From the sequence record KT919972.1: a stretch of DNA of 64,000 bases. One strand, 5' to 3'. Every line of letters starts with the position of its first letter. Positions within the stretch are counted from its first letter, which is position 1. Below the pieces are notes generated by a model. That model saw nothing but the letters and a program-made list of their open reading frames with translations. It searched no databases and was not told the DNA's origin. Position numbers and translations under genes: made by a program. Positions 1 to 64,000 of the stretch are shown piece after piece.

Positions 1-1
1 C

Positions 2-121
2 ATCGAAGATGGTAATATGCGCAAGAAATGTCGTGAGTTTGAAGAGCGAAAGAAAGCTACAGACGAACGCATTGCAGCATTTGAAGCAACACGAAACAAA
101 TACAAAAGACGAGAGAAATAA
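2..121 (+). CDS. 3' end of a hypothetical protein (truncated by window)
   Basis: Open frame IEDGNMRKK...REK* whose TAA overlaps the gp31 ATG. Confidence 0.6.
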   Translation: MEDGNMRKKCREFEERKKATDERIAAFEATRNKYKRREK

Positions 122-459
122 TGACACTTAAAGCACACGCAATGGGCGAACAAATCATCATCGACACTAAAGCAGTTAAAGAAGGTGAAGAAATCAAATC
201 TGAAGGTGGTATCGTTCTCGGGCGTGCTACTCAACCCGAAGTTCCGCTTCACGGTATTGTGATTTCTGTCGGCGAAGACGTAGACCAAAAGGTCATCAAA
301 GTAGGTGACAAAGTTCTATTACCACTAGGTAATATCAAAAACGTACCTGACCCACGCATTATCGAAGGTATCATGAAGCCAGACGATCAAGATCGTGCGC
401 TATGGGTGCATACACACTACAAAAACATCGCGGCTGTATATCGCGACGACGAGGCATAA
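121..459 (+). CDS. gp31: GroES-like co-chaperonin for capsid folding (T4 gp31 homolog)
   Basis: AMGEQIII..EGGIVLG..VISVGEDV..VGD..NVPDP..HYK parallels T4 gp31. Confidence 0.9.
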   Translation: MTLKAHAMGEQIIIDTKAVKEGEEIKSEGGIVLGRATQPEVPLHGIVISVGEDVDQKVIKVGDKVLLPLGNIKNVPDPRIIEGIMKPDDQDRALWVHTHYKNIAAVYRDDEA

Positions 460-461
460 CA

Positions 462-851
462 ATGAACGACAATCTTAGACTAATTGAAGTATCAGCAACT
501 GGCTACTACAGCAACGCGACCGCAGCACACACGTGCTGGGTTACGGCTGAGTTCGTTGAGAAATATGAAGATGCGATTTGCGCATTTAGCTTTTCTTTCA
601 GTGACCTAGACGGTAAGCATTCTGAAACAGAAGCTGAAGTTTGCATACATGAAGAACAGCGCGACATGGCACTGGCTTGGAGTGAGTCTCAAGGCGAAGA
701 TTGGTCAATCACTGAAATCATGTTCGACCATGAAGCATTCGAGAGCGATGACATTGAAGAAATGATCAGCTTGAACGAAGACATGAACAACACGATTGAA
801 GTCAAGACACAAACAGTCATTACAATCGGTACTGAAACTATCATTGTATAA
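462..851 (+). CDS. Acidic hypothetical protein
   Basis: 129 aa; start re-chosen at 462 after gp31 stop; D/E-rich. Confidence 0.75.
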   Translation: MNDNLRLIEVSATGYYSNATAAHTCWVTAEFVEKYEDAICAFSFSFSDLDGKHSETEAEVCIHEEQRDMALAWSESQGEDWSITEIMFDHEAFESDDIEEMISLNEDMNNTIEVKTQTVITIGTETIIV

Positions 852-878
852 AAAAAGGGAGCTAATTGCTCCCTTTTT
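850..878. terminator. Bidirectional intrinsic terminator
   Basis: A7-GGGAGC-TAATT-GCTCCC-T5 between convergent genes. Confidence 0.9.
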
Positions 879-879
879 G

Positions 880-1386
880 CTATTCGTCATCTCCATAACC
901 ATACTTGTTGTTGTCAAAGTCACAACGCGGGTTATTCAAGAAACTCTTTCTGTAAATCTTTTCCAATTCGCTTTTCTTCGCACCATCTGGGTACTTAATA
1001 CCTAGACTGTCTAAATGTTCTTTTTGTTCTTGCAGTTTTAATCGACTGAAGATCTTAGTTTGGTCTTTTGGGTGCTGAGGGTGATAATCATTATCTGAGT
1101 AATCAGCTTCTAGGTATTCTACTAGATTTTTAAGCCACTGAATGTAATCAATTCCACGACCTTTCAAACCACTTCTTGTAAACTTATGAATCACAACGCC
1201 TTCGTAAGTATTGCACGCTCGACACAGAACGCCTCGAATATGCCCCGTGTTGTGGTCGTGGTCAGTATGTGGCGTGCTTTTCTCTTCACTCAATTTAGTA
1301 CCGCACAACACACATCTGTCCAATTGATCCATGATTAGTTCATTACGGCATTCTGTCAGTTCTGATTGTTTAAGTTGTTTGCTCAT
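880..1386 (-). CDS. gp49: Recombination/packaging endonuclease VII
   Basis: CVLC..HTDHDH..GHIRGVLCRACN..HKFTRSGLKGRGIDY matches T4 gp49. Confidence 0.93.
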   Translation of the reverse strand: MSKQLKQSELTECRNELIMDQLDRCVLCGTKLSEEKSTPHTDHDHNTGHIRGVLCRACNTYEGVVIHKFTRSGLKGRGIDYIQWLKNLVEYLEADYSDNDYHPQHPKDQTKIFSRLKLQEQKEHLDSLGIKYPDGAKKSELEKIYRKSFLNNPRCDFDNNKYGYGDDE

Positions 1387-1405
1387 GTTTTTCTCAAAAA
1401 AGTTA

Positions 1406-1434
1406 TTGACTATGCTATTGTTTATATGTACAAT
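1406..1434 (+). promoter_or_regulatory. sigma70-type early promoter
   Basis: TTGACT-17-TACAAT; overlaps a possible divergent late-promoter variant TATAAACA (minus strand, 1419-1426) for gp49. Confidence 0.7.
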
Positions 1435-1459
1435 GAGAAGGCAAATTCATATAAGGAAT

Positions 1460-1720
1460 ATGACAATGACATTGAGACATTTAAGACAACGACTCGAAAC
1501 TCTTGCGATATGTGAATTCAGCGTCGTCGAAATTCGATACTTTGAAGATGGTCGAGAGCGTTATATCACGCCAGAGTTCGAAATCGAATTCAACCCAGAA
1601 GTGACAATCATCATGTTGTCAGATTCAAAAGGTCGAATCTCTTACAATGAGATCGAAATAGAAAAAGAAATCGCAAGTCATGAAGAGCTTGCACATCGTG
1701 AACGTTTTTTAGGAATTTAA
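1460..1720 (+). CDS. Hypothetical protein
   Basis: AAGGA RBS then ATG 1460; 86 aa. Confidence 0.7.
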   Translation: MTMTLRHLRQRLETLAICEFSVVEIRYFEDGRERYITPEFEIEFNPEVTIIMLSDSKGRISYNEIEIEKEIASHEELAHRERFLGI

Positions 1721-1729
1721 GGTAAAATT

Positions 1730-2737
1730 ATGAGCTTTGTGAAATACACATCATTAGAAAACAGCTACCGTCAAGCATTCGTAGACAAATGTGACATGCT
1801 TGGCGTCAAAGAATGGGTAGCTCTTGAGAAGATCCACGGTGCCAACTTCAGCTTTATCGTCGAATTCAACCCAAGCACTGAGGAAGTACCTGGAGAGATG
1901 TCTGTAACGCCCGCTAAACGCACTTCTACTATTGGCGCTAATGCTATGGGTGATTACGACTTCTACGGTTGTACGAGCGTTGTAGAAGCTCACATCGAAA
2001 AAATGCAAGATATCTCAAATTGGCTATTTGCCAATGATTTTATCAAAAACGATGAAACGATCATCGTCTATGGTGAACTTGCAGGTAAAGGCATTCAAAA
2101 AGAAGTCAACTACGGTGATAAAGATTTCTGGGCTTACGATATCTTATGCCCAGAAACCGGTGAGTTTCTAGATTGGGATGTTGTGCTCAAAGCATGTAAG
2201 TTTGCTGGAGTCAAGACGACTCACGAAATCGCACGCGGTACACTTGATGAACTACTTAAAATCGATCCCCTCTTCAGAAGCTTTCACACGCCCGCTGACG
2301 TTGATAGTGAAAACGTAGCAGAAGGGTTCGTAGTTAAGCAATTGAAAGCGGAGAAACGCTTACACAACGGTTCTCGTGCAATCTTGAAGGTTAAGAATGA
2401 GAAATTCAAAGAGAAAAAGAATAAGCAGGGAAAAACGCCGCGAGCTAAAGTTGTTCTTACAGAAGAACAAGAAAAACTGCACGCTGCATTTAGTTGTTAT
2501 CTAACTGAAAACCGCTTGCGCAATGTACTGAGTAAGATCGGCAAAGTTGAAGCGAAGCAGTTCGGTATGGTAAGTGGTTTGTTTGTCAAAGACGCGAAAG
2601 ATGAGTTTGAACGTGACGAACGAGACGAAGTAGCAATCCCTCGTGATGATTGGGATGTTATCAAGCGTTCTCTAGTCAATGTAGCCAACGAGATCTTGCG
2701 TAAGAACTGGTTGAATATCGTTGATGGTACTTTTTAA
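1730..2737 (+). CDS. rnl2: RNA ligase 2
   Basis: Motif I EKIHGANF, YGELAG, EGFVVK, ILKVKNEKF; 335 aa like KVP40 Rnl2. Confidence 0.95.
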   Translation: MSFVKYTSLENSYRQAFVDKCDMLGVKEWVALEKIHGANFSFIVEFNPSTEEVPGEMSVTPAKRTSTIGANAMGDYDFYGCTSVVEAHIEKMQDISNWLFANDFIKNDETIIVYGELAGKGIQKEVNYGDKDFWAYDILCPETGEFLDWDVVLKACKFAGVKTTHEIARGTLDELLKIDPLFRSFHTPADVDSENVAEGFVVKQLKAEKRLHNGSRAILKVKNEKFKEKKNKQGKTPRAKVVLTEEQEKLHAAFSCYLTENRLRNVLSKIGKVEAKQFGMVSGLFVKDAKDEFERDERDEVAIPRDDWDVIKRSLVNVANEILRKNWLNIVDGTF

Positions 2738-2849
2738 ACACTTTCGTAAACTATACTGCAAGCACACTAACAGGAATGAAACAAGTGTATGTGGCATTAT
2801 ATTCTGGTCGTGTCCTGACTGCGGCGATGATAATTATCGCGATAGATAA
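2724..2849 (+). CDS. Small CxH...CxxC protein (41 aa, not in ORF track)
   Basis: MVLFKHFRKLYCKHTNRNETSVCGIIFWSCPDCGDDNYRDR*; ends at terminator. Confidence 0.55.
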   Translation: MVLFKHFRKLYCKHTNRNETSVCGIIFWSCPDCGDDNYRDR

Positions 2850-2871
2850 AGCTCCTTCGGGAGCTTTTTTT
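2848..2871 (+). terminator. Intrinsic terminator
   Basis: AAAGCTCC-TTCG-GGAGCTTT plus T run. Confidence 0.9.
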
Positions 2872-2886
2872 GTATCTGAAACATGA

Positions 2887-2922
2887 CATAAGTACTCATA
2901 ACAGTATATGAGTGAGACTTAT
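2887..2922 (+). promoter_or_regulatory. RBS-sequestering hairpin with late-promoter-like CATAAGTA in its 5' arm
   Basis: ATAAGT.ACTCATA pairs with TATGAGT..ACTTAT, covering GAGTGAG just before ATG 2924. Confidence 0.55.
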
Positions 2923-2923
2923 C

Positions 2924-3475
2924 ATGGCATTTATGAAAAAAGAGAAAGACACAAAAGACATTACAGAAGCAGATGTACAGTACGCAATTGCCGTACAAAG
3001 CGTATGGATTCACAAGAGATACACAGCGGTTATACCAAACTGTTACACCAAGTTCGATAATGAAGCTGATTTATTTGGTATTCGACCAAGTGGTTTATGT
3101 GATGAGATTGAAATCAAAGTATCTAAAGCAGATTATCGAGTTGACGAGCAGAAAACTGTTCTAATCGAAAATGAGTCTTACGATCACTGGCGTGACAAGT
3201 ATACCAAAACACCAAAACGTGATGCATTGCAAGATGGTAAAATGAGCAATTACTTCTGGTATGCATTCCCGCAAGGTCTTGTAGACCATGCTGATGTACC
3301 TGAGTGGGCTGGTATAATCGAAGTAGATGGTTTTCTCAATGCAAGAGAAGTAAGAATGCCAAAACGTCTACACGGTGGAAAGATGACAATCGAAGAGCAG
3401 TTGAAGCAAATCAAGAAATTGGGCTTTCGATTCTGGAATCTGGTTAAAAAGAACAAGAAGAGCGAAGCGAAATAA
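2924..3475 (+). CDS. PD-(D/E)XK-like (MmcB-type) nuclease-fold protein
   Basis: EADLFG..DEIEIKVSKADY..D..K and NYFWYAFP motifs. Confidence 0.65.
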   Translation: MAFMKKEKDTKDITEADVQYAIAVQSVWIHKRYTAVIPNCYTKFDNEADLFGIRPSGLCDEIEIKVSKADYRVDEQKTVLIENESYDHWRDKYTKTPKRDALQDGKMSNYFWYAFPQGLVDHADVPEWAGIIEVDGFLNAREVRMPKRLHGGKMTIEEQLKQIKKLGFRFWNLVKKNKKSEAK

Positions 3476-3483
3476 CCAACTGA

Positions 3484-3554
3484 GGCCCAAAAATTGGGCA
3501 TCATCTTAGTAGTATTAGTAGTTTTAGTGAAGTTAGAGATATTAGTAATATTAG
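3484..3554. repeat. Hairpin + 6xTTAG (9-bp period) element, copy 1
   Basis: TTAG at 3506, 3515, 3524, 3533, 3542, 3551; near-identical copy at 59620-59689. Confidence 0.9.
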
Positions 3555-3582
3555 GGGATTGAAAAATAACTTGAGAAAGTTG

Positions 3583-3611
3583 TTGACAGTCCCCTTTTTT
3601 GATCGTACTAT
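3583..3611 (+). promoter_or_regulatory. sigma70-type early promoter
   Basis: TTGACA-17-TACTAT. Confidence 0.7.
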
Positions 3612-3645
3612 ACAGTCCTTGAAACAAATTATGTGAGTGAAGACT

Positions 3646-4173
3646 ATGAACTTGAGTGAACGTGAAGAAGAGCTAAAAGCATTAGCTATCGACCATGTGT
3701 ATGATGGTGAAGTTGCTGTCACTATTTCATGTGCTGGTATGAGTGATTACTACACTGTTTGCCCGTCAGAGTTCAAAGACTTTTTGGACAACCATGAGGG
3801 AACAGCTTATGTAGCATTTGAATGGCACAACATGCCATGTGATTTACAAGACGAAGAATTAGACTTCGACGGTCTACTTGCTTGGTTTAATCTCGATGAA
3901 CAAGAACGTGAAATCTGCGAAGCATTGTATAATAACAACGTTTGTATGTCATTCGAAGATGCAGCCGAGAAAATCAGTGACTGTTGGGTGTTCGAAGGCA
4001 CAAGCGAAGACTATGCAAGACATGTAACGTCTGAGCTAATGGGTATTCGCTTAGAAGATATGCCTGTCATTGTAAGCAGCAACATCAACTGGCGTGATGT
4101 ATTCATCGACCTTGACGCAGAAGGTAATATCTACGAAATTGGTCGCGACAAATACTTAACAGTACACGGTTAA
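3646..4173 (+). CDS. ardA: ArdA-like antirestriction (DNA mimic) protein
   Basis: Very acidic 175 aa; SFEDAAE..D..EDYAR..E..EDMP..NINW..DLD..G resembles the ArdA C-terminal domains. Confidence 0.65.
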   Translation: MNLSEREEELKALAIDHVYDGEVAVTISCAGMSDYYTVCPSEFKDFLDNHEGTAYVAFEWHNMPCDLQDEELDFDGLLAWFNLDEQEREICEALYNNNVCMSFEDAAEKISDCWVFEGTSEDYARHVTSELMGIRLEDMPVIVSSNINWRDVFIDLDAEGNIYEIGRDKYLTVHG

Positions 4174-4174
4174 A

Positions 4175-4753
4175 ATGAGTAGCACAAAAGGTAAAGTCAA
4201 CAAAGACGATTACTACGCTACGCCAGACTGGATTGTTGAAGAGTTTCTACTAGAGTTTGAAACTCGCATTCAGCATGAGCACGAGAAGAGCATGGCAGGT
4301 ATGGACGTGCTCGACCCATCATGTGGTGGTTGTTCAGAACACAAAGCAGCATATCCCGTAGCATACAAGAGTTTGTATCATGTTGATATTGACACAATGG
4401 ACATTCGCGAAGACAGTCACGCGCAAATTATCGCGAACTATCTTGAAGCTGATGTTCAAGTGAATTACTACGATATGATCATGACTAACCCACCGTTCAG
4501 CTTATCAGTTGATTTTGCAGAGAAAGCACTGAGCGAAGTCAAGAATGGTGGTTATGTTGTCATGCTACAACGTCTTAACTGGCTAGGTAGTATCAAACGA
4601 AAGCCTTTCTGGGATGAAGCACCCCTGAGAGCAGTGATGGTTCATCATCGAAGACCATCATTTCACGGTACAAAAGGCACAGACTCGATTGAGTATGCGC
4701 ACTTTGTATTTCAAAAAGGTTACGCAGGTAAAGCAGAGATTATAGTAATATGA
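4175..4753 (+). CDS. SAM-dependent amino (N6-adenine/N4-cytosine) DNA methyltransferase
   Basis: DDYYATP, VLDPSCG (motif I), MTNPPF (motif IV). Confidence 0.85.
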   Translation: MSSTKGKVNKDDYYATPDWIVEEFLLEFETRIQHEHEKSMAGMDVLDPSCGGCSEHKAAYPVAYKSLYHVDIDTMDIREDSHAQIIANYLEADVQVNYYDMIMTNPPFSLSVDFAEKALSEVKNGGYVVMLQRLNWLGSIKRKPFWDEAPLRAVMVHHRRPSFHGTKGTDSIEYAHFVFQKGYAGKAEIIVI

Positions 4754-4965
4754 TTACTTCAGTTGAAACTTATGAAGGTCTACTAGACACATTCGACAAA
4801 CCACAACAAATGAAAATCGTAGATGGTGATGTTCATTATTCACTATTCGGCACTCAGTTGTTTAGTCGCAAAAGCGAACTATTGCTAGAGACCTACTTGG
4901 TTTCAACTGAATCTACGCTCGGTGATGTTTACATGTGGAGAGTGGCATGTCGTTTACGAAAATGA
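4750..4965 (+). CDS. Hypothetical protein
   Basis: ATGA overlap with upstream gene; 71 aa. Confidence 0.65.
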   Translation: MITSVETYEGLLDTFDKPQQMKIVDGDVHYSLFGTQLFSRKSELLLETYLVSTESTLGDVYMWRVACRLRK

Positions 4966-4982
4966 GAAAAATAAGGGAATCT

Positions 4983-5339
4983 ATGTCCAATTTTAAAGCA
5001 AATCTAGCAAGTCGTAGTACGATTAAGATCAATGGTACTGAGTATCACGGTACAAGCGTGACAGTTAAGAACGGCAAAGTCGCTGTTGACGGTCGTTTGC
5101 AAGGTGATATTGATGACCGCGTGGTAAACGTGTACATTGATGGTGACTGTACTCTTGTTCAAAACGAGAACGGCAATATTGCATGTCGTAACGTACAAGG
5201 TGACGTGACAACGACTAATGGCGATATTGAATGTGACGATGTTGATGGTTCAGTATCATCAACAAACGGTGATATCAAATGTGGTGATGTTGCTGGTAAT
5301 GTAAGCACAAACAACGGGGATATTATTCGAAAATGGTAG
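4983..5339 (+). CDS. Beta-helix repeat protein (DUF4097-like)
   Basis: Repeated V.G.V.T.NGDI.C units; AAGGGA RBS. Confidence 0.7.
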   Translation: MSNFKANLASRSTIKINGTEYHGTSVTVKNGKVAVDGRLQGDIDDRVVNVYIDGDCTLVQNENGNIACRNVQGDVTTTNGDIECDDVDGSVSSTNGDIKCGDVAGNVSTNNGDIIRKW

Positions 5340-5605
5340 ATAAAACTCGAATCAAAGAAGTAATTGACCTCGCGATTGAAAAAATTGAAGCAGGTTCAAA
5401 TATTGCACACAGCGTGCAAGAGTTTACGCCGTTTGATGTTGTCAACTACTTACAAGAAATTGGCTACGAAGCTCATGATCTTGAGACAAACGGTTGGCAA
5501 GTAGACTTCTGGCAAGATTTCACCAAAGACGGCTGCAAGAAACTTACATTTGCAGGTAGCTGGTATTTCGGTCAATCAACACTGAGTGAGGCATGTGATG
5601 ACTAG
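5333..5605 (+). CDS. Hypothetical protein
   Basis: 90 aa, overlaps neighbours in operon fashion. Confidence 0.7.
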   Translation: MVDKTRIKEVIDLAIEKIEAGSNIAHSVQEFTPFDVVNYLQEIGYEAHDLETNGWQVDFWQDFTKDGCKKLTFAGSWYFGQSTLSEACDD

Positions 5606-5894
5606 ACAAACAGATTTTTTCGGTCGAGAAATTAAAGACGGTGACTTTGTATTGCGTGCAAAGAACTCAGGTCGTTCTTACTCAATGAGCGTACTGCTCG
5701 TTGTTGACTTGCCTGATGATCGTCGTAAATACCTAGAACTCAGACCTTACGGTGGTGTTAGCAACAATGCCAAATTACCTGTCGGTAGTTCAGCGACGGT
5801 TGTCGAACCTGAAATCGTAGAGCAAAAGTACCCAGATGCTTATCGCGCTGCGTTAGTAGAAGCTGCAAATCTTCGCACGGTAATCCCTCGATAG
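5598..5894 (+). CDS. Hypothetical protein (SH3/KOW-like start)
   Basis: TDFFGREIKDGDFV N-terminus. Confidence 0.7.
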   Translation: MTRQTDFFGREIKDGDFVLRAKNSGRSYSMSVLLVVDLPDDRRKYLELRPYGGVSNNAKLPVGSSATVVEPEIVEQKYPDAYRAALVEAANLRTVIPR

Positions 5895-5897
5895 TTG

Positions 5898-5925
5898 TTG
5901 ACGTGAGTTGTCAATTGTGTATAAT
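5898..5925 (+). promoter_or_regulatory. sigma70-type early promoter
   Basis: TTGACG-16-TATAAT. Confidence 0.65.
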
Positions 5926-5950
5926 GCTCTTAAATTGAAGGAGAACTACT

Positions 5951-6088
5951 ATGATTGACAACATGATACGCGACATGATTGAGTCTGAATATGAATTCGA
6001 TGACATCATTCATTGTCTTGAAAAGCAATACAAGATGCCTCATATAGAAGCAGTGGACGCTCTAAACGAGGTAATTAACGATATGTGA
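5951..6088 (+). CDS. Small acidic hypothetical protein (45 aa)
   Basis: GGAG RBS; MIDNMIRDMIESEYEF... Confidence 0.55.
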   Translation: MIDNMIRDMIESEYEFDDIIHCLEKQYKMPHIEAVDALNEVINDM

Positions 6089-6095
6089 GAAATAC

Positions 6096-8165
6096 ATGAT
6101 TATTCATACCCCTGAAAGTAAAGTCCAAACATCTGGTAAGATGCGAACGGCTGGCTTTAATATGAAAGCAAGTGCAAAAGGCTTTCGTATTATTTCGACT
6201 ACACTATACAAAGACCCTATTCTAGCTATTGTACGTGAATTGACATGTAACGGCTGGGATGCTCATCAAATGAACAAAAATATCGATAAAGCAATCGAAG
6301 TACACTTGCCGAATCAGTTTGAACCATGGTTTGCAGTGAAAGATTTCGGTTGTGGTATGAGCGATGACGAGATCTTTGGCGTGTACACGACTGTTTTTGA
6401 TTCGACGAAAGACGACTCGAACGACGTGATTGGTGCAATGGGTCTTGGTTCTAAGACACCGTTTAGCTATAACAACGGTCAATCGTTCACTGTTAAGTCA
6501 ACAAAGAACGGTCTTAAAGCGGTTTACTCTGCTTATCTTGATAATGGCGAACCTGCAATCACTTGTATGTCAGAGCCTGCACCAACTGATGAGCCTGATG
6601 GTGTTGAAGTAATCGTACCAGTACGTAAAGAAGACTTCAATCGCTTCAAAGAAGCTGCAAACAAAGTAATGCCGTACTTCAAAGCACCTGCTGTTGAGAC
6701 GAATATCACTCTTTCTGAGCGTAATTTCACTCATATGGACGGTTACTTCACTGAAAACAAGAAGAATTCATGGCGTTCTGGTGATGTTTACGCAGTAATG
6801 GGCAATGTTTGTTACCCACTAAGTGAATATCACATTCAAGATATTCATCTAGTTCGAAACTACTTCAAGAACTCTGATCTATACATTGAATTCCCGATTG
6901 GTGAACTCGATGTCAGTGCGTCTCGTGAAGAGCTTCACTATGATGACTATACGATTGACAATATCAATAAGCGTGTGAATGAAATCAATTCTAAGTTTCT
7001 AGCTGAAGCACAGAAATGGGTTGATGATCAAAACTTTGATTATATCGGTGATGCATATCGCGCTTGTGACAATCGTTTCAATGACGTTGTGCTGAAGAAG
7101 CTGAAGTTTAATGACGAGCTTGTGGCGACTTATGCAAGTCGTATGCTTAAAGATTTCCCGATTATGGGTAAAACTGTACGTATGCGACCTGAGTGCAGCA
7201 ATAAAGAAGGTGTTCAACGCAATACCCGTGCTGCGCGTCCGTACGACTTGGTCAACCCGCGTAATGATTACTCTAAAAAACCGATTACGGTCATTGTTGA
7301 CGATTTGAAGTCTGGTGGTGTTGCAATCACAAAAGAATATATTCGTCAAGAAAACGTGAGTATTTTCTATCATCATGACGATAAGCCGTCTACGACTGCA
7401 CCGTTGGCATTCTTCAAAGAACGTCTTCGTGATTGTGAGTATCGCGTGTTGAAAACGTCTGATTTGAAAGCGAATTACACGCCTCAGAAGAAGAGCGTCA
7501 AGAAAAAACCAGTGTCAGCTACAATTCGTTTGTATGAAATGCGAATTAATGAAGACGGCGAGCGTACAGTTAAAGCATCTGACGTTAAACGCGAAGTATT
7601 AAAGAGCGGTTCGTTTCATTACGTAAGTCTGTTCCGTGATTACATTGAGAAAGTACCAGAGTGTGGTCATGGTCTTGATTACCATCGTTCGTTGGGTATG
7701 ATCGAGACGATTATGCGTATTAAAGGCATTGATGTTGTTTACATCGCTCGACGTCCTGAGTACGTTCACATCAAAGGTAATGAAAATGCTGTAAATATCT
7801 TTGATATTAAGTTTAACAAGCGTGAATTGCGTAGTAAAATTGATTGGAAATCATACACAGTTGATAACAATCTGTACGGGTATCGCAGTGCGCTTGTGAT
7901 GACGTGGAATAATGATGCTGTTCGTAATCATTTCGGTTACGCTCGTTCTTATCACACGTGTAATCAGACGATTGATCGACTGTGCGACCACTTCTCTGCT
8001 ATTCGCGACGTTCGAACACAAGAGCAAGAAAAGCACTTAGAGAAGTTGAAAAAGATTCAAAATGAATCGAAATATGAATTGCTATTCAAACTTGTTGGTT
8101 CTAACACGTGTGAAGAATCAACTACAAAACTAATTAAACTCTTGAGAGGAAAACGCAATGGTTAA
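6096..8165 (+). CDS. rIIA: rIIA protein
   Basis: GHKL/HATPase N-domain (RELTCNGWDAH, DFGCGM, GAMGLGSKTPF), directly upstream of rIIB. Confidence 0.92.
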   Translation: MIIHTPESKVQTSGKMRTAGFNMKASAKGFRIISTTLYKDPILAIVRELTCNGWDAHQMNKNIDKAIEVHLPNQFEPWFAVKDFGCGMSDDEIFGVYTTVFDSTKDDSNDVIGAMGLGSKTPFSYNNGQSFTVKSTKNGLKAVYSAYLDNGEPAITCMSEPAPTDEPDGVEVIVPVRKEDFNRFKEAANKVMPYFKAPAVETNITLSERNFTHMDGYFTENKKNSWRSGDVYAVMGNVCYPLSEYHIQDIHLVRNYFKNSDLYIEFPIGELDVSASREELHYDDYTIDNINKRVNEINSKFLAEAQKWVDDQNFDYIGDAYRACDNRFNDVVLKKLKFNDELVATYASRMLKDFPIMGKTVRMRPECSNKEGVQRNTRAARPYDLVNPRNDYSKKPITVIVDDLKSGGVAITKEYIRQENVSIFYHHDDKPSTTAPLAFFKERLRDCEYRVLKTSDLKANYTPQKKSVKKKPVSATIRLYEMRINEDGERTVKASDVKREVLKSGSFHYVSLFRDYIEKVPECGHGLDYHRSLGMIETIMRIKGIDVVYIARRPEYVHIKGNENAVNIFDIKFNKRELRSKIDWKSYTVDNNLYGYRSALVMTWNNDAVRNHFGYARSYHTCNQTIDRLCDHFSAIRDVRTQEQEKHLEKLKKIQNESKYELLFKLVGSNTCEESTTKLIKLLRGKRNG

Positions 8166-9198
8166 CTTGCCACTCGAAACAAAACAGTCTATCGTTAAAG
8201 CATCTGCTAATGGTATGACACAGAAAGACAACGCGGCGAAGCATGGGACTTCGCCAACCACTCTACGCCGTGTTCTTGCTGAACATCGTGATGGTAAATT
8301 CAGCTTGAATACTGCAAAGCAAGTTGTCAAACGCCCGCGCCGTAAACAACATTGTCAAGACGTATTCAAAGAAAACCTAGAGAAGTTGCTAGACACTACT
8401 GGTACTAAAGAGCCAACGCCTAAGACGAAAGCACCTAAGCCTGAAAAGACTCTTGATCAAAAGCTTGACGAGGCGATTGAAGAATTCGCTTATGTGATCA
8501 CGCCAGTTAACGTGTCTTTTACTGTTGACGGTCAAGCTTATTCTGCCGATATCACAGCACCGAACTACAGCAAGATCGTTGAAGCATTGCTAGACAATGA
8601 CGGTGCTACCGCAGTTGAACTTCTAGATGTAGCAAAAGGCATTGAAGAGTTTATGCTTGGTAATGTCAAAGTGAAAGGTGGCGTTGTTAAGTACAAAGAC
8701 CTTGATATCGATGGTGGTATGACTGGTCGCATTCTTGAAGCTATGGAAGATGGTGACAAGACTCAAGTGACTAAACTCGTGAAGTTCTTCGAGAATCTAA
8801 TCGAGAACCCATCGCGTCGCGCTGTAGAAGAGCTTTACGGCTTCTTAGAAGCTGCTGACATCGAACTAACCGATGATGGTCACTTCTTAGCGTACAAAAA
8901 GATTCGCGACAACTACAAAGACATTCACAGTAACAAAATGTGCAATAAGCCAGGTACTCGTGTATGGATGTTGCGTCACCAAGTGAATGACAACAAAGAT
9001 CAAACGTGTTCTGCTGGTCTACACGTGTGCTCTAAGGGTTATTTACCACACTTCGGTGGAGCTGCTGGTAATCGCGTCGTGCTTTGTAAAGTCAACCCAC
9101 GTGATGTTGTGTCTGTACCATCTGATTACAACAACACCAAGTTGCGCTGTAGCGAATATCTAGTTCTGAAAGAGCTAGACAAAAATACTTTGAAATAA
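8158..9198 (+). CDS. rIIB: rIIB protein
   Basis: N-terminal HTH-like region; ENPS..ELYGFL..TDDGHFLAYK..CSAGLHVCS..KVNPRDVVSVP.DY...KLRC. Confidence 0.93.
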   Translation: MVNLPLETKQSIVKASANGMTQKDNAAKHGTSPTTLRRVLAEHRDGKFSLNTAKQVVKRPRRKQHCQDVFKENLEKLLDTTGTKEPTPKTKAPKPEKTLDQKLDEAIEEFAYVITPVNVSFTVDGQAYSADITAPNYSKIVEALLDNDGATAVELLDVAKGIEEFMLGNVKVKGGVVKYKDLDIDGGMTGRILEAMEDGDKTQVTKLVKFFENLIENPSRRAVEELYGFLEAADIELTDDGHFLAYKKIRDNYKDIHSNKMCNKPGTRVWMLRHQVNDNKDQTCSAGLHVCSKGYLPHFGGAAGNRVVLCKVNPRDVVSVPSDYNNTKLRCSEYLVLKELDKNTLK

Positions 9199-9203
9199 TT
9201 TTA

Positions 9204-9277
9204 AAAAAAGGGTTGACTTCGGTCAGCCCTTTTGTGTATTATACAACTACTGAAACGAAACAACGAAAGAGAACATT
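9204..9277 (+). promoter_or_regulatory. Terminator/promoter/leader cassette (PeSL-like)
   Basis: AAGGGTTGAC-TTCG-GTCAGCCCTTT hairpin contains -35 TTGACT; -10 TATTAT; GAAACG..GAGAACATT-ATG leader. Confidence 0.85.
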
Positions 9278-9535
9278 ATGACTGCACAACAAATTATCGC
9301 TTCACTAGAATCAACATATGACATCGACTATGCTTGTACAACTACTGATGGTGAAGTTCACACAATCACTGAGTATCGTGAAATCATCGGATGTCTTGTA
9401 ATTTCACCGCGTCGAGGTAGTATTGGTGTTGGTTATGTTCATGATGACGACACAGATGAAGTTCAACCGTATGATATTACGTGGTTCTCGTCTGATGACC
9501 TAAATTCTATCGAAGTTCACATTGATTGCTTATAA
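9278..9535 (+). CDS. Hypothetical protein
   Basis: First gene after cassette; 85 aa. Confidence 0.75.
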   Translation: MTAQQIIASLESTYDIDYACTTTDGEVHTITEYREIIGCLVISPRRGSIGVGYVHDDDTDEVQPYDITWFSSDDLNSIEVHIDCL

Positions 9536-9547
9536 GAGGAAAACATT

Positions 9548-9892
9548 ATGAAAACTATGAACGCTACTGACTTACGCGCTGTTGAAACACTAGTTGAACA
9601 AAATGATGCAGCGGTCGTCGATAAAGAAAAATACCGCAGTGCTCTTGCTTTCGCATATGGTTGCATGAACGGTGTTCAACGAGAAGTATATCGCGATTAC
9701 CACATGAATGTGTTAGTCGAGCGTTACGACATTGAGTACTGCAACGATGCGCAAGTGATCTTGCCTTACGGTGAATTGAAGTCAACTATCAAATTCATCG
9801 AAGAAACTCTAAGTGCTTCTGACTATGCAGAACTTAAAGAATACTTTCAATTCACGATTGCACTGGCGGTGAACGACAATGAAACGATTTAA
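9548..9892 (+). CDS. Hypothetical protein
   Basis: GAGGA RBS; 114 aa. Confidence 0.75.
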   Translation: MKTMNATDLRAVETLVEQNDAAVVDKEKYRSALAFAYGCMNGVQREVYRDYHMNVLVERYDIEYCNDAQVILPYGELKSTIKFIEETLSASDYAELKEYFQFTIALAVNDNETI

Positions 9893-10562
9893 GAAACATA
9901 TTCGAAAATACGATGAGCACGGGGTTGCTCAGTATAATATGCTGATGATATTCGGTTTGATGATAGTAATCGCTCTATCAATAGCACTTACTGCGGCAAA
10001 TATACTATTTTCATTCGAAATACAAAACCCTGACGCGAACATCACAACACCAGGTGATTCGTTCTGGACAGTATGGATGGCAATGAGTACAATCGGTTTT
10101 GGTGACAAGTACCCTGTCACTACGGGTGGTCGATATGTCATCGGATGTATGTTTGTTGTTGGTACATCGTTACTTGGTTTGACTATTGGTATTATCAACT
10201 CATGGGTTGTGTCTAAGTTTGATAAGAGCATTCAGAATCGCGTGTTGAAGAGTCAGAACGATGCATTATTGCACAAACTAGACCGCCTTGAGACGCATTT
10301 AGGCATCGAACAAGAAGTTCGATTTGATAAAGATGCACATGGTATAGATACAATAATTGACCAGTATTTTGACAGCAACGAGAAAGCCGATAGAATCGTC
10401 ACACTTGGTCAAGATGATAGCGGTCGATATGTCGTAGCAATAAATCAGCTAATGGTCGAAACGCAACATACATCAATGAAGTGGCATACTTTCATCAATG
10501 AAAAAGATGCTGTTAAATTCTTTGAAGAAACTAGTGAATTATTTCACACGGAGCTATTATGA
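9879..10562 (+). CDS. Two-TM potassium channel (KcsA-like) with C-terminal domain
   Basis: TM1, pore helix SFWTVWMAMS, filter TIGFGD, P.T..GR, TM2. Confidence 0.88.
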   Translation: MKRFKKHIRKYDEHGVAQYNMLMIFGLMIVIALSIALTAANILFSFEIQNPDANITTPGDSFWTVWMAMSTIGFGDKYPVTTGGRYVIGCMFVVGTSLLGLTIGIINSWVVSKFDKSIQNRVLKSQNDALLHKLDRLETHLGIEQEVRFDKDAHGIDTIIDQYFDSNEKADRIVTLGQDDSGRYVVAINQLMVETQHTSMKWHTFINEKDAVKFFEETSELFHTELL

Positions 10563-11053
10563 TTCGTAAAATTACACTCGTTGCACTAGCAACACTGGCA
10601 CTTGCCGCATGTGACAACAAACCTGCGACGCTTGATACTAACGCTTACTATGCTGAACAAGAAGATGAACAGCTACTAGTTGACGCACCAACCACTGAAA
10701 AGTTTGACGTGACGCTGCCTGTTGTTGAAGAACAACCGCAACAACCACAGACAGTCGTTGTACAGCAAGATGACGGGTTTGATTTAGGTGATGCAGCGAT
10801 TGGTTTTGTTGCTGCTGAGTTAATCGACGAAGTAGGTGATTCTTTTGAGTCGAAGAAGAAGACGCACGTTAAGCAAGTTGTAATCAAGCAGCCTGTAAAG
10901 AAAGCGCCTGTGATTAAACGTGTTGAACCTAAAAAGGTAGAAGCGAAGAAGGTAACAAAGACTGTAGTCAAGAAAGAAAAGAAAAAGGAAAGCTTTTTCA
11001 AGCGAGCAGTCAAAAAAGTGAAAAAATCGAAGTTTAAAAAACGTCGCAGATAA
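10559..11053 (+). CDS. Putative lipoprotein with Lys-rich tail
   Basis: Lipobox LALAA/C at residue 18; acidic middle, strongly basic C-terminus. Confidence 0.7.
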   Translation: MIRKITLVALATLALAACDNKPATLDTNAYYAEQEDEQLLVDAPTTEKFDVTLPVVEEQPQQPQTVVVQQDDGFDLGDAAIGFVAAELIDEVGDSFESKKKTHVKQVVIKQPVKKAPVIKRVEPKKVEAKKVTKTVVKKEKKKESFFKRAVKKVKKSKFKKRRR

Positions 11054-11082
11054 AAAAAAGGGAGCAATTAGCTCCCTTTTTT
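11052..11082. terminator. Bidirectional intrinsic terminator
   Basis: A8-GGGAGC-AATTA-GCTCCC-T6; reverse complement of the 850-878 terminator. Confidence 0.9.
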
Positions 11083-11089
11083 GTTATTT

Positions 11090-11641
11090 TTACTTCTTAG
11101 CGGCTTTTTTAGCACGTTTAGTAGCCTTTTCAATCTTTATCAGCTCTGCTTCCATCTTCTCAAGACCTTGAAGATATTGATCAGATTGCTTGATGTCGCT
11201 ACGAAATACGCCTTTCGCTGTTGCAATATCAATGTCACTGTTGAGACTTGTGCGAAGCTTACGAACTAAGAACAACGAACGCTCTAAGTCTTTTTCAAAT
11301 GCTGCTACTTTCTTCTCAGTGATATCGTCTTGTTTCAGTGAGCGATACTTCTCGATTTTCTTCATAGTCTTTTTGAGTTCGCTGTAGTCTTTGCGTGCTT
11401 GACCGCCTGCAAATAACGCACCACCAATGAGACCATGAATACCGAGACTAATTGCACCCCATGTTGCAAGTGGTACAGCGACTGCCAACCCACCTGTTGC
11501 TGTCGCACCCGCTGCTGCGGTCATAAAGCCAAATGCAGCACCGAGAGATGCACCAGCTAATGCAGAACGACCAGCCCATTGCTTTATTGTAGCTTCTTTA
11601 AGCTCTGTTTCTTTATATTCATCAAATGTTTTAAGTTCCAT
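11090..11641 (-). CDS. Candidate capsid-internal protein with Gly/Ala-rich hydrophobic hairpin
   Basis: N-terminus MELKTFDEYKETELKE resembles the T4 capsid-targeting sequence; one of only two credible minus-strand genes. Confidence 0.7.
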   Translation of the reverse strand: MELKTFDEYKETELKEATIKQWAGRSALAGASLGAAFGFMTAAAGATATGGLAVAVPLATWGAISLGIHGLIGGALFAGGQARKDYSELKKTMKKIEKYRSLKQDDITEKKVAAFEKDLERSLFLVRKLRTSLNSDIDIATAKGVFRSDIKQSDQYLQGLEKMEAELIKIEKATKRAKKAAKK

Positions 11642-11671
11642 CACGGTATTCCTTTGTTGTCAGTAATAAAA

Positions 11672-11745
11672 AACGAGGGAAGCGACTATAGTTGGAACCA
11701 ATACTCGCAGTGACCAATGCGATACATAGTCACGACCCTCGAAAC
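11672..11745 (-). ncRNA. Candidate structured leader/small RNA ending in a U6 run
   Basis: Nested stems CGAGGG/CCCTCG, GACTAT/ATAGTC, TCGCA/TGCGA, TTGG/CCAA. Confidence 0.45.
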
Positions 11746-11828
11746 TGAATAAAATATTGTGTATGATATATTTAGTGCTACAACACTACTTGATTTACAA
11801 TTTTCTCATAAAAAAGACAAAATAATTG

Positions 11829-11857
11829 TTGACTAAAGTGTAAAAAATGCTTATCAT
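11829..11857 (+). promoter_or_regulatory. sigma70-type early promoter
   Basis: TTGACT-17-TATCAT. Confidence 0.7.
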
Positions 11858-11909
11858 AAGGCATATTCTGATTAAACGTTCAATAATCCAACAAAAAGAG
11901 ATTTATATT

Positions 11910-12374
11910 ATGACACCAAAAGACATTCTACGCGCTGCGAACACTACTGTTTCTAAGCTGAGTATTTTAAATGGCGAGTACAGCACAGTTGTTCTAGGCT
12001 CACCTGCAAGTGGTAAAAACACTATGCTATTGGGTATGATGATGCAACGTGGCATCGACAACTGTACAATGATCGTTACAGAAACACATCACGCTAATAT
12101 GGCTAATAAAATTGGTGTTGGTGCATTGGTTGTATGTGGTGGACTGAATCTTGAAAAACTCATTGAGGCAGTTTCATTTGCATGTACTCAAGATCGTGAA
12201 CATATCTTCATCGAGCACGTGCAGCCTATGTTAGGTCACGACATCGTTGAAATTCTAGAGTCAATCGTGAAACCATTCAACAAGCGCATCTACATCGGTA
12301 TTCAAGCTGCACGCAGTAGCGGTCTAGGTGATAACTATAAAACACAAATGATGAATACATTGACACTGGGGTAA
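11910..12374 (+). CDS. Small P-loop-like protein
   Basis: VVLGSPASGKN (Walker A-like); start re-chosen at 11910. Confidence 0.6.
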   Translation: MTPKDILRAANTTVSKLSILNGEYSTVVLGSPASGKNTMLLGMMMQRGIDNCTMIVTETHHANMANKIGVGALVVCGGLNLEKLIEAVSFACTQDREHIFIEHVQPMLGHDIVEILESIVKPFNKRIYIGIQAARSSGLGDNYKTQMMNTLTLG

Positions 12375-12376
12375 TT

Positions 12377-12652
12377 ATGAACTTCTTTCAAATAAGCATG
12401 AATTTAGCTATTGACCCATCAATTGAACCAGACGAAGAGTGGGCTGATAAGCAATTGATCATTGCTTCTAGTCACGAAATGGCTAGAAAACTTGCTGATG
12501 CACGCAAGAAAGGTCGTCATGGTTGGTTCGACCCTAATGTGTGCTCTATCGACTATCTCTATGAGTTGCGCGATAAAGCACTTGAAGATAATGATCACGT
12601 GAGTGTAATGAACTACACCGCAATGATCGCTATGCGGGAGAGTGTACAATGA
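12377..12652 (+). CDS. Hypothetical protein, possibly all-alpha NTP-pyrophosphatase-like
   Basis: KLADARKKGRHGW..C..L..DHVSVMNYTAM pattern seen in small phage proteins; fold call is tentative. Confidence 0.55.
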   Translation: MNFFQISMNLAIDPSIEPDEEWADKQLIIASSHEMARKLADARKKGRHGWFDPNVCSIDYLYELRDKALEDNDHVSVMNYTAMIAMRESVQ

Positions 12653-13662
12653 ATGTACTATTCACGAGTCTATTCGGCTCGAAACTCTATGGCACAGACA
12701 CGCCAGAGTCAGATACAGACTACAAAGCTGTCTTTCAACCTGAAATACGTAAACTGTTGCGCGGTGTTGCAATAAAGAACTCAGTACACACGACTGGCAA
12801 ATCGTTTGAGAAGAACGGTGCAGACGATGAAGACTTTGAATATATACCAGTTCAAGTGTTCATGCGTGACTTTCTTGCAGGTCAGTCGTATGCAATTGAA
12901 TTGGCATTTAATGCACTACAGAACCCAGATGACTGCAACCCTGCATTCTCTGCTATGTGTCGTGAGTTAACAAGTACGTATTTGACATCAAACGTTAAAG
13001 CAATGACTGGTTACGCGCTCAATCAAGCACAGAAGTACGGCATCAAAGGTACGCGACTAAACAGCCTTATGCAATTCGCCCGTGCTGTAGAGACGCACAA
13101 CGTCGATTCTAAAGCGAAGTTGGGTTCAAGCCCTGAGTTGTGCAAACAACTATGGGAACTGTGTGCAGAAGACGCTCACGTGCGTTTTCAGTGGTATCAT
13201 GGGCCTAAAACTAAAGACGCGAGCGATTTGAAAGACCCTGCATTCAGTGTGCTTGAGAAAGTATTCGGTCTTGAGATAACGTTTGAAGAAGCTGCGGGTC
13301 GTCTTGAGAAGATGATGAGCAAATATGGTGCTCGTGCATATCAAGCGCGTGCTGCAAGTGGTTCAGATTGGAAAGCGATATCACATGCCATGCGTGTGAT
13401 CGATCAAGCAATCGATATACTAACAGTAGGTAAGTTGGAATTCCCTTTGAAGAACGCAGCGTTCTATCGTGACGTGAAACAAGGTAAGTACAAGTGGGAA
13501 TATGTGTCTGAAGTGCTGCAAGAACGTCTTGAAGTGCTAGAAAATGCAAAAGATACAACGTCACTTCCGAATCACACACCTGAATTGGTTAATGATTTCT
13601 ACGAGTGGTATGATGACTGGCTTGACGAATTCTACTTCCCTTCAGTATATAGTTACAATTGA
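12649..13662 (+). CDS. Pol-beta superfamily nucleotidyltransferase (T4 NrdC.11-like)
   Basis: GSKLYGTDTPESDTD (GS-x-DxD); DWKAISHAMR. Confidence 0.85.
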   Translation: MNVLFTSLFGSKLYGTDTPESDTDYKAVFQPEIRKLLRGVAIKNSVHTTGKSFEKNGADDEDFEYIPVQVFMRDFLAGQSYAIELAFNALQNPDDCNPAFSAMCRELTSTYLTSNVKAMTGYALNQAQKYGIKGTRLNSLMQFARAVETHNVDSKAKLGSSPELCKQLWELCAEDAHVRFQWYHGPKTKDASDLKDPAFSVLEKVFGLEITFEEAAGRLEKMMSKYGARAYQARAASGSDWKAISHAMRVIDQAIDILTVGKLEFPLKNAAFYRDVKQGKYKWEYVSEVLQERLEVLENAKDTTSLPNHTPELVNDFYEWYDDWLDEFYFPSVYSYN

Positions 13663-13663
13663 T

Positions 13664-13671
13664 TATAAATA
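13664..13671 (+). promoter_or_regulatory. T4-type late promoter
   Basis: Exact TATAAATA 26 nt before ATG 13697. Confidence 0.8.
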
Positions 13672-13696
13672 CGTTAAACAAATAAAGAGGTTTAAC

Positions 13697-13948
13697 ATGA
13701 AAGGTTTTAACGATTTTTTCAAAAAAGGTGAAGTCAAACTGCAAGAAACTGAACAAGAGTTTCACGAGCGTGTTGTCAAGCATCGTAAAGTAGATGATAG
13801 CCGTTACCCAGACTTGTCTAATTCAGGTCTAGAGGGTCCATATACTGACCTGAATGGTAAAGTTTATTACTACGATGCACGTGAGGGTATGTACTACGAC
13901 CCTGACACAGACATCTACATCACTGCAAAAGACTTACGTTTACCGTAA
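13697..13948 (+). CDS. Late small protein, candidate capsid-internal; YYD repeat domain
   Basis: MKGFNDFF..LQE N-terminus; GLEGPY..GKVYYYDAREGMYYDPDTD. Confidence 0.75.
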   Translation: MKGFNDFFKKGEVKLQETEQEFHERVVKHRKVDDSRYPDLSNSGLEGPYTDLNGKVYYYDAREGMYYDPDTDIYITAKDLRLP

Positions 13949-13953
13949 AACAC

Positions 13954-13976
13954 AAAGCGCCTACGGGCGCTTTTTT
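13954..13976 (+). terminator. Intrinsic terminator
   Basis: GCGCC-TACG-GGCGC-T6. Confidence 0.9.
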
Positions 13977-13990
13977 ATTGAGAGAAATAT

Positions 13991-14446
13991 ATGATTACAC
14001 TAATTCAAGACCAAAACTCCCTTCAATTCATGTTCAATGATGACCTTTTGCTATCTGCAACATGGGAATCATACATCGATCAAAACTACAACTGTGAAAT
14101 GTACAAGACAGCTATGGTTGAAATCCCTTCAATTGGCTGCACTGTCGTACGCGAAAAATACGACGCTCGTAATATAATCGAAACACTGCTTAAAACACGC
14201 GAACTAGAACCAGACGAGTTCGAGTTAATCACAGACCTATTCCCTCACGTCGATGTGACTCAAGAAGAACATCACTGGCATTGTGAATGCTGCGGTGGGG
14301 TTCATGATACCACAACAAACATATTCAACCAAGAGACTGGTAAAGAACTTGAGTTTCATTTCGACGGACATTTTGGTGATAGCACATCGCTCATGCCTCA
14401 TCAATTACTTGAGTTCTGTCTATATGGTTGGTTGATTGACCAATGA
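13991..14446 (+). CDS. Hypothetical protein with CxCC/H metal-binding motif
   Basis: HHWHCECCGGVH; 151 aa. Confidence 0.7.
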   Translation: MITLIQDQNSLQFMFNDDLLLSATWESYIDQNYNCEMYKTAMVEIPSIGCTVVREKYDARNIIETLLKTRELEPDEFELITDLFPHVDVTQEEHHWHCECCGGVHDTTTNIFNQETGKELEFHFDGHFGDSTSLMPHQLLEFCLYGWLIDQ

Positions 14447-14817
14447 TGTCACCGAGAGTACTCGTCTGTGGTGGTCGTAAGTTCAGAGATAGAAAACTTG
14501 TTTATGCTGCGTTAGATAAGCTATACAATAGCTTCTATATAGGGCGAATGACTATTATAGAAGGCGGCGCACTTGGTGCTGATCGACTTGCGCAAGATTG
14601 GGCGAATCAAGCGCACATCGATGTTGATTTAATCACGTGCGAAGCTGAGTGGGACAAATATGGCGATTCTGCGGGTTTTAAACGCAACTCCGACATGGCT
14701 GATCTCAAGCCAGACATATGTTTGGCATTCAAAGGCGGTCGCGGCACTCAGAACATGATTGACATTTGTCGAGAGCGTTCAATCAAAGTGCATACGATCA
14801 ATTGGAAATATAGATGA
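14443..14817 (+). CDS. YspA/DUF2493 SLOG-family protein
   Basis: RVLVCGGR..IIEGGALGAD..AG..RN..M..GGRGT.NM. Confidence 0.88.
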   Translation: MMSPRVLVCGGRKFRDRKLVYAALDKLYNSFYIGRMTIIEGGALGADRLAQDWANQAHIDVDLITCEAEWDKYGDSAGFKRNSDMADLKPDICLAFKGGRGTQNMIDICRERSIKVHTINWKYR

Positions 14818-14827
14818 GGAAAAGATA

Positions 14828-16093
14828 GTGGGTTTAACTAATTGCCAACAAGGTGCAATGAATGCGTTTCTCGACTCTGATGGGCATATGACTATTTCTG
14901 GTCCCGCGGGTTCTGGTAAGACATTCTTAATGAAGTCTATTCTCGCTGCGCTTGACGCAAAAGGCAAGAACGTAGCAATGGTAGCACCAACTCACCAAGC
15001 AAAGAACGTGCTACACAAAATGACAGGTCGTGATGTATCAACGATTCACAGTCTACTGAAAATTCACCCAGACACGTATGAAGATCAGAAGCACTTCAAG
15101 CAAGCTGGTGATGTTGAAGGTCTAGACGAAATTGATGTGCTTGTGGTCGAAGAAGCAAGTATGATCGACAATGAGCTATACGACATCATGGGTAAAACAA
15201 TGCCACGCAAGTGTCGCATTCTAGGTGTTGGTGATAAGTATCAGCTTCAACCAGTGAAACATGAGCCTGGTATTATCTCACCGATGTTCACTAAGTTCAA
15301 CACTTATGAAATGACTGAAGTTGTACGACAAGCAAAAGACAACCCGTTGATTCAAGTCGCAACTGAAGTACGTCAAGGTGAATGGCTACGCACTAACTGG
15401 TCAAAAGAGCTGCGTCAAGGCGTTTTGCACGTTCCGAACGTGAATAAAATGCTAGACACTTACTTGAGTAAAATCAACACACCTGAAGACTTGCTTGACT
15501 ATCGTATTCTTGCTTACACAAACGATTGTGTTGATACGTTCAATGGTATTATTCGTGAGCACATTTACAACACGAGCGAACCATTTATCCCGAATGAGTA
15601 TCTTGTAACACAAATGCCAGTTATGCAGTCAAACGGGAAGTACCCTGTTTGTGTCATTGACAATGGTGAAATCGTTAAGATTCTTGATGTTCGTCAGAAA
15701 ACAATCGATGGTATGTTACCAAAAGTAGACAACGAATCGTTTGATGTTGCTGTGCTAACTGTTGAGAAAGACGATGGTAATGTGTATGAGTTCACTGTTC
15801 TGTGGGATGACCTACAGAAAGAACGCTTTGCGCGTTACTTGATGGTTGCTGCTGGTACTTACAAGTCGATGCGTGGTAATACTAAACGCTACTGGCGTGC
15901 TTTCTGGGGCTTGAAAGAGCAGATGATTGAAACTAAGTCTCTTGGTGCATCAACAACTCACAAGTCACAAGGTACGACTGTTAAAGGTGTGTGTATCTAC
16001 ACTCAAGACATGGGATACGCCGAACCAGAGATTGTTCAGCAACTTGCTTATGTTGCACTAACTCGACCAACAGATTGGGCATTGTACAATTAA
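14828..16093 (+). CDS. dda: Dda SF1B DNA helicase
   Basis: GPAGSGKT, APTHQA, STIHSLL, VEEASM, GDKYQLQPV, THKSQG, YVALTR; GTG start after GAGGA. Confidence 0.93.
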   Translation: MGLTNCQQGAMNAFLDSDGHMTISGPAGSGKTFLMKSILAALDAKGKNVAMVAPTHQAKNVLHKMTGRDVSTIHSLLKIHPDTYEDQKHFKQAGDVEGLDEIDVLVVEEASMIDNELYDIMGKTMPRKCRILGVGDKYQLQPVKHEPGIISPMFTKFNTYEMTEVVRQAKDNPLIQVATEVRQGEWLRTNWSKELRQGVLHVPNVNKMLDTYLSKINTPEDLLDYRILAYTNDCVDTFNGIIREHIYNTSEPFIPNEYLVTQMPVMQSNGKYPVCVIDNGEIVKILDVRQKTIDGMLPKVDNESFDVAVLTVEKDDGNVYEFTVLWDDLQKERFARYLMVAAGTYKSMRGNTKRYWRAFWGLKEQMIETKSLGASTTHKSQGTTVKGVCIYTQDMGYAEPEIVQQLAYVALTRPTDWALYN

Positions 16094-16106
16094 TTTCAAA
16101 AAGTAG

Positions 16107-16135
16107 TTGACAAAACGTGTGAGTGGCAGTAATAT
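16107..16135 (+). promoter_or_regulatory. sigma70-type early promoter
   Basis: TTGACA-17-TAATAT with cassette-like leader. Confidence 0.7.
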
Positions 16136-16171
16136 GTCACTCAACGCCTAACGAAACAAGAGAACAAAATC

Positions 16172-16495
16172 ATGAAATTCAAAATGCCGAAAATGCCTAA
16201 CTGGCTTGACAACACTGTGATTCTCGCTCAAGAAGCTAAATCACACCCTCGTATCACTGCTGCTGTTCTTGTAGCTGTATTAGCACTTGGTTATGTCAGT
16301 TATACTCGTGTACCTGCAATTGCATCGTGTACATGGACTGCTGTAATCGATCAATCTGTACCATGGGATTTGTGGCGTCACAACATGTGGAACAATAACT
16401 GTCAATACTACAATGGCACTCGTTGGATTGCATTAGAGAAAGTCATGGACGTTGGCGCAGGTTCTGCTGAAGAACTAGAGGAATTGGCTCTATGA
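16172..16495 (+). CDS. Membrane-anchored hypothetical protein
   Basis: One TM segment, Cys pair in C-terminal part. Confidence 0.75.
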   Translation: MKFKMPKMPNWLDNTVILAQEAKSHPRITAAVLVAVLALGYVSYTRVPAIASCTWTAVIDQSVPWDLWRHNMWNNNCQYYNGTRWIALEKVMDVGAGSAEELEELAL

Positions 16496-16671
16496 TCTTA
16501 GCAACTGCTGAAGAAGTTCAAGAATACTTAGACAAAGCGGGTGCATGGTTATGCACGCCGTCTGGTAGAATGTTCAACGATTGTAAGTCTGTTGCTCGTA
16601 CGGCATATGCAGAAGCATTAGCAAACGTAGACGGTAAAACAATCTACAATTTGAAACAAAAGCGAGATTAA
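16492..16671 (+). CDS. Hypothetical protein (59 aa)
   Basis: ATGA overlap; GAGGA RBS. Confidence 0.55.
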   Translation: MILATAEEVQEYLDKAGAWLCTPSGRMFNDCKSVARTAYAEALANVDGKTIYNLKQKRD

Positions 16672-16735
16672 TAGCAAATTCATATGAAATCATGTGAATA
16701 ATGTGTTAAATTCCAATAAATAAGAGTGATATATT

Positions 16736-17497
16736 ATGAGTATTGCAACTACATCTGGGCATCGCTTCGGCATGCTTGTTAAATCAATCACAACTGGCAT
16801 CGAAGGTACGGTAATCGGTATCACACAGTGCATCGCAGGGTGTGAATTGCTTGAAGTTCGAGCAAAAGACGCTAAAAATGAAGTGAAAACTCATGTTTTT
16901 AGCTCGAAATTAGTCGAAATCGTCAATTCTAATCGAGTTGAAGAGTATGAAGCTATCTTCGCAGAGACAAATACTACAATGCCAATTCGTCTTGGTGATG
17001 AAGTTGAAGACACAGTTTCAGAAGCGAAAGGTATCGTAACTGAAATTCAATACTCGGTGAACGCAGCACCTAATGTGCTTTTGATCAAGCCATACGCAGA
17101 GCATGAAACGAATATTTATGCATCTGCGCGGGTCATTAGCTGTAAGCAAACAGGTCACTCGATTCACGATAAGATCATCAACAATCGTCAAAAGCGTGAG
17201 CGTGATGAGCTTAAAGTGGAATTGCTGCAAAAAGCTCGATGCATGGCAACTGGCGCAACTGGCTTAGTCACTGCCATTTTCAATCAAGCAAACGGGACAA
17301 TCTCGGTTGGTATTCAACCCGTGAGTAAAGAAGGTCGACTACTCGATACTCATTATACCGATATTGAATTAGTCGAAATCATCACTGAAGAAGCAAAGAA
17401 AATCGTTCAACCTAAAGAGACAAAGCTCAAGAAAAGTGGCTCACTGCGCTCCCATGAACTGTCTTCATTGCGACGCAGTGGTATGCATACAGTGTAA
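16736..17497 (+). CDS. Hypothetical protein with three SH3/KOW-like repeats
   Basis: Three units of pattern G..V....TG..G.V..I. Confidence 0.7.
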   Translation: MSIATTSGHRFGMLVKSITTGIEGTVIGITQCIAGCELLEVRAKDAKNEVKTHVFSSKLVEIVNSNRVEEYEAIFAETNTTMPIRLGDEVEDTVSEAKGIVTEIQYSVNAAPNVLLIKPYAEHETNIYASARVISCKQTGHSIHDKIINNRQKRERDELKVELLQKARCMATGATGLVTAIFNQANGTISVGIQPVSKEGRLLDTHYTDIELVEIITEEAKKIVQPKETKLKKSGSLRSHELSSLRRSGMHTV

Positions 17498-17548
17498 AAC
17501 TAACAGCGCCATATTTGCACGTGTGCAACAAGCACAAGGAAGCACAAT

Positions 17549-18010
17549 ATGAAGTTCGCATTGTTAAGCTTGGCAATAATGCCATTGATTGCGAACGCAC
17601 ACGTACACGATGATTGGATGACTGTTCATCGTGTTGATGTTCGCACACATGAGGCAATACACACTGCAAGCACGAACTCAGTCAATCGTCTTGCTGTGCT
17701 CACAATTGACTGTGATAAAGCAATCACGTTGTATGAAACGAGAGCATACCTGACCGCTGCAAAACCGGACGAAATCTGGTATTCACTAGATGGGAACCCA
17801 TACGTGCGAGTCGAGAGTAATCAGTTACAACAACAATCATCTGTCACGACTTATCTTGGTAATAGTGATGATGTTATCGATACGCTCAAAACAGGAAATA
17901 TGCTCGAATATGTTGTAAACAACGGGCACGGTGTGTCATACTCGTATCATTTTAGTCTACACGGCATGAATGATGCATATGACGCACTCGGTGAATTATG
18001 CAAGTGGTAA
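17549..18010 (+). CDS. Secreted/periplasmic hypothetical protein
   Basis: Signal peptide ending ANA; W..D..A..L.I.C..DG..FSLHG pattern. Confidence 0.7.
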   Translation: MKFALLSLAIMPLIANAHVHDDWMTVHRVDVRTHEAIHTASTNSVNRLAVLTIDCDKAITLYETRAYLTAAKPDEIWYSLDGNPYVRVESNQLQQQSSVTTYLGNSDDVIDTLKTGNMLEYVVNNGHGVSYSYHFSLHGMNDAYDALGELCKW

Positions 18011-18014
18011 CAAA

Positions 18015-18530
18015 ATGAAAGTTATATTCTTGGACATAGACGGCGTTCTAAACAACGCTTTAGAAGTCGATGAGCACATGGACGTGCTATTGAATGGCGA
18101 GTATCAAGGGATTTATTCGCCTCGATGTGTCGACCGTTTAAATGATCTCATTAAAAGAACTGACGCACGCATTGTGCTTACAAGTGTGTGGCGGTGTGGT
18201 CTTAGTATCGATGAGATCAATACAGTGCTTAATGATATGGGTGTTAATGGTGAATGTATCGGCAAGACAGATATGCTCGACCATCAATACTCATGGGCTT
18301 TTCGTGGTAATGAGATTCTTAAATGGATTCAAGACAACGAAGAGTTGCTTGGTAAGCGATACGACTTTCGAAGCTATGTCATCTTAGATGATGACACTGA
18401 TATGTTGTTATGGCAACGTCATAACTATGTAAACTGCGACCCAGAGATCGGCTTAACTGATCGTGTAGTCGCAAAAGCCGTGGCAATACTTAATAACGCA
18501 ATTTGTTCTGATGCAGGTCAAGAGTTTTAA
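18015..18530 (+). CDS. HAD-family protein (RNA-repair 'Swiss army knife'-type HAD domain)
   Basis: KVIFLDIDGVLN, IVLTSVWR, RG.EI..W, YVILDDD. Confidence 0.85.
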   Translation: MKVIFLDIDGVLNNALEVDEHMDVLLNGEYQGIYSPRCVDRLNDLIKRTDARIVLTSVWRCGLSIDEINTVLNDMGVNGECIGKTDMLDHQYSWAFRGNEILKWIQDNEELLGKRYDFRSYVILDDDTDMLLWQRHNYVNCDPEIGLTDRVVAKAVAILNNAICSDAGQEF

Positions 18531-18535
18531 AGTGG

Positions 18536-18564
18536 TTGACACAAACAACAATAGATGTAATAAT
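18536..18564 (+). promoter_or_regulatory. Probable early promoter for natV
   Basis: TTGACA-17-AATAAT. Confidence 0.55.
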
Positions 18565-18599
18565 CTAATCTCAATCAATGACAAAATGGGGAGCCCAAT

Positions 18600-19625
18600 A
18601 TGTCACACGCAATCTTTATCGGACGCTTTCGTCCATTCCACAACGGTCATCTATCTGCAATCACTCAAGCATTCGACGCGCTTGATCTAGACAAGATGAC
18701 TATCTTAATCGGTAGCTCTAATCGACATCGTTCAGTTAAAAACCCTTTCACGTTCGAAGAAGTACGCGATATGATGGGTGTTGCTTTACCTGACGATATT
18801 CGAAGCAAAGTTCGCTTTGTACCACTAGGTGATTACGCGAAAGACGACGTTTGGCAGTCAAATGTTCGTGCTAGTACGAAAGGCGCCACTCACATCGTTG
18901 GTTACGACAAAGACGAAAGCAGCTACTATCTCAAGCTATTCCCTGAGCTAAAACTATTTCAACCTGAACCAGTGAAGATGTATAACAGAGTTATCTCTGC
19001 AACTGACTTCAGAGAACTGTACTTCAGCGAGATTCTACTGAATCACCCTGTTATGTCTGGTCTGATTCCCAAGCAAACAATGATGTTTCTTGACGATTGG
19101 AGCAAAACAGAGCATTTCACTGAAATGAAAGCTGAATACGATAGCTCAGTGCGCGAAATCGAGAAGTTTCTCGACTACCCTTACCAAGGTCACTTGAATA
19201 TCGCGTGTGCTGACAGCGTTGTGATGTGTGCAGGTCATGTTCTTCTTGTCGAGCGTAAGTTCAACCCAGGCAAAGGCTGTTTAGCATTACCTGGCGGTCA
19301 TAAGCATGAGAAAGAAACATTCTTAACTGCTGCGATTCGTGAACTACAAGAAGAAACTAACATCAAAGTCCCAGAGAAAGTCTTGCGTGGCTCGCTCAAA
19401 GATGAGAAGATGTTCGATAACCCAAATCGCTCTTACCCACACACTCGCATCACAATGGCATATCACTTCAAAGTGCAGCCAAACCCTGACAACACTTTCC
19501 CGAAAGTGAAGCCAGCCGATGATGCTGTATCAGCGAAATGGTACTCACTGAGTGAAGTAATGGACATGCAAGAACGTTTGTATGACGATCACTACCAAAT
19601 CATTCAGTATTTCACTGGCATCTAA
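18600..19625 (+). CDS. natV: Bifunctional NMN adenylyltransferase / Nudix ADP-ribose hydrolase (NadM-Nudix)
   Basis: FIGRFRPFHNGH, SATDFR; Nudix box GG..E..AAIRELQEET; DDA..A.W..DH. Confidence 0.93.
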   Translation: MSHAIFIGRFRPFHNGHLSAITQAFDALDLDKMTILIGSSNRHRSVKNPFTFEEVRDMMGVALPDDIRSKVRFVPLGDYAKDDVWQSNVRASTKGATHIVGYDKDESSYYLKLFPELKLFQPEPVKMYNRVISATDFRELYFSEILLNHPVMSGLIPKQTMMFLDDWSKTEHFTEMKAEYDSSVREIEKFLDYPYQGHLNIACADSVVMCAGHVLLVERKFNPGKGCLALPGGHKHEKETFLTAAIRELQEETNIKVPEKVLRGSLKDEKMFDNPNRSYPHTRITMAYHFKVQPNPDNTFPKVKPADDAVSAKWYSLSEVMDMQERLYDDHYQIIQYFTGI

Positions 19626-19631
19626 CTAATG

Positions 19632-19650
19632 GGGGCAGTAATGCCCCTTT
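19632..19650 (+). terminator. Probable terminator
   Basis: GGGGCA-GTAA-TGCCCC-TTT. Confidence 0.65.
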
Positions 19651-19662
19651 GAGGAAATTAAT

Positions 19663-19935
19663 ATGAGCATTAAACAATTAGCAAAAACTGAAGTAAACAA
19701 TTACAACACTGCATACGTAGATGTATACAAAATTCGTGAAGATATGATTGCAAAGTACTCTGCTGCTCGTGCATGTGTTGAACGCGGCGATGGTACTATG
19801 AAAAACTGTACATTACGTCGTGAAATCTGTCGCGCTCTTGATAATTCTAGTGATTGGAATAAAGTTGCTAAGACTGATTCTGGTCGTCTATTGTATCAAC
19901 GAGTGAAAAGCAATTCACTAGAGAACTTTGTATGA
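19663..19935 (+). CDS. Hypothetical protein
   Basis: GAGGA RBS; 90 aa. Confidence 0.7.
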   Translation: MSIKQLAKTEVNNYNTAYVDVYKIREDMIAKYSAARACVERGDGTMKNCTLRREICRALDNSSDWNKVAKTDSGRLLYQRVKSNSLENFV

Positions 19936-20282
19936 ACGCATACCGAATCAACACATCAATCGAAGATCTAGCAATAGTAAAAGGCGATTTGTTTGTTCAA
20001 AGTCCATTCAATGAACATGAATATAAAATGGCTCGTCAACCCCAACGACCACCAATGCACATCGACTTGATTACTCAGTTTCATCATCTTTATAATGAAA
20101 CGACTGCTACTGATGACGAAATCGCTGAATTGGTTCTAGAATGGAAGAATCAATTCAAAACACGAACCGAAGCATTGAATATGTTTCGCCAATCACTAAT
20201 CGAACAGCGCCAATCGATTGATGAACAAATCAAACAAACTACATCTACCATTGAACAATTACGTGAAAAGTTCGGAGAGTAA
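19932..20282 (+). CDS. Hypothetical coiled-coil protein
   Basis: 116 aa; ATGA overlap. Confidence 0.7.
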   Translation: MNAYRINTSIEDLAIVKGDLFVQSPFNEHEYKMARQPQRPPMHIDLITQFHHLYNETTATDDEIAELVLEWKNQFKTRTEALNMFRQSLIEQRQSIDEQIKQTTSTIEQLREKFGE

Positions 20283-20283
20283 T

Positions 20284-20910
20284 ATGCACGCATATGACTT
20301 AGTAAGAAAAATGCAAAAGGTTGTTGAGTCTTGCGAGACAATTGAACAACTACGCAATGCAAGAAAGTACCTCATGCGCTGTCAAGACTATGCACTCGAT
20401 GGTGGCAATGATAGCTACATCACTACTATCATGGTAGAAGTGCAAGACTTAGACGAACGCATCACCGATAAGATTGTTGAGTTGTCTGATACTCGTGGCA
20501 TGAACGCTATCGAAACTGGCGTTATCAAAGTCGGCATCGATATTCATGGCGTAATTGATCAATCACCAGAGTTCTTCGCGCTGTTAAGCAAACTACCAGT
20601 TGAAGTGCATATCATCACTGGCATTAAAGAAGAACTCGATACTGATGTACCAGATGACTTAGAGTATGAGCACTGGTTTAGCATTCATCAATCATGTGAA
20701 GACGACGGCGTTGAAATCTTGTACGACGAGAAAGGTCGCCCATGGGTCGATGACGAAATCTGGAACAACAAGAAAGCTGAATACTGCCGTGAGAATCAAA
20801 TCAATATCATGATCGATGACTCACCAACGTATGCTAGAACCTTCGAAGGTCTTGATACTTTCTATCTACAACTAACCAATACTGTTCGTGATGAATGGAG
20901 ACGCAAATGA
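20284..20910 (+). CDS. HAD-like phosphatase/nucleotidase domain fused to a helical N-domain
   Basis: VGIDIHGVID and IMIDDSP motifs. Confidence 0.7.
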   Translation: MHAYDLVRKMQKVVESCETIEQLRNARKYLMRCQDYALDGGNDSYITTIMVEVQDLDERITDKIVELSDTRGMNAIETGVIKVGIDIHGVIDQSPEFFALLSKLPVEVHIITGIKEELDTDVPDDLEYEHWFSIHQSCEDDGVEILYDEKGRPWVDDEIWNNKKAEYCRENQINIMIDDSPTYARTFEGLDTFYLQLTNTVRDEWRRK

Positions 20911-21092
20911 GAAATTACGGCATTATAGACCGAGAAGGTCGACATCTACTTGAACTTGAGATTGACAATGAGATAAAAGTCATGGCAATCTTTTCTGAAA
21001 TCGAAGATGCAAATCGTGTGCTGTACAAATATGATTTCGACAAACAAGGCTTTCGCGTAATCGAACTACAACCATTGGAAAAGAAACTATGA
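20907..21092 (+). CDS. Hypothetical protein
   Basis: 61 aa; GGAG RBS. Confidence 0.6.
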   Translation: MRNYGIIDREGRHLLELEIDNEIKVMAIFSEIEDANRVLYKYDFDKQGFRVIELQPLEKKL

Positions 21093-21304
21093 ACGTATCA
21101 AATGTAATGTCACAACACGCTGAAATTCAAGATGCACTTATTGCTATGCTCGACGATGAGTTCAACGGCAAAGGTCATATCGAATATGCAGATTACTTCG
21201 ATGACGAACAACTATGGGAAGTGCAATACTTCGATGGTGAAACAGTACAAGAAGTCATTGTAACTACAGTCGCGCTCGAAAAATGGATGCATAAGAACAA
21301 ATGA
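21089..21304 (+). CDS. Small acidic protein
   Basis: 71 aa; resembles next ORF. Confidence 0.65.
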   Translation: MNVSNVMSQHAEIQDALIAMLDDEFNGKGHIEYADYFDDEQLWEVQYFDGETVQEVIVTTVALEKWMHKNK

Positions 21305-21513
21305 TTCATGACATAATCATCGAGCATCGTCGCATAATGAACATAATCACTGAGTTATGCCAACTCAAATCATATGAATTCATTGATGACATCGAGTACG
21401 ATGAAGACAAACAAATATTCTATGTCACTATCGCTGAAGAAACTCAAAACGGCACTGAATACATAGAATGTAAAATCACTCTGCAATTAGTAGAAAACTA
21501 CTATAAGGCTTGA
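21301..21513 (+). CDS. Small acidic protein
   Basis: 70 aa; resembles previous ORF. Confidence 0.65.
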   Translation: MIHDIIIEHRRIMNIITELCQLKSYEFIDDIEYDEDKQIFYVTIAEETQNGTEYIECKITLQLVENYYKA

Positions 21514-21515
21514 CA

Positions 21516-21686
21516 ATGAAATTACCAGAATACTTAAAGCACATCAAAGTAAACGAAAACGTAATCACTGTTGACTCAGCACGCGATAAAGCTTTGGTCA
21601 TCGATTACCTACAATCAATCAAAGCACGATTCCATACTGTACAAAAGACAGTTAGCCGCTGCGAAATTCACGTGAAGAGAGCTTAA
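21516..21686 (+). CDS. Hypothetical protein (56 aa)
   Basis: Fills the gap between neighbouring genes. Confidence 0.55.
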   Translation: MKLPEYLKHIKVNENVITVDSARDKALVIDYLQSIKARFHTVQKTVSRCEIHVKRA

Positions 21687-21688
21687 TC

Positions 21689-22045
21689 ATGAAAGAACTA
21701 CTTAAAACAATGACAGAAACTGAAGAAGCCATCGCAGCTAAGTTTGGTCTCGACCATCTATGGCACGGACTAGTAGACTGCACCGATGTACTATTCACAT
21801 GCGATCTAGTAACTGATGACGTGAAAGATATGCATACTGTCATTGATCAAATACGTGAGTTTCAATACGGCTTTGAAGACGCTAATGCATTAGAAGAAGG
21901 CGAATGCTATGCAGTAGAAGTGTACGGCACAAGCGTGTGGCTATCAACTGATGGCAAATACATGTTGACTGTTGCCAATGACGGACGTGCCAGAGACTTC
22001 TATATCTTCGATATGAATAATCTCAGATCATATGAATTATATTAA
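21689..22045 (+). CDS. Acidic hypothetical protein
   Basis: 118 aa. Confidence 0.7.
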   Translation: MKELLKTMTETEEAIAAKFGLDHLWHGLVDCTDVLFTCDLVTDDVKDMHTVIDQIREFQYGFEDANALEEGECYAVEVYGTSVWLSTDGKYMLTVANDGRARDFYIFDMNNLRSYELY

Positions 22046-22048
22046 AGA

Positions 22049-22114
22049 AAAGGGTTGACAGTTGTCAGCCCTTTCGCGTATCATACACATATCAAATCAA
22101 GAAAGGAAAACATT
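22049..22114 (+). promoter_or_regulatory. Terminator/promoter cassette
   Basis: AAAGGGTTGACA-GT-TGTCAGCCCTTT with -35 TTGACA, -10 TATCAT. Confidence 0.8.
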
Positions 22115-22288
22115 ATGATCGGACTATCTATTATTATACTTGTGTTCACTGTAGTCTTGACGTTCGACTCAGTTGAAAGCATCATGAGCAAAGAATACAA
22201 AACTTTCATCTGTATCTTCCTTGTCATATGCGCTGTCGTTAATGTAGCTAACATGATTGTGATTCACAAATACGGAGTAATATCATGA
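22115..22288 (+). CDS. Small two-TM protein
   Basis: 57 aa, hydrophobic; AGGAA RBS. Confidence 0.6.
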   Translation: MIGLSIIILVFTVVLTFDSVESIMSKEYKTFICIFLVICAVVNVANMIVIHKYGVIS

Positions 22289-22449
22289 GCTTGACAATAC
22301 TACTAATGACACTTCTATGCTGTGCAATACTCACTGGCATGAGTATCTTCAGCTTCATTAACAAACCTAGATTCGTGAAACTAGTAATCACTGCTGTTCT
22401 AGGCTTTGTCTCGTATGTTCTACTACACGTAACGGCAGGCGCAATATGA
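22285..22449 (+). CDS. Small membrane protein
   Basis: 54 aa, hydrophobic; GGAG RBS. Confidence 0.55.
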   Translation: MSLTILLMTLLCCAILTGMSIFSFINKPRFVKLVITAVLGFVSYVLLHVTAGAI

Positions 22450-22661
22450 ATCAAACTATCAAAGCAATATGCATCGACAATACTTCAACTCGTATCGATA
22501 AACCCGAACCACCAAGCGGCATTACTCTAGGCAAAGAATATGTCGTTCACATGTATAACGTAAACGAACATACAAATAAACCACCTATGATTCGTATTAC
22601 TAATGACAACAACCAACGAGCAAGCTATGTCGCTGCACGCTTTAATCTATCAATAGGATAA
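22446..22661 (+). CDS. Hypothetical protein
   Basis: IKAICIDN..ITLGKEY.V pattern; 71 aa. Confidence 0.65.
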   Translation: MNQTIKAICIDNTSTRIDKPEPPSGITLGKEYVVHMYNVNEHTNKPPMIRITNDNNQRASYVAARFNLSIG

Positions 22662-22665
22662 ACTC

Positions 22666-22833
22666 ATGTTCGCACTATCAATCTTAATTCTGATTCTCAC
22701 TACATATCTGTTTGTAACCGATAAATCAAAACGAACAGTTCCATTCGTGGCTCTGCTAATAACAACTGCGTTTAACTGTATCATTCAGTATTACCTAATT
22801 GATATTCTATCATTGAGCTTTAAACTATCGTAA
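22666..22833 (+). CDS. Small two-TM protein
   Basis: 55 aa, hydrophobic; AGGA RBS. Confidence 0.5.
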   Translation: MFALSILILILTTYLFVTDKSKRTVPFVALLITTAFNCIIQYYLIDILSLSFKLS

Positions 22834-22949
22834 TGCAAACACTAATCAATCTACTAAACGATATACCTATCGGCTACATTATGCTTGTTCTATGTGCTCT
22901 AGCAGCTATAGCCGGTTGGTGCCTGAGCGATATATCAAACAATGACTAA
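22833..22949 (+). CDS. Small one-TM peptide
   Basis: 38 aa; TAATG overlap. Confidence 0.45.
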   Translation: MQTLINLLNDIPIGYIMLVLCALAAIAGWCLSDISNND

Positions 22950-22964
22950 AAAAGAGAAAATATT

Positions 22965-23510
22965 ATGAAATTAGTTACTACTACTCGTACAAAACATTAT
23001 GTCAAAAACTTCGATTACATCCGTATGACACGAGGCGAAAAATCTCGTATGGGAAATGTTGTACGTACGTTCAGTCCTAAAACAAAAGAACCAATCTTTA
23101 TCATTGAAGATGTTTTCGGCGGACACACAACTCAAATCAAATCCGATGAGTGGAAATATGAAATTCAACTCAATGATTTGTGGCACAAAGCAGAGTTCGC
23201 TTGGTACGACCGTGACGTGAAAGAATCAAATGTACTAGTATACTACAAAACAAAAGAAGACGTGAAAGAACTCAATGTAGGCGATGTTATCCCTGTTCAT
23301 GCTAGTACGTGGGAGAGCGGCAAAGGCGACAGAGTTCTGAGTGAAACAACTGTCAATGCTTGTATCATTGCATTGAATAACATGCAACTAGTGACAGTCA
23401 TCAACGGAAAATATGTCGTATTTGATTTGCGAACGTTCGACTATACTCATTATAAGCGTTCTACAACAGATGGCTATTATCTGCGTGCAGACTGTTCATT
23501 ACGTGCGTAA
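22965..23510 (+). CDS. Hypothetical protein (paralog of 24666-25274)
   Basis: ELNVGDVI..NGKYVVF..DGYY. Confidence 0.75.
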   Translation: MKLVTTTRTKHYVKNFDYIRMTRGEKSRMGNVVRTFSPKTKEPIFIIEDVFGGHTTQIKSDEWKYEIQLNDLWHKAEFAWYDRDVKESNVLVYYKTKEDVKELNVGDVIPVHASTWESGKGDRVLSETTVNACIIALNNMQLVTVINGKYVVFDLRTFDYTHYKRSTTDGYYLRADCSLRA

Positions 23511-23601
23511 AAACGCTTAGAATCGCTCTCACAGCGTCTCAGAGCATGGTACAGATATAACGCTTTTTAATATATCGCACCATGCCTCGTTTAAATGCAC
23601 A

Positions 23602-23710
23602 TGTGTATAAATCTGTGGATAATATGTGTATGAGATTGTGCATAAGTGTCTGAAATCTGTGTATAAAAACATGATTTAGCTGTGCATAAGTCTGTGGATA
23701 ATGTGGATAA
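23602..23710. promoter_or_regulatory. Cluster of eight co-oriented DnaA boxes (candidate origin or DnaA-titration site)
   Basis: TGTGGATAA at 23614, 23693, 23702; TGTGTATAA at 23602, 23658; TGTGCATAA at 23637, 23681; TGTGTATGA at 23625; in a ~370-bp noncoding gap. Confidence 0.8.
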
Positions 23711-23817
23711 CTTTTTAGTGAAAAAATGGTGAAAGTCTCATCGGCTCCTGTGTGGTACGCGGCAGTCTAAAACCTTACACCATTTATGAAAATCTAATTC
23801 GCTTCGCATCTTCTTGC

Positions 23818-23847
23818 TTGACAGCCAGCGGCATTATGTGAGAGAAT
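23818..23847 (+). promoter_or_regulatory. Probable sigma70 promoter
   Basis: TTGACA-18-GAGAAT with upstream TG. Confidence 0.55.
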
Positions 23848-23880
23848 GCAAAGAGATTTGAACTGCCTACGGAGGTAATT

Positions 23881-24027
23881 GTGATTACATTGGCGTTATT
23901 TTATATGAGTCGCGACATGAAATACTGTGAGCGACCAAGTGACTTGTACCTTGGTACATGTATTTTAGACTTTGCATTAATCGCCACGATGTTCTGTGGT
24001 GTAATGATGTTCACAGGGAATTGGTAA
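23881..24027 (+). CDS. Small membrane protein (48 aa)
   Basis: GGAGG RBS, GTG start, TAATG overlap with next gene. Confidence 0.55.
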   Translation: MITLALFYMSRDMKYCERPSDLYLGTCILDFALIATMFCGVMMFTGNW

Positions 24028-24350
24028 TGTTGTTTAAGAATTACAGAGTGAATCGCCATGTTCGTGCTCGTGCTATAGAGTTATTGAATTGTGGTGAGTT
24101 GCATCGCGTGTATACTTGTTTAGAGTTACATCGTGGTGTGAGTGACGAGATGGTTAGTTTGATTAAGCTTAAACTAAAGCATTTGCAGCGTATGTACGTA
24201 CGGCAGAGTGATTTGCCGAATGATTTAGAAGATTGTTATTCTTTTATCTGTGCGTATCACCCGCCTTGTGAGCGTCGTAAGTTGCGTGAATATGAGCGTA
24301 AGTCGTGGTTGAAATACATTATAGAGAACATTAATAAGGTTAAGATATGA
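24027..24350 (+). CDS. YTC/RxxWL family protein, member 1
   Basis: VRARAIELL..YTC..FIC..RKSWLKYI. Confidence 0.7.
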   Translation: MLFKNYRVNRHVRARAIELLNCGELHRVYTCLELHRGVSDEMVSLIKLKLKHLQRMYVRQSDLPNDLEDCYSFICAYHPPCERRKLREYERKSWLKYIIENINKVKI

Positions 24351-24655
24351 AGAAGTACAGATTAGGTAATTTGTTGCGTGGTGGTTGGTCTGGTGAGTTT
24401 TCCAGTCTTGAAGAAGCGTGGGTTCAGTTAGGTTCGCGTTTTCTACTATCATTTCCGTGTGAGAAATGGGAGAAAGACATTGGTATGTCTATCAATGAAG
24501 ATGGTGGTCGTACTGTGTATATGTATGTTCAAGAAGAGAACAAGTATGGTCAATTAGATTGGGCTTGTTGTAAGAACGGTGTGTTCTATATGAACGAACG
24601 AGTGCCAGTAACGGCAGACGATTACAAGCGTTGCAGTGATGTAGAATTTTTCTAA
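24347..24655 (+). CDS. Hypothetical protein
   Basis: 102 aa; ATGA overlap. Confidence 0.7.
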   Translation: MKKYRLGNLLRGGWSGEFSSLEEAWVQLGSRFLLSFPCEKWEKDIGMSINEDGGRTVYMYVQEENKYGQLDWACCKNGVFYMNERVPVTADDYKRCSDVEFF

Positions 24656-24665
24656 GGGTTATAAG

Positions 24666-25274
24666 ATGAAACGAATTGAAAGACATAAGAAAGTAGTAGA
24701 CAAGAAAGCGATTATGCCGAGCGGTAGTATGGTACGAGTTGAGACGTACTACAACACATGGTCTGGTTATTTGAATTGCCTTGACTCAGGTGATGGTATA
24801 CGTGGTATAGAGCAACCGACTTATATGCTAGTATCTGACAATGGTGCTTTTTACTCAGTTGAAGAAGATAAAGTAAATGGTAACAAGCAGACACAGACAA
24901 AATACGATGGTCAGTTGGTACTTGTACATGCTCGATTGAAGTTGTCAGCGAAAGATTGGGATTGGTACCCTTGTAAGTGGAAGAGTGGTCGTCTTGTATA
25001 TGCGTATAAAGAAACTGATTTTGTCGATGAAGAGCACGAGCTAGTGGTTGGTGAGATTATAGACATTTATGCCGCAAGCGATAGTACATCGTCATATGCA
25101 CATGACGCGACAGTTGTTGTATCACGTCCGACACAAATTGCTGTTGAGACGTATGGTAAACTAGTAGTGTTTACGGTTGGTTCTGATACAGATGAACTAG
25201 TATCTGATTGTGGTGATTATCGTATTGATGGTCGATATGCTGCTAGTCAGTACGATGAAGAGCTTCATTCGTAA
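24666..25274 (+). CDS. Hypothetical protein (paralog of 22965-23510)
   Basis: ELVVGEII..YGKLVVF..DGRY. Confidence 0.75.
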   Translation: MKRIERHKKVVDKKAIMPSGSMVRVETYYNTWSGYLNCLDSGDGIRGIEQPTYMLVSDNGAFYSVEEDKVNGNKQTQTKYDGQLVLVHARLKLSAKDWDWYPCKWKSGRLVYAYKETDFVDEEHELVVGEIIDIYAASDSTSSYAHDATVVVSRPTQIAVETYGKLVVFTVGSDTDELVSDCGDYRIDGRYAASQYDEELHS

Positions 25275-25280
25275 AAGTTA

Positions 25281-25319
25281 AAGAAAAGGGTTGCGCTATG
25301 CAGCCCTTTTTTATATTCT
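25281..25319 (+). promoter_or_regulatory. Terminator/promoter cassette; left 31-bp direct repeat
   Basis: AAGAAAAGGGTTGCGCTATGCAGCCCTTTTT; TTGCGC-17-TATTCT. Confidence 0.85.
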
Positions 25320-25343
25320 ACAGTTTTTGAATTGGAGGATAAT

Positions 25344-26414
25344 ATGACTAGAATTAAATGGACACCTGAACGTCTTAAAGAAGATGCGTTGAAATACAAG
25401 ACTCGCCAAGAATGGAAGAAAATGTCATCTGGATACTCTGCTGCTCAGAGTAGGGGTATAATTGATGAGTGTTGTGGTCATATGACAATGCATCAAAAAC
25501 CTAAAGGGTATTGGACACTTGAACGTCTTAAAGAAGATGCGTTGAAATACAATACTAGAAGTGATTGGCAGAAAATGTCAGGCAGTGCTTATGATGCTGC
25601 TCATAAGAAAGGGTTGCTTGACAAGTGTTGTGGTCATATGAAGGCATCAACTAAAAACGCATTTTCTCGCTGTATATATCGAATCTATGCAGGTAATGAG
25701 ATTTACATTGGGTTGACTTACGATACTAAGCAACGCTTTAGTTCTCATCGAAAGAAAACAACTCAGGTCATAGACCTAATCGAACGTCATGGCATTGAAA
25801 ACGTCAAGTTCGAGCAATTGACTGAGTATATGAATCAAGAACTGGCGCAAATTGCAGAGAAAGAACACATTGAGTACTACAGAAACAATGGATGGATTAT
25901 TTTAAATCGTTCTAAAGCTGGTGCATTGGGGAGTTCAACATTAAAATGGACACCTGAACGTCTTAAAGAAGATGCGTTGAAATACAAGACAAGTTCTGAG
26001 TGGCGGAAAATGTCACCCAGTGCTTACGCTGCTGCTCATAAGAAAGGATTACTTGACGAGTGTTATGCTCATATGACAATGCATCAAAAACCTAATGGAT
26101 ATTGGACACTTGAACGTCTTAAAGAAGATGCATTGAAATATAAGACTCGCCGAGAATGGAGGGAAAACTCTAGCGGTTGTAGTAATGCTTATAACCAGGG
26201 TATAATTGATGAGTGCTGTGCTCATATGGAATTACAAAGAAAACCTAATGGATATTGGACACTTGAACGTCTTAAAGAAGATGCATTGAAATATAAGACT
26301 AGAAGTGATTGGCAGAAAAACTCTAGCGCGGCTTATTCTTCTGCTAATAGAAAGGGGTTTCTTGATGAGTGCTGTGCTCATATGACAAAGAACGCTCGTT
26401 GCAAGCGAAAATAA
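25344..26414 (+). CDS. GIY-YIG (Seg-like) free-standing endonuclease with five ~50-aa repeats
   Basis: CIYRI..IYIGLT..KQR..H..E..I..Y..LN core; 2 N-terminal and 3 C-terminal WT.ERLKEDALKY..C..HM repeats. Confidence 0.85.
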   Translation: MTRIKWTPERLKEDALKYKTRQEWKKMSSGYSAAQSRGIIDECCGHMTMHQKPKGYWTLERLKEDALKYNTRSDWQKMSGSAYDAAHKKGLLDKCCGHMKASTKNAFSRCIYRIYAGNEIYIGLTYDTKQRFSSHRKKTTQVIDLIERHGIENVKFEQLTEYMNQELAQIAEKEHIEYYRNNGWIILNRSKAGALGSSTLKWTPERLKEDALKYKTSSEWRKMSPSAYAAAHKKGLLDECYAHMTMHQKPNGYWTLERLKEDALKYKTRREWRENSSGCSNAYNQGIIDECCAHMELQRKPNGYWTLERLKEDALKYKTRSDWQKNSSAAYSSANRKGFLDECCAHMTKNARCKRK

Positions 26415-26417
26415 TTG

Positions 26418-26492
26418 AAGAAAAGGGTTGCGCTATGCAGCCCTTTTTAGTATTATAGCTTTATCGAAACGACAACGACTAAAGAGAATATT
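26418..26492 (+). promoter_or_regulatory. Terminator/promoter/leader cassette; right 31-bp direct repeat
   Basis: Same 31-mer as 25281; TTGCGC-17-TATTAT; ATCGAAACG leader. Confidence 0.85.
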
Positions 26493-26810
26493 ATGCAAAT
26501 CATCAACGAAACTAAGTCATTTACTGTTTCACGTCACCCGCGTGGTGGTATGCGCCATGAGCTTGATAAAAGCATGTACGCGAAGAACGGTAATGCTTTG
26601 TCTTCAGTTCGCATTTATCTAGCTGCTGAATATGGTATGATTGAAGGTCAAGACTACACAATTGACAGTGGTATGACTTATACACTGCTACGTATTGAGC
26701 GCATTAACGAGATTAATGCCAAGAATAATTTCTTTCAAGTCGGCGAATACTACGATTTAGACATCGATTTTGCTTCTAACACTGTACGTATGTACCAAGA
26801 TAAGGGATAA
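26493..26810 (+). CDS. Hypothetical protein
   Basis: First gene after cassette; 105 aa. Confidence 0.75.
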   Translation: MQIINETKSFTVSRHPRGGMRHELDKSMYAKNGNALSSVRIYLAAEYGMIEGQDYTIDSGMTYTLLRIERINEINAKNNFFQVGEYYDLDIDFASNTVRMYQDKG

Positions 26811-26814
26811 AACT

Positions 26815-27222
26815 ATGAAAATTCTACCAGATTTCCTTGATAACACTGAAATTCGCCGTGTAATTAGCGAAAAAGCACTGGAATTACGTCAAAATACCGC
26901 GATTTTAAGCGATGAAGACGCTTACACGTGTCATATTTTAGAAGATTTCGTTGCTGACACGCTTGGTGAACTGTGTCGCTTAAAGGCTATGCGTATCATT
27001 CAAGATAACGGTAATGCTTTCTGTGAGCATTTACAAGCTAACCCTGAAGCTGTATTTGGTCGTGAATTGACTTCAACTGAAGCTGAATATCTCAACGAGA
27101 TTTTTCAAAACAAGCTTAGTGCATTTGTACATAGCGTATCGCGTGTATTTGAAGATGCCGATGATATTGATTTTGTATTTGTGCGTAAAGCATGGTTAAA
27201 ATTCTTGATTAATTCACTATAA
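26815..27222 (+). CDS. YTC/FxH/RxxWL family protein, member 2
   Basis: ISEKALEL..AYTC..AFVH..RKAWLKFL. Confidence 0.75.
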   Translation: MKILPDFLDNTEIRRVISEKALELRQNTAILSDEDAYTCHILEDFVADTLGELCRLKAMRIIQDNGNAFCEHLQANPEAVFGRELTSTEAEYLNEIFQNKLSAFVHSVSRVFEDADDIDFVFVRKAWLKFLINSL

Positions 27223-27240
27223 AAGCAAAAAAAGTACAAA

Positions 27241-27308
27241 AAGTGGTTGCGTGATGTAGCCACTTACTGTATTATTCTCTTATCGAAACGAGATACAGAG
27301 AGAACATT
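27241..27308 (+). promoter_or_regulatory. Terminator/promoter/leader cassette
   Basis: AAGTGGTTGCG..TGTAGCCACTT hairpin; TTGCGT-17-TATTAT; ATCGAAACGAGATAC. Confidence 0.85.
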
Positions 27309-27482
27309 ATGACTTACGCAAACGCTACTAAAATCGACGCAATTGAACTTGTTATGTCAATGACAGAAGACCAGTTCTACGACCTTATTGCTGAATCAAA
27401 TGCAAATGATGATTACGCGTTTTCTGCAAAAGTCATGAAAGCTCAATCTGACTTACGTCGCGCTGGTAAAATTAACTACTAA
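27309..27482 (+). CDS. Hypothetical protein (57 aa)
   Basis: Begins at the cassette ATG. Confidence 0.65.
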   Translation: MTYANATKIDAIELVMSMTEDQFYDLIAESNANDDYAFSAKVMKAQSDLRRAGKINY

Positions 27483-27486
27483 GTGC

Positions 27487-27543
27487 TTGACACTTCCACC
27501 AGCAATAGCCGATAATAGCTTTATTGAAACGAGAGAGAACATT
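27487..27543 (+). promoter_or_regulatory. Early promoter with cassette leader
   Basis: TTGACA-18-GATAAT; GAAACGAGAGAGAACATT-ATG. Confidence 0.75.
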
Positions 27544-27795
27544 ATGAACTTAATCACACGCAGCAAAATCAATCACGATTCACTTTGGCTTAAAATCTTG
27601 ACTGCTGATAAGAGCGAAGTAAAGCTATTCATCGGTCGTACTGGTGTTAAAATCAGTCACAAAACGACTGCTGCTTCAGCTACTGTTATGCGTGAAATCG
27701 CGAACAACGTAAACAAAATGTTCAATGAGCTATACAAGAGTGGTTTGCCTTACGGTCAAATCATTGAGAAAATCGAAGCAGCTTACAAGGGATAA
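27544..27795 (+). CDS. Hypothetical protein
   Basis: 83 aa from the cassette ATG. Confidence 0.7.
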   Translation: MNLITRSKINHDSLWLKILTADKSEVKLFIGRTGVKISHKTTAASATVMREIANNVNKMFNELYKSGLPYGQIIEKIEAAYKG

Positions 27796-27798
27796 GAT

Positions 27799-28233
27799 AT
27801 GAGAGCAATTGAGAAATCAGAAATCATCAAAGAAATTCGCGCAATGGCTGCTGAAATGTCTAATGACAATGGCTTACTTGCAGACTCTTACGAGTATAGC
27901 TGTTGTATTGTCATTAATCGTGTTTCAGATTTGTTTGAAGCTCGATATGACTTGTCGAAAAGAGAAAAAGCAAGACTTTATGCACCATGTAATGAACATG
28001 TAGAAGAAGCAGGTCTTGAGTTTGTTAAAACTGTCATTGCAGACTCTTACGGTGTACTTGGTTTTATTCTACCAGAAGATACAATCGATGAACTACAAGA
28101 CGATTTTGATTGGGGTCTAGCAGGTGCTTTTGTACACGCGATTGCTCGTGCATACGGGCCGTTGAATAAAGAACATTTCGTAGCAGCACGTAAAGCATGG
28201 TTGAAATTCTTGTCACAGTACGAGGGAAAATAA
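27799..28233 (+). CDS. YTC/FxH/RxxWL family protein, member 3
   Basis: IRAMAAEM..YSCC..AFVH..RKAWLKFL. Confidence 0.75.
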   Translation: MRAIEKSEIIKEIRAMAAEMSNDNGLLADSYEYSCCIVINRVSDLFEARYDLSKREKARLYAPCNEHVEEAGLEFVKTVIADSYGVLGFILPEDTIDELQDDFDWGLAGAFVHAIARAYGPLNKEHFVAARKAWLKFLSQYEGK

Positions 28234-28234
28234 A

Positions 28235-28612
28235 ATGAATCTACATGAACGCATTCGCCAAGCCGCGACTGAATTACTTGAAGATGACATCACTTCAAAC
28301 ATCAATAGCTATACGTGCAATCGCATTGCCGATGATATTTCATCTAGTAGCATTTACACTCATTGCGAGGTTAAAGCAGTTATTCGTGAACTCGCTGAGT
28401 CGTTCTTATATGCTGTATTGCGTAAGCCAGTCGAAACACTTGGTTTTGAACCAGAAGAGGCAGCGCGTTCTGAACTAAAGTCTATCGTAGCTGATAAATT
28501 CTATTCGTCTGCTTTCATTCACGTGATTGCTATGCACGATAAAGACGTTGACTCAGAGTGTTTTGCAACAACTCGTAAAGCATGGCTGAAACATATCGTG
28601 GAGAATGTGTAA
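28235..28612 (+). CDS. YTC/FxH/RxxWL family protein, member 4
   Basis: IRQAATELL..YTC..AFIH..RKAWLKHI. Confidence 0.75.
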   Translation: MNLHERIRQAATELLEDDITSNINSYTCNRIADDISSSSIYTHCEVKAVIRELAESFLYAVLRKPVETLGFEPEEAARSELKSIVADKFYSSAFIHVIAMHDKDVDSECFATTRKAWLKHIVENV

Positions 28613-29034
28613 TGAAACATCTAAGTGAAATCAAAGTAGCTGCCGCTGAACTGCTAGAAGATGGTGATATTTTAACTGATATGTACGGCTATACGTGTAA
28701 TGAAATTGCGTTTCTTGTACGTTCTACAAAAGATGTAATGGAAAAATATTCGTCTTACGTTGACGTGAAAACCACGTTATCCGAGATTGCAGCCCCATTT
28801 GTTAAGCGAGTTTATGACAACGCAGTACAAGGCAAAATCGACTTGTCTGAAGCAGCAATGTCTAAGCTCAAAGCATGTCTAAACGTCGATTATTACCGCG
28901 GTACGTTTATTCATGATATTGCAATTAAAGACGATGGTAAAATTGACATTGAGTTATTTACTGAATATCGTCGCCAATGGCTAGAGTTTATCTTGACTCA
29001 ACCAAGCGAATACGAGAACCGTAGAAATGCTTAG
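28612..29034 (+). CDS. YTC/FxH/RxxWL family protein, member 5
   Basis: IKVAAAELL..YTC..TFIH..RRQWLEFI. Confidence 0.75.
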   Translation: MKHLSEIKVAAAELLEDGDILTDMYGYTCNEIAFLVRSTKDVMEKYSSYVDVKTTLSEIAAPFVKRVYDNAVQGKIDLSEAAMSKLKACLNVDYYRGTFIHDIAIKDDGKIDIELFTEYRRQWLEFILTQPSEYENRRNA

Positions 29035-29509
29035 TCTAGATGAACGGCTTGGTATTCTCGATGAGATACTAAGCTCTAAAACACCAGATGAGATACTAGC
29101 TGAATTGCATTCGTATCCCGCCATTGGTCCAACTGTAGAAGAATTCACAGAGAATTTCCCTATGACGTTACAAGAACATATCAAAGCGGCTGCTGAGAAT
29201 CTACTCGCTGAATCGAAAACTGACAGTACAGTGTTAAACGATTACACTTGTTGCCAGATTGCTGAAACCTTGTTTAATGACAAGCGTAATGCACATGAGC
29301 TTAGAACAACATACGAAGAACTGGATAAAATCAAAGTACCATTCTTAGATTCGCTTGATATTCCGCCTCAAGACAAAAAAGCTGCAAGTCATTTGTCTGC
29401 ATTCTTGAGCTTTATTACAAGGGATGACAAGTCGAAATTGCATGAGTATCGTGTACAATGGTTGGAATTTATCATCGCCAATATAGAGGTATCAAATGAC
29501 TTTAACTGA
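29027..29509 (+). CDS. YTC/RxxWL family protein, member 6 (N-terminal extension)
   Basis: IKAAAENLL..YTCC..AFLS..RVQWLEFI. Confidence 0.75.
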   Translation: MLSLDERLGILDEILSSKTPDEILAELHSYPAIGPTVEEFTENFPMTLQEHIKAAAENLLAESKTDSTVLNDYTCCQIAETLFNDKRNAHELRTTYEELDKIKVPFLDSLDIPPQDKKAASHLSAFLSFITRDDKSKLHEYRVQWLEFIIANIEVSNDFN

Positions 29510-29846
29510 ACTAGCAGTAGATCATCCGTATTACTGTGCCGATTGTAATTACTATAGTAACGAGTCGGGTGGCGTATTTGAAACAATGACAGAGTTTTTA
29601 GACGAGTTTGAAGGCGCTGACGTTGACATGAACTTGGTATTCCGTTGGGATGTGAAGCCGAACTTGTCTGAAGAAGATGAAACACCGCTTGATACGTACT
29701 ACGCCGAGATCTTTATGATGCATCAACGTAAAGGTATTTTCGCTCCGTTCTTCATTCGTTCTATTACTGAAGACGAAGTACCACGCTTTGTCGAGTACTT
29801 GAAAGAACATCATCAAACACTACAACAACTATGGCAGCCACTATGA
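29496..29846 (+). CDS. Conserved acidic phage hypothetical protein
   Basis: DHPYYC..D.DMNLVFRWD..QRKG. Confidence 0.75.
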   Translation: MTLTELAVDHPYYCADCNYYSNESGGVFETMTEFLDEFEGADVDMNLVFRWDVKPNLSEEDETPLDTYYAEIFMMHQRKGIFAPFFIRSITEDEVPRFVEYLKEHHQTLQQLWQPL

Positions 29847-30085
29847 TCATTAATATTATAGCGTTTTATCTACTCGTTGCACTTGGTGCTTATCTGTATA
29901 TTGCTGGTGGTGATTATGCCATGTACAAGCTCAAAGGCAAGTTAGATCACAAGTTCCCGATTACATCAATCGAAACTCATAAGTGTATTGCGTTCTTTAG
30001 TTTAATCTGGTTCGCACTTGTGCTATTCTTTATCAGAGACCGTATGCTTGATATGGTCAACTATTTCACGGGAAATAAAAAATGA
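29843..30085 (+). CDS. Membrane protein
   Basis: Two hydrophobic segments. Confidence 0.65.
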   Translation: MIINIIAFYLLVALGAYLYIAGGDYAMYKLKGKLDHKFPITSIETHKCIAFFSLIWFALVLFFIRDRMLDMVNYFTGNKK

Positions 30086-30303
30086 AAGATTTAATTGTAG
30101 GTATTGCGACTGTTTTCGTAGTCGCGTTTATGGCGATTGTTGGGGTTATCTGGTCGATAATTGAATTTCTCGTCGGGCTGGTGGTACTATTAGGTGCTGT
30201 CATTATCGGCATTGTTGCGACTGTACTCGGGGCGTTTCTAGCAGCAATTACATGGCCATTCGTTGAAGCTCATAAAGCTTTCAAACGTAAGAACAATGAT
30301 TAA
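30082..30303 (+). CDS. Membrane protein
   Basis: Long hydrophobic stretch; 73 aa. Confidence 0.65.
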   Translation: MKDLIVGIATVFVVAFMAIVGVIWSIIEFLVGLVVLLGAVIIGIVATVLGAFLAAITWPFVEAHKAFKRKNND

Positions 30304-30769
30304 TCTAAGATCATTGCTTGCTAGAGTCAAACAAGAGCGTGATGGTCCTGTATTCGATGAATGTCGATGTACTGTATGTCATAAAGACTTTACAGTTGCA
30401 GATTGTATTCATGATTACGGGCATCACGACGGTTGGGAAATGCCACCTTATACTGAAATTCAATGCCCTGAGTGTGAATGTGGTGGTTGTATTGAAGATT
30501 TCTGGTCGAGTGAAAAAGCAATTATTGAACATGGTGAATATCTACGCGAACATAAACCATGTCAATTTGAAGAATACAAGACGTACTTCCCAGACGTGTA
30601 TTGCAAAACGCTAACGGTAGTAAAGAGCCGTGTCGAGTCAGAACCACGCGAGTTAGTTCACCTTGAATATGAAACAGGGGAGCCAGTGATGCTTCACAGC
30701 ATTGATGTTGAAGAAGAGCTTGCACGCATTCTAACAGAAGAGGTTAGAAATGAAACTCAAAAAGGGTAG
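30296..30769 (+). CDS. Zn-finger hypothetical protein
   Basis: CTVC and CPEC motifs. Confidence 0.7.
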   Translation: MINLRSLLARVKQERDGPVFDECRCTVCHKDFTVADCIHDYGHHDGWEMPPYTEIQCPECECGGCIEDFWSSEKAIIEHGEYLREHKPCQFEEYKTYFPDVYCKTLTVVKSRVESEPRELVHLEYETGEPVMLHSIDVEEELARILTEEVRNETQKG

Positions 30770-30956
30770 TGTTTTAGAAGAGACTTTGCTCGGCGATGCG
30801 TTCAACTATGAAATTGTCTCGCCAGTGACGGTTCGGAAAGACAAGTATTCATTTGTAATGCAAGTTATAAGTGTAGCTGGTAAGAAGATCGTTAATGGTT
30901 ATCGTGCAAACATGACCATTCACAAAACGTCTAGTCGATTTAAAGTAATAAAGTGA
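30750..30956 (+). CDS. Hypothetical protein
   Basis: 68 aa; GAGG RBS. Confidence 0.6.
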   Translation: MKLKKGSVLEETLLGDAFNYEIVSPVTVRKDKYSFVMQVISVAGKKIVNGYRANMTIHKTSSRFKVIK

Positions 30957-30963
30957 GAAGCAA

Positions 30964-31542
30964 ATGTATAATGGTAATATGAACACTCCCGCGGGAATAG
31001 ACTTAGACAAGCGTTCAGAATCGTACGAGGATTTCCTACTGAAGAGTAATGACAACTCTGAATATTCCCGTCGTGTAAAGCGAAACGAGCAAAGCGAGGT
31101 TATTAACATGATTTACCGTTTCTGGCAAACATCAAATGATATCTGTCTTATTGAAATGACAGACGACCATGCCAACGAAGGCAAACGAGCGTATATGACT
31201 GACATGAATGATCTATACAAAGAAGAACATGGTCGTTATATTCTTCTCGGTCATATTCACGCGTGGGGTACTATTGACTTTAGTACTTACGATATTCGCG
31301 AGTTACGTTGTCTCGGTTCTATTGAAACACAAGACCTGACTTTATCAGCTCAAGATAAATCTATCTTACAGCGTTGTATTGATAAAGAAGGTTTTGATTA
31401 CGCCATGTTCGATTACAGTGATTATCACACTGTCGAGCGCAATCGAGTTCACTCTAAAGATTTTCATGCACTGAGAAACAATCTAGTCAATGCTAAACGT
31501 GAACTTGAAACATGGTTATCTATGCAAGGGGTCGAGTTATGA
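30964..31542 (+). CDS. Hypothetical protein
   Basis: 192 aa. Confidence 0.7.
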   Translation: MYNGNMNTPAGIDLDKRSESYEDFLLKSNDNSEYSRRVKRNEQSEVINMIYRFWQTSNDICLIEMTDDHANEGKRAYMTDMNDLYKEEHGRYILLGHIHAWGTIDFSTYDIRELRCLGSIETQDLTLSAQDKSILQRCIDKEGFDYAMFDYSDYHTVERNRVHSKDFHALRNNLVNAKRELETWLSMQGVEL

Positions 31543-31724
31543 AAGTAGGTGACGTTGTTAAAGTCTCTGCTGCGCCAGCTAGTCGTTATCACAATATCGA
31601 CGGTCAGCCAGTGACTATAATTGCTATTACTGAACATGATAACAAGCCGTTATATGTGTTCTTTCATGGTGGTCAGAACGGGACTGGTTATGGGGCAATG
31701 TTAGAGCACGGGTTTAAACGATGA
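31539..31724 (+). CDS. KOW/SH3-like small protein
   Basis: MKVGDVVKV N-terminus. Confidence 0.65.
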   Translation: MKVGDVVKVSAAPASRYHNIDGQPVTIIAITEHDNKPLYVFFHGGQNGTGYGAMLEHGFKR

Positions 31725-31872
31725 ACAAAATGTATGCCGTTCGTTCTTCTCTATACGGGTTGTTATGGAAAGTCGTTATATTCTCAGACAACTACGACCG
31801 AAGAACTGTTTCATATCATTTCACTTACAACGGGGCTTATGAGTTATGTCGTAAGCTAAACGAGGAAAGACA

Positions 31873-32193
31873 ATGAGCCAGATGGAATATAACAAAGGTG
31901 TATTGACACCAGTTCATAAATCTATTGAAGAACTAGCTGAAGAACTAGTGACAGATTTACCAGGTTTCTACGATTCTAAAGTTGAATATCTACGTGATAA
32001 CGCTTGTGAGTTTGGGTTGGAGTTTATTTTAGACAAGCCTTACACTGTCACGTTCTCGCATGAGCGCGAAGAACTGTGTCATATTGCCAATGCTGACGTT
32101 CAAGAGAACGGTGATATTCATTTCGAGACGTATCACTATAACGGTGGTGCTCATTGGACTGAAGTAGTAGAAGGGGCATTGCGTGAAAGTTGA
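31873..32193 (+). CDS. Acidic hypothetical protein
   Basis: GAGGA RBS; YHYNGG motif. Confidence 0.7.
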   Translation: MSQMEYNKGVLTPVHKSIEELAEELVTDLPGFYDSKVEYLRDNACEFGLEFILDKPYTVTFSHEREELCHIANADVQENGDIHFETYHYNGGAHWTEVVEGALRES

Positions 32194-33097
32194 TTCAGTA
32201 GACAAGATTGCCATGTACATGTCGATGGTGAGTAAAAACCCTTTTCGATACAAGGGTAATTTGTACGTCCCTAAGACGATGCGCATTCAAGAGAACATAC
32301 GCAAGGGATTTTTATGTCCAGCGTCTTGTGGTTCATGTTGTGGTCGTTGGAGTTTAGATTATCTACCAAATGACTATCTCGATGAACATGACACGCATGG
32401 TGTAGAGACACGAGCTCCGTTAGAAACTCAATCTGATTTATACGAAAAGCGTGTAATCAATGTCAACGGAAAAGACGTAGTTTTACTTTCTGATACTCAA
32501 GAAAAAGATTACACGAATCGAACCTTAAAGCCGAATGCATGTCGTAATGTCAGTATGACAGGTCGTTGTGATATTCACAATTTCGTATTACAAGGTGATT
32601 ATGGTCAACCGTTCTCATGTGATTTCGAAATCATACGTTTCATCTCACCTGCGGGTCATGCTCAAGGTCATGTAACAGAGAAGCAATTCAAAGAGGGTAT
32701 TAGATACTCGATTGGTCGTATTACAACTGATCTGTATGCCAATGACCGTCATATGCGCGACGTACATGGCAAATGGCGTGAAATGAAGAGCTTGTCACAC
32801 CCTGATTTCATCGATGTTAAACATGTTGATTTACCTGGCCCTAAGTGTAAACTAACTGACGTAGATGAAGACAGCGTTGCCGATGCGATTCGTAAGTTTC
32901 GTCGTCTACAAGTATGGAGTGATTACTTCGGTATTGAGACGTGGTTAGATGAGATAATCGACTGGCTTGAAACAAAGAAATTCGGTTCGTTTGTTGTTAA
33001 TGCACAACCACAGACGAAATACAAAGAATCAGATACTGGTTATACGAATATGAAGGCGTATAATCTAAGTGATTACGAGAAGAATGAAGATAAGTGA
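32183..33097 (+). CDS. YkgJ-like (CxxxCxxCC) Fe-S/Zn cluster protein
   Basis: CPASCGSCC, C..GRCDIH, PFSCDF. Confidence 0.65.
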   Translation: MKVDSVDKIAMYMSMVSKNPFRYKGNLYVPKTMRIQENIRKGFLCPASCGSCCGRWSLDYLPNDYLDEHDTHGVETRAPLETQSDLYEKRVINVNGKDVVLLSDTQEKDYTNRTLKPNACRNVSMTGRCDIHNFVLQGDYGQPFSCDFEIIRFISPAGHAQGHVTEKQFKEGIRYSIGRITTDLYANDRHMRDVHGKWREMKSLSHPDFIDVKHVDLPGPKCKLTDVDEDSVADAIRKFRRLQVWSDYFGIETWLDEIIDWLETKKFGSFVVNAQPQTKYKESDTGYTNMKAYNLSDYEKNEDK

Positions 33098-33380
33098 ATT
33101 TATAGCAACGCCGTATGTACGTTCTAGACTATCGTTGGTGGACAAATACGGTGATGTGATTGTCAAGTGTGGTAGTGAATGGCATATGAATCAAGTTGAG
33201 AAAATGCTATTGGAAAATGCTAGCCTAAAAGAAGCTCTTGGTAATACACTTACGCACATTGAACAGCTAGAAAACAGCATGGCGCGAATGGGTGTTGATG
33301 AAGTCGTACACGAAGATTTACCACGCGATTTACCAGAGTGGGATTTTCAAGAGTACGTGAGGTTGAGCAATGATTCTTGA
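33084..33380 (+). CDS. Hypothetical protein
   Basis: 98 aa, coiled segment. Confidence 0.65.
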   Translation: MKISEFIATPYVRSRLSLVDKYGDVIVKCGSEWHMNQVEKMLLENASLKEALGNTLTHIEQLENSMARMGVDEVVHEDLPRDLPEWDFQEYVRLSNDS

Positions 33381-33422
33381 GTTTATTGCGCATACGCAGG
33401 GAACTATATCGGTGATTATCTA

Positions 33423-33728
33423 ATGAGAATAGTTGAATTGGAAAAACAGATGTTATCACTCCAGAAAGAGATTGACGAAGAGCGTGATAAATGTCGTCAT
33501 ACAAGAGTCACGTATACTATTGGTTCAAATGACAGTGGTGATTGGCGTGATGTTCGTTGTATTGACTGCAAGACCGTACATCGTTTCTACTCTCATGTTG
33601 ATATATTAAACTATCATATGCAACGTGAGATTGGTAGTGATTTGAGTATTGAAGAAGAGAAGTACAAAATCTACTTGCAAGTTAAAGCAGCGATTGACGG
33701 TGAGCCAGTTCCACCATATCCATATTAA
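33423..33728 (+). CDS. CxH...CxxC protein (paralog of 34307-34609)
   Basis: ERDKCRHTRV..VRCIDC. Confidence 0.75.
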   Translation: MRIVELEKQMLSLQKEIDEERDKCRHTRVTYTIGSNDSGDWRDVRCIDCKTVHRFYSHVDILNYHMQREIGSDLSIEEEKYKIYLQVKAAIDGEPVPPYPY

Positions 33729-33736
33729 GGACTAAC

Positions 33737-34306
33737 ATGGCAAAACTTTACTACAATTATTCCGCTATGAACGCGGGCAAATCTGCACAGCTATTACAAG
33801 CTGCTCATAACTATGAACAGACTGGTTCTACTGTGTGGTATTTTAACTACTATCAAGACAATCGTTTTGGTGGAACTGGTAAGATCTCAAGTCGTATTGG
33901 CTTAGAGCATGATGCAGTATTGTACTCTGAGGACTTCGACTTCATTGACTATGCGTTATTTGAACTAGTTCCTGCTGCGATTTTCGTTGACGAATGTCAG
34001 TTTCTAACTGAGAAACAAGTACTTCAGCTTGCTACTCTGGTTGATCAGTACAACATACCAGTGCTTTGTTATGGCATACGTAATGATTACATGGGTAATT
34101 TGTTTGCGGGGTCTGCTGCGTTGATGTGTCATGCCGATGAGATTCGCGAAATCAAAGCAATGTGTTCAGTTGATGGTTGTCATAAGAAAGCAACTCATAT
34201 TGGCTTGTACATCGATGGTGAGCGCGTAACAGAAGGCGAGCAGACACATATCGGTGATACTGATTACCGTAGTATGTGTCGTAAGCATTTTCTAAAGGGG
34301 ATTTAG
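33737..34306 (+). CDS. tk: Thymidine kinase (type II)
   Basis: YSAMNAGKS, SRIG, FVDECQFL, CYGIRNDY, F.GS..L..AD, C..C and C..H Zn site. Confidence 0.95.
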   Translation: MAKLYYNYSAMNAGKSAQLLQAAHNYEQTGSTVWYFNYYQDNRFGGTGKISSRIGLEHDAVLYSEDFDFIDYALFELVPAAIFVDECQFLTEKQVLQLATLVDQYNIPVLCYGIRNDYMGNLFAGSAALMCHADEIREIKAMCSVDGCHKKATHIGLYIDGERVTEGEQTHIGDTDYRSMCRKHFLKGI

Positions 34307-34609
34307 ATGGACAGCGTATTTGAATTAGAAGCGCAGATTGCCGAGCTTCAGCATAAGTTAGAACAAGAGCGCAGTCGTTGCCAACATACTCGTGTGGCTT
34401 ATGAACTCAAGTCTAACACGGGCAATTACGACCCGACGTGTGATTGTTATTGGAATGAAGTGAAATGCATTGACTGTGGTACTCGTATGCATTTTGATTC
34501 AGACGATGACAATATAAATTATCGTCTTAAAGGTGTAATCGGTTCTGAAGCGCGAATTCAGAAGAGCGATTACGAAACATATTTGAAAGTGAAAAGGGTG
34601 TTGGGATGA
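34307..34609 (+). CDS. CxH...CxxC protein (paralog of 33423-33728)
   Basis: ERSRCQHTRV..VKCIDC. Confidence 0.75.
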   Translation: MDSVFELEAQIAELQHKLEQERSRCQHTRVAYELKSNTGNYDPTCDCYWNEVKCIDCGTRMHFDSDDDNINYRLKGVIGSEARIQKSDYETYLKVKRVLG

Positions 34610-34953
34610 AATACGTACGTTATACAGAATATAACGATCACGAAGGTGAAACATGGCATCGTTTTATACCGATGACAGACCCGTGTTTAGACAAGTTTCT
34701 AGATGTCATGAAGCTAGTTGAAGATGATCCCGAAGAATCGTATTCGATTGAAGTCGATGCCGACGGTAAAGTTGTTCAATACGACGAATCATACGTGAAA
34801 GTTCTTGAAGAAGAAAGTACGTATATGAGCGGTTACATGGACGTGTATGCCGTATGTAATATTAACGAAAAGCTATTCGAATGGGTTGCCGATGTCGAAA
34901 ATGACGTTGAAGCAACTTGCGAACTACTATACAAAATGGGGTGGGCAAAATGA
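34606..34953 (+). CDS. Acidic hypothetical protein
   Basis: EYNDHEGETW motif; 115 aa. Confidence 0.7.
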   Translation: MKYVRYTEYNDHEGETWHRFIPMTDPCLDKFLDVMKLVEDDPEESYSIEVDADGKVVQYDESYVKVLEEESTYMSGYMDVYAVCNINEKLFEWVADVENDVEATCELLYKMGWAK

Positions 34954-35273
34954 GCCAAGCACTATATGACGCAGTAAAAGCGTACAACGACGAACATGGT
35001 TATTCAAACGAGCCAGATTCGATGTATGAAACATTTGTAGAATGTTTGAGCAAGCGAGTCGTCCAAGAAGAAACCGATTCTGAGCATCGTTGGTATGACG
35101 TTCGTTCTGTCGTACATGCTGTTGACATCGACGGTGTAGAGCGTTACTTCGCTACGTTTGATTATCACATTACTGGTGATAACTGTGCAAGTGACATGTG
35201 TTTAGACATGCCGACACTTGACGATGTAACAGAAGTACACCCGCATCAAGTGACAATGACTGTTTACAAGTAA
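34950..35273 (+). CDS. Acidic hypothetical protein
   Basis: HRWY..V..EVHP.QVT.TVY pattern. Confidence 0.7.
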   Translation: MSQALYDAVKAYNDEHGYSNEPDSMYETFVECLSKRVVQEETDSEHRWYDVRSVVHAVDIDGVERYFATFDYHITGDNCASDMCLDMPTLDDVTEVHPHQVTMTVYK

Positions 35274-35557
35274 TGGACAAATGTACATTAACTGCGTTAT
35301 GTGAGCGGGCGGCTTTGTTGTCTGTTCACTTACCAGTTGAGAAGCGTGACCGTTGTCTATCTATGATTGATGTGCTACTAGCTAATTCACATTGGCCCGA
35401 TCTAAAGATTGGTGGTTGGTTAGAGCACATTATCACAGTGTGTATTGAAAACGATATAACGACTATCGACGCAGAGCGTGAATTCAGTCGTCCGATAAAA
35501 CATGCGTATTACAGAAGTATAGGTCTTGAACCGCCAGTGACAATTGATCTATCATAA
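35273..35557 (+). CDS. Hypothetical protein
   Basis: TAATG overlap; WPDLKIGGWL..EREFSR. Confidence 0.7.
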   Translation: MDKCTLTALCERAALLSVHLPVEKRDRCLSMIDVLLANSHWPDLKIGGWLEHIITVCIENDITTIDAEREFSRPIKHAYYRSIGLEPPVTIDLS

Positions 35558-35589
35558 GTAATACGTAAGTCATCAAATAAGGAACAACA

Positions 35590-35883
35590 ATGAAAAGCTT
35601 TAAAGAATTCAACGAGTCGGTCATGCGCGTATCGAAAAATTTCATATACAACACGCCGAATCGAAACATCGATCTAGTTGTGTTAGATGTAACTGATGAT
35701 TCTGGTAATTGGAATGTATCAGGTGATACAGTTCATTATGTTGAGTATACAGGTGTGAGTGTAAGTGAAGTGAAAACAGCAAGCGTCGCGCAGTTTACTT
35801 CTCTTGTAACTAAACGCGGTTCTCGATTAGATCGTGGTCAGATTGAAAAGATAAAAAGCGGTGAAGATTTAATTAGCCGTTAA
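35590..35883 (+). CDS. Candidate capsid-internal protein
   Basis: MKSFKEFNE N-terminus; CATAAGTA at 35553-35560. Confidence 0.65.
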   Translation: MKSFKEFNESVMRVSKNFIYNTPNRNIDLVVLDVTDDSGNWNVSGDTVHYVEYTGVSVSEVKTASVAQFTSLVTKRGSRLDRGQIEKIKSGEDLISR

Positions 35884-35884
35884 T

Positions 35885-35910
35885 AAAAGCCCCTTAATTG
35901 GGGCTTTTTT
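35885..35910 (+). terminator. Intrinsic terminator
   Basis: AAAAGCCCC-TTAATT-GGGGCTTTTTT. Confidence 0.9.
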
Positions 35911-35954
35911 AGGTCTGAAGAAAAATAAAAGAAAAAAGTTTAAGTTTTTTGCAA

Positions 35955-36045
35955 AAAGTGGTTGCGTGGTGAATGGTGATTTAGTATTATATCTACATCG
36001 AAACGAGATACACAATCTTAAACGACTTAACTAAGAGAGAACATT
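35955..36045 (+). promoter_or_regulatory. Early promoter/leader cassette
   Basis: TTGCGT-17-TATTAT; ATCGAAACGAGATAC; GAGAGAACATT-ATG. Confidence 0.85.
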
Positions 36046-36630
36046 ATGCCAAGCAATCTAAACAACATCAAAATCAAAGACATTCGCGAATTCGGTATCA
36101 GCACTATTTTATACAAAGATTTCACTATCTTTGCTACTGAAGAAGCAGATGAGATTGTACTACGCGCTGCTGTATGTTACGACGAAAACTCAGACGCACA
36201 CGTATCAGTGACTGAAGTATGCGGTGACACACTTAAAGAAGCGAAAGCTTACTTGCAAGCTGAGTTGAATGATGTTCAGCACACTGCGGGTCAAATTGCT
36301 GAAATGGCGATTGCACAAAATGACTTCGTTGGTCAATACGAAGAGCTAGTTGCGAAAGTCACTGCGCCAAAAGTTGAGAAAGCAGTTGAGCCGAAAGCGA
36401 AGGCAGTTGAGAAAACTGAAGCGCCAAAGAAAACTAACGTACGTGGTCAAGCAGCACGTGATTTAGTAGCTGAGAAAGCAACAGAGATTCTTGGTATGAC
36501 TGACATCACATTTGAGCAGCGTGGCAAGTACAAAGATTGGTACATCATGAGCAACGACGCTGAAGGCAATGCATTTGAGCAACGTCTAGACGTATTCAAG
36601 AAGAAACTAGTAGTAATGGGAGCACTGTAA
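36046..36630 (+). CDS. Hypothetical protein
   Basis: 194 aa from cassette ATG; K/A/E/P linker. Confidence 0.75.
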   Translation: MPSNLNNIKIKDIREFGISTILYKDFTIFATEEADEIVLRAAVCYDENSDAHVSVTEVCGDTLKEAKAYLQAELNDVQHTAGQIAEMAIAQNDFVGQYEELVAKVTAPKVEKAVEPKAKAVEKTEAPKKTNVRGQAARDLVAEKATEILGMTDITFEQRGKYKDWYIMSNDAEGNAFEQRLDVFKKKLVVMGAL

Positions 36631-36790
36631 TGACGTATTTGAATCAATTGAGAGAAGTATTCGGACGAGCATTTACGGTGCAATCATACGACGCAGCCAG
36701 TGGATTATACACGTTACATTACCATGGGTTTACGATTCAAGCAAATGAGAAATGTGTTCGACAATATAATTTTTTAGGGATGGTGTAGTA

Positions 36791-37027
36791 ATGACAAGAC
36801 AACAAGAGCGGATTCTAGAAGGTCTACGCAACGGCACAATGATTGCATACGCTTATACTAGCAATAACAAGCTATGCTTTCATGAGCAGCAAAACAGACC
36901 GTGTGTATTGCCGATGACAATTACGTGTCGTGCTTTACTCAAGAAAGGTTTAATCACGCTTGCAGATCATACGAGCGTATCATTAGAGCATTATCAAGGT
37001 GAGGCACAGCATGTTAGCGTTAATTAA
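36791..37027 (+). CDS. Hypothetical protein
   Basis: 78 aa. Confidence 0.6.
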   Translation: MTRQQERILEGLRNGTMIAYAYTSNNKLCFHEQQNRPCVLPMTITCRALLKKGLITLADHTSVSLEHYQGEAQHVSVN

Positions 37028-37271
37028 ATCGCGAGTTGTATACGACAGAATCCCGATTAACACTGCTGAAGAGCTTCGCGATAACATTACTGATGTTCGC
37101 ATGTTCAATGACGAATTAGACTTGTTCTACCCGTGCGGTAAGCCAGGTATGGTTAAGCGTCTGTGTTTTGTCAAAGCGGCAGATGTTGATTTCGACGGTG
37201 AGACATACGATGATGCACTGACGCACTTTCAAGAGAATTACAAGAAGTATTGGGAGGTGATAAATGTCTGA
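37011..37271 (+). CDS. Hypothetical protein
   Basis: GAGG RBS; 86 aa. Confidence 0.65.
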   Translation: MLALIKSRVVYDRIPINTAEELRDNITDVRMFNDELDLFYPCGKPGMVKRLCFVKAADVDFDGETYDDALTHFQENYKKYWEVINV

Positions 37272-37509
37272 TATTACAGCTATCGTATACTTCGGTTCGT
37301 ACTTCGGTGTTATGTTGTTGATTATCGCGTATTACATTTACTACGAAGTTAAAAACAACAAAGAGAAGACAACGAGTGATTTTGCTCAACGTGTTCTAGT
37401 GATTGGTATGTTATGGCCCTTTATTTCAATCTTTATAATTGTGATTGGGTCGGCAATTGCTGTAGAAAAGTTATTCATAATGGTTGTAAACAAGCTAAAA
37501 GGCAGATAA
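37264..37509 (+). CDS. Two-TM membrane protein
   Basis: GGAGG RBS; LWPF motif. Confidence 0.7.
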   Translation: MSDITAIVYFGSYFGVMLLIIAYYIYYEVKNNKEKTTSDFAQRVLVIGMLWPFISIFIIVIGSAIAVEKLFIMVVNKLKGR

Positions 37510-37510
37510 A

Positions 37511-37681
37511 ATGGTAAATCAAATCAGACGCATTAACGGTGAAGATTTCATTGTGAAATCTCATCGAGATAACAAGTGTGAAGTACAAAAGCTTTCACAT
37601 GCTGAATTAGTTCTTGACACGTACGAAGTTCATGAGCTAGAATCTTTCGAACTGATTACAACACTATCTGATACATTTTAA
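37511..37681 (+). CDS. Hypothetical protein (56 aa)
   Basis: Fills the gap between neighbouring genes. Confidence 0.5.
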   Translation: MVNQIRRINGEDFIVKSHRDNKCEVQKLSHAELVLDTYEVHELESFELITTLSDTF

Positions 37682-37690
37682 GGACATATT

Positions 37691-38263
37691 ATGAAATTTC
37701 AAAAAGGTCAAATCGTAGTTTCAACGGCAAATTCCCATCGTTCAGTTGCTAAGAAGGGCGAGTACGGGTTGGTTATGCACGCTAATAACACTCTAGCAAT
37801 CGTATATTGGCCAAACGCAGGTCGTTGTGCAAAGCAATTTTTTACAAATCCGACTATTGAATTACGACCGTCTAGAACTACGTTTGATACCAATATCAAT
37901 ATCGATAAAGCCGAAGCTGCATACGCACAATACAAAAACGATACTAAACCGGGAAAACGCAAACAAGAGCAAGTAAGTGAAGATAATCAACCGTCATTGA
38001 ATACAGCGATGGGATTTGCAGTTGCGTTGATGCGCAATGACTTATCGGCTCGCGAACTACTATCAATGCATGACGGTCTTGCTTCTTCCGAGCAAATGTA
38101 TTTGAAACACGTCGAGAACGTTACAGGTGAACCGAGAGGTTCGGCAACAATTTTCAATGCAAAACGATTGTTAAAAACGACTCTACGTTCACAAGAAATC
38201 TCAGAAATCAATGCAGAGATTCAACGTCTTGAACAACTAAAAGCACAACTTGCGAACAAATAA
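37691..38263 (+). CDS. Hypothetical protein
   Basis: MKFQKGQIV SH3-like start; 190 aa. Confidence 0.75.
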   Translation: MKFQKGQIVVSTANSHRSVAKKGEYGLVMHANNTLAIVYWPNAGRCAKQFFTNPTIELRPSRTTFDTNINIDKAEAAYAQYKNDTKPGKRKQEQVSEDNQPSLNTAMGFAVALMRNDLSARELLSMHDGLASSEQMYLKHVENVTGEPRGSATIFNAKRLLKTTLRSQEISEINAEIQRLEQLKAQLANK

Positions 38264-38294
38264 AACTTTATACCAAACTTGAGAGAAAAACATT

Positions 38295-38852
38295 ATGAAC
38301 AAATCAGTACAACTAGTAATCGCATTCGCTGGAACTTACATGCCAACTGCATACGAACTTGGTCAGAATTTCTACGACGAAAGTAAAAGCAATACTTATA
38401 TTGACTCAGTGCGTCGTCAATGTGCTAAAGAGCTTGAAGAAGGCGTGAAAGCGGGATTACTAACTCGTGTTAAAGGTAAGAAATACGCAGGTTCAACTAA
38501 GTTTGCACACCGTTACACATGTCGTAAGTACGCTGACAAGATTGGTCTAAAGAACGTACCTTACCGTAACGGTCGTAATGCTCCACCACGCACTGGTATT
38601 ATTGCACTGATTGAAAAATGTGTTGCTGAAATGATTGTAGACAAAACGTACCGTCATAAGAAGTTCACTTCAAATGAAGTTGGTATCGAGACTATTATTC
38701 AATACATTCGAGAAGGCAAAACACCTGCTGCACGCAAGATCTTGAGCCGTCACGCGAACACATATGAAAAGAACGTGAAATACGTTGTTCGCAACCATCG
38801 TGGTGTCCTTGATGACAACGGGCTTAACTTACGCGACTTAGTGAAAGCATAA
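38295..38852 (+). CDS. Basic hypothetical protein
   Basis: 185 aa, K/R-rich. Confidence 0.75.
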   Translation: MNKSVQLVIAFAGTYMPTAYELGQNFYDESKSNTYIDSVRRQCAKELEEGVKAGLLTRVKGKKYAGSTKFAHRYTCRKYADKIGLKNVPYRNGRNAPPRTGIIALIEKCVAEMIVDKTYRHKKFTSNEVGIETIIQYIREGKTPAARKILSRHANTYEKNVKYVVRNHRGVLDDNGLNLRDLVKA

Positions 38853-39244
38853 TGCAACCAATAGACGTAAGAGAAAGATTGCCGCGTGAAAGCGGCACTT
38901 ATCTCTGTATCAGATACGGTATGCCGTATAAACCAGAGCCAATTGAATTCGATGCGGGTGATGATCAACTAGATGAAGAGCCAAGATGGTTTGATTCTCT
39001 AAGTCACATGCATGGTGGTGGCGGTGGTGTTAAACGTTACTGTGAGCTGACTAACGCAGAGAAATACTGGCGAACCAACTTCGGTAAAGTGATTTACTGG
39101 TTCGAAGCACCTGAGAATCACATGAGCGGTCATGATTTCAAAGATTACATGATTGCAGAACTTAGCAGTCGCGGTATTGACCCTGATGAAATCACTGGCG
39201 ATTGGGAAAAGATTGAACACGGAGATATCAAATGCATCAAATGA
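38852..39244 (+). CDS. DUF551-like protein
   Basis: IDVRERLP..GTYL..W pattern. Confidence 0.6.
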   Translation: MQPIDVRERLPRESGTYLCIRYGMPYKPEPIEFDAGDDQLDEEPRWFDSLSHMHGGGGGVKRYCELTNAEKYWRTNFGKVIYWFEAPENHMSGHDFKDYMIAELSSRGIDPDEITGDWEKIEHGDIKCIK

Positions 39245-39825
39245 CAGTACACGTATGCGACTACTGCGATTTTCAAAGCATATTGCAAGGCGAAGTTGCA
39301 GCTCATGAAAAGCGTTGCGCACAGCACGACACGTTTTTAAAAGTCAAAGCAATTCAGCAAGCACAAGCAAGCGCATATCTTGATACGATTCGTTTACGTG
39401 CATGTTCGTTCAAGCACTTGTTTGAAATCATTCAAGATGAAGAAGACATGATCATCGAAGCGGTTCACGTGTTACACTACTACGGTGAAGAGCGTAAAAC
39501 ACCGCGAATGATGAATGTCAGATGGGAATATTGTCTTTTCAGTACTCAACACAAGCCATTTATCGAAGCGCGTATGACACACAGTGCGCCAGTTGGTGAG
39601 AATACTTGCTCGATGTGGTCAGAAAACAACGAAGATATTAAGCGCGGTCTAGCTTGCAATATTCGTTGTCATTGGGAACAACAAGGTAGTAGAAAATCGT
39701 TTGATTTGTATCGCAAGTATCTAGGACACATACCAGGTGTTAACTGTGGTTCGGGCGGTGGGGTTGGACAATGCAATTCTTATCTAACACTATGGAAAGA
39801 TGACTTTCCGTTAATTCGAGGTTAA
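39232..39825 (+). CDS. Hypothetical protein with N-terminal CxxC..H finger
   Basis: CDYC..AHEKRC; GSGGG. Confidence 0.7.
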   Translation: MHQMTVHVCDYCDFQSILQGEVAAHEKRCAQHDTFLKVKAIQQAQASAYLDTIRLRACSFKHLFEIIQDEEDMIIEAVHVLHYYGEERKTPRMMNVRWEYCLFSTQHKPFIEARMTHSAPVGENTCSMWSENNEDIKRGLACNIRCHWEQQGSRKSFDLYRKYLGHIPGVNCGSGGGVGQCNSYLTLWKDDFPLIRG

Positions 39826-39826
39826 C

Positions 39827-40228
39827 ATGAATTTAGAAGAATACCGAGCAAAGTGCGAAGAAATTTTAGAAAACGCTGAACGTTACGCGAACGCGATTCA
39901 CCCTTATTTGAGTGATTATGAAAATCGAGAGATTCATGGTTCTATGCGATTTGTCAGTGCTACAATCGACGAAGAAGGTGATATCTGTATTCTATTTGAA
40001 GATCGTTTCCGCGGTGAAGTGTTTGACGACAGCGTTTACACGTACGACATTGGTGATTTCTTTACCACTGAATCGACAGACGCAGAGATTGCTTCATATA
40101 TCGAACAAGCAGAAAAAAGAAAGCTTGAACGCGAAGCGCGAATCGAAAAGAAAAAAGAAGACGAGAAAGCCGCAATTGAAGCGCGAGAACGCGCTGAGTT
40201 GAAACGTCTTTCTGAAAAATACCAATAG
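39827..40228 (+). CDS. Hypothetical protein (paralogous to C-domain of next ORF)
   Basis: IDEEGDICILF..DFFTTEST plus charged coil. Confidence 0.75.
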   Translation: MNLEEYRAKCEEILENAERYANAIHPYLSDYENREIHGSMRFVSATIDEEGDICILFEDRFRGEVFDDSVYTYDIGDFFTTESTDAEIASYIEQAEKRKLEREARIEKKKEDEKAAIEARERAELKRLSEKYQ

Positions 40229-40236
40229 AGGTCAAC

Positions 40237-40890
40237 ATGAAATACGTATTGAAAGAAGAAGGTCGCAACTCAAGTCACATCCCTACTGGCGACATTGGTT
40301 TACTCGCACACGAAGATGAAGAAAATTACGTCTACGTGTATTGGTTTAGTGTTGATGAGTTGCATCATTATCATAAGTCCGATAATGCAATCTCAATTCA
40401 AACCAACGACTGTCCTGACAAGAAAGCTATTGCGCGTGCTAAACATCTACTTGAAATGGGTCAGACAACTGACGAAGAACGCGAAGAAACGATGACGTTC
40501 TTCCAGAATAAAGTTCAAAATATTCTTCACAACGCGACTGAGTTTGCAAATCGCATCAAATACAATTTGTCAGAATTTGAACAATTCGACTGCTCTGAAT
40601 TCACACTGACAAGCGTAGTGTTAGACGAAGATGGTGATGTCTGTATTCGCTTTGATGAAATGTATGCGGGTGGCGATGAGGGTGTAATTACGTACTCTCA
40701 TAACATCAAAGACTTCTGGGACGCTGAAAGCACTGTAAAAACGATTCAAGGTTACATTGACGAGGCGACGCAACGAGACAAGAAAATGAAACTCGAACAA
40801 GAGCGCGAAATGAAAGAAAATGAAACGCAAGAGAAAAAAGAGCTTAAACGTCTCATGCAGAAATACATTTTCAGCGAATTACAAATTTAA
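40237..40890 (+). CDS. Two-domain hypothetical protein
   Basis: LDEDGDVCIRF..DFWDAEST plus charged coil. Confidence 0.75.
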   Translation: MKYVLKEEGRNSSHIPTGDIGLLAHEDEENYVYVYWFSVDELHHYHKSDNAISIQTNDCPDKKAIARAKHLLEMGQTTDEEREETMTFFQNKVQNILHNATEFANRIKYNLSEFEQFDCSEFTLTSVVLDEDGDVCIRFDEMYAGGDEGVITYSHNIKDFWDAESTVKTIQGYIDEATQRDKKMKLEQEREMKENETQEKKELKRLMQKYIFSELQI

Positions 40891-40892
40891 CT

Positions 40893-40964
40893 AAAAAAAG
40901 GGTTGCTTCGGCGACCCTTTTTGCGTATTATAGCTACATCGAAACGAGATACAGAGAGAACATT
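40893..40964 (+). promoter_or_regulatory. Terminator/promoter/leader cassette
   Basis: GGGTTGC-TTCG-GCGACCC hairpin; TTGCTT-17-TATTAT; ATCGAAACGAGATAC. Confidence 0.88.
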
Positions 40965-41255
40965 ATGAACTACACAACTGAAACAATCAAAGCTTGCATG
41001 AATCTAGTTGCTACATTGAAATCAGACAAGATTACAAAAGGTAATGTTGAGAAGCTTCGCGCTGCATATCGCGCACAGCAAGATCAAGAAGTGTCTATTG
41101 CTATGTCTTCTATCTGTTCGATTGCAGAGCGTCATTTAGACCGCAAAGCAGCGAATCGTCCTGCAATGAGCAAGTGTGCTGAATCTTACTTGAACTTTGA
41201 TTGGCGTACAATCCCGGGTTGTGTTGGTTTTTCACGTGAAGTACTAGAGGTGTAA
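40965..41255 (+). CDS. Hypothetical protein
   Basis: 96 aa from cassette ATG. Confidence 0.75.
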   Translation: MNYTTETIKACMNLVATLKSDKITKGNVEKLRAAYRAQQDQEVSIAMSSICSIAERHLDRKAANRPAMSKCAESYLNFDWRTIPGCVGFSREVLEV

Positions 41256-41256
41256 C

Positions 41257-41538
41257 ATGGTTAGTCTTTTAAAAGCAGTTAATAGTGAGTTCACGAGCTA
41301 TACAGATCGCGTACTGCCTTCTGAAATCGCAGAGAAAGTCGCTCGTGCGTGTGAGCAAGAATATTGGGCAACGTTTTACACACATGGTTGCACGTCACTA
41401 GACACTGCTGATCGCGATCAAGTATTCGATATGATTGCCTCAGAACTTGGCCTCGAAAATGGTTGGCCGATGTACGGTTCTTCTGACGAATACAAACAAC
41501 ACTTCAAACAAGAGCTTGAGAAATTGGAGTTAGCATGA
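41257..41538 (+). CDS. Hypothetical protein
   Basis: GAGG RBS; WPMYG motif. Confidence 0.7.
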   Translation: MVSLLKAVNSEFTSYTDRVLPSEIAEKVARACEQEYWATFYTHGCTSLDTADRDQVFDMIASELGLENGWPMYGSSDEYKQHFKQELEKLELA

Positions 41539-41804
41539 AACTACTGACTAAAATCAAAGATTTTCTTTTCCCAACGCTTACACCACCTGAAATCGGTGAA
41601 AGATATCTTCAAATTGGCAAAGATTGGGTTGACACGAGCGTTGGAGCGAATATAATCGAAGTCGTGAATGTATCGAAAGACGGTAAGCATATACAATATG
41701 ATTGGGTGTGCATCGAGGGCAAAGAGATGTCGATATCGGCTAGAACTACATACGAAATGTCAACACACCACCTTTATAACTATTTCGAGAAACATAATGA
41801 CTAG
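41535..41804 (+). CDS. Hypothetical protein (IG[DE].Y family)
   Basis: PEIGERY..IEVVNVSKDGKHIQY. Confidence 0.7.
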   Translation: MKLLTKIKDFLFPTLTPPEIGERYLQIGKDWVDTSVGANIIEVVNVSKDGKHIQYDWVCIEGKEMSISARTTYEMSTHHLYNYFEKHND

Positions 41805-42219
41805 AATCAATTGTATGCCGGTTGAAACGCTCTCTGACAAACATTTGCTTGCAGAGTACAAAGAGATAACTCGTCCCTTTAACAAGGTGGAGAAGCGCAT
41901 ACAAGCGCATACAATGAGTAATGTGGTCATTCCTTGTCATTATGTGCTTGGTGCAGGTCATGAAACGTTCTTTTTTGATAAGTTGCATTATCTTTATGTT
42001 CGTTATCGTGACCTTTGCGAAGAGTTATTACATCGTGGTGTGAATATCAACGTTGAACAGTTCGATGATATATGCGAATGGATTGAACGTACGTTCGTTG
42101 ACACGCCGTATTGGAATTATTGGACACCGCGACCAGAAGACATGTATTTGAATATGGCGCGATTAGTCAAGCGCAGCAACTTTGACGCCGCGAAATCTGA
42201 AGCATTAACATTAAACTGA
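41797..42219 (+). CDS. denV: Pyrimidine-dimer DNA glycosylase / endonuclease V
   Basis: MTRIN..L.DKHLLAEY.EI.R..LGAGH.TFF.DKL..RG.N matches T4 DenV. Confidence 0.92.
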   Translation: MTRINCMPVETLSDKHLLAEYKEITRPFNKVEKRIQAHTMSNVVIPCHYVLGAGHETFFFDKLHYLYVRYRDLCEELLHRGVNINVEQFDDICEWIERTFVDTPYWNYWTPRPEDMYLNMARLVKRSNFDAAKSEALTLN

Positions 42220-42229
42220 GGAAAGTATC

Positions 42230-42667
42230 ATGACAATAGCACAGTTTCAACAAGATGAATTATACGAGCGTTCTGATTTTAAAGTGCCAGAAAAGCCACC
42301 GATTCGTAAGACACGCTGTAAAGTAACTGAAGAAAAAGAAGATAAGAAAATACTCAAAATCATTATGATTTGGTTCTTCGTGACTATAGCAGGTATCGCA
42401 TTGTCAGCTTGCTTCGGGCTACTGTCAAACAAGATTGAAATCGGTGACCGTTATTATCTTCTAAACGATGTGGGATGGGAGCGAAGTCAGAGTGTTGATT
42501 TTGGCATTGTTGTAACTGACGTGAATTACAATGCTGAGAGAATACGTTACAAGTACATTGGATTGGATGCGCTACCCGAGAAAGAAATGTCGTTTACGGC
42601 GCTAAAGTATTCTTATGTCCATGAAGACAGCGTTGACATCAATACTACAACGGAGAAAACAAAATGA
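42230..42667 (+). CDS. Membrane-anchored protein (IG[DE].Y family)
   Basis: TM then IEIGDRY..IVVTDV..IRY. Confidence 0.7.
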   Translation: MTIAQFQQDELYERSDFKVPEKPPIRKTRCKVTEEKEDKKILKIIMIWFFVTIAGIALSACFGLLSNKIEIGDRYYLLNDVGWERSQSVDFGIVVTDVNYNAERIRYKYIGLDALPEKEMSFTALKYSYVHEDSVDINTTTEKTK

Positions 42668-43020
42668 CCGCCCCGAGATTCGTAGGTTTAATTGTAACTA
42701 CATGGATTGGCATTCTTATTTTCTTCATGATCCACATGTCGGGATATTCGATGCTCAAACCTGATATTAAAGTCGGTGATGTTTATCAAACTGTCAAGGT
42801 ATCAGAATTCGCAAGCGACCCCGACGAAGTAACGATGATCGAAATCACTGAAATCAGCAAAGACGGCGACGACGTTCGTTACATTTACAAAATGATAGAC
42901 AATAAGGCGTATAACGACGACGGCGAGCAATATCAGTGGAAAATGAAAAAGCGCCATATCTACCGCAACTACGAGAAAATCAATCATGAAAGCAACCGAC
43001 AAGCAGATCGAACTATGTAA
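42664..43020 (+). CDS. Membrane-anchored protein (IG[DE].Y family)
   Basis: TM then IKVGDVY..IEITEISKDGDDVRY. Confidence 0.7.
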   Translation: MTAPRFVGLIVTTWIGILIFFMIHMSGYSMLKPDIKVGDVYQTVKVSEFASDPDEVTMIEITEISKDGDDVRYIYKMIDNKAYNDDGEQYQWKMKKRHIYRNYEKINHESNRQADRTM

Positions 43021-43210
43021 CTTGCTTATTGACAACGGTGCGCCGTTTGAACTCAAGCACCCACACGAAGATTCGATTGAAGCTGCCGACCAGTTCATCA
43101 AAGCGAATCGTCATTATCTACAGCGTGGTATTGTCAAGCACGAGAACTATTATCACAAAGCAGTCGAGAACGGATTGATGCCTGAAGATATTGGTGTGTG
43201 GAATATGTAA
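42986..43210 (+). CDS. Hypothetical protein
   Basis: MKATDKQI N-terminus. Confidence 0.65.
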   Translation: MKATDKQIELCNLLIDNGAPFELKHPHEDSIEAADQFIKANRHYLQRGIVKHENYYHKAVENGLMPEDIGVWNM

Positions 43211-43273
43211 AAAGTGGTTGCATTGTCGAATCAGATGCGTATAATGAACTCATCAACTGAAGAGAGAATCATT
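43208..43273 (+). promoter_or_regulatory. Early promoter with cassette-type leader
   Basis: AAAAAGTGG-TTGCAT-16-TATAAT; GAGAGAATCATT-ATG. Confidence 0.75.
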
Positions 43274-43687
43274 ATGAAAAAAACAAGCATCGACAACGAT
43301 TTGAAATGGGTTTTGAATTTATTAATTGCAGCGTGCGTAATCGGGATTGCATTTATCGCGTGTCTGACTTACTCTTCGTTATCGAAGTCTGACACAGTTC
43401 TAAGAACGCTGACTACTGATTACGGTAAAGTCGTGTCAGTATCATCATGTGATAGTCGAAAGCATTCAATAGATTGTTTAGTTAGAACTGACAAATACAA
43501 TCTTGGTAGAATTCGCGTGACAGATTACCCAGGTGATGATATGATATACGTCGGCGACAAAATCTTTCTAGAGCGTCGCGTATACGAAGATCGTGTTGAA
43601 ACACGCAAAGGTCGTAACGGTTATACTGTAAGGTATTCTGTATGTTACTCATGGATGCCATGTTTTGACAAATATGATAACAATTAA
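43274..43687 (+). CDS. Membrane-anchored hypothetical protein
   Basis: One TM; Cys pairs. Confidence 0.7.
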   Translation: MKKTSIDNDLKWVLNLLIAACVIGIAFIACLTYSSLSKSDTVLRTLTTDYGKVVSVSSCDSRKHSIDCLVRTDKYNLGRIRVTDYPGDDMIYVGDKIFLERRVYEDRVETRKGRNGYTVRYSVCYSWMPCFDKYDNN

Positions 43688-43912
43688 TCGAGGGAATATA
43701 TATGAGCTTTAAAACACGAGTGCAAATCTGGCGAGTTTCACGTTCAATCGTGATGTTCACTTACAATCTATTGATTGCGGTCTCGCGCAGCTTCTAACAC
43801 AAAAGGGATGGTATGCAGTTCACGCTATCCCTTAACGACTTATCACCAATGGGATTCGACGAGTTTAGCAAAGAAGTCGATAAAGTCAGGGAAGAATTAG
43901 AGGAAGAGAATT

Positions 43913-44137
43913 ATGAAAGTAGTATACGAAAACGCGACGAAGCACGAAAAAGGCTTGTTAGTTTTCTTGCGTTTCAATGACGAAACTGAATATCGCGTTG
44001 GCAAAAACGGTAAAGTTCAACGAGGTGTATCGTTCAACGGTAAAGTGAAGCGCGGTGAAAAAGTTTACGCCAATGATTTCGTTGTAGGTCATTCTAGCAA
44101 AACCGTTGATGAAGCAAACAAGAGAGTATGCAAATGA
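43913..44137 (+). CDS. Hypothetical protein
   Basis: GAGGA RBS; 74 aa. Confidence 0.6.
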   Translation: MKVVYENATKHEKGLLVFLRFNDETEYRVGKNGKVQRGVSFNGKVKRGEKVYANDFVVGHSSKTVDEANKRVCK

Positions 44138-44319
44138 ACGATAACGAACGCAAAGGCTTGCCAGCCGACATCGACTTGTTAGAAAGTGCATTGAAATTGT
44201 TACGCACAAACCCGAGCGACATTCGCAGAGTGAAACATCTAGCAGATGTAATGGCTCGCGTCAACCCACAAGTATTAGATAAAATTAAAGAACTGGAGGC
44301 ATCATGCACGCAGGTGTAA
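44134..44319 (+). CDS. Hypothetical protein
   Basis: 61 aa. Confidence 0.6.
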   Translation: MNDNERKGLPADIDLLESALKLLRTNPSDIRRVKHLADVMARVNPQVLDKIKELEASCTQV

Positions 44320-45284
44320 TTGGAAAGTTTAATAACTATCATCAAGGTCATTTCAAGCTGATTAAGTTCGCGCTATCGCTTGCAGACAAAGTAACTGTTT
44401 TGCTTTGCACTGAAAACACTGACCCGATTCCAGTTGAAACACGCATGAAATGGATGCATCAAGACTTCGGTAATCGAATTTGTATCAAAGTAATTTGCCC
44501 GAGTGATGAAGGGTTGTCGAACAAATCTGAGTCTGATCGTGAAGTTTCAAAGCAGTGGGCTGAGTACATCGACGAACATTTCCCAGAGATTGATGCATTC
44601 GTTGGTTCAGAACAGTACATCAATTACTGTGCCGAGTACGGTAACTTTGACGGAATCATCTACGACGAAGCACGAGAGATCACGCCTTGTTCGAGTACAT
44701 CGGTTCGTGAGAACAATTCACACGAGTTTTACAGCCCGAGCGCACAGCAAGATCGCGTAAAGAGAATTGCATTCATCGGTCCCGAGTCTTGTGGTAAGTC
44801 ATGGAACGCAGCATCAATCGCGGCAGCAAATGGTTACGAGCTTGTACTTGAAGCAGCACGCGACATCATGAGCGACAATCATTACACTGAACATGACGTT
44901 CTAGAGTTCGCAATTGCTCAGACTGCACGAATTGAAGCAACTGGTAAAGAAAGTGACACTGTAATCGTTGATTCTTCTGCAATCACGTCGGCTGTTTACA
45001 GTCAGTTTCAGTTCAATCAATCATCGTTTCTTCTTAATGCCTTAGCTGCATTTGAAAGCATTGATGCTTACGTGTTGTTTCGACCGAACTGTGAATTTGT
45101 TCAAGACGGGACTCGTACGCAGTCACAAGAAGACCGCGAACGTTGGTTTGAACTTGCTCATGCCATGCTTCGTCGTTTGAATAAGCCATTCATGATTGTT
45201 CAGAAAGGTAACAATTGGGAAGAACGTTTACACGAAACAGCAAGTCATGTTTCACTACTAAGAGATAAAGTAAAATGGGATTAA
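44304..45284 (+). CDS. nadR: NadR-like NMN adenylyltransferase / ribosylnicotinamide kinase (no HTH)
   Basis: GKFNNYHQGH, CSSTSVR; P-loop IGPESCGKS; FVQDGTR. Confidence 0.9.
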   Translation: MHAGVIGKFNNYHQGHFKLIKFALSLADKVTVLLCTENTDPIPVETRMKWMHQDFGNRICIKVICPSDEGLSNKSESDREVSKQWAEYIDEHFPEIDAFVGSEQYINYCAEYGNFDGIIYDEAREITPCSSTSVRENNSHEFYSPSAQQDRVKRIAFIGPESCGKSWNAASIAAANGYELVLEAARDIMSDNHYTEHDVLEFAIAQTARIEATGKESDTVIVDSSAITSAVYSQFQFNQSSFLLNALAAFESIDAYVLFRPNCEFVQDGTRTQSQEDRERWFELAHAMLRRLNKPFMIVQKGNNWEERLHETASHVSLLRDKVKWD

Positions 45285-45610
45285 TATGGATTTGTAATAT
45301 CGGTATTGTTGTTGCTACGTTGTTAGCTACAATAATCATGAAGTGTGTGTTTATGATGGACATCGAGTTCAATCGATACCTCGATAAGCTACAACTTTTC
45401 AAATATCGTCACATATTCACCAACAAAATGATGCATGAAATTACTAAAGATAAAGACGATATGGCGTTCTGGGCGTTTACATTCATGGTGTTTGACGTTG
45501 TTATATTGGGCTTGTTATGGTTACTGAGCGTTGCGTTTCCTGTAATCGCATTTATCATACTCATTCTGATTCTAATTCGAATCATCGTTATTAAGGTGAA
45601 AAAATGTTAA
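45275..45610 (+). CDS. Membrane protein
   Basis: Three hydrophobic segments; MVFD..LWLL. Confidence 0.65.
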   Translation: MGLIWICNIGIVVATLLATIIMKCVFMMDIEFNRYLDKLQLFKYRHIFTNKMMHEITKDKDDMAFWAFTFMVFDVVILGLLWLLSVAFPVIAFIILILILIRIIVIKVKKC

Positions 45611-45948
45611 TAAAAACGGTCGGCGCAATACTGATCCTGATGTGGCTGATTAACTTAGCCACCCCTATTGTACTTTCAGTGGGTGGGACATTGGTAAACT
45701 TCATGTTTCGCAGTGAAATCCCGTTCGTAGATTGGGCTAGAGCTTATCAAGAATTCAAGTATGAATGGGCCACAAATGGGTTTATGCACAATGATGATCA
45801 CGTCGTCGCGTACTTAATGTTTGACTTGATTGTGGGATTCATAGTAACATTAATCAGCTTGTGGCTGTTAGAGCAAAGCGCCGTCATATGGTTTATGATT
45901 GCCATCCCATTCATTGTCCGATTTATTACAGGGTTTATTAAAAAATGA
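45604..45948 (+). CDS. Membrane protein
   Basis: Hydrophobic; LMFD..LWLL. Confidence 0.65.
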   Translation: MLIKTVGAILILMWLINLATPIVLSVGGTLVNFMFRSEIPFVDWARAYQEFKYEWATNGFMHNDDHVVAYLMFDLIVGFIVTLISLWLLEQSAVIWFMIAIPFIVRFITGFIKK

Positions 45949-46211
45949 GTTTATCAAATTACACAGAAAACGATTTACGCGAAGAACTACAACGTCGCGA
46001 AGCTGAACGCGAACTACTTGGTAGCATTAAAGTATGCATTCAAAACAAATCTGCTCAAGCAATCGAGACGAAGCTCGTAGAACTTGCTAAGTCTTATCTT
46101 GAGGATGAATTGCAAGATCGAGAAATCGACGCGCAATGGGCATACGAGCAGTTAATGCAACTCGTATATGGTGATGATGTGTTCGTCAAACTGAACCGCC
46201 TACGTCGCTAA
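45945..46211 (+). CDS. Hypothetical protein
   Basis: 88 aa. Confidence 0.7.
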   Translation: MSLSNYTENDLREELQRREAERELLGSIKVCIQNKSAQAIETKLVELAKSYLEDELQDREIDAQWAYEQLMQLVYGDDVFVKLNRLRR

Positions 46212-46234
46212 CTCCAACTTGAGAGAAAAATATT

Positions 46235-46909
46235 ATGTTTGATTTACTGTTTAACATTAACCACACTGTGTTTTCAATTGGTGATTATGCAGTGTCTGGT
46301 CTAGAACTCTGGGCAACTCTTACTGGTTTGATTTGTGTCATCATGGCACGAATGAATATGAAGCACAACTTCACAGTCGGCATTGTGAACTGTATCGGGT
46401 TCGCAATTCTGTTCTTCCAGATTCAGTTGTATAGTGACGTGCTCTTGCAGGGATTCTTCATTGCAATGTCGATCTTCGGCTTCTACCAATGGAACAAACA
46501 AGGTGAGAACGAAGTCAAGATCAGATATTTGAAAATGCGAAAATTCGTTGGTTCAATTGTCGCGACGTTGTTAGGTACTACTGCACTAGCTTACTTCATC
46601 GACCCGATTATGCACTTTAGCGGTTCACTACTTGTTAGTGATTACGTACACGTACCTGCTGAACTCGCTGTACAAGATGCATTCACGACCGTAGCAAGTA
46701 TCATGGCATTCATGCTTATGATTCAGCGTAAAGTCGAAGCATGGTGGTACTGGGTTGCAGTCAACGTAGTGTGCATTGTGAACTACAGCACACAAGGCGT
46801 TATTGTAGTTGCTGCCGAGTACTGTATTTTCTTGGCAAACGCTGCGTATGCTATCGCAATCTGGCATAAAGAAGGCATGAAAAACGAATACATTGAGGTG
46901 AATTCATGA
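46235..46909 (+). CDS. pnuC: PnuC nicotinamide riboside transporter
   Basis: ELWA..G..N..GIVN..LYSD..LQ..YQW; DAFTT..RKVEAW.YW..N. Confidence 0.92.
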   Translation: MFDLLFNINHTVFSIGDYAVSGLELWATLTGLICVIMARMNMKHNFTVGIVNCIGFAILFFQIQLYSDVLLQGFFIAMSIFGFYQWNKQGENEVKIRYLKMRKFVGSIVATLLGTTALAYFIDPIMHFSGSLLVSDYVHVPAELAVQDAFTTVASIMAFMLMIQRKVEAWWYWVAVNVVCIVNYSTQGVIVVAAEYCIFLANAAYAIAIWHKEGMKNEYIEVNS

Positions 46910-47319
46910 GACAAATCATATTCAACGGTTACAACGGCAAAGAAGTTGAAGAATTTCACAACGGGCTTGAATATATCCCACAAGAAGGTGAAATCAAATT
47001 CAACGGCAAGTACTACAAAGCAAATACCACGTTCTTGGTTGATGCAGATAATTGCCTTGGTGTTATCGACGATAGCACATGGGACGAAGTGAAAGACGCT
47101 GTAAACGCCGTTTTCAAGACAACAGGTGAATTCACGAAGCGTTTTCCAGATACTGACGTTGTAGCAGTTGTCTTTGATAACGCACTACCGCAAGCATTAG
47201 ACAAAGCATTGCAGCTTGCATTCATTCACGATCTCGACCGTAACAGCGTTGATTGTCAAGTCATGCTAAACGGTTACGAGCAACTAAAAACAAAAGGTTG
47301 GATTGGCGATGGTTGTTAA
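46906..47319 (+). CDS. Hypothetical protein
   Basis: GAGG RBS; 137 aa. Confidence 0.7.
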   Translation: MRQIIFNGYNGKEVEEFHNGLEYIPQEGEIKFNGKYYKANTTFLVDADNCLGVIDDSTWDEVKDAVNAVFKTTGEFTKRFPDTDVVAVVFDNALPQALDKALQLAFIHDLDRNSVDCQVMLNGYEQLKTKGWIGDGC

Positions 47320-47599
47320 AGGGTTACCAGTTTATCTAGTTGGCTCACCGTGCATCATGATCGATGCGCAAACTAAAGCTCCACTAAATGGCACTGTTCA
47401 AGAAGATGTCGAAAAGCAAGTATTGGAAATGCGAAGCTTCTTGAGCAAACCGAATTTGTGGCTTGAGAAAGTACTTGAAGAACTAGCGGACGGCGCGATT
47501 CAAGAAGGTGCAACTGCACTATACTTGTACGACGTTGACCATTATGCAGAAATCCCGAACACGGGTACCATTTACAAGATTCGAGGGGCGTGGGCATGA
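47309..47599 (+). CDS. Hypothetical protein
   Basis: 96 aa. Confidence 0.65.
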   Translation: MVVKGLPVYLVGSPCIMIDAQTKAPLNGTVQEDVEKQVLEMRSFLSKPNLWLEKVLEELADGAIQEGATALYLYDVDHYAEIPNTGTIYKIRGAWA

Positions 47600-48093
47600 C
47601 ATATCGAAAGTTCGACTTACGTGAGAACTTCGAGCACTGCACTGACGAGCAAATGACGAATTTGCATTTCGTATTTGATAAAGTCGAACCTTATTGGCGT
47701 GATTGCAAGATGCTAACCGAAGAACAGCGTTATCGGTTAGCTCAGTGTCATACAATGGCGGTTGCTCAGACGTTAAGAAACGCTATCATTGATCGTGAAC
47801 GCCATCAAATCATGGAACGATTACGTCAAGAAGAAGCAGATCGTATTTACGATGGTGATGTATCGAAGTTATATTTGTACTACCCACACCATCTTGTAGA
47901 TGACGAATACAAAGTCAAAGCACTATGGTGGGTTGAGTATTGTGATGAAGATATCGAAAATATCGAAGCTGCTCTTGTGAAAAGTCGCTACAGTGAAGGT
48001 CGCTTTATGACCCGTGATCGTTATCACCTCGAAACGATGATGAATGTTTTTGATGTAGTACGTGAAAAACTTGAAAGAAGATACTTGATGTAG
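47596..48093 (+). CDS. Hypothetical protein
   Basis: 165 aa; ATGA overlap. Confidence 0.7.
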   Translation: MTYRKFDLRENFEHCTDEQMTNLHFVFDKVEPYWRDCKMLTEEQRYRLAQCHTMAVAQTLRNAIIDRERHQIMERLRQEEADRIYDGDVSKLYLYYPHHLVDDEYKVKALWWVEYCDEDIENIEAALVKSRYSEGRFMTRDRYHLETMMNVFDVVREKLERRYLM

Positions 48094-48132
48094 TGTTTTG
48101 ATTCGTGTATACTCTTAAAAAAGGAGTATCAC

Positions 48133-48327
48133 ATGAACCAAGTACCAGATTTAATCTTCCATCTAATGAACGACAATGAAATCATCACAATGTGTTTCAT
48201 TGTTGCTCTAACACTCGTGATAATGCACGCAATTACGTTTAGAAATTGCGTTGTGTTATTCTTTTCATCATTTATTCACGGCATCATGACGTTTGTTGCC
48301 TTATTCTATACGCCTATGGGAGGCTAA
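48133..48327 (+). CDS. Small membrane protein
   Basis: AAGGAG RBS; hydrophobic. Confidence 0.65.
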   Translation: MNQVPDLIFHLMNDNEIITMCFIVALTLVIMHAITFRNCVVLFFSSFIHGIMTFVALFYTPMGG

Positions 48328-48328
48328 T

Positions 48329-48598
48329 ATGAGCGCACCTAGTACTGCACATTTCTTCGCTGTTCATGAAGACGGCGAGCGAGAACATTTAGGTTATATT
48401 TTCTGCAACTGTGGTTGGGTCTTCCATGAAGAACACTTCTTGGCTGATCTTGCAGACGACATCGAACACAGCGCGATTCTAAACGGCACTATGAAGAAAG
48501 GTGTTGAGTGGGATTATGTCGAGGCATATGGCATGGTATGGTCAAAAGAAACTGTAATGAGCCATTTACCAGATCTCGCACCAACAAGAGGTGAGTGA
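48329..48598 (+). CDS. Hypothetical protein
   Basis: GGAGG RBS; 89 aa. Confidence 0.7.
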   Translation: MSAPSTAHFFAVHEDGEREHLGYIFCNCGWVFHEEHFLADLADDIEHSAILNGTMKKGVEWDYVEAYGMVWSKETVMSHLPDLAPTRGE

Positions 48599-48813
48599 TG
48601 TTAGATGCGATTCACTTCACTATCATCAAGTCGCCTATCTTGTTCACTGTGTTAGAATCATTTCTTATTCTATTCACAGCGGGAGCAATGGAGTGGATAC
48701 CTGAGTCAGATGAATCAGAAATCGGAATCGCCGTATGTCTGTTTTTGTTCTTCATGTCAATGATGATATTCATACCGTACATGTGGGTTTTCTATGAACC
48801 ATCATACTTCTAA
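48598..48813 (+). CDS. Small membrane protein
   Basis: Two hydrophobic segments. Confidence 0.6.
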   Translation: MLDAIHFTIIKSPILFTVLESFLILFTAGAMEWIPESDESEIGIAVCLFLFFMSMMIFIPYMWVFYEPSYF

Positions 48814-48835
48814 GACGCTTCGGCGTCTTTTTTTT
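48812..48835 (+). terminator. Intrinsic terminator
   Basis: AAGACGC-TTCG-GCGTCTT plus T run. Confidence 0.9.
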
Positions 48836-48856
48836 CGGTTTGAATAAAATAATTTG

Positions 48857-48925
48857 AAAAAGTGGTTGCATTGAATGACGAATACCCCTAATATAGCTAC
48901 ATCGAAACGAGATACAGAGAACATT
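48857..48925 (+). promoter_or_regulatory. Early promoter/leader cassette
   Basis: TTGCAT-17-TAATAT; ATCGAAACGAGATAC; GAGAACATT-ATG. Confidence 0.85.
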
Positions 48926-49288
48926 ATGAAAACTCATCTACGCGACAATGCAGTAACAAGCACGACTCACATTGAACTTGAAATCACGACACCTGTTCTT
49001 GGTTGGTTCAATAATGAATTCAATCAAGCTGACGGCTGGGTGATTGTTGCACTAGACGAGTTCGAAAAAGCGTTTCTTGAAAATGCATCAATCGACCACT
49101 CAAATGTGTATCGCGTTATGAACGATGATCGCACTAGCTTGTGTCGAATCGACGTTGAAAATGAAACATATGCGTTTCTCGACAACGGTGAGTTAATGGA
49201 AACTGGTATGTACAAATTCGAGCGACCTGCTAAGTACAGTTCACTGTACATTGACAGTACGAATGAATTATTCAATCAAGGGAAATAA
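48926..49288 (+). CDS. Acidic hypothetical protein
   Basis: 120 aa from cassette ATG. Confidence 0.75.
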   Translation: MKTHLRDNAVTSTTHIELEITTPVLGWFNNEFNQADGWVIVALDEFEKAFLENASIDHSNVYRVMNDDRTSLCRIDVENETYAFLDNGELMETGMYKFERPAKYSSLYIDSTNELFNQGK

Positions 49289-49289
49289 T

Positions 49290-49520
49290 ATGTTGAAACT
49301 AACTGTTTTTGACGTTGAACAAGTTGTTCAAGTCGGTATGCCAATTCGCGTACAGAATATTCGCACTGAAGAAGTATTTACGACTCATGTCGGGTTGATT
49401 CGCGGTCACTTCGTTGCCGTGTATGACGATGACAGCATTTACATTTTCACCGATGGTACTCGCTTAGATGAAACTGAGCTGTTTCGTCTAGCTGACAACG
49501 CAACACTAACACACATTTAA
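49290..49520 (+). CDS. Hypothetical protein
   Basis: 76 aa. Confidence 0.65.
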   Translation: MLKLTVFDVEQVVQVGMPIRVQNIRTEEVFTTHVGLIRGHFVAVYDDDSIYIFTDGTRLDETELFRLADNATLTHI

Positions 49521-49531
49521 AGGAAAACATC

Positions 49532-49771
49532 ATGTTTGGTTTTGTAGAAGATATGTTTGACAGTGCAGTTAACACAGTAGACGACTTCATCAACGACCCG
49601 ATTGGTCAGACTGTGCATCATGCAACATCACCGATTCGCGACGCTGCTGAGATCATCGACGGTCTAACTGAAGGCGAAATCAGAGGCATGGCTGTTGCTC
49701 GATTAGGCGCAGATGTTGCGGCTGGTATGGCAATTTCTGAAATCATCGAAGTACTTGAATTGGGAGAATAG
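49532..49771 (+). CDS. Small acidic hypothetical protein
   Basis: AAGGA RBS; 79 aa. Confidence 0.7.
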   Translation: MFGFVEDMFDSAVNTVDDFINDPIGQTVHHATSPIRDAAEIIDGLTEGEIRGMAVARLGADVAAGMAISEIIEVLELGE

Positions 49772-49773
49772 TA

Positions 49774-50052
49774 GTGACAGTGCAAAAAGAAATTATATGG
49801 AAACGTCACGTATGTTTAACGTACTATCATTCGTTCATAATCACTTTCAATGCATTCATTGCATCGTCAATATATGAACATGCAGTAGCAACAATCATCG
49901 GGTTACTACCTGGTATGGCTATTGGAATTAGTTCATGGCTAATTTTTGACATGTGGTTCGATAACAAAAAAACATTCTTTAAAGATGTACAGGCTCCTGT
50001 AAAACATCTAGTCACTTACCTTATTGAAAAGATGAGTAAGAAAAATGCCTAA
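49774..50052 (+). CDS. Membrane protein
   Basis: Two hydrophobic segments; GTG start. Confidence 0.6.
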   Translation: MTVQKEIIWKRHVCLTYYHSFIITFNAFIASSIYEHAVATIIGLLPGMAIGISSWLIFDMWFDNKKTFFKDVQAPVKHLVTYLIEKMSKKNA

Positions 50053-50201
50053 AGCAATCTTCACACTATTTCGAATAGTAGCAATATATGCAGTTGGTGT
50101 AATGACATCTTCTTTATACGCACACAGCCCAATGATGCTCATCGCACCTGCGATGGTTGTAATCGGGTTCGGTGTTTCACTAATGACGGATATAGTATCA
50201 A

Positions 50202-50936
50202 ATGAAAAAAACTAAAATCGACGCAAGAATCGGGATGTCGTCTCTTTGTGGTGTATCAGGTTCATTCCCGTTCGCACACGGAAATTACTGTAGCAACTCA
50301 CAAGGTTATTACTTTGTCAACTTATGGGCAGAGAATCTTAAACATCTAGTAGCTAACGATTACTTGCCTGACGGGCAAATCGAAGTGCTGTTGTTTAGAG
50401 ACAATATGCAACAGAACTACGTTTATGCCTACGTTATTGACGAGCGTGTGCCGAAAGAAGCAATTCACGCGCCATACTTCTGCGGTATTGCGACCTCAGT
50501 TGAGATTATGCGCTATCATCATCAAACACCAGACGATAAATGTCTATGCCATTCTGAAGACCACAGATTGCTTAGTGTGCGTTCGCAAGACTTCAAAGGT
50601 CGTACAGTACGCCATTGCCCTGAGTGTGACACTCGCTACACTATTCAGATGCCAAGGCGCGACGCTATCTTCCGTGTTCAGACGTTTACCGAGGACGGCT
50701 GGGGTAAGTGGAAGCTACTGTATCACAAGAACGGTGTTTTCTACACGATTCCTGAAAATGAGCCGGTAGCTGCCGAAGACATCATCAAGGTTGACGTGAA
50801 ACCGGTGAATGAATTCGGTACTGGCGACGATCAGCAAGCGGCAATCTCGCTTGAGCAATTTAACTTCAGTGGCGTTGTTGAGAAAGCAATCCCACAAGAA
50901 GTAGACGGCAAGATTGAATATATTGTACAAAAATAG
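50202..50936 (+). CDS. Hypothetical protein with Cys-rich finger
   Basis: 244 aa; CLCH..CPEC. Confidence 0.7.
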   Translation: MKKTKIDARIGMSSLCGVSGSFPFAHGNYCSNSQGYYFVNLWAENLKHLVANDYLPDGQIEVLLFRDNMQQNYVYAYVIDERVPKEAIHAPYFCGIATSVEIMRYHHQTPDDKCLCHSEDHRLLSVRSQDFKGRTVRHCPECDTRYTIQMPRRDAIFRVQTFTEDGWGKWKLLYHKNGVFYTIPENEPVAAEDIIKVDVKPVNEFGTGDDQQAAISLEQFNFSGVVEKAIPQEVDGKIEYIVQK

Positions 50937-51010
50937 TACAAAAATCGGCGTTCCTGCGGAGCTGAGTGTCTGGCGACACTGTTTCAGCTCCTTGGTTTAT
51001 TGAGGTACTT

Positions 51011-51328
51011 ATGGTATTCACTGAAGAGCAGCTTGATCAAGTCGAGCACAACTACTCGCATATTGATACTGTCAATCTTGCAGATAGAAAGGGCGTGCCA
51101 CAAGCGAAGTATGTCATAGAGATACGACAAGGCACGTATACTAAATTCAAAACATCTTGGTTAAGTCAAGATTCATGCGAAGAGCGAGATATTGACCCGG
51201 AGCTAGTCGGTTATTGGATCTTATCAGACGCAATCGACCCTTATTGGTACTCAGTTCAAGAATGCTTAGAGCAGTATGAATGGGAACCAGCACGCGAAGT
51301 AACAATCACAACATGGGAAGCAATTTAA
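51011..51328 (+). CDS. Acidic hypothetical protein
   Basis: GAGGT RBS before ATG 51011. Confidence 0.65.
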   Translation: MVFTEEQLDQVEHNYSHIDTVNLADRKGVPQAKYVIEIRQGTYTKFKTSWLSQDSCEERDIDPELVGYWILSDAIDPYWYSVQECLEQYEWEPAREVTITTWEAI

Positions 51329-51702
51329 TGAGCACAAATTCAAGCATTAGCATTACACAAGAAAACGGTCAAGTTCGTTCAATCTACTGTCACTGGGATG
51401 GCGGTTTATGGGATGGCGGTGTAGCTGACAATCTACTTCAGTTCTATCGCACAGAAGACGAAATCAATGCACTTATCGATCAAGGTGAATGTAGCTCACT
51501 TGGTGGTACAATCGAAGATAGCGTTTTCTACGCTCGTGATCGTGGTGAAGACATTACGATTTACATCGACAACATCCCAGAGCAAGAATACAACTACATG
51601 TTTAAAGACGGTAAATGGTTTGTATGTTGTCCTGAAACAAATTGGGAAGATGTCGTTCTAACAAACGAGCTTCGAATTGAACTTGAAAACTGTGAAGACT
51701 AA
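51328..51702 (+). CDS. Conserved phage protein (IYCHWDG family)
   Basis: RSIYCHWDG..L..G..SSLG..YARDRGE..EYNY.F. Confidence 0.75.
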   Translation: MSTNSSISITQENGQVRSIYCHWDGGLWDGGVADNLLQFYRTEDEINALIDQGECSSLGGTIEDSVFYARDRGEDITIYIDNIPEQEYNYMFKDGKWFVCCPETNWEDVVLTNELRIELENCED

Positions 51703-51704
51703 TC

Positions 51705-52064
51705 ATGTCAAATTATCAACCCGAAGAAATAATCAAAGACGCTTCTGGTAACGAATATCAGATCGGCGCGTATTATAAAGTCACTGAGACTGAACCCAAT
51801 TGGGGGTTTCGAGAATCTAGAATCGTACAGATGGTTCCTAATTTCGATTTTGCATATCATACAGTCGAAGAAGTTCACGGCGTATTCGGTACAATCCGCA
51901 AGCCGCCTCCGAAATTAATCGAAGGTAAAGCATATATGTTCTGCATGTGTGATTCTAACGAGCGTAGCGTGGGTATATGGGGCGGAATAGACAAAGGCTT
52001 TGTATGCGGTCCCGTTAATCTTAAAATGTCTCAAATCGACGCACAGACGCTCTCAGAGGTATAG
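51705..52064 (+). CDS. Hypothetical protein
   Basis: 119 aa. Confidence 0.65.
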   Translation: MSNYQPEEIIKDASGNEYQIGAYYKVTETEPNWGFRESRIVQMVPNFDFAYHTVEEVHGVFGTIRKPPPKLIEGKAYMFCMCDSNERSVGIWGGIDKGFVCGPVNLKMSQIDAQTLSEV

Positions 52065-52343
52065 ATGAAAACTACGTTCTTTAATGCATCGGGAAATGAG
52101 ATGAGCTATCAATGGTTTCACGTACCGTTTGCTTATACAAAATTAAATCTCGGTAACAAGCAATTAGTGATTGCTGAGATTTCACGTAATGTAAAACGCA
52201 TCGCGTATGCATTACGAAACAACGAAACAGGTCGTATTGGTATTGTTCGCTTTAAACCGATTCATGAAGATCGTAAGCGCGGAAAATACTTCGAATACAA
52301 AGGTAATAAAGTTTTCTTGAAAGATGTCGGGGTTGTTCTATGA
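52065..52343 (+). CDS. Basic hypothetical protein
   Basis: GAGG RBS; 92 aa. Confidence 0.7.
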   Translation: MKTTFFNASGNEMSYQWFHVPFAYTKLNLGNKQLVIAEISRNVKRIAYALRNNETGRIGIVRFKPIHEDRKRGKYFEYKGNKVFLKDVGVVL

Positions 52344-52519
52344 AGTGTGAAATCTGCGGACACCCTGACGGGTACAGTGATGGTGTTGGTATGATTCTGT
52401 GCAATGACTGCTACAGTTTAGCACGCAGACCATTTATTGGCTATGCTGAAGAAGAAAAGCCAGTTATCGTGCCGCCGTCACTTATAGACAAAATCAAAAA
52501 ACTTTTCGAAAAGGGTTGA
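52340..52519 (+). CDS. Small Zn-finger protein (59 aa)
   Basis: CEICG..CNDC; stop lies inside the next cassette. Confidence 0.6.
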   Translation: MKCEICGHPDGYSDGVGMILCNDCYSLARRPFIGYAEEEKPVIVPPSLIDKIKKLFEKG

Positions 52520-52579
52520 CAGATGTCAGCCCTTTTTTGTATTATAGCTACATCGAAACGAGATACTAAAGAGAACATT
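52508..52579 (+). promoter_or_regulatory. Terminator/promoter/leader cassette
   Basis: GGGTTGACA-GA-TGTCAGCCC hairpin; TTGACA-18-TATTAT; ATCGAAACGAGATAC. Confidence 0.88.
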
Positions 52580-52888
52580 ATGATTACACTATCTACAAAC
52601 AAAGAACAACTAGCTATCTTCTGCGTACTTGATTCAGCACTAAGTGCCCCAATCATGAACTTCGTTAAAACAAAGACAGTTCTAGACTCCAGTGCGTATG
52701 AACTTGAGTTGTTGTATCATCTTGAGTTGTCTCGCGGAGATGTTCTTGCACTAGCAAAAGCAGTTGAAGCAAGTGACTTCGACCACGAAGACGAAATCGG
52801 TCTTATCTTCAACGAATCAATGTCAGAAATGCTTTTTGAAATTTACGAAGAAAACGACACAGATTCTATTCACGGTATTGCACTATAA
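52580..52888 (+). CDS. Acidic hypothetical protein
   Basis: 102 aa from cassette ATG. Confidence 0.75.
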   Translation: MITLSTNKEQLAIFCVLDSALSAPIMNFVKTKTVLDSSAYELELLYHLELSRGDVLALAKAVEASDFDHEDEIGLIFNESMSEMLFEIYEENDTDSIHGIAL

Positions 52889-52898
52889 GGAGCGCATT

Positions 52899-53351
52899 AT
52901 GATTTACCCATTACCACCTGTACTTTGGTCTTTTCAAGATTATGAGCGCGAAACTGGTCTTCGCATTTGGGAAGAAATGATCTCTAACGTCGAGGGTACT
53001 GGTATTCGTCTGTTTGCTGCGAAGTACAACAACTTTGTATTCGACGCTGTTCACCCTAAAGTACCTCTGTGCGATCACTTTAATGTACTCGAACCGCTAG
53101 ATGCGACAATCAACTTTCATAGCAATAGCTATACGATTGTCATCATCACAGAAGATTCATTCGATGTGCTTTTCTCAGAGCGTGCAAGCGAACGTACAAT
53201 CGCAGACGTTGAACGTATTATTAACAACTGTGCTGAAAGATGGAATGAAGACCGTCTTTGTACTCACGAGCAGCGTTACACAATCGAGTGGTGCAGTGCA
53301 AGTCAAGACTACATCATCAACACAGTGACATTTGAACGTAAGTGGGGTTAA
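52899..53351 (+). CDS. Hypothetical protein
   Basis: AAGGAG RBS; 150 aa. Confidence 0.7.
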   Translation: MIYPLPPVLWSFQDYERETGLRIWEEMISNVEGTGIRLFAAKYNNFVFDAVHPKVPLCDHFNVLEPLDATINFHSNSYTIVIITEDSFDVLFSERASERTIADVERIINNCAERWNEDRLCTHEQRYTIEWCSASQDYIINTVTFERKWG

Positions 53352-53353
53352 TC

Positions 53354-53611
53354 ATGGAATGGCTTATTTTCTCGGGAGTATGTGCTTGTATTGCCATATA
53401 TCTGACTTGCAAAAAAGACTGCAAGCATGACTGGATGATCGTCAAAGACGAAACAACGAAATCAAGTGGTGAAGTATACGGCGAAATGACAGGCAACGTC
53501 CCAACACCTCGTAACTCATATCACATGCAAGAACTCACGTCACGCAAGCGTATTATCATTATGACGTGCGTGAAATGTGGTAAGATAGACAAAACAGTGG
53601 AGACTATCTAA
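53354..53611 (+). CDS. TM-anchored CxH...CxxC protein
   Basis: CKHDW..CVKCGK. Confidence 0.7.
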   Translation: MEWLIFSGVCACIAIYLTCKKDCKHDWMIVKDETTKSSGEVYGEMTGNVPTPRNSYHMQELTSRKRIIIMTCVKCGKIDKTVETI

Positions 53612-53898
53612 TGCAGTACACGTTAGAATTACTAAATGAAAAGCTCGAATCTCTGAAGAAAAAACAATTTGGGTGGGTTGTAGCATTGCCTCACAAACAA
53701 GGTGGTGAAATTGCAGTTGTTCAGAAAATCATTTCTGACATTGCAGTACAGATTACATCAATCGAGCACGATATTAAACTTATCGAAGCTTCACGCGGGT
53801 TAAACGCAACGACTGTTAAGCAATTAGTTGATGAGCACTACCGTGTACATCACGGACTTGATGAAAACGACAACTTTATTACACGAGCGGCAGACTAA
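53611..53898 (+). CDS. Hypothetical coiled-coil protein
   Basis: TAATG overlaps; 95 aa. Confidence 0.65.
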   Translation: MQYTLELLNEKLESLKKKQFGWVVALPHKQGGEIAVVQKIISDIAVQITSIEHDIKLIEASRGLNATTVKQLVDEHYRVHHGLDENDNFITRAAD

Positions 53899-54722
53899 TG
53901 GAAATTGAAATCGAACGTAAATGGCTAGTTACTGGCGAACAATATCGCGAATTTGTAAACTGGCTGAGCTATCGTGACAGCGACATCACGAGGATGAACA
54001 TATATCAACGTTATTTCAAGAAAAATGAAATCGCTTTTATTGATGGTTCGTTTTACATCAACAGTCGAGTGAAAGCACATCGCGGTTATCTAATCAAAGC
54101 ACCGAAAGATTGCCCTGACTTAACTGGCGTGAATCTACGTAAGCTCGGTGCCCGTATGCGTCGAACTGTGCATGAAGATTCATCTGAAAGTCTTGAATTC
54201 ACTATCAAGTTACCTCACGGTGACGGAATTTCAAAGCGTGAAATCAACATTCCACTAGAGTCTGGTTATACAGATTTGATCGTTGATGCGATTGAGAAAG
54301 ATGACAAGCTCAATCACAATACAACTGAAGTGACACCAACTGGTTTGATTAAAAAAGTTCGTTGGTCTGGTGAAGTTGATGACGTGCATTATGACGCTGA
54401 TCGATTCACCAATCGCCCGTTTTACATCATCGAAGCTGAATTCAATAACGAAGAAGATGCAGATGCATTCGTCGCGCCTTTTGAGTTCATTCGAGAAGTA
54501 ACCGAAGATAAACGTTTCAGCAACAAGCGCATGGCATGGAATCACGATGTCGCAGACGGTTTGGTTAATAACATTCGCATGTATATCGAGAAGCTTGAGA
54601 AAGAAGCGCAAGCATTGCGAGGCGACACGCTAGTTTCAATGCGCGAAAGCGTAACGAACGAAATCATGGCAGAAAATTACGAGAAAATTGCTCGTGACTT
54701 AAAACACATTGTAGGTGCGTAA
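53898..54722 (+). CDS. CYTH-domain (triphosphate tunnel metalloenzyme) protein
   Basis: EIEIERKW (ExExK), R.RR, TIK, RE.N, IKKVR, D.D.F, IIEAEF, EVT.D.R.SN. Confidence 0.85.
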   Translation: MEIEIERKWLVTGEQYREFVNWLSYRDSDITRMNIYQRYFKKNEIAFIDGSFYINSRVKAHRGYLIKAPKDCPDLTGVNLRKLGARMRRTVHEDSSESLEFTIKLPHGDGISKREINIPLESGYTDLIVDAIEKDDKLNHNTTEVTPTGLIKKVRWSGEVDDVHYDADRFTNRPFYIIEAEFNNEEDADAFVAPFEFIREVTEDKRFSNKRMAWNHDVADGLVNNIRMYIEKLEKEAQALRGDTLVSMRESVTNEIMAENYEKIARDLKHIVGA

Positions 54723-55204
54723 TGAAAGTATATGCAATTCACATTAACAATTTAACAACTGGTATGATGTGCGGTTCATCAATCGCACAGGGATGTTTCA
54801 ATCTAATCGTAGACCGATTACCAGCCGAAGCAGTATATGAACGCCACGGGCGCTTTCTAATCAGCAACACAGACGGTGTTTGGCGTCACTTTACAATCGG
54901 CGAGCAAGGTGGGTTTGCGGGTCGCACATTCAAACTACGAATGAAAGGTGGTACTGTATTCAAGAACAAAGGTTATCACTATGAAGAATTCAAAGGTAAT
55001 CTTTGGGATACCGCTGCGGGTTTGCAGAAGTGCATGGAACTTGCAGGCGGGCCATTGATGAGCGTTTCACTGCGACCAGATCATGAAAACGGCTGTTTCA
55101 TTGGCGGGTATTACTTTAGTCAAGAGGAAATCTTACTGAAGTTCAGCCACTTGATTCGTTTCGCATCACCGACACAAAACAAAGCAATTACATTTGGTGA
55201 GTAA
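54722..55204 (+). CDS. Hypothetical protein
   Basis: GGFAGR.F..GNLWD pattern. Confidence 0.7.
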   Translation: MKVYAIHINNLTTGMMCGSSIAQGCFNLIVDRLPAEAVYERHGRFLISNTDGVWRHFTIGEQGGFAGRTFKLRMKGGTVFKNKGYHYEEFKGNLWDTAAGLQKCMELAGGPLMSVSLRPDHENGCFIGGYYFSQEEILLKFSHLIRFASPTQNKAITFGE

Positions 55205-55738
55205 ATGAATAGTCATAGAGCAGAAATCATCGCGTTGAAAAGGCGAGTATCTAAGCTTGAAGATCTAGTGAAAACTCTCATGCAACGTGACGTTACACCC
55301 CGTAACGTTTCAGAACTAGACGAAGATGAAGAGTTTATTTCTCTTCATCCCGTCGATGACATGTTCGATATGTTCAGAATCAAACGCGAGTTGTTGCAAA
55401 AGATGACACAGCCATCAGAGCGTTATCTAAAAATCACATTTGATAACTACCCTGACGTAGCGAGACACAAAGTGTATCAGAATCATCTAATGGTAGATGT
55501 TGGTATGTCATACGCGGAACGTAAGAAACTTGCAAAGACTCGTTACATGATTGCCGATGAAATGTCAATTGGTGATGAGTTTGAATGCCCTGGGTGTGGT
55601 GAGAAAGTTATCAAGAAATCTTATCAACATCGTTTCTGTGGCGTGAAGAAGCAAGGTCAGAGCAATTGCAAAGACTTTATCAACAATTGGTTTAACCCGA
55701 AGCGTTTAGAACGCACGCTAAAATGGTTGGAGTCATGA
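55205..55738 (+). CDS. Hypothetical protein with C-terminal Zn finger
   Basis: CPGCG..KKSYQHRFC..C. Confidence 0.7.
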   Translation: MNSHRAEIIALKRRVSKLEDLVKTLMQRDVTPRNVSELDEDEEFISLHPVDDMFDMFRIKRELLQKMTQPSERYLKITFDNYPDVARHKVYQNHLMVDVGMSYAERKKLAKTRYMIADEMSIGDEFECPGCGEKVIKKSYQHRFCGVKKQGQSNCKDFINNWFNPKRLERTLKWLES

Positions 55739-55974
55739 TGAAAATCAGATTTATTGAACTAGAAAATGGCTACGGTAAAAAAGTATATCAAATTCAAGAA
55801 AAGGTTTGGTATTGGCCATTCTGGACAACCGTAACTAAACCAAATGGTTACGGCGGTAGTTATGTCGTTGAGAGGGATAATGTCGAAGCACTTGTTGAGT
55901 TCTTGCAACTAGAAGAGCGAAAAGAACGCAGAAAAGCGCGAAAGTTTAGAAAGGTAGTAGGGACTTATGATTAA
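55735..55974 (+). CDS. Hypothetical protein
   Basis: Y.IQEK.W.WPFW pattern. Confidence 0.65.
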   Translation: MMKIRFIELENGYGKKVYQIQEKVWYWPFWTTVTKPNGYGGSYVVERDNVEALVEFLQLEERKERRKARKFRKVVGTYD

Positions 55975-56317
55975 TTTGATAACACAATTCTTTTCGAAGA
56001 AGCACTGGAAAGTCATAGGTCGTTCTGAAAACATAGATCTGTGGACAGTAACAGATCGCAAACCACAAGTGAAGTGTCGCTTGCTATTAAAAGAAGACCA
56101 ATTCGGTAATCGAGATTACGAGCTAGACATGCTCGACGATTCGAAATTGAATTATAATTCACATACTCGCTACTTAATGATCGAACAAATCATCCCGCGT
56201 GAGTATGTTCAAAAGTTCTTGAAAGGTTGGTCAGTCGATAAAATCAACCGCATTTACGGTAAAACTGTCTTTACCATAGAGAAAACACCATACGAGTCTT
56301 TCAAAGACTGGCGCTAA
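55967..56317 (+). CDS. Hypothetical protein (paralog of 59191-59619)
   Basis: WKV..KCRLLL..D..R. Confidence 0.7.
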   Translation: MINLITQFFSKKHWKVIGRSENIDLWTVTDRKPQVKCRLLLKEDQFGNRDYELDMLDDSKLNYNSHTRYLMIEQIIPREYVQKFLKGWSVDKINRIYGKTVFTIEKTPYESFKDWR

Positions 56318-56321
56318 TAAC

Positions 56322-56345
56322 AGCCCCTTGTTCGGGGCTTTTTTT
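56322..56345 (+). terminator. Intrinsic terminator
   Basis: AGCCCC-TTGTTC-GGGGCT-T6; followed by AGGTCTGAAGAAAA as after 35910. Confidence 0.88.
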
Positions 56346-56367
56346 AGGTCTGAAGAAAATTAATCAA

Positions 56368-56440
56368 AAAAAGTTCTTGACGAGTGTTTAGAATTTACCT
56401 ATTATGTGTCTATCGAAACGAAACACAGAAAGAGAAAATT
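56368..56440 (+). promoter_or_regulatory. Early promoter/leader cassette
   Basis: TTGACG-17-TATTAT; ATCGAAACGAAAC..GAGAAAATT-ATG. Confidence 0.82.
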
Positions 56441-56770
56441 ATGACAAAAATTACTATGACAAGCGATATTCACTTCGGTCACGCTTCTGTATCATCAAAT
56501 GATTTAGTGACTAAGCTGTTCAAAGAAGTACTGCGTAGTAACAACGTTGGTTATGGCAAGCTTTACCGCGAGAAACGCACGTCAACGCATCGTAGCAACA
56601 TTTCGGGTAAGAGCGTACGATTCGTCGGGATACGTCTTTCTGTCCCTGAGAAGACGATACAGAAGATTCTACGCGAGTTTAACAACATGCTTCCAAATGA
56701 CTATGTTGCCGAGTACAACAAGCCGTGGTGTCGTTATGCACATGCATCATTTCAAATTTTTAAGAAGTAG
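56441..56770 (+). CDS. Basic hypothetical protein
   Basis: 109 aa from cassette ATG. Confidence 0.7.
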   Translation: MTKITMTSDIHFGHASVSSNDLVTKLFKEVLRSNNVGYGKLYREKRTSTHRSNISGKSVRFVGIRLSVPEKTIQKILREFNNMLPNDYVAEYNKPWCRYAHASFQIFKK

Positions 56771-56773
56771 ATT

Positions 56774-57121
56774 ATGATTAAAAAAGACGTTAGTCGCCTT
56801 ACTGTAGGCGACATTACAGACGATACATTCTGGAATAGAACTGAATGTCTTAAAGAAGGCAAGTACTTACTAACTGGCGTTCAGAAAAACGGTGAAAAAT
56901 TACCCGAATACGAGCACGACGATCTAGAACATATTGTCGCAGTCGTCGAACAGTCGATTTTAGATCGAAGCAGTGGTTCTTACATGCGCCAGTTCAATCG
57001 TCACATTGTGATTGAGTCATCTGAAAATGTATTGCACGTTCGTCTCGGTTACGGTTCAAAAGATAATCGTTCACCAGGTAATTATCTTCACGAAATTAAA
57101 ATAGAGGTTAAAAATGACTAA
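56774..57121 (+). CDS. Hypothetical protein
   Basis: 115 aa. Confidence 0.65.
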   Translation: MIKKDVSRLTVGDITDDTFWNRTECLKEGKYLLTGVQKNGEKLPEYEHDDLEHIVAVVEQSILDRSSGSYMRQFNRHIVIESSENVLHVRLGYGSKDNRSPGNYLHEIKIEVKND

Positions 57122-57596
57122 AGGTTGGTCTGATTACGAGCTTGAAGGTCGCTCGAAGCCAAAAGACCCTGAGCGTCACAAAATGCAAGACTCAGTTGAT
57201 GAAATGTGTCGTATAATGAAAGAAGAACATGAACGTTTTTCAGTTTCAACGCACACGGTCGAATTCGATAACGGTATCGAATTGTGGCGCAGTGATATGA
57301 AACGTATCTGGGCAGGTCGTTCTTCGCAGATTGTATTTACTGAATCGCAAGCACGACAATTACGTGATGCGTTTGTAATCGGCATGAAAACGAAAAAAAC
57401 ACAAGCGCAAGAAGAGATTGAACGTCGATTTTTGCCTCGCGAACCTGAAGAAGAATCACTTCGTTCTGAAGAAGATTCACTTCGTTCTGAAGAAGATTCA
57501 CTTCGTTCACAAAAAGAGCGTGATCGCGGTATCGGTGTAGTAGTTCTCGGTGAAACTAAGAAAAAAGACAAGAAATGGTGGGAGTTTTGGAAATGA
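57114..57596 (+). CDS. Hypothetical protein with 7-aa tandem repeat and KKWWEFWK tail
   Basis: EE[ED]SLRS x3. Confidence 0.75.
   Translation: MTKGWSDYELEGRSKPKDPERHKMQDSVDEMCRIMKEEHERFSVSTHTVEFDNGIELWRSDMKRIWAGRSSQIVFTESQARQLRDAFVIGMKTKKTQAQEEIERRFLPREPEEESLRSEEDSLRSEEDSLRSQKERDRGIGVVVLGETKKKDKKWWEFWK
57447..57509 (+). repeat. 21-bp tandem repeat x3 (in frame)
   Basis: GAAGAAGA[A/T]TCACTTCGTTC[T/A] at 57447, 57468, 57489. Confidence 0.95.
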
Positions 57597-58057
57597 AATC
57601 ACAAGATGAAATGACACGACAAGCTATGCGTGTAAGAGCCGCAGTCGGCTTATTCGATACTGAAATTCGCTTTCAAGATGCGTTAAACGATGATTTATCT
57701 TATCATGGACAGCGTGTGATGTCTGCGCTACCAGAAAACATTCAATTCATGTGGCAGAAACGCGACGAATTGAACGACAAAATCCTAGCTGAGGTCAGTC
57801 GTGTTGAAAAACAAATTGACAAGACGCTATGCGAAATCAACGATCCGTTACATGCAATCGGGAAATATGTAGCGAAGAAATCAGGCAAGCCGTTTAAAGG
57901 CGGCGAAGATATTGTCAAAGTGACTGGTATTACAAAGCACCCGTACACTGAAGGTTATGCGTTTACTTACAACTACTCTGAAGACAACGGTCAACTTGCA
58001 CAATCATACATTCACACGGCGATGGTAATCATCAACTATCCGAATTTAAACCTATGA
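57593..58057 (+). CDS. Hypothetical protein
   Basis: IGK.V.KKSGKPFK..V.G...HPYT...AF motif. Confidence 0.75.
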   Translation: MKSQDEMTRQAMRVRAAVGLFDTEIRFQDALNDDLSYHGQRVMSALPENIQFMWQKRDELNDKILAEVSRVEKQIDKTLCEINDPLHAIGKYVAKKSGKPFKGGEDIVKVTGITKHPYTEGYAFTYNYSEDNGQLAQSYIHTAMVIINYPNLNL

Positions 58058-58524
58058 TTATTTACGAAAACGGTCTACCAGTTAATAAATCAAAACCCAA
58101 ACAAGAGAGTAAAACAATGTTAGAAAAAGTAAATGAATTTGTAAAAGCAAAGCCACTTGTATCACTTTTAATCGCAGTTGCACTAGGTGTAGTCGGTACT
58201 AAAGTGATTCAGTCAGACCCGTTAGCTGAAAAGCCGCTACTAAAATACCGCGTTGTATACGAATACAACAAAGACTACGGTCGCGATTGTGGTGAATTAG
58301 GTAATGGTTACTACTGGTACACTCAAGAACTCAACGAAGGTATTATCTTCGATCACTGGGAGCCAAGTGGTTGGTGTGATGAAACAGAATCAGGTGCACG
58401 CGCTTTAGCTGAATCAGCTATCAAAAATCGCATCGAAACAGAGAACTCAAAGAAACGAGTTTATCAAGCATGGGCAACTAAGGAAGACTCGGTACGATTC
58501 GAGGCTCTAAAGGTGATTGAATGA
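58054..58524 (+). CDS. Membrane-anchored hypothetical protein
   Basis: Single TM segment. Confidence 0.7.
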   Translation: MIIYENGLPVNKSKPKQESKTMLEKVNEFVKAKPLVSLLIAVALGVVGTKVIQSDPLAEKPLLKYRVVYEYNKDYGRDCGELGNGYYWYTQELNEGIIFDHWEPSGWCDETESGARALAESAIKNRIETENSKKRVYQAWATKEDSVRFEALKVIE

Positions 58525-58850
58525 TCTCATTAACAACTTTACTTGCACTGTTCGCAGTGCATTTCATTGCGGATTTCTTCGTACAGACAGAACATCAAGC
58601 GTTAAACAAAAGCAAAAACATGTGGCCATTAGCAAGACACTGTATCACGTATGCAATCTGTTTCTTGCCATTCGGTATCGTGTTTGCAATATTAACTGGT
58701 ATGTTGCACATGGTCGTTGATTACGCGACTTCGAGAATGACAAGCTCACTCTGGGCGAAAGGTGAAACTCGTAAGTTCTTCCAAGTCATTGGCTTTGACC
58801 AGTTCTTACATGCAGCTAGTTTGGTAACGATGTACGTTATTTTAAATTAA
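58521..58850 (+). CDS. DUF3307-like membrane protein
   Basis: HFIADFFVQ..K..H..Y..HMVVDY..DQFLH. Confidence 0.8.
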   Translation: MISLTTLLALFAVHFIADFFVQTEHQALNKSKNMWPLARHCITYAICFLPFGIVFAILTGMLHMVVDYATSRMTSSLWAKGETRKFFQVIGFDQFLHAASLVTMYVILN

Positions 58851-58852
58851 TT

Positions 58853-58932
58853 GAAAAAGTGGTTGCGCTATGCAGCCACTTTTATTATTATAGTCACATC
58901 AGCTAACGAGTTAAACAAAAAGAGAGAACATT
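58853..58932 (+). promoter_or_regulatory. Terminator/promoter/leader cassette
   Basis: AAGTGGTTGC..GCAGCCACTT hairpin; TTGCGC-17-TATTAT; GAGAGAACATT-ATG. Confidence 0.85.
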
Positions 58933-59181
58933 ATGAAAATCAATCTTCGCAAACTTCTAATGTGGTGGGACGAAAACGAGAAAGTAGCAGACGAGTTCAC
59001 CAACTTCGTTCTTGAATATGCAATGAAAGCTGGAAATGACAACTTCGTATCAGACTACGCACGTGTTCTACGTGAATCTGGCAAGTACACTGTACCAAAT
59101 CTAGCAGACTTAGAATCTCTTCTTCGTCATGCAGGTCTTAACACTGAGTTTGATGGTCGTCATACTCGCATCGTTCTATAA
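58933..59181 (+). CDS. Hypothetical protein
   Basis: 82 aa from cassette ATG. Confidence 0.75.
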   Translation: MKINLRKLLMWWDENEKVADEFTNFVLEYAMKAGNDNFVSDYARVLRESGKYTVPNLADLESLLRHAGLNTEFDGRHTRIVL

Positions 59182-59190
59182 GAGGTCAAT

Positions 59191-59619
59191 ATGTTAAAGA
59201 AACTGTTGAAAAAAATATTTCCTGATCGTGAATGGAAAGTAGCAGCTTACACAGAACAGAAATCATTCGAAGTGTCTAGTTCATTTACATTTAAAGGAAC
59301 GATCAAATGCCGTGCAGTTGTGTTAGTAGACAAGCATGATAGACGACAGGTCAGAGTCGTATTCGATGAGTACGATTATGGTCGCGAAATATCACCGTAC
59401 AACGAGAATTTGATTAGCAAGATTTTAAAGAACAGCAGTCTTGAATTGATTCGAAGCTCTATAAGTACTCGCAAGCTGAATAGCTATGACGGATTCAATC
59501 TATGCGAACATCATGAAGCATTCTACGATTGGGACACATTCAAAAACGACTTTATCTACGGTGAATTTGATTTGAACGGAAAATCAATCGAGAAGAGCGA
59601 AGCGACAGAAATCGATTAG
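59191..59619 (+). CDS. Hypothetical protein (paralog of 55967-56317)
   Basis: WKV..KCRAVV..D..R. Confidence 0.7.
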   Translation: MLKKLLKKIFPDREWKVAAYTEQKSFEVSSSFTFKGTIKCRAVVLVDKHDRRQVRVVFDEYDYGREISPYNENLISKILKNSSLELIRSSISTRKLNSYDGFNLCEHHEAFYDWDTFKNDFIYGEFDLNGKSIEKSEATEID

Positions 59620-59689
59620 GCGGAAAAATTCCGTCTCATCTTAGTAGTATTAGTGGTTTTAGTGAAGTTAGAGATATTAGGAGTATTAG
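59620..59689. repeat. Hairpin + 6xTTAG (9-bp period) element, copy 2
   Basis: TTAG at 59641, 59650, 59659, 59668, 59677, 59686. Confidence 0.9.
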
Positions 59690-59690
59690 A

Positions 59691-60392
59691 GTGAAGAAAT
59701 CAATTCTCGTGGCAGTTACAGTCGCAGTACTGGCAGGTTGTGGTGAAAGACCACAGCTTGAAACTAAAACTGGTAAAAAATTCACGACTGTAAATGCAGT
59801 TGTGAATAAAAAAGAGCGTGAAATGATCAACTACTGGCTGGCAGATGCTGACGCTAGTAACTATCTGTATAACCCATTGTGGACTGCTCTTGCCACTCGT
59901 AACAAATACGGTTCTAACGCGGTACGACGTTCAGACGATGAAATCCCTTTCTGTGATGTGATTGCATCACTTGTCGAAGCCGAAGAAGGAATTCGCAGTA
60001 CATACGAACGCACGATGAGTAACCAGTGGCGAACGCAGTATGGTATTAGTTTGAGTGAGCAATGTAATTACGATGCTCCTGAATCTCTTGAAGAGAAGGC
60101 AAAACGCATTGAAAAACTTGAAATGCAAGCTGATTTGAACCAACGCGAGAAAAACGCATTGTCAGGCAACATCAACAATATGAATGATGTCCAAGACGCG
60201 ACAATTGAGCTGCTAGACCCGCATGAGTATGACTATCTCATCGAGTCTGCACGCGACTGCAATCGAGCGAAAACAAAACTGCTTGAGTTAACTCAAGTCG
60301 GTAAACCGTTAACTCAAGCTGACGGTTCTGAAGCGCGTAAGTTGATAATCGAGTGTAAAATGCACAAACTTGAAGTTGAATTAAACAAGTGA
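59691..60392 (+). CDS. Putative lipoprotein
   Basis: GTG start; lipobox LAG/C. Confidence 0.7.
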   Translation: MKKSILVAVTVAVLAGCGERPQLETKTGKKFTTVNAVVNKKEREMINYWLADADASNYLYNPLWTALATRNKYGSNAVRRSDDEIPFCDVIASLVEAEEGIRSTYERTMSNQWRTQYGISLSEQCNYDAPESLEEKAKRIEKLEMQADLNQREKNALSGNINNMNDVQDATIELLDPHEYDYLIESARDCNRAKTKLLELTQVGKPLTQADGSEARKLIIECKMHKLEVELNK

Positions 60393-60399
60393 GAAAAAC

Positions 60400-61170
60400 A
60401 TGTTAAGAACGAATACCGCAATTGAAGAACTAAAGATCAAAATGCACCCCTTTGACCGCGTGGCGAATTCAGCGAACGACGATAGCTCAGTTCGCGATTG
60501 GCGACAATGCCCTGACGTTATGAACGATAATATCTTGAAGAACTCGATATTACCGTCGTGGATTATTCGTGAGTTTCACTGGCGTGACTATGCATTCAAT
60601 CAACCGTCAATTAGCAATCTACCAGTCGAATATAAAACTGAAAGTGGTGAAGTTGGTCGATGTCAATCACACTATCTCGGCGAGCTTGATTCGTGTAAGT
60701 CATGGCGCCCTGATCTATCTTCGTTAAACGCTCAGTACATTGACGCAACAGACGTAGATAAAGCATTGTGCGAGTTACAAGCCATTGATGTATTTTCACC
60801 GTCTGAGGGGTTTGAAGAAGGTCGAACTGAACCTATTAACAACACTCATCATGGCATTACCGATCTTGAGCTTGAAGAAGCACTTGTCGAAGCTGAACTA
60901 GAATCAGCCATTGAAACAAGTCAGCAAAATTCTGACGTAGAACATGTTTATTACATGGACGAAAAGTATTATATTATAGGTGATGATCCGTTCGATGATG
61001 ATTACTGTTATGCGTTGTCTAGTAACAAGCATCCTCAGAGAATTGCAAAATCACAGATTGTAACGGCAGAACAGTACAAAGAAGCTGAAGTGTTGTCACA
61101 CCAATTCCCTAGAATGTTTAAACCACAAGACTACGCCAAGCTTGTAAAATACATTCGTGAAAACGGTTAA
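60400..61170 (+). CDS. Acidic hypothetical protein
   Basis: 256 aa. Confidence 0.7.
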   Translation: MLRTNTAIEELKIKMHPFDRVANSANDDSSVRDWRQCPDVMNDNILKNSILPSWIIREFHWRDYAFNQPSISNLPVEYKTESGEVGRCQSHYLGELDSCKSWRPDLSSLNAQYIDATDVDKALCELQAIDVFSPSEGFEEGRTEPINNTHHGITDLELEEALVEAELESAIETSQQNSDVEHVYYMDEKYYIIGDDPFDDDYCYALSSNKHPQRIAKSQIVTAEQYKEAEVLSHQFPRMFKPQDYAKLVKYIRENG

Positions 61171-61175
61171 TCATG

Positions 61176-61183
61176 TATAAATA
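61176..61183 (+). promoter_or_regulatory. T4-type late promoter
   Basis: Exact TATAAATA upstream of ATG 61211. Confidence 0.8.
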
Positions 61184-61210
61184 CGATTTTAACATGAAAG
61201 GAATAACATA

Positions 61211-61744
61211 ATGGGATTACCATCAACTGGTCCAATATCACTTAATGATGTTCGAATCGAGTTGGACAGACCTAGCGGGTCTATATCGCTAGGTGATGCA
61301 GATGTTCGTGATCTAGCAGAGAGACCAAGTGGGTCTATATCATTGGGAGATCTTAGAGGTAAATCTGCATTCTCGCATACTATAGTTCGAGGGTTGTTGT
61401 ATCGTTTTGGTGAACCTCGTTCTTCTGGTTGGGGTTATGCGAAAAATAGTACTAACTTCGAAAACGCAGGTTCGTTGAGTCCTACTACTATTGGTGGTAG
61501 AAGTGTAACTGACATAGCATACAGCGAAGACCAAATATCAACTGAATCGTTCATTGCATTGTCTTCTGATTTGACGCAATCAACACTGCGAGTTACAACT
61601 GAAAGTGGTACTGTGTTTATATTCAGCCATCGCTCGCCTTCAAAGCGTTTTTACGAGTTGACATCTGGTAATGAATCGCAATGGAAGAGTTTCTTATCGA
61701 CTGCGGTAGGGTCTTCAGCTAAAATTAACATCGAATATTATTAA
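61211..61744 (+). CDS. Late virion protein with tail-adhesin-type N-terminal motif
   Basis: LP..GPISL.DV..EL..SG.ISL.D.DVR.LA..PSG.ISL.DL.GKS N-terminus; Ser/Gly/Thr-rich beta C-domain. Confidence 0.65.
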   Translation: MGLPSTGPISLNDVRIELDRPSGSISLGDADVRDLAERPSGSISLGDLRGKSAFSHTIVRGLLYRFGEPRSSGWGYAKNSTNFENAGSLSPTTIGGRSVTDIAYSEDQISTESFIALSSDLTQSTLRVTTESGTVFIFSHRSPSKRFYELTSGNESQWKSFLSTAVGSSAKINIEYY

Positions 61745-61751
61745 AAAAAGC

Positions 61752-61780
61752 TTGCAATGTGAGAAAAAGAATAATATAAT
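61752..61780 (+). promoter_or_regulatory. sigma70-type early promoter
   Basis: TTGCAA-17-TATAAT. Confidence 0.75.
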
Positions 61781-61807
61781 GTATTCATTCAATAAGAGGA
61801 AGACATT

Positions 61808-62311
61808 ATGAAAAAACTTACTGCACTATCACTATTGCTTTTATCTAGCGTTGCAAGCGCAAATGTATCTACTAACGAACCGACTACGTTCCTTGACGAT
61901 GTTCAGGTTCGATTAGGCGGATGGTCTTATCATCTTTCAGGTGACGGATATTGTCCTGATTTAGCAGATAAATGTAAAACGTCTGTTTTTAAAGAGTACA
62001 ATGAAACAAACAATGCAATTGGTGTTAGATATAAAAATTGGGAAGTTATGACTTTAGAAAACAGCTTCTATGAGCGTAGTTTTGTCGCTGGTTATCACTT
62101 CACATACACACCAAGCAAAGAAATTGACTATGATTTATTTCTTGGTCTAGCGACTGGTTATACTGAAGTTTATGATTTAGGTATTCTACCTGCGATTCAG
62201 CCATCAGTTACTTATTGGGCTACTGATAACTTAGGTGCAGAGCTTGGGTTGTTGATGGGTTCTGATATCTGGGTGCCAGTCGTAACTATGTCATTTAAAG
62301 CTCGTTTTTAA
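61808..62311 (+). CDS. Small outer-membrane beta-barrel protein (PagP-like)
   Basis: Signal peptide ASA/; GGWSYH, YNE.N..IG, NSFY, GLATGY, alternating beta strands, C-terminal Phe. Confidence 0.7.
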   Translation: MKKLTALSLLLLSSVASANVSTNEPTTFLDDVQVRLGGWSYHLSGDGYCPDLADKCKTSVFKEYNETNNAIGVRYKNWEVMTLENSFYERSFVAGYHFTYTPSKEIDYDLFLGLATGYTEVYDLGILPAIQPSVTYWATDNLGAELGLLMGSDIWVPVVTMSFKARF

Positions 62312-62368
62312 TGACACTTACACTCGAACATTCGAGAAACTTTAACAGCATAAAATGGGAGCCATACA

Positions 62369-63862
62369 ATGCTTAATCTTAATCAAAATATCGCAATCGC
62401 AACAGACAGCTACAAAGTTTCACACTGGTCTCAATTCCCTCGTGGTTTAGAGTACAGTCAATATTACGTTGAAAGCCGGGGCGGCAAGTTCGACAAAATT
62501 ATGATCGATGGTATGGCATACATGTGTCGTATTCTCGAAAAAGGTGTTGTAATGAACGATGTCAAGCGTGCGAAACGTCTGTTCAAAAAGCACTTCGGTT
62601 CTGAAGTCTTCAATGACAAGGGTTGGGAAATCATCGTTAACGAACTGAACGGCAAACTGCCTATTAAGATTCGTGCGGTAAAAGAAGGTACTGTAGTACC
62701 AGTTAAGCACCCTATCTTGACGATTGAGAACACAGATCCACGTTTCGGTTGGCTACCTGGTTATCTTGAAACGTTTATCTTACGTGCGATTTGGTACCCG
62801 ACAACTGTAGCAACGATCTCGTTCGAAGTGAAGAAAATCATTCGTGAATTCATGAAGAAAACGGTTGATGATGAACGCATTGCAGAACAAGAGCCGTTTA
62901 AACTTCACGACTTCGGTTCTCGTGGTGTATCAAGTGGCGAATCAGCAGCTATTGGCGGCGCTGCTCACTTGAAAAACTTCTTGGGAACTGACAATGTAGA
63001 AGCACTTGTTGCAGTTGAAGAGCTTTACGCTGAAGATGTTGAAGACTTCATTGCGGGATTCTCTATCCCTGCACGTGAACATTCAACAACTACAATCTAC
63101 AAAGAATTTGGCGAAGATCAGGCATTCTTGAATTCCATCGAGCAATGGGGCGCAGCTCTATACGCTTGTGTAATGGACAGCTACGACTACGAAGCAGCAA
63201 TGAATCGTGTCTCAACTGGTCGTTTCAAAGAGCTAATCATCAGTAAAGGCGGTACGTTTGTTGCTCGTCCTGACTCTGGTGTACCAGTAGATGTAGTAAT
63301 GAAAGGTCTTGAGATTCTTGGTAAGAACGTTGGTTACACAATCAACAGCAAGGGTTACAAAGTTCTACACCCTAGTTACCGTATCATTCAAGGCGACGGC
63401 GTGAACATCGAAGAAATTCGTCGAATTCTATCTTACATGGAAAGTAAAGGTTGGTCGGCAGAAAACATTGCATTCGGTATGGGTGGTGGTTTGCTTCAGC
63501 AACTTGACCGTGATACTCAACGTTTTGCAATGAAAATGTCAGCGGCGATCATCAACGGCGAATACGTTAGTGTGTTCAAAATGCCGAAGACTGACCCAAC
63601 AAAAGCATCAAAAGCAGGTTTCTTAGATTTGATTGCAGTCGATGCAGAAAATCCGAACCCAGCAGCTCGTGGTTACGTGACGTTCTCTACTGAAGATTAC
63701 GACACTCGCGTACACCCGAAAAGCGTGATGCAGACAATCTTCGAAGACGGTGTAACAGTTGCTGACTTCTCACTTGAAGAAGCTCGTAAACTGTCTGACG
63801 TGCAAGCTGATTTTATCAACGAAGGTGAATGGAAAATCGCCAAGAAGATTCGAACAGCGTAA
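62369..63862 (+). CDS. nadV: Nicotinamide phosphoribosyltransferase
   Basis: TDSYKVSH, LHDFGSRG, IPAREHS, DSYD, RPDSG, IIQGDG, FGMGGGLLQ..RDT..FA.K. Confidence 0.95.
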   Translation: MLNLNQNIAIATDSYKVSHWSQFPRGLEYSQYYVESRGGKFDKIMIDGMAYMCRILEKGVVMNDVKRAKRLFKKHFGSEVFNDKGWEIIVNELNGKLPIKIRAVKEGTVVPVKHPILTIENTDPRFGWLPGYLETFILRAIWYPTTVATISFEVKKIIREFMKKTVDDERIAEQEPFKLHDFGSRGVSSGESAAIGGAAHLKNFLGTDNVEALVAVEELYAEDVEDFIAGFSIPAREHSTTTIYKEFGEDQAFLNSIEQWGAALYACVMDSYDYEAAMNRVSTGRFKELIISKGGTFVARPDSGVPVDVVMKGLEILGKNVGYTINSKGYKVLHPSYRIIQGDGVNIEEIRRILSYMESKGWSAENIAFGMGGGLLQQLDRDTQRFAMKMSAAIINGEYVSVFKMPKTDPTKASKAGFLDLIAVDAENPNPAARGYVTFSTEDYDTRVHPKSVMQTIFEDGVTVADFSLEEARKLSDVQADFINEGEWKIAKKIRTA

Positions 63863-63892
63863 AACGTGACATTGATCACTAAAAATCGTAAA

Positions 63893-63970
63893 TTTAGGGT
63901 TGCTTCGGCAACCCTTTTTTTTGTATTATATCTACATCGAAACGAGATACGAAAACAAAGAGAGAACATT
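63893..63970 (+). promoter_or_regulatory. Terminator/promoter/leader cassette
   Basis: AGGGTTGC-TTCG-GCAACCCT-T run; TTGCTT-18-TATTAT; ATCGAAACGAGATAC. Confidence 0.88.
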
Positions 63971-64000
63971 ATGCAACTAACTACTAACATGACTAAAGCT
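63971..64000 (+). CDS. 5' end of hypothetical protein (truncated by window)
   Basis: Cassette ATG, MQLTTNMTKA... Confidence 0.6.
   Translation, partial: MQLTTNMTKA

Follow-up and report, generated by a model that had tools for sequence, protein, structure and literature searches.

An array of eight host-type DnaA boxes at a strand-bias switch in the T4-like Vibrio phage phi-Grn1

Introduction

T4 is the textbook case of a phage whose replication is independent of the host initiator. Its origins are few, dissimilar and only partly understood, the repeats at oriE still have no known role, and how its MotA-less relatives start replication is unknown. It was of interest to ask why a T4-like Vibrio phage should carry, in a noncoding gap, a cluster of binding sites for the host replication initiator DnaA. 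The cluster was pointed out in an earlier note made from the sequence alone, which described eight co-oriented DnaA boxes and proposed either an origin assisted by host DnaA or a datA-like decoy that sequesters or inactivates DnaA, neither of which its author knew from T4-superfamily phages. The sequence analyzed here was a 64,000-nucleotide stretch of Vibrio phage phi-Grn1 (KT919972.1; Straboviridae, KVP40-like), hereafter the window, together with the whole 248,605-bp genome and the genomes of its relatives.

Results

Organization of the array

The eight boxes were all found at the positions given in the note, and its observation is confirmed exactly. They conform to TGTGNAT(A/G)A, and the start-to-start spacings are 12, 11, 12, 21, 23, 12 and 9 bp. 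The region 23511–23880 holds no credible ORF and is unannotated in the GenBank record. Seven of the eight boxes fit the stringent DnaA consensus TT(A/T)TNCACA, three of them being perfect, while the remaining one (TGTGTATGA) is of the same type as the E. coli oriC site R5M, TGTGAATGA. The motif is the Vibrio/E. coli DnaA box, the high-affinity box of V. cholerae being TTATCCACA (PMC4285127). The features of the locus are listed in Table 1.

Table 1. Features of the phi-Grn1 locus (positions in the 64-kb window; GC3 and AT3, third-codon-position GC and AT skew)
Position	Strand	Feature	Observations
18600–23510	+	Left skew domain, nine or more consecutive ORFs; top strand poor in G and rich in A and C	GC3 skew strongly negative, −0.13 to −0.73 (0–29th percentile of 229 + strand ORFs); AT3 skew raised, median +0.04 against −0.09 elsewhere (p=0.006)
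23511–23601	.	Conserved left flank of the noncoding region: 10-bp-spaced direct repeat TCACAGCGT/TCAGAGCAT (23529–23547), AT tract CTTTTTAATATAT (23563–23575), GC-rich block CGCACCATGCCTCG	About 80% identical between phi-Grn1 and KVP40; long runs invariant in 9 phages; motifs unique in the window
23602–23610	+	Box 1, TGTGTATAA (complement TTATACACA, the same sequence as the E. coli R2 site)	Varies at positions 5 and 6 among relatives
23614–23622	+	Box 2, TGTGGATAA (perfect)	Invariant in all 8 distinct box-type phages
23625–23633	+	Box 3, TGTGTATGA (one mismatch; same type as the E. coli low-affinity site R5M)	Degenerate in every relative
23637–23645	+	Box 4, TGTGCATAA	Invariant in all 8 phages
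23658–23666	+	Box 5, TGTGTATAA	Perfect TGTGGATAA in nt-1, CZ01, VS1, VS2 and QD01
23681–23689	+	Box 6, TGTGCATAA	Perfect TGTGGATAA in nt-1, CZ01, VS1, VS2 and QD01
23693–23701	+	Box 7, TGTGGATAA (perfect)	TGTGGATTA in the more distant relatives
23702–23710	+	Box 8, TGTGGATAA (perfect, abutting box 7)	CGTGGATAA in the more distant relatives
23711–23817	.	Conserved right flank, function unknown: AT tract ACTTTTTAGTGAAAAAAT (23710–23727), invariant blocks CTCATCGGCTCCTGTGT and GAAAATCTAAT.CGCTTCGCATCTT	Weak evidence for RNA structure; no Rfam match
23818–23847	+	Strong sigma-70-type early promoter, TTGACA-18 nt-GAGAAT with an upstream TG, reading rightwards away from the array	10 of 12 matches plus the TG; hexamers conserved in both core types
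23881–24027	+	First downstream ORF, small hydrophobic protein of 48 aa from the GTG start (annotated as 40 aa from 23905)	phrog_16778, unknown function
23958–26414	+	Right skew domain, four ORFs; top strand poor in C and rich in T and G	GC3 skew among the highest in the genome, +0.35 to +0.52 (97–100th percentile); very low AT3 skew; third-position C 10% against 20% elsewhere

The note had named the box density against a shuffled background as a test of the observation, and the outcome was in favor of the array. In the window, TGTGNATRA occurs 20 times against 9.5 ± 3.1 expected, and none of 100 shuffles reached 20. Eight of the 20 lie within 109 bp, and all three perfect TGTGGATAA of the window are in the array. 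In the whole genome there are 41 matches, and no other window of 150 bp or less holds three or more, nor does any other pair lie within 30 bp. Three of the four perfect boxes of the genome are in the array. In 200 shuffles the largest cluster was at most 3, a size reached once. Hence, the cluster is unique in the genome.

Conservation of the boxes and their loss in KVP40

Conservation in KVP40-like genomes, which the note had likewise set as a criterion, gave a divided picture. The array is kept in at least 15 distinct phages of two genera, Schizotequatrovirus and Mylasvirus. Across 8 distinct genomes of the two genera, 9 of 72 box columns vary against 21 of 37 spacer columns (p=2e-6), which indicates clear purifying selection on the boxes. 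Variation is concentrated at the degenerate position 5 of the DnaA consensus, where four of the nine variable columns are located. Between phi-Grn1 and VS1, the boxes are 90% identical, the spacers 59.5% and the flanks about 70%.

However, all phages of the KVP40 species, KVP40 itself included, lack every box although the flanks are conserved. The boxes are therefore dispensable for whatever the locus does there. The KVP40 core has no iterons of its own and contains only one inverted repeat. A third type of core was sought in uncultivated relatives by scanning IMG/VR and JGI metagenomes with the flank motifs, which returned only KVP40, VH7D and two chance hits.

Comparison with bacterial origins and with uncultivated phages

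The same three-box phased pattern occurs in at least 120 bacterial genomes. All 10 flanking ORFs tested beside such arrays are oriC-neighborhood genes, nine being dnaA or dnaN and one yidC, and spacings of 11–12 bp dominate in the dnaA/dnaN-flanked arrays. This is in agreement with the co-oriented, mostly one-helical-turn phasing of the phage array. Most of the chromosomal origins examined, though, have two opposed sub-arrays, whereas all the phage boxes point one way. Co-oriented DnaA-box arrays were also common in uncultivated phage contigs in general. At least 120 viral contigs of IMG/VR carry 3–10 phased boxes, and two of these arrays sit directly behind VapE-type primase-helicase genes.

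Several other components of a gammaproteobacterial origin were looked for. Short AT tracts of low duplex stability border the array on both sides (23555–23575 and 23707–23727). These 12–20-bp tracts rank among roughly the 1% least stable 20-mers in the window, but no 40-bp window stands out and several coding segments nearby are less stable, so that no unwinding element of usual size is present and the short tracts neither establish nor exclude an adjacent unwinding element. No GATC occurs in 23511–23880. Only one IHF-like site with one mismatch is present, at background frequency, and it is not conserved; neither a datA-like nor an oriC-like IHF site was thus found. A resemblance to E. coli oriC next to R1 (ATCGCAC..TGCC) was considered, but the local alignment scored no better than shuffles (23 of 300; left flank alone, 33 of 300), and no sequence similarity beyond the box was retained. 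A tblastn search with three DnaA proteins gave nothing better than E=0.57, and no Rep-type gene is nearby. The flanking ORFs belong to PHROGs of unknown function, and most neighboring genes have unknown function. DNA modification is sparse, about 816 dPreQ1 per million nucleotides (about 0.08%), and hence should not block binding.

Transcription signals, RNA structure and other candidate motifs

Apart from the early promoter downstream (Table 1), the only promoter candidate inside the array, TGCACA-16-GATAAT, is not conserved in VS1 or nt-1. A leftward sigma-70-like site at 23862–23833 is also not conserved, and the late-promoter motif TATAAATA is absent. No intrinsic terminator was found after the upstream gene. 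A structured RNA in the flanks was not supported, as z was −1.9, the consensus (alifold) energy was −5.8 kcal/mol and only two pairs were compensatory. A PhoB box (CTGTCAT direct repeats with an 11-bp period) was excluded because no TGTCA is present and position 4 of every box is G in all phages. A Fur box and a CRP site were also rejected on sequence.

Several GenBank records open at this locus, which suggested a physical genome end. However, the R10Z junction is seamless with no terminal repeat, and the PVA23 paper gives no method for defining the ends. The shared start is probably arbitrary.

Strand asymmetry at the gap

The largest 2-kb GC-skew step of the whole genome was located at record position 208,200, exactly at the array, and the largest same-strand GC3 step is also here. 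AT3 skew is complementary, and the polarity is that of an origin, with the G- and T-rich strand diverging from the gap. In seven relatives, all left-side ORFs and all ORFs within about 1.5–2 kb to the right have the same sign as in phi-Grn1, including ORFs without homologs in phi-Grn1. The KVP40-species phages also keep the step. The skew extends only about 5 kb to the left and 3 kb to the right, and it is partly confounded with codon usage. Highly expressed genes also have GC3 skew of −0.23 to −0.34, so the left genes may simply be codon-optimized and the right genes poorly adapted. The switch is therefore compatible with an origin without identifying one; substitution spectra at four-fold degenerate sites on either side of the gap were not polarized. 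The published GC-skew 'origin' of phi-Grn1, at record position 51,089, is the transcription-direction switch and not this locus.

Discussion

A tentative model of a DnaA-assisted origin

The explanation we favor, though only tentatively, is that the array is a genuine, selectively maintained assembly site for host DnaA within a conserved cis-acting noncoding region that behaves like a replication origin of these MotA-less T4-like vibriophages. Three perfect and four consensus high-affinity boxes plus one weak R5M-type box, all head-to-tail and mostly 11–12 bp apart, represent the layout that lets DnaA-ATP form a directional filament on one half of a bacterial oriC. In this view, host DnaA would load soon after infection on the strong boxes (2, 7 and 8) and spread over the phased neighbors. 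The filament would strain or open the short AT tract on the side where E. coli oriC has its unwinding element, i.e., upstream of boxes written TGTGGATAA, and may also stabilize an R-loop from the adjacent strong early promoter. The opened DNA would then be coated by gp32 and receive the phage helicase through gp59, giving the first forks. The sequence identity with the DnaA box, the selection on the boxes, the uniqueness of the cluster, the oriC-like phasing and the strand-asymmetry switch at this site rest on direct analysis, whereas DnaA binding itself, unwinding and use as an origin are inferences, no binding or replication data being in existence.

The interpretation offered in the note is thus partly supported. 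Its assignment of the phage and of the motif held, and its origin branch gained support from the phasing and the asymmetry switch, while the loss of the boxes in KVP40 and the absence of IHF site, GATC and substantial unwinding element qualify it, and the sequence alone does not separate origin from decoy. As in the note, no description of such an array in T4-type phages was found in the literature that could be searched, but the phased arrays of uncultivated phages restrict the novelty to the T4 superfamily. According to PMC2988021, motA is absent from KVP40 and nt-1, and none is annotated in phi-Grn1, so the MotA-dependent R-loop route of T4 oriF/oriG is not available to KVP40-like phages and nt-1. 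The promoter near the array is of the sigma-70 early type rather than a MotA-dependent middle promoter. GC skew is +0.2 to +0.3 for about 3 kb downstream of the 23818 promoter, as a transcript prone to stay annealed would require, but with no direct evidence of an R-loop this observation does not settle the matter. On the other hand, T4-type replisomes carry their own helicase and loader and are not known to use DnaA, of which the T4 origin account consulted makes no mention. As the KVP40 species has lost the boxes but kept the flanks and the asymmetry, the origin-like behavior does not need DnaA boxes, and DnaA is best seen as an auxiliary, replaceable activator of this origin and not its core.

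Alternative explanations

The readings below were considered less likely. The array could bind host DnaA and yet serve as a sink, drawing it away from the host origin or inactivating it as phage genomes multiply; eight sites times hundreds of copies would block new rounds of host replication and free precursors and replication factors for the phage. High-affinity, clustered boxes under selection fit this possibility, as do the dispensability of the element in one lineage, which is typical of accessory host-takeover functions, and the lack of a proper unwinding element and of GATC, expected if the site does not need to fire. Titration of DnaA by chromosomal boxes is an established control principle in E. 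coli (PMC12371093). However, simple titration does not need strict co-orientation, 11–12-bp phasing or a conserved weak R5M-type box between strong ones, features that point to ordered filament assembly. The IHF site that datA needs for DnaA-ATP hydrolysis is absent, and the effect of the amplified array on host initiation was not measured. A sink also does not explain why the array sits in a deeply conserved noncoding region at a strand-asymmetry switch. Somewhat more doubtful is a role in transcription, in which a DnaA filament would act as a roadblock or insulator, stopping read-through from the upstream early genes or tuning the strong early promoter, so that early gene expression would depend on the host's DnaA-ATP level, i.e., its growth state. 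The array does lie between two co-directional early transcription units, with no terminator-like hairpin after the upstream gene and a strong conserved promoter after the array, and DnaA is a transcription factor and roadblock at box clusters in E. coli (see also PMC11317965). The sharp change in codon usage and skew at the gap fits a boundary between units with different expression. Yet eight phased boxes are far more than known DnaA operators use, the last box is 108 bp from the −35 hexamer, KVP40 keeps the promoter and flanks without the boxes, and the negative skew of the upstream, same-strand genes in non-homologous genes of relatives is not explained.

Equally doubtful is the possibility that the repeats are iterons for a phage-encoded protein, or for another host protein, whose site happens to resemble the DnaA box, the KVP40 lineage having changed both the protein and its sites. 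T4 oriE has repeats with no known binder, the core differs between lineages while the flanks stay, as in iteron/initiator co-variation, and most neighboring genes have unknown function. Against this, three copies match the 9-mer exactly, the pattern of tolerated variation, free at position 5 and with an R5M-type variant, is exactly that of DnaA, and neither iterons in the KVP40 core nor a DnaA-like or nearby Rep-type gene was found. A broader version of the origin model, somewhat less likely than the model above, can also be considered: a whole branch of the T4 superfamily that lacks MotA (Schizotequatrovirus and Mylasvirus vibriophages) would fire a primary replication origin with the help of host DnaA assembled on an oriC-like half-array, a trigger since swapped for another in the KVP40 species. 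The local C-to-T and A-to-G asymmetry on opposite strands either side of the site would then be a mutational footprint of repeated single-strand exposure at that origin.

A selectively maintained, oriC-style DnaA array at the one place in the genome where strand bias flips gives a precise, testable candidate origin, or a DnaA-directed takeover device, for a large group of marine and aquaculture vibriophages, of which nt-1 or its relatives with Vibrio natriegens form a convenient laboratory pair. The KVP40 species provides a natural 'knock-out' for comparison. The widespread phased arrays in uncultivated phage contigs suggest that recruiting DnaA is a more general phage strategy than is currently documented.

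Comparison with known systems

The array resembles the DnaA-oligomerization region of bacterial oriC, for example the left half of E. coli oriC (R1-R5M-tau2-I1-I2) and the Thermus and Deinococcus dnaA-dnaN arrays, in its 9-mer consensus, in its mixture of strong and weak boxes running head-to-tail at 11–12 bp, and in the AT tract upstream of boxes written TGTGGATAA, as in E. coli, where the unwinding element precedes R1. It differs in its single orientation, in having no 13-mer or large unwinding element, no GATC cluster, no IHF site, no adjacent dnaA/dnaN and no sequence homology beyond the boxes, and in its location in a lytic phage that encodes its own replisome. With E. coli datA, a DnaA-titrating and DnaA-ATP-hydrolyzing locus whose function depends on copy number, it shares a noncoding cluster of high-affinity boxes away from the origin. 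However, datA needs an IHF site between its boxes, and the box number, phasing and uniform orientation differ.

T4 oriE (RepEA/RepEB) is a T4-family origin described as a cluster of evenly spaced direct repeats, dependent on an early promoter and not a MotA promoter, and in this pairing of repeats with an early promoter it is comparable to the phi-Grn1 locus. The 12-nt T4 repeats are GTTGAAGGTAAT with a 24-bp period, lie inside the coding repeat of gene 5 and are unrelated to DnaA boxes, and no rep genes are annotated near the phage array, which is noncoding, made of 9-mers and matches a host protein's site. DnaA boxes also occur in plasmid and temperate-phage origins (P1 oriR, RK2 oriV, pSC101, lambda region), and, like the IMG/VR arrays, these show mobile elements recruiting host DnaA through tandem boxes. 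Those elements usually combine the boxes with their own initiator and iterons and depend on the host replisome, whereas phi-Grn1 is a T4-type lytic phage with a complete replisome of its own and no initiator gene next to the array.

Genomic Context and Occurrence of DnaA Boxes

The window corresponds to the last 64 kb of the GenBank record of Vibrio phage phi-Grn1 (KT919972.1; Straboviridae, Schizotequatrovirus valkk3), a phage of V. alginolyticus, the window coordinate being the record coordinate minus 184,605. The neighborhood of the array is a long run of small early-type genes, all on the + strand and almost all annotated as "hypothetical." Pfam and PHROGs searches of the eight nearest ORFs gave only families of unknown function, with the exception of a GIY-YIG homing-endonuclease-like gene. 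This gene encodes 360 aa, with a central GIY-YIG nuclease domain flanked by about five copies of a ~55-aa module (W-T-x-E-R-L-K-E-D-A-L-K-Y-K-T ... D-E-C-C-x-H-M), an unusual repeat architecture for a homing-endonuclease-like protein. The eight 9-mers were found as described in the earlier note, whose account of their sequences, spacings, and shared orientation proved exact, and the gap in which they lie contains no credible ORF.

The motif TGTGNATRA occurs 20 times in the window against 9.5 ± 3.1 expected, and eight of these occurrences fall within 109 bp. All three perfect TGTGGATAA boxes in the window belong to the array. The genome-wide count against a shuffled background, which the earlier note had put forward as a test, was carried out on all 248,605 bp and gave 41 matches on both strands. 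No other stretch of 150 bp or less held three or more matches, no other pair lay within 30 bp, and three of the four perfect boxes of the genome were in the array, whereas the largest cluster in 200 shuffles was at most 3. The cluster is real, unique in the genome, and far beyond chance. The coordinates of the features are collected in the table.

Features at and around the array and in the sequences compared with it
Feature	Window coordinates	Other coordinates	Strand
Third-codon-position asymmetry, centered on the intergenic gap	18600-26414	record 203,205-211,019	
Noncoding gap	23511-23880		
10-bp-spaced direct repeat, TCACAGCGT / TCAGAGCAT	23529-23547		
Conserved AT tract, CTTTTTAATATAT	23563-23575		
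Array of eight 9-mers	23602-23710		+
Opening points of several linear GenBank records	~23776/23777 and 23806/23807		
360-aa GIY-YIG ORF	25332-26414		
Largest rise in GC skew (2-kb arms)		record 208,200	
7-deazaguanine modification gene set (outside or at the edge of the window)		record 179,572-184,000 and 11,567-12,451	
Box-less KVP40 core		L002 (KVP40 locus) 3088-3215	
T4 gene 5, 3' coding repeat		L265 (T4 locus) 9403-9570	

Identity of the Boxes and Their Conservation

The high-affinity DnaA box of V. cholerae is TTATCCACA, as in E. coli (PMC4285127). Seven of the eight boxes fit the stringent consensus TT(A/T)TNCACA, and the eighth, TGTGTATGA, shows the same deviation as the weak E. coli site R5M, TGTGAATGA, as read from the oriC of MG1655. 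Conservation in related phages, which had also been named in advance as a test, provided the strongest argument. A blastn search with the array identified it in 17 Vibrio-phage records representing 15 distinct phages, of which the ValKK3/VH7D group was 95-100% identical, and nt-1, CZ01, VS1, VS2, and QD01 were 82-86% identical; nt-1 belongs to another genus, Mylasvirus. The same search gave weak hits to two ~5-kb microvirus-like records (Dipodfec virus UOA04_Rod_1057 and a human-gut "Bacteriophage sp."), which may carry similar box arrays. Alignment of the eight distinct versions showed that 9 of 72 box columns vary against 21 of 37 spacer columns (Fisher p=2e-6). The variable box columns were position 5 (four boxes), positions 6 and 8 (two each), and position 1 (one), position 5 being the N of the DnaA consensus, while boxes 2 and 4 were invariant. 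Between phi-Grn1 and VS1, the boxes were 90% identical, the spacers 59.5%, and the flanks about 70%.

A constraint with exactly the tolerance profile of DnaA is hard to explain by a different binder. The phage has no DnaA-like gene of its own (best tblastn E=0.57). A 7-deazaguanine DNA-modification gene set (FolE, QueD, QueC, QueE, and a QueF-like reductase) is present in the genome, but the modification is sparse, with 816 dPreQ1 and 35 mdPreQ1 per million nucleotides, i.e., roughly 400 sites per genome (PMC10516641). Modification should therefore not prevent recognition of the boxes. The low number of modified sites implies a rare target motif, which has not been identified.

Loss of the Boxes in the KVP40 Species

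KVP40, phi-pp2, VH1_2019, the TCU phages, PVA8, and others (13 records, 12 distinct phages, all of the KVP40 species) were found to have no box at the homologous place. The flanks, however, are about 80% identical to those of phi-Grn1, and even the longer spacers between boxes 4/5 and 5/6 are recognizably conserved. Within the core, box columns are only 37% identical against 60.5% for spacer columns (p=0.027). The boxes have therefore been erased or overwritten in place. The KVP40 core has no iterons of its own, only an 11-nt inverted repeat (AAAACCGTGTA / TACACGATTTT). As the box type occurs in two genera and several species, it is probably ancestral, and the locus evidently has a function that survives without the boxes. 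The direct repeat in the left flank is conserved in box-type and KVP40-type phages alike and may be a site for another protein. Several independent GenBank records also open their linear sequence inside this intergenic region, PVA23, PVA8, and PC-Liy1 at one point and R10Z and R11Z 30 bp away. The R10Z junction is seamless with no terminal repeat, and this is probably an arbitrary opening of a circular assembly, although the coincidence is unexplained.

Origin Features Tested at the Locus

In E. coli, the unwinding element lies upstream of boxes written TGTGGATAA. On the same side of the phage array, a conserved AT tract is followed by a conserved GC-rich block, and a second AT tract abuts box 8. 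Both tracts are among the roughly 1% least stable 20-mers of the window, but at 40 bp nothing stands out, so there is no unwinding element of normal size. The gap contains no GATC and no conserved IHF site, and no similarity to oriC beyond the boxes was found. A strong early promoter, TTGACA-18-GAGAAT with an upstream TG, lies 108 bp to the right and reads away from the array, and no terminator follows the upstream gene. The flanks gave no Rfam hit and only weak evidence of RNA structure.

Strand Asymmetry Centered on the Gap

A strand-asymmetry switch, which was not part of the earlier note, was detected at the locus. With 2-kb arms, the largest rise in GC skew anywhere in the genome falls exactly at the array. 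With 5-kb arms, the site is at the 99th percentile, exceeded only by the main switch in transcription direction at 54 kb, whereas here all genes on both sides are on the + strand. Nine consecutive ORFs to the left have GC3 skew of -0.13 to -0.73 (0-29th percentile of 229 + strand ORFs), and the four ORFs to the right have +0.35 to +0.52 (97-100th percentile), after which values return to average. The step is the largest same-strand step in the genome, 0.25 against 0.108 for the next independent one. AT3 skew is complementary, with a left median of +0.04 and a right median of -0.25 against -0.09 elsewhere (p=0.006 and p=0.008). Third-position C falls from 20% to 10% on the right while T and G rise, and on the left G falls while A and C rise. 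The top strand is C/A-rich for about 5 kb to the left and G/T-rich for about 3 kb to the right. This is the pattern of C-to-T and A-to-G change on the top strand to the right and on the bottom strand to the left, and it has the polarity of a bidirectional origin or of divergent single-strand exposure.

In seven relatives (loci L002, L005, L007, L010, L011, L014, and L015), every ORF to the left is negative and every ORF within about 1.5-2 kb to the right is positive, including ORFs with no homolog in phi-Grn1 and phages of the box-less KVP40 type. The effect therefore goes with position and not with particular genes. However, highly expressed genes (capsid, sheath, gp32, and gp45) also prefer C- and A-ending codons, with GC3 skew of -0.23 to -0.34, and the left genes could be codon-optimized and the right genes poorly adapted. 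The left genes overshoot the optimum in several families (Gly GGC 0.53 against 0.23, CTC 0.18 against 0.06, and CCG 0.03 against 0.30), which favors a mutational component, but the two causes were not cleanly separated. Hence, the asymmetry is considered supportive and not decisive, and it marks the locus, not specifically the boxes.

Possible Roles of the Array

The analysis itself demonstrates a unique, co-oriented, and helically phased cluster of host-type DnaA boxes under purifying selection with DnaA's own tolerance profile across two phage genera, an oriC-like layout, a deeply conserved noncoding setting, coincidence with the sharpest local strand-bias switch in the genome, and clean loss of the boxes in one species. 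That DnaA binds the array, and what such binding does, is inferred. The earlier note had proposed either a host-DnaA-assisted origin or a DnaA sink, and this interpretation is partly supported. DnaA-assisted opening of a phage origin is tentatively preferred over the other readings. A DnaA sink appears unlikely though possible, and a DnaA-dependent transcription block or control and a non-DnaA binder are each somewhat more doubtful still. DnaA-box arrays as such are already known; what is new is the placement of this variant in a phage family where involvement of the host initiator has not been described.

Comparison With Chromosomal Origins, Viral Arrays, and T4 Origins

Two public collections were scanned for three phased boxes (TGTGGATAA-N2-3-TGTGNATRA-N2-3-TGTGNATAA), a pattern estimated to give far fewer than one chance hit per collection. 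At least 120 loci across many phyla were obtained among bacterial genomes. The 10 ORFs examined beside such arrays were all oriC-neighborhood genes, nine being dnaA or dnaN and one yidC, and spacings of 11 and 12 bp dominated. This layout is therefore the DnaA-assembly region of chromosomal origins. Most of the bacterial arrays examined consist of two opposed sub-arrays, while the phage array has a single orientation; single-orientation origins have been reported for H. pylori.

In IMG/VR, the same pattern occurred at no fewer than 120 loci in uncultivated viral contigs (L019-L138, e.g., L118, L108, L099, L113, L056, and L039), with arrays of 3-10 mostly co-oriented boxes at 11-12-bp spacing. 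Their neighbors are mixed: two arrays lie just behind VapE-type primase-helicase genes, others lie next to terminase, methylase, or small AT-hook ORFs, and one 78-kb contig with an rIIA-like gene carries a four-box array. A giant-virus contig, L092, has a box-like 12-nt coding repeat that is unrelated. Recruiting DnaA through phased boxes therefore seems common among phages in general. For T4-type phages, however, no description was found: no paper combining "DnaA box" with KVP40 was found, the phi-Grn1 genome paper offers only a GC-skew "origin" elsewhere, the review of T4 replication initiation never mentions DnaA (PMC3016281), and two other phage papers report only Ori-Finder software predictions.

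T4 has at least five origins with no shared motif. Of these, oriF and oriG use MotA-dependent transcripts as R-loop primers, whereas oriE has evenly spaced 12-nt repeats of undefined role and depends on an early promoter (PMC3016281). KVP40 and nt-1 have asiA but no recognizable motA (PMC2988021), so the oriF/oriG route is not obviously available to these phages. The T4 oriE repeats, read directly from the sequence, are GTTGAAGGTAAT with a 24-bp period and are unrelated to DnaA boxes. They coincide with the 24-nt (8-aa) coding repeat at the 3' end of gene 5, and their conservation in relatives could therefore reflect protein structure and not a DNA-binding function. The box-less KVP40 core carries the short words GGTAAG (twice) and GTTGAA, which faintly recall the oriE repeat, although this may be chance. 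The phi-Grn1 array is thus analogous in form to oriE, as a repeat cluster next to an early promoter, but not homologous to it.

Follow-up and report, generated by a model that had tools for sequence, protein, structure and literature searches.

A phage-restricted protein family in Vibrio phage phi-Grn1 includes a member with a CmdA-like antitoxin head

CmdTAC (PD-T4-9; PADLOC PDLC04070) is a toxin-antitoxin-chaperone system that acts in defence against T-even phages (PMC9519451, PMC11618068). Infection by T-even-type phages pulls the SecB-like chaperone CmdC to new capsid protein, ClpXP then degrades the antitoxin CmdA, acting through the disordered tail and the Ala-Ala end of CmdA, and the toxin CmdT ADP-ribosylates mRNA, leading to a stop in translation (PMC11618068, PMC9519451, bioRxiv 10.1101/2024.02.24.581848). 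CmdA is composed of a two-helix head, a disordered tail and an LAA degron, and a toxin-antitoxin-chaperone antitoxin without the tail is chaperone-independent (PMC11618068, PMC9519451, bioRxiv 10.1101/2024.02.24.581848). According to a pan-genome study of Schizotequatrovirus, the accessory genome includes "a component of the PD-T4-9 defense system" (PMC12028318). With respect to phage countermeasures, the literature that we searched describes laboratory escape mutants only and no natural countermeasure to CmdTAC.

The window analysed here, a stretch of 64,000 nucleotides, is the final 64 kb of Vibrio phage phi-Grn1 (KVP40-like, T4-type). An initial annotation, made from the sequence of the window, had described six ORFs as a paralog family, four of them in tandem. 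All six are present on the plus strand, each preceded by a Shine-Dalgarno-like sequence: M1 (24027–24350, 107 aa), M2 (26815–27222, 135 aa, phiGrn1_0291), M3 (27799–28233, 144 aa, phiGrn1_0294), M4 (28235–28612, 125 aa, phiGrn1_0295), M5 (28612–29034, 140 aa, phiGrn1_0296) and M6 (29027–29509, 160 aa, phiGrn1_0297). M2 and M3 are orthologues of KVP40.0177 (72% identity) and KVP40.0179 (46% identity), respectively. The tandem members are M3–M6, which are contiguous (M3 and M4 are separated by 1 base, M4 and M5 overlap by 1 base, and M5 and M6 by 8 bases) with abutting or translationally coupled junctions; M6 is flanked by M5 and ORF 0298. M2–M6 are acidic (pI 4.6–5.2), M1 (pI 9.4) being the exception.

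The six genes form a real family, restricted to phages, whose small all-alpha proteins are mostly acidic and have conserved helices at both termini around a highly variable middle. Pairwise BLASTP and HMM statistics confirm that the six are paralogs: M2–M5 are connected by BLASTP E values of 1e-6 to 1e-16, M6 matches M4 and M5 (E 4e-4), and an HMM built from M2–M6 only retrieved M1 (E 3.4e-7) and no seventh member from the 683 ORFs of the window. The same family had been clustered automatically before as phrog_4354 (PHROGs v4), an entry without annotation (function unknown), which matches M2–M6 full length (E 4e-21 to 1.3e-41), the match on M6 (E 4e-21) lying at residues 45–153. Searches of Pfam, NCBIfam and PADLOC at curated threshold gave no match for M1–M5 or for the family domain, and a literature search found no functional study of any family member. 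The motifs Y[TS]C, [AT]F[VI]H (FIC in M1 and FLS in M6) and R..WL.[FYH] are as the initial annotation described them; its fourth motif, I[RK]xxAxEL, is strict in M4 and M5 only, and loose in M1, M2, M3 and M6. Chance ORFs are ruled out by the BLASTP and HMM statistics and by dN/dS, which is below 1 for all six members (0.27–0.55 for M2–M4, compared with mostly 0.03–0.25 in neighbouring genes). Purifying selection thus acts on all six, and gene gain, loss and duplication are rapid.

A deep search of 1.84 billion representative proteins returned 36 clusters only, one of which is a false positive (P0019, 1067 aa), an immunoglobulin-repeat protein drawn in via a Y-x-C motif. All relatives with genomic context sit in phages. 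T4-like vibriophages carry between 2 (KVP40) and 9 (nt-1) copies, and unrelated N4-like contigs carry tandem arrays of 4–6, located after phage RNA polymerase genes; the distant members P0036 and P0039 had no match by tblastn against isolated phages. M6 is carried by ValKK3, VS1, QD01 and nt-1 (ORF049), and is missing from phi-ST2, Va3, VH7D, KVP40 and V05.

M1, a divergent and shortened protein, is supported as a family member, the weakest of the six. Its start overlaps the stop of the small ORF 0285 by 1 base. In GenBank, phiGrn1_0286 comprises only positions 24150–24350 (66 aa) of M1, and the full 107-aa form is annotated in ValKK3 and VH7D; because of the truncated annotation, M1 is otherwise found under phrog_18902. 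The match of M1 to phrog_4354 is weak (E 5.2e-5) and involves the N-terminal part alone, and hhalign of M1 orthologues against the remaining family gave a probability of 94.5% over the N-terminal 36 columns only. The AlphaFold model of M1 (pLDDT 91.8) has TM scores of 0.60–0.71 to the family models but, having been built with the family alignment, it provides no independent support.

About 320 bp upstream of M1, at 23602–23710 on the plus strand, there is a DnaA-box-like cluster of seven TGTGNATAA 9-mers (the complement of TTATNCACA), all in a single orientation and kept at the same place in relatives. This cluster is presumably the "putative origin" next to which the initial annotation had placed the family; the phi-Grn1 genome paper placed the GC-skew origin elsewhere. 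Two candidate sigma-70-like promoters on the plus strand, both identified by consensus match only, lie upstream of 0285 and M1 (23818–23847; TTGACA, 18 bases, GAGAAT, TG-extended) and upstream of 0293 and M3–M6 (27487–27516; 11 of 12 positions); a promoter and terminator scan of the region showed no enrichment over shuffles. Between M1 and M2 sits a plus-strand GIY-YIG homing endonuclease gene with internal repeats (25344–26414, phiGrn1_0289), which is not a family member, is absent in ValKK3 and occurs twice in Va3. The strand, the gene content and the lack of any T4-type late-promoter motif within 10 kb of the array suggest that it belongs to an early region. The array is a few kb downstream of natV, an NAD+ salvage gene, and no Rfam families or tRNAs were found in the 64-kb window.

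The AlphaFold model of M4, the member chosen for structure modelling, displays an eight-helix all-alpha fold (pLDDT 95.8, pTM 0.89). As predicted, the family fold is confident and new, with no significant PDB counterpart: Foldseek of the M4 model against the PDB gave no match with E ≤0.001 (best E 1.9, TM ≤0.43), OTU entries appearing only at E 8–9 with a probability ≤0.10; the family profile gave nothing significant against PDB sequences (best E 0.75), and a BFVD structure search returned family members alone. One relative, P0033 from a T4-like metagenomic contig, contains two family domains in tandem in one protein, and all family alignment rows fall on the second of these.

M6 differs from the other members in being a two-part protein. 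Its residues 1–45 (29027–29161, plus strand) are a homologue of the CmdA N-terminal head (PADLOC PD-T4-9_B), and residues 46–160 (29162–29509, plus strand) form a phrog_4354 domain with a serine instead of the histidine. The head, searched alone as a 46-aa piece, matches the PD-T4-9_B profile with E 2.5e-12, M6 residues 1–43 aligning to positions 1–43 of 77; the head as a whole corresponds to profile positions 1–46, and positions 47–77 are left unmatched; M6 orthologues in QD01, nt-1 and the cluster representative P0023 also match this profile. By BLASTP, the M6 head shares 48% identity over 44 columns (E 1e-10) with P0046, whose gene has a PD-T4-9_A gene (E 5e-74) on one side and a SecB/PD-T4-9_C gene (E 2e-38) on the other, and M6 shares 41% identity over 70 columns (E 1e-12) with the CmdA of a P2-like prophage of Vibrio cyclitrophicus (PQ189358.1) in which a PD-T4-9 A/B/C operon is annotated. 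Among 4,817 phage ORFs from the window and related phage loci, bacterial CmdA matches M6-type ORFs only, and CmdT and CmdC match none; the latter two are also absent from all Schizotequatrovirus and Mylasvirus records in the phage collection. No close CmdA relatives were found in scans of representative bacterial genomes and no CmdA-head relatives in the viral contig scan, and CmdT matches in the plasmid collection came from Acinetobacter and Psychrobacter only. The sole Vibrio CmdTAC found is that of V. cyclitrophicus; the host of phi-Grn1 is V. alginolyticus.

M6 is thus like CmdA with respect to its homologous N-terminal head. In contrast to CmdA, it has no disordered chaperone-addiction tail, a folded phrog_4354 domain being present in its place, and it lacks the C-terminal Ala-Ala (LAA-type) ClpXP recognition end, which is present in both P0046 and the Vibrio prophage CmdA. 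Also unlike cmdA, the M6 gene has no adjoining toxin or SecB-like gene and belongs to a lytic phage, where it is fused to an unrelated folded domain.

These comparisons of sequence suggest that at least M6 disarms a host suicide-type defence. We propose, with a confidence that is evenly balanced, that M6 is a surrogate antitoxin against CmdTAC-type Vibrio defence and that M1–M5, for which the case is weaker, are binding proteins without enzymatic activity that share its scaffold. Binding and neutralisation of CmdT presumably fall to the CmdA head, as suggested by the published AlphaFold model and by analogy with other toxin-antitoxin-chaperone antitoxins. M6 would retain this presumed toxin-binding part and would swap the unstable CmdA tail for a stably folded family domain; with the head kept and the tail replaced, it should hold CmdT inactive with no need for a chaperone and without being degraded. 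With their divergent middles, M1–M5 might bind other targets, in host defence or in takeover of the host, an extension from M6 that is weakly suggested by the shared scaffold and context only. The initial annotation had regarded the tandem diversification as typical of anti-defence or host-takeover arsenals; the anti-defence part of this view gains concrete though indirect support from the CmdA-head homologue in M6, and is consistent with the small acidic proteins, their variable copy number, their sharing across unrelated phage lineages and the proximity of natV.

A broader form of the surrogate antitoxin proposal, which we regard as tentative and somewhat doubtful, is that the phrog_4354 domain serves phages as a modular carrier, resistant to proteases, that bears either antitoxin heads they have captured (M6 being the example) or toxin-binding surfaces they have evolved themselves. 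In that case the array would amount to a set of surrogate antitoxins against several Vibrio toxin-antitoxin or abortive-infection systems, exchanged between T4-like and N4-like phages.

In T4-type phages, small acidic early-strand genes of unknown function often act on host machinery. It is conceivable, though rather unlikely, that the family members are host-takeover factors unrelated to defence, e.g. binders of host transcription, proteolysis or chaperone components, with the M6 head reaching a chaperone or protease and not the toxin. The position of the N4-like arrays behind phage RNA polymerase genes is consistent with such a role, as is the replacement in M6 of exactly that part of CmdA which binds the chaperone and protease. 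However, it is the head of CmdA that M6 keeps and not the chaperone- and protease-binding tail, and the patchy presence of M6 in near-identical phages is more in keeping with accessory counter-defence than with core takeover.

An enzymatic function was considered in light of the conserved residues, the initial annotation having proposed that an invariant cysteine with a mostly conserved histidine could be a catalytic or metal site. The invariant residues of the family are the cysteine, an arginine, a tryptophan and one phenylalanine; in non-redundant domains, the cysteine and a threonine or serine just before it are both present in 58/58, and the arginine in 57/57. A Cys-His dyad or metal site is poorly supported because the histidine is present in only 44/57 domains (77%), and all 13 domains in which it is replaced retain the cysteine, arginine and tryptophan. 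Of the three or four conserved ligands of a metal site, only the cysteine (100%) and histidine (77%) columns qualify, the next-best potential ligand columns having 65–69% acidic residues; with respect to papain-like Cys-His hydrolases, the histidine is not invariant and the fold is all-alpha rather than alpha+beta. With two conserved ligand columns only and no enzyme fold matched, the proposed catalytic or metal site is not upheld, although the invariant cysteine may still have a role. A reading of the family domain as a small enzyme, in which a nucleophilic cysteine is assisted by the invariant arginine and often by the histidine and the paralogs differ in substrate, appears distinctly unlikely. 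In the M4 model the cysteine is located in the first turn of helix 3, right after the N-cap residue, where reactive thiols are commonly found, and an invariant cysteine, arginine and N-cap threonine/serine would not be expected of a scaffold for binding alone and could point to an active site. Contrary to this, the domains that have lost the histidine, including both domains of the fused P0033, keep all else, neither sequence nor structure searches matched an enzyme fold, the protein is small (~120 aa) and wholly helical, and the remaining conserved positions are hydrophobic and core-like.

The paralogs might instead form homo- or hetero-oligomers, acting as one complex rather than as independent binders. 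The abutting or coupled M3–M6 genes and the tandem domains of P0033 would be in accord with this arrangement, which we nonetheless consider very unlikely, as copy numbers from 2 to 9 and the clean loss of single members argue against a fixed stoichiometric complex. Finally, the PADLOC match of M6 itself and the PD-T4-9 component reported in the Schizotequatrovirus accessory genome (PMC12028318) could imply a remnant or component of a phage-borne CmdTAC-type system serving the phage, e.g. by excluding other phages, but the missing CmdT and CmdC in the window, the related loci and the Schizotequatrovirus records, and the lack in M6 of the tail and degron needed for triggering, make this extremely improbable. 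The automatic label "defence system component" for M6-type genes is probably the wrong way round.

CmdTAC was described recently, and a tail-less antitoxin head in a lytic T4-type vibriophage would, if the surrogate antitoxin reading is true, be a simple natural answer to it; M6 would then show that phages capture pieces of host antitoxins. The family domain, an orphan fold tandemly expanded in two unrelated phage groups, is for this reason well suited to structural study, and should also help in interpreting the numerous early genes without known function that large marine phages carry.

Two known systems invite comparison. In bacteria, tandem arrays of diversified immunity proteins are found beside polymorphic toxins, each protein being thought to neutralise a different toxin. 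The phi-Grn1 array resembles these, by analogy, in comprising small, tandem, fast-diverging proteins on one conserved scaffold, but immunity arrays occur in bacteria and are made up of members of known immunity families, none of which is matched by the phage family in Pfam, NCBIfam or PADLOC. T4 Dmd is a phage protein that replaces the labile antitoxins of RnlA and LsoA, and the logic proposed for M6 is the same, that of a stable phage antitoxin which takes over when the host antitoxin vanishes during infection. No sequence or fold relation of Dmd to the family emerged from the PDB profile, Foldseek or BFVD searches. To our knowledge, Dmd shares no homology with the antitoxins of the host that it replaces; in contrast, the head of M6 is a recognisable homologue of a host antitoxin.

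The six ORFs M1-M6 (24027-24350, 26815-27222, 27799-28233, 28235-28612, 28612-29034, and 29027-29509, all + strand) form a true paralog family, as the initial annotation proposed, judging from pairwise BLASTP and an HMM search. BLASTP links M2-M5 pairwise (E 1e-6 to 1e-16) and M6 to M4 and M5 (4e-4), and an HMM of M2-M6 recovered M1 at E 3.4e-7 among the 683 six-frame ORFs of the window. The best further match of this HMM was at E 0.57, so the window holds six members and no seventh. The PHROGs family phrog_4354, to which no function is assigned, matches M2-M6 (E 4e-21 to 1e-41); the family is already clustered as this anonymous PHROG and is uncharacterized beyond that.

M1 (107 aa) is a divergent, basic, and shorter member. 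Profile-profile comparison of M1 with the family supports the N-terminal 36 columns alone (94.5% probability); in the C-terminal helix, M1 and M4 share 67% identity across 12 residues. The M1 AlphaFold model (pLDDT 91.8) has TM scores of 0.60-0.71 to family models, a similarity to be read with caution since a family alignment served as input to the model. In GenBank M1 (phiGrn1_0286) begins at 24150 (66 aa), as it does in the annotation of the related phage phi-ST2. This start is too late: 24027, which shares one base with the stop codon of ORF 0285, is preferred because of the ribosome-binding site and agreement with the annotations of phages ValKK3 and VH7D. The presence of the short form in a separate PHROGs family, phrog_18902, is attributable to the truncated annotation.

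A confident AlphaFold2 model of M4, based on a 34-sequence alignment, comprises eight helices (pLDDT 95.8, pTM 0.89). Foldseek searches with this model returned nothing significant from the PDB (best E 1.9, TM ≤ 0.43); in a viral model library the matches were family members alone. The family sequence profile matched no PDB chain, and Pfam and NCBIfam gave neither a match nor a weak match recurring over the 34 members. As modeled, the fold is one without known relatives. The proposal that an invariant Cys and a mostly conserved His form a catalytic or metal site fared less well. Among 58 non-redundant domains (≤90% identity), the Cys and a directly preceding Thr or Ser are present in 58/58; the FxH Phe, the Arg, and the Trp show no exception (57/57 each), and the Leu following the Trp occurs in 56/57. 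The His occurs in only 44/57, and the 13 domains that lack it (among them M1, the M6 type, and the two domains fused in protein P0033) all retain the Cys, Arg, and Trp. Since the His is replaced in these domains and potential metal ligands are conserved in only two columns, there is poor support for a Cys-His dyad or a metal site. Helix 3 of the M4 model carries the Cys in its first turn, following the N-cap residue; the Cys may have a functional role, possibly together with the Arg.

Searched exhaustively with the family profile, 1.84 billion representative proteins yielded only 36 clusters at E ≤ 0.001, one of which, an immunoglobulin-repeat protein, is a false positive. Named members come exclusively from vibriophages (nt-1, ValKK3, phi-ST2, Va3, F86, and D480). 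Within 9-12 kb on either side of the array there are two copies in KVP40, three each in V05, VS1, and QD01, five each in phi-ST2, Va3, and VH7D (M6 being cleanly missing from these three), six each in ValKK3 and phi-Grn1, and nine in nt-1. Tandem arrays of six copies (contig L013, 278-2969) and four copies (contig L014, 6981-8758) lie on N4-like metagenomic contigs directly 3' of two N4-type RNA polymerase subunit genes; the L013 copy at 1042-1581 has an N-terminal extension of ~70 aa without a PADLOC or Pfam match. A third type of contig carries three copies. On a T4-like metagenomic contig (L004, 10001-10810), P0033 (269 aa) consists of two tandem family domains and is encoded between DNA ligase and uvsY genes; this two-domain build hints that family members may pair. 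Paralogs within a genome (~30% identity) are about as distant as those between genomes, implying that the duplications are old or that divergence is fast. Between phi-Grn1 and four close relatives, dN/dS was 0.08-0.48 for M1, about 0.5 for M2, 0.27-0.54 for M3, 0.33-0.47 for M4, 0.12-0.16 for M5, and 0.18 for M6, with neighboring genes mostly at 0.03-0.25. No value exceeds 1, indicating that all six genes encode constrained proteins; the sequence comparisons suggest that M2-M4 are somewhat relaxed or diversifying.

Phi-Grn1, isolated on Vibrio alginolyticus, has a 248.6-kb genome and belongs with the KVP40-like phages in Schizotequatrovirus (Straboviridae). The array neighborhood (24000-29600) is 100% identical to phi-Grn1 record KT919972.1 at 208605-214205, window position being record position minus 184605. 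It has every gene on the + strand and annotated as hypothetical, and the array is flanked by natV (NMN adenylyltransferase/Nudix) on one side and tk (thymidine kinase) on the other. The GIY-YIG homing endonuclease phiGrn1_0289 (25344-26414) is a mobile insertion between M1 and M2; several copies of a ~45-aa Cys/His-rich repeat lie on both sides of its catalytic domain. ValKK3 lacks the gene, Va3 has two copies of it, and the phi-ST2 and VH7D versions are only 67-75% identical. ORF phiGrn1_0284 (22965-23510; 181 aa, phrog_32648), with no counterpart found in the ValKK3, phi-ST2, Va3, or VH7D stretches, is a strain-specific insertion. Just downstream, seven DnaA-box-like 9-mers (TGTGNATAA, the complement of TTATNCACA) are packed, all oriented alike, into 109 bp of a non-coding gap (23602-23710), followed by a sigma-70-like promoter match (23818-23847). 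The entire window holds 12 such 9-mers versus 4.4 expected (0/100 shuffles reach 12). At the same relative place there are seven each in ValKK3, phi-ST2, Va3, and VH7D, five each in VS1 and QD01, and four in nt-1; the KVP40 and V05 stretches examined showed no such cluster. Cumulative GC skew in the window simply tracks the direction of transcription, and the phi-Grn1 genome paper places its GC-skew origin elsewhere, at record position 51,089. The cluster may act as an origin, in DnaA titration, or in promoter control.

The proposed anti-defense role takes a specific, checkable form in M6. PADLOC matched M6, and no other member, to PD-T4-9_B, the first 46 residues alone aligning with profile positions 1-43 of 77 (E 2.5e-12); the M6 orthologues of QD01, cluster representative P0023, and nt-1 (ORF049) are also matched. 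PD-T4-9 is CmdTAC, whose three genes encode, in this order, an ADP-ribosyltransferase toxin named CmdT, an antitoxin named CmdA, and a SecB-like chaperone named CmdC (PMC9519451). A word search with the M6 head (residues 1-45) identified the metagenomic protein P0046 (88 aa; 48% identity across 44 residues), whose gene is flanked by PD-T4-9_A (E 5e-74) and SecB/PD-T4-9_C (E 2e-38) genes. Searching a phage collection with the toxin and chaperone of this operon gave one more complete CmdTAC system, annotated PD-T4-9 A, B, C, in the variable region of the P2-like Vibrio cyclitrophicus prophage PQ189358.1 (2480-3750 of locus L016); its CmdA is 41% identical to M6 over 70 columns (BLASTP, E 1e-12). 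In a search of 4,817 ORFs from the window and from related phage loci, M6-type ORFs were the only matches of bacterial CmdA (E 4e-10 to 2e-5); none of the ORFs matched CmdT or CmdC. A short run in the first helix of the family domain, just past the head (29171-29200), resembles residues 61-69 of the Vibrio CmdA tail (identity in 6/10 BLASTP alignment columns) and may reflect chance or a trace of a fusion junction.

For M1-M5 we infer an anti-defense role less firmly than for M6, from the scaffold they share with it, their mostly acidic nature, variable middle, and patchy distribution, and their closeness (few kb) to NAD+ salvage genes. At 3-6 kb upstream of M1 are natV and a nicotinate-nucleotide adenylyltransferase-like gene (18600-20900; record 203205-205515). 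A pan-genome study of Schizotequatrovirus counts these salvage genes as counter-defense and reports enrichment of defense and anti-defense genes in variable regions (PMC12028318). NAD+ salvage by KVP40-type phages has been described as a counter-defense (NARP2), which places the array in an NAD+/ADP-ribose conflict neighborhood.

CmdTAC targets T-even phages; CmdC protects CmdA until, in infection, it binds new major capsid protein, upon which ClpP degrades CmdA and CmdT ADP-ribosylates mRNA (PMC11618068). M6 would keep a Vibrio CmdT neutralized once the host antitoxin is gone, binding to CmdT and this effect being what we infer from the homology and architecture, which are themselves established. 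The Vibrio cyclitrophicus operon occupies the same kind of location as that reported for E. coli CmdTAC, a P2-like prophage variable region. CmdA has two N-terminal helices followed by a long disordered tail with an LAA end (PMC11618068), and another TAC antitoxin becomes chaperone-independent once its tail is removed (bioRxiv 10.1101/2024.02.24.581848). The CmdA proteins of the P0046 operon and the Vibrio prophage have an Ala-Ala end and a low-complexity tail; in contrast, M6, from a T4-type phage without a toxin or chaperone gene, has neither, and joins a CmdA head to a stable, folded family domain where CmdA has its tail.
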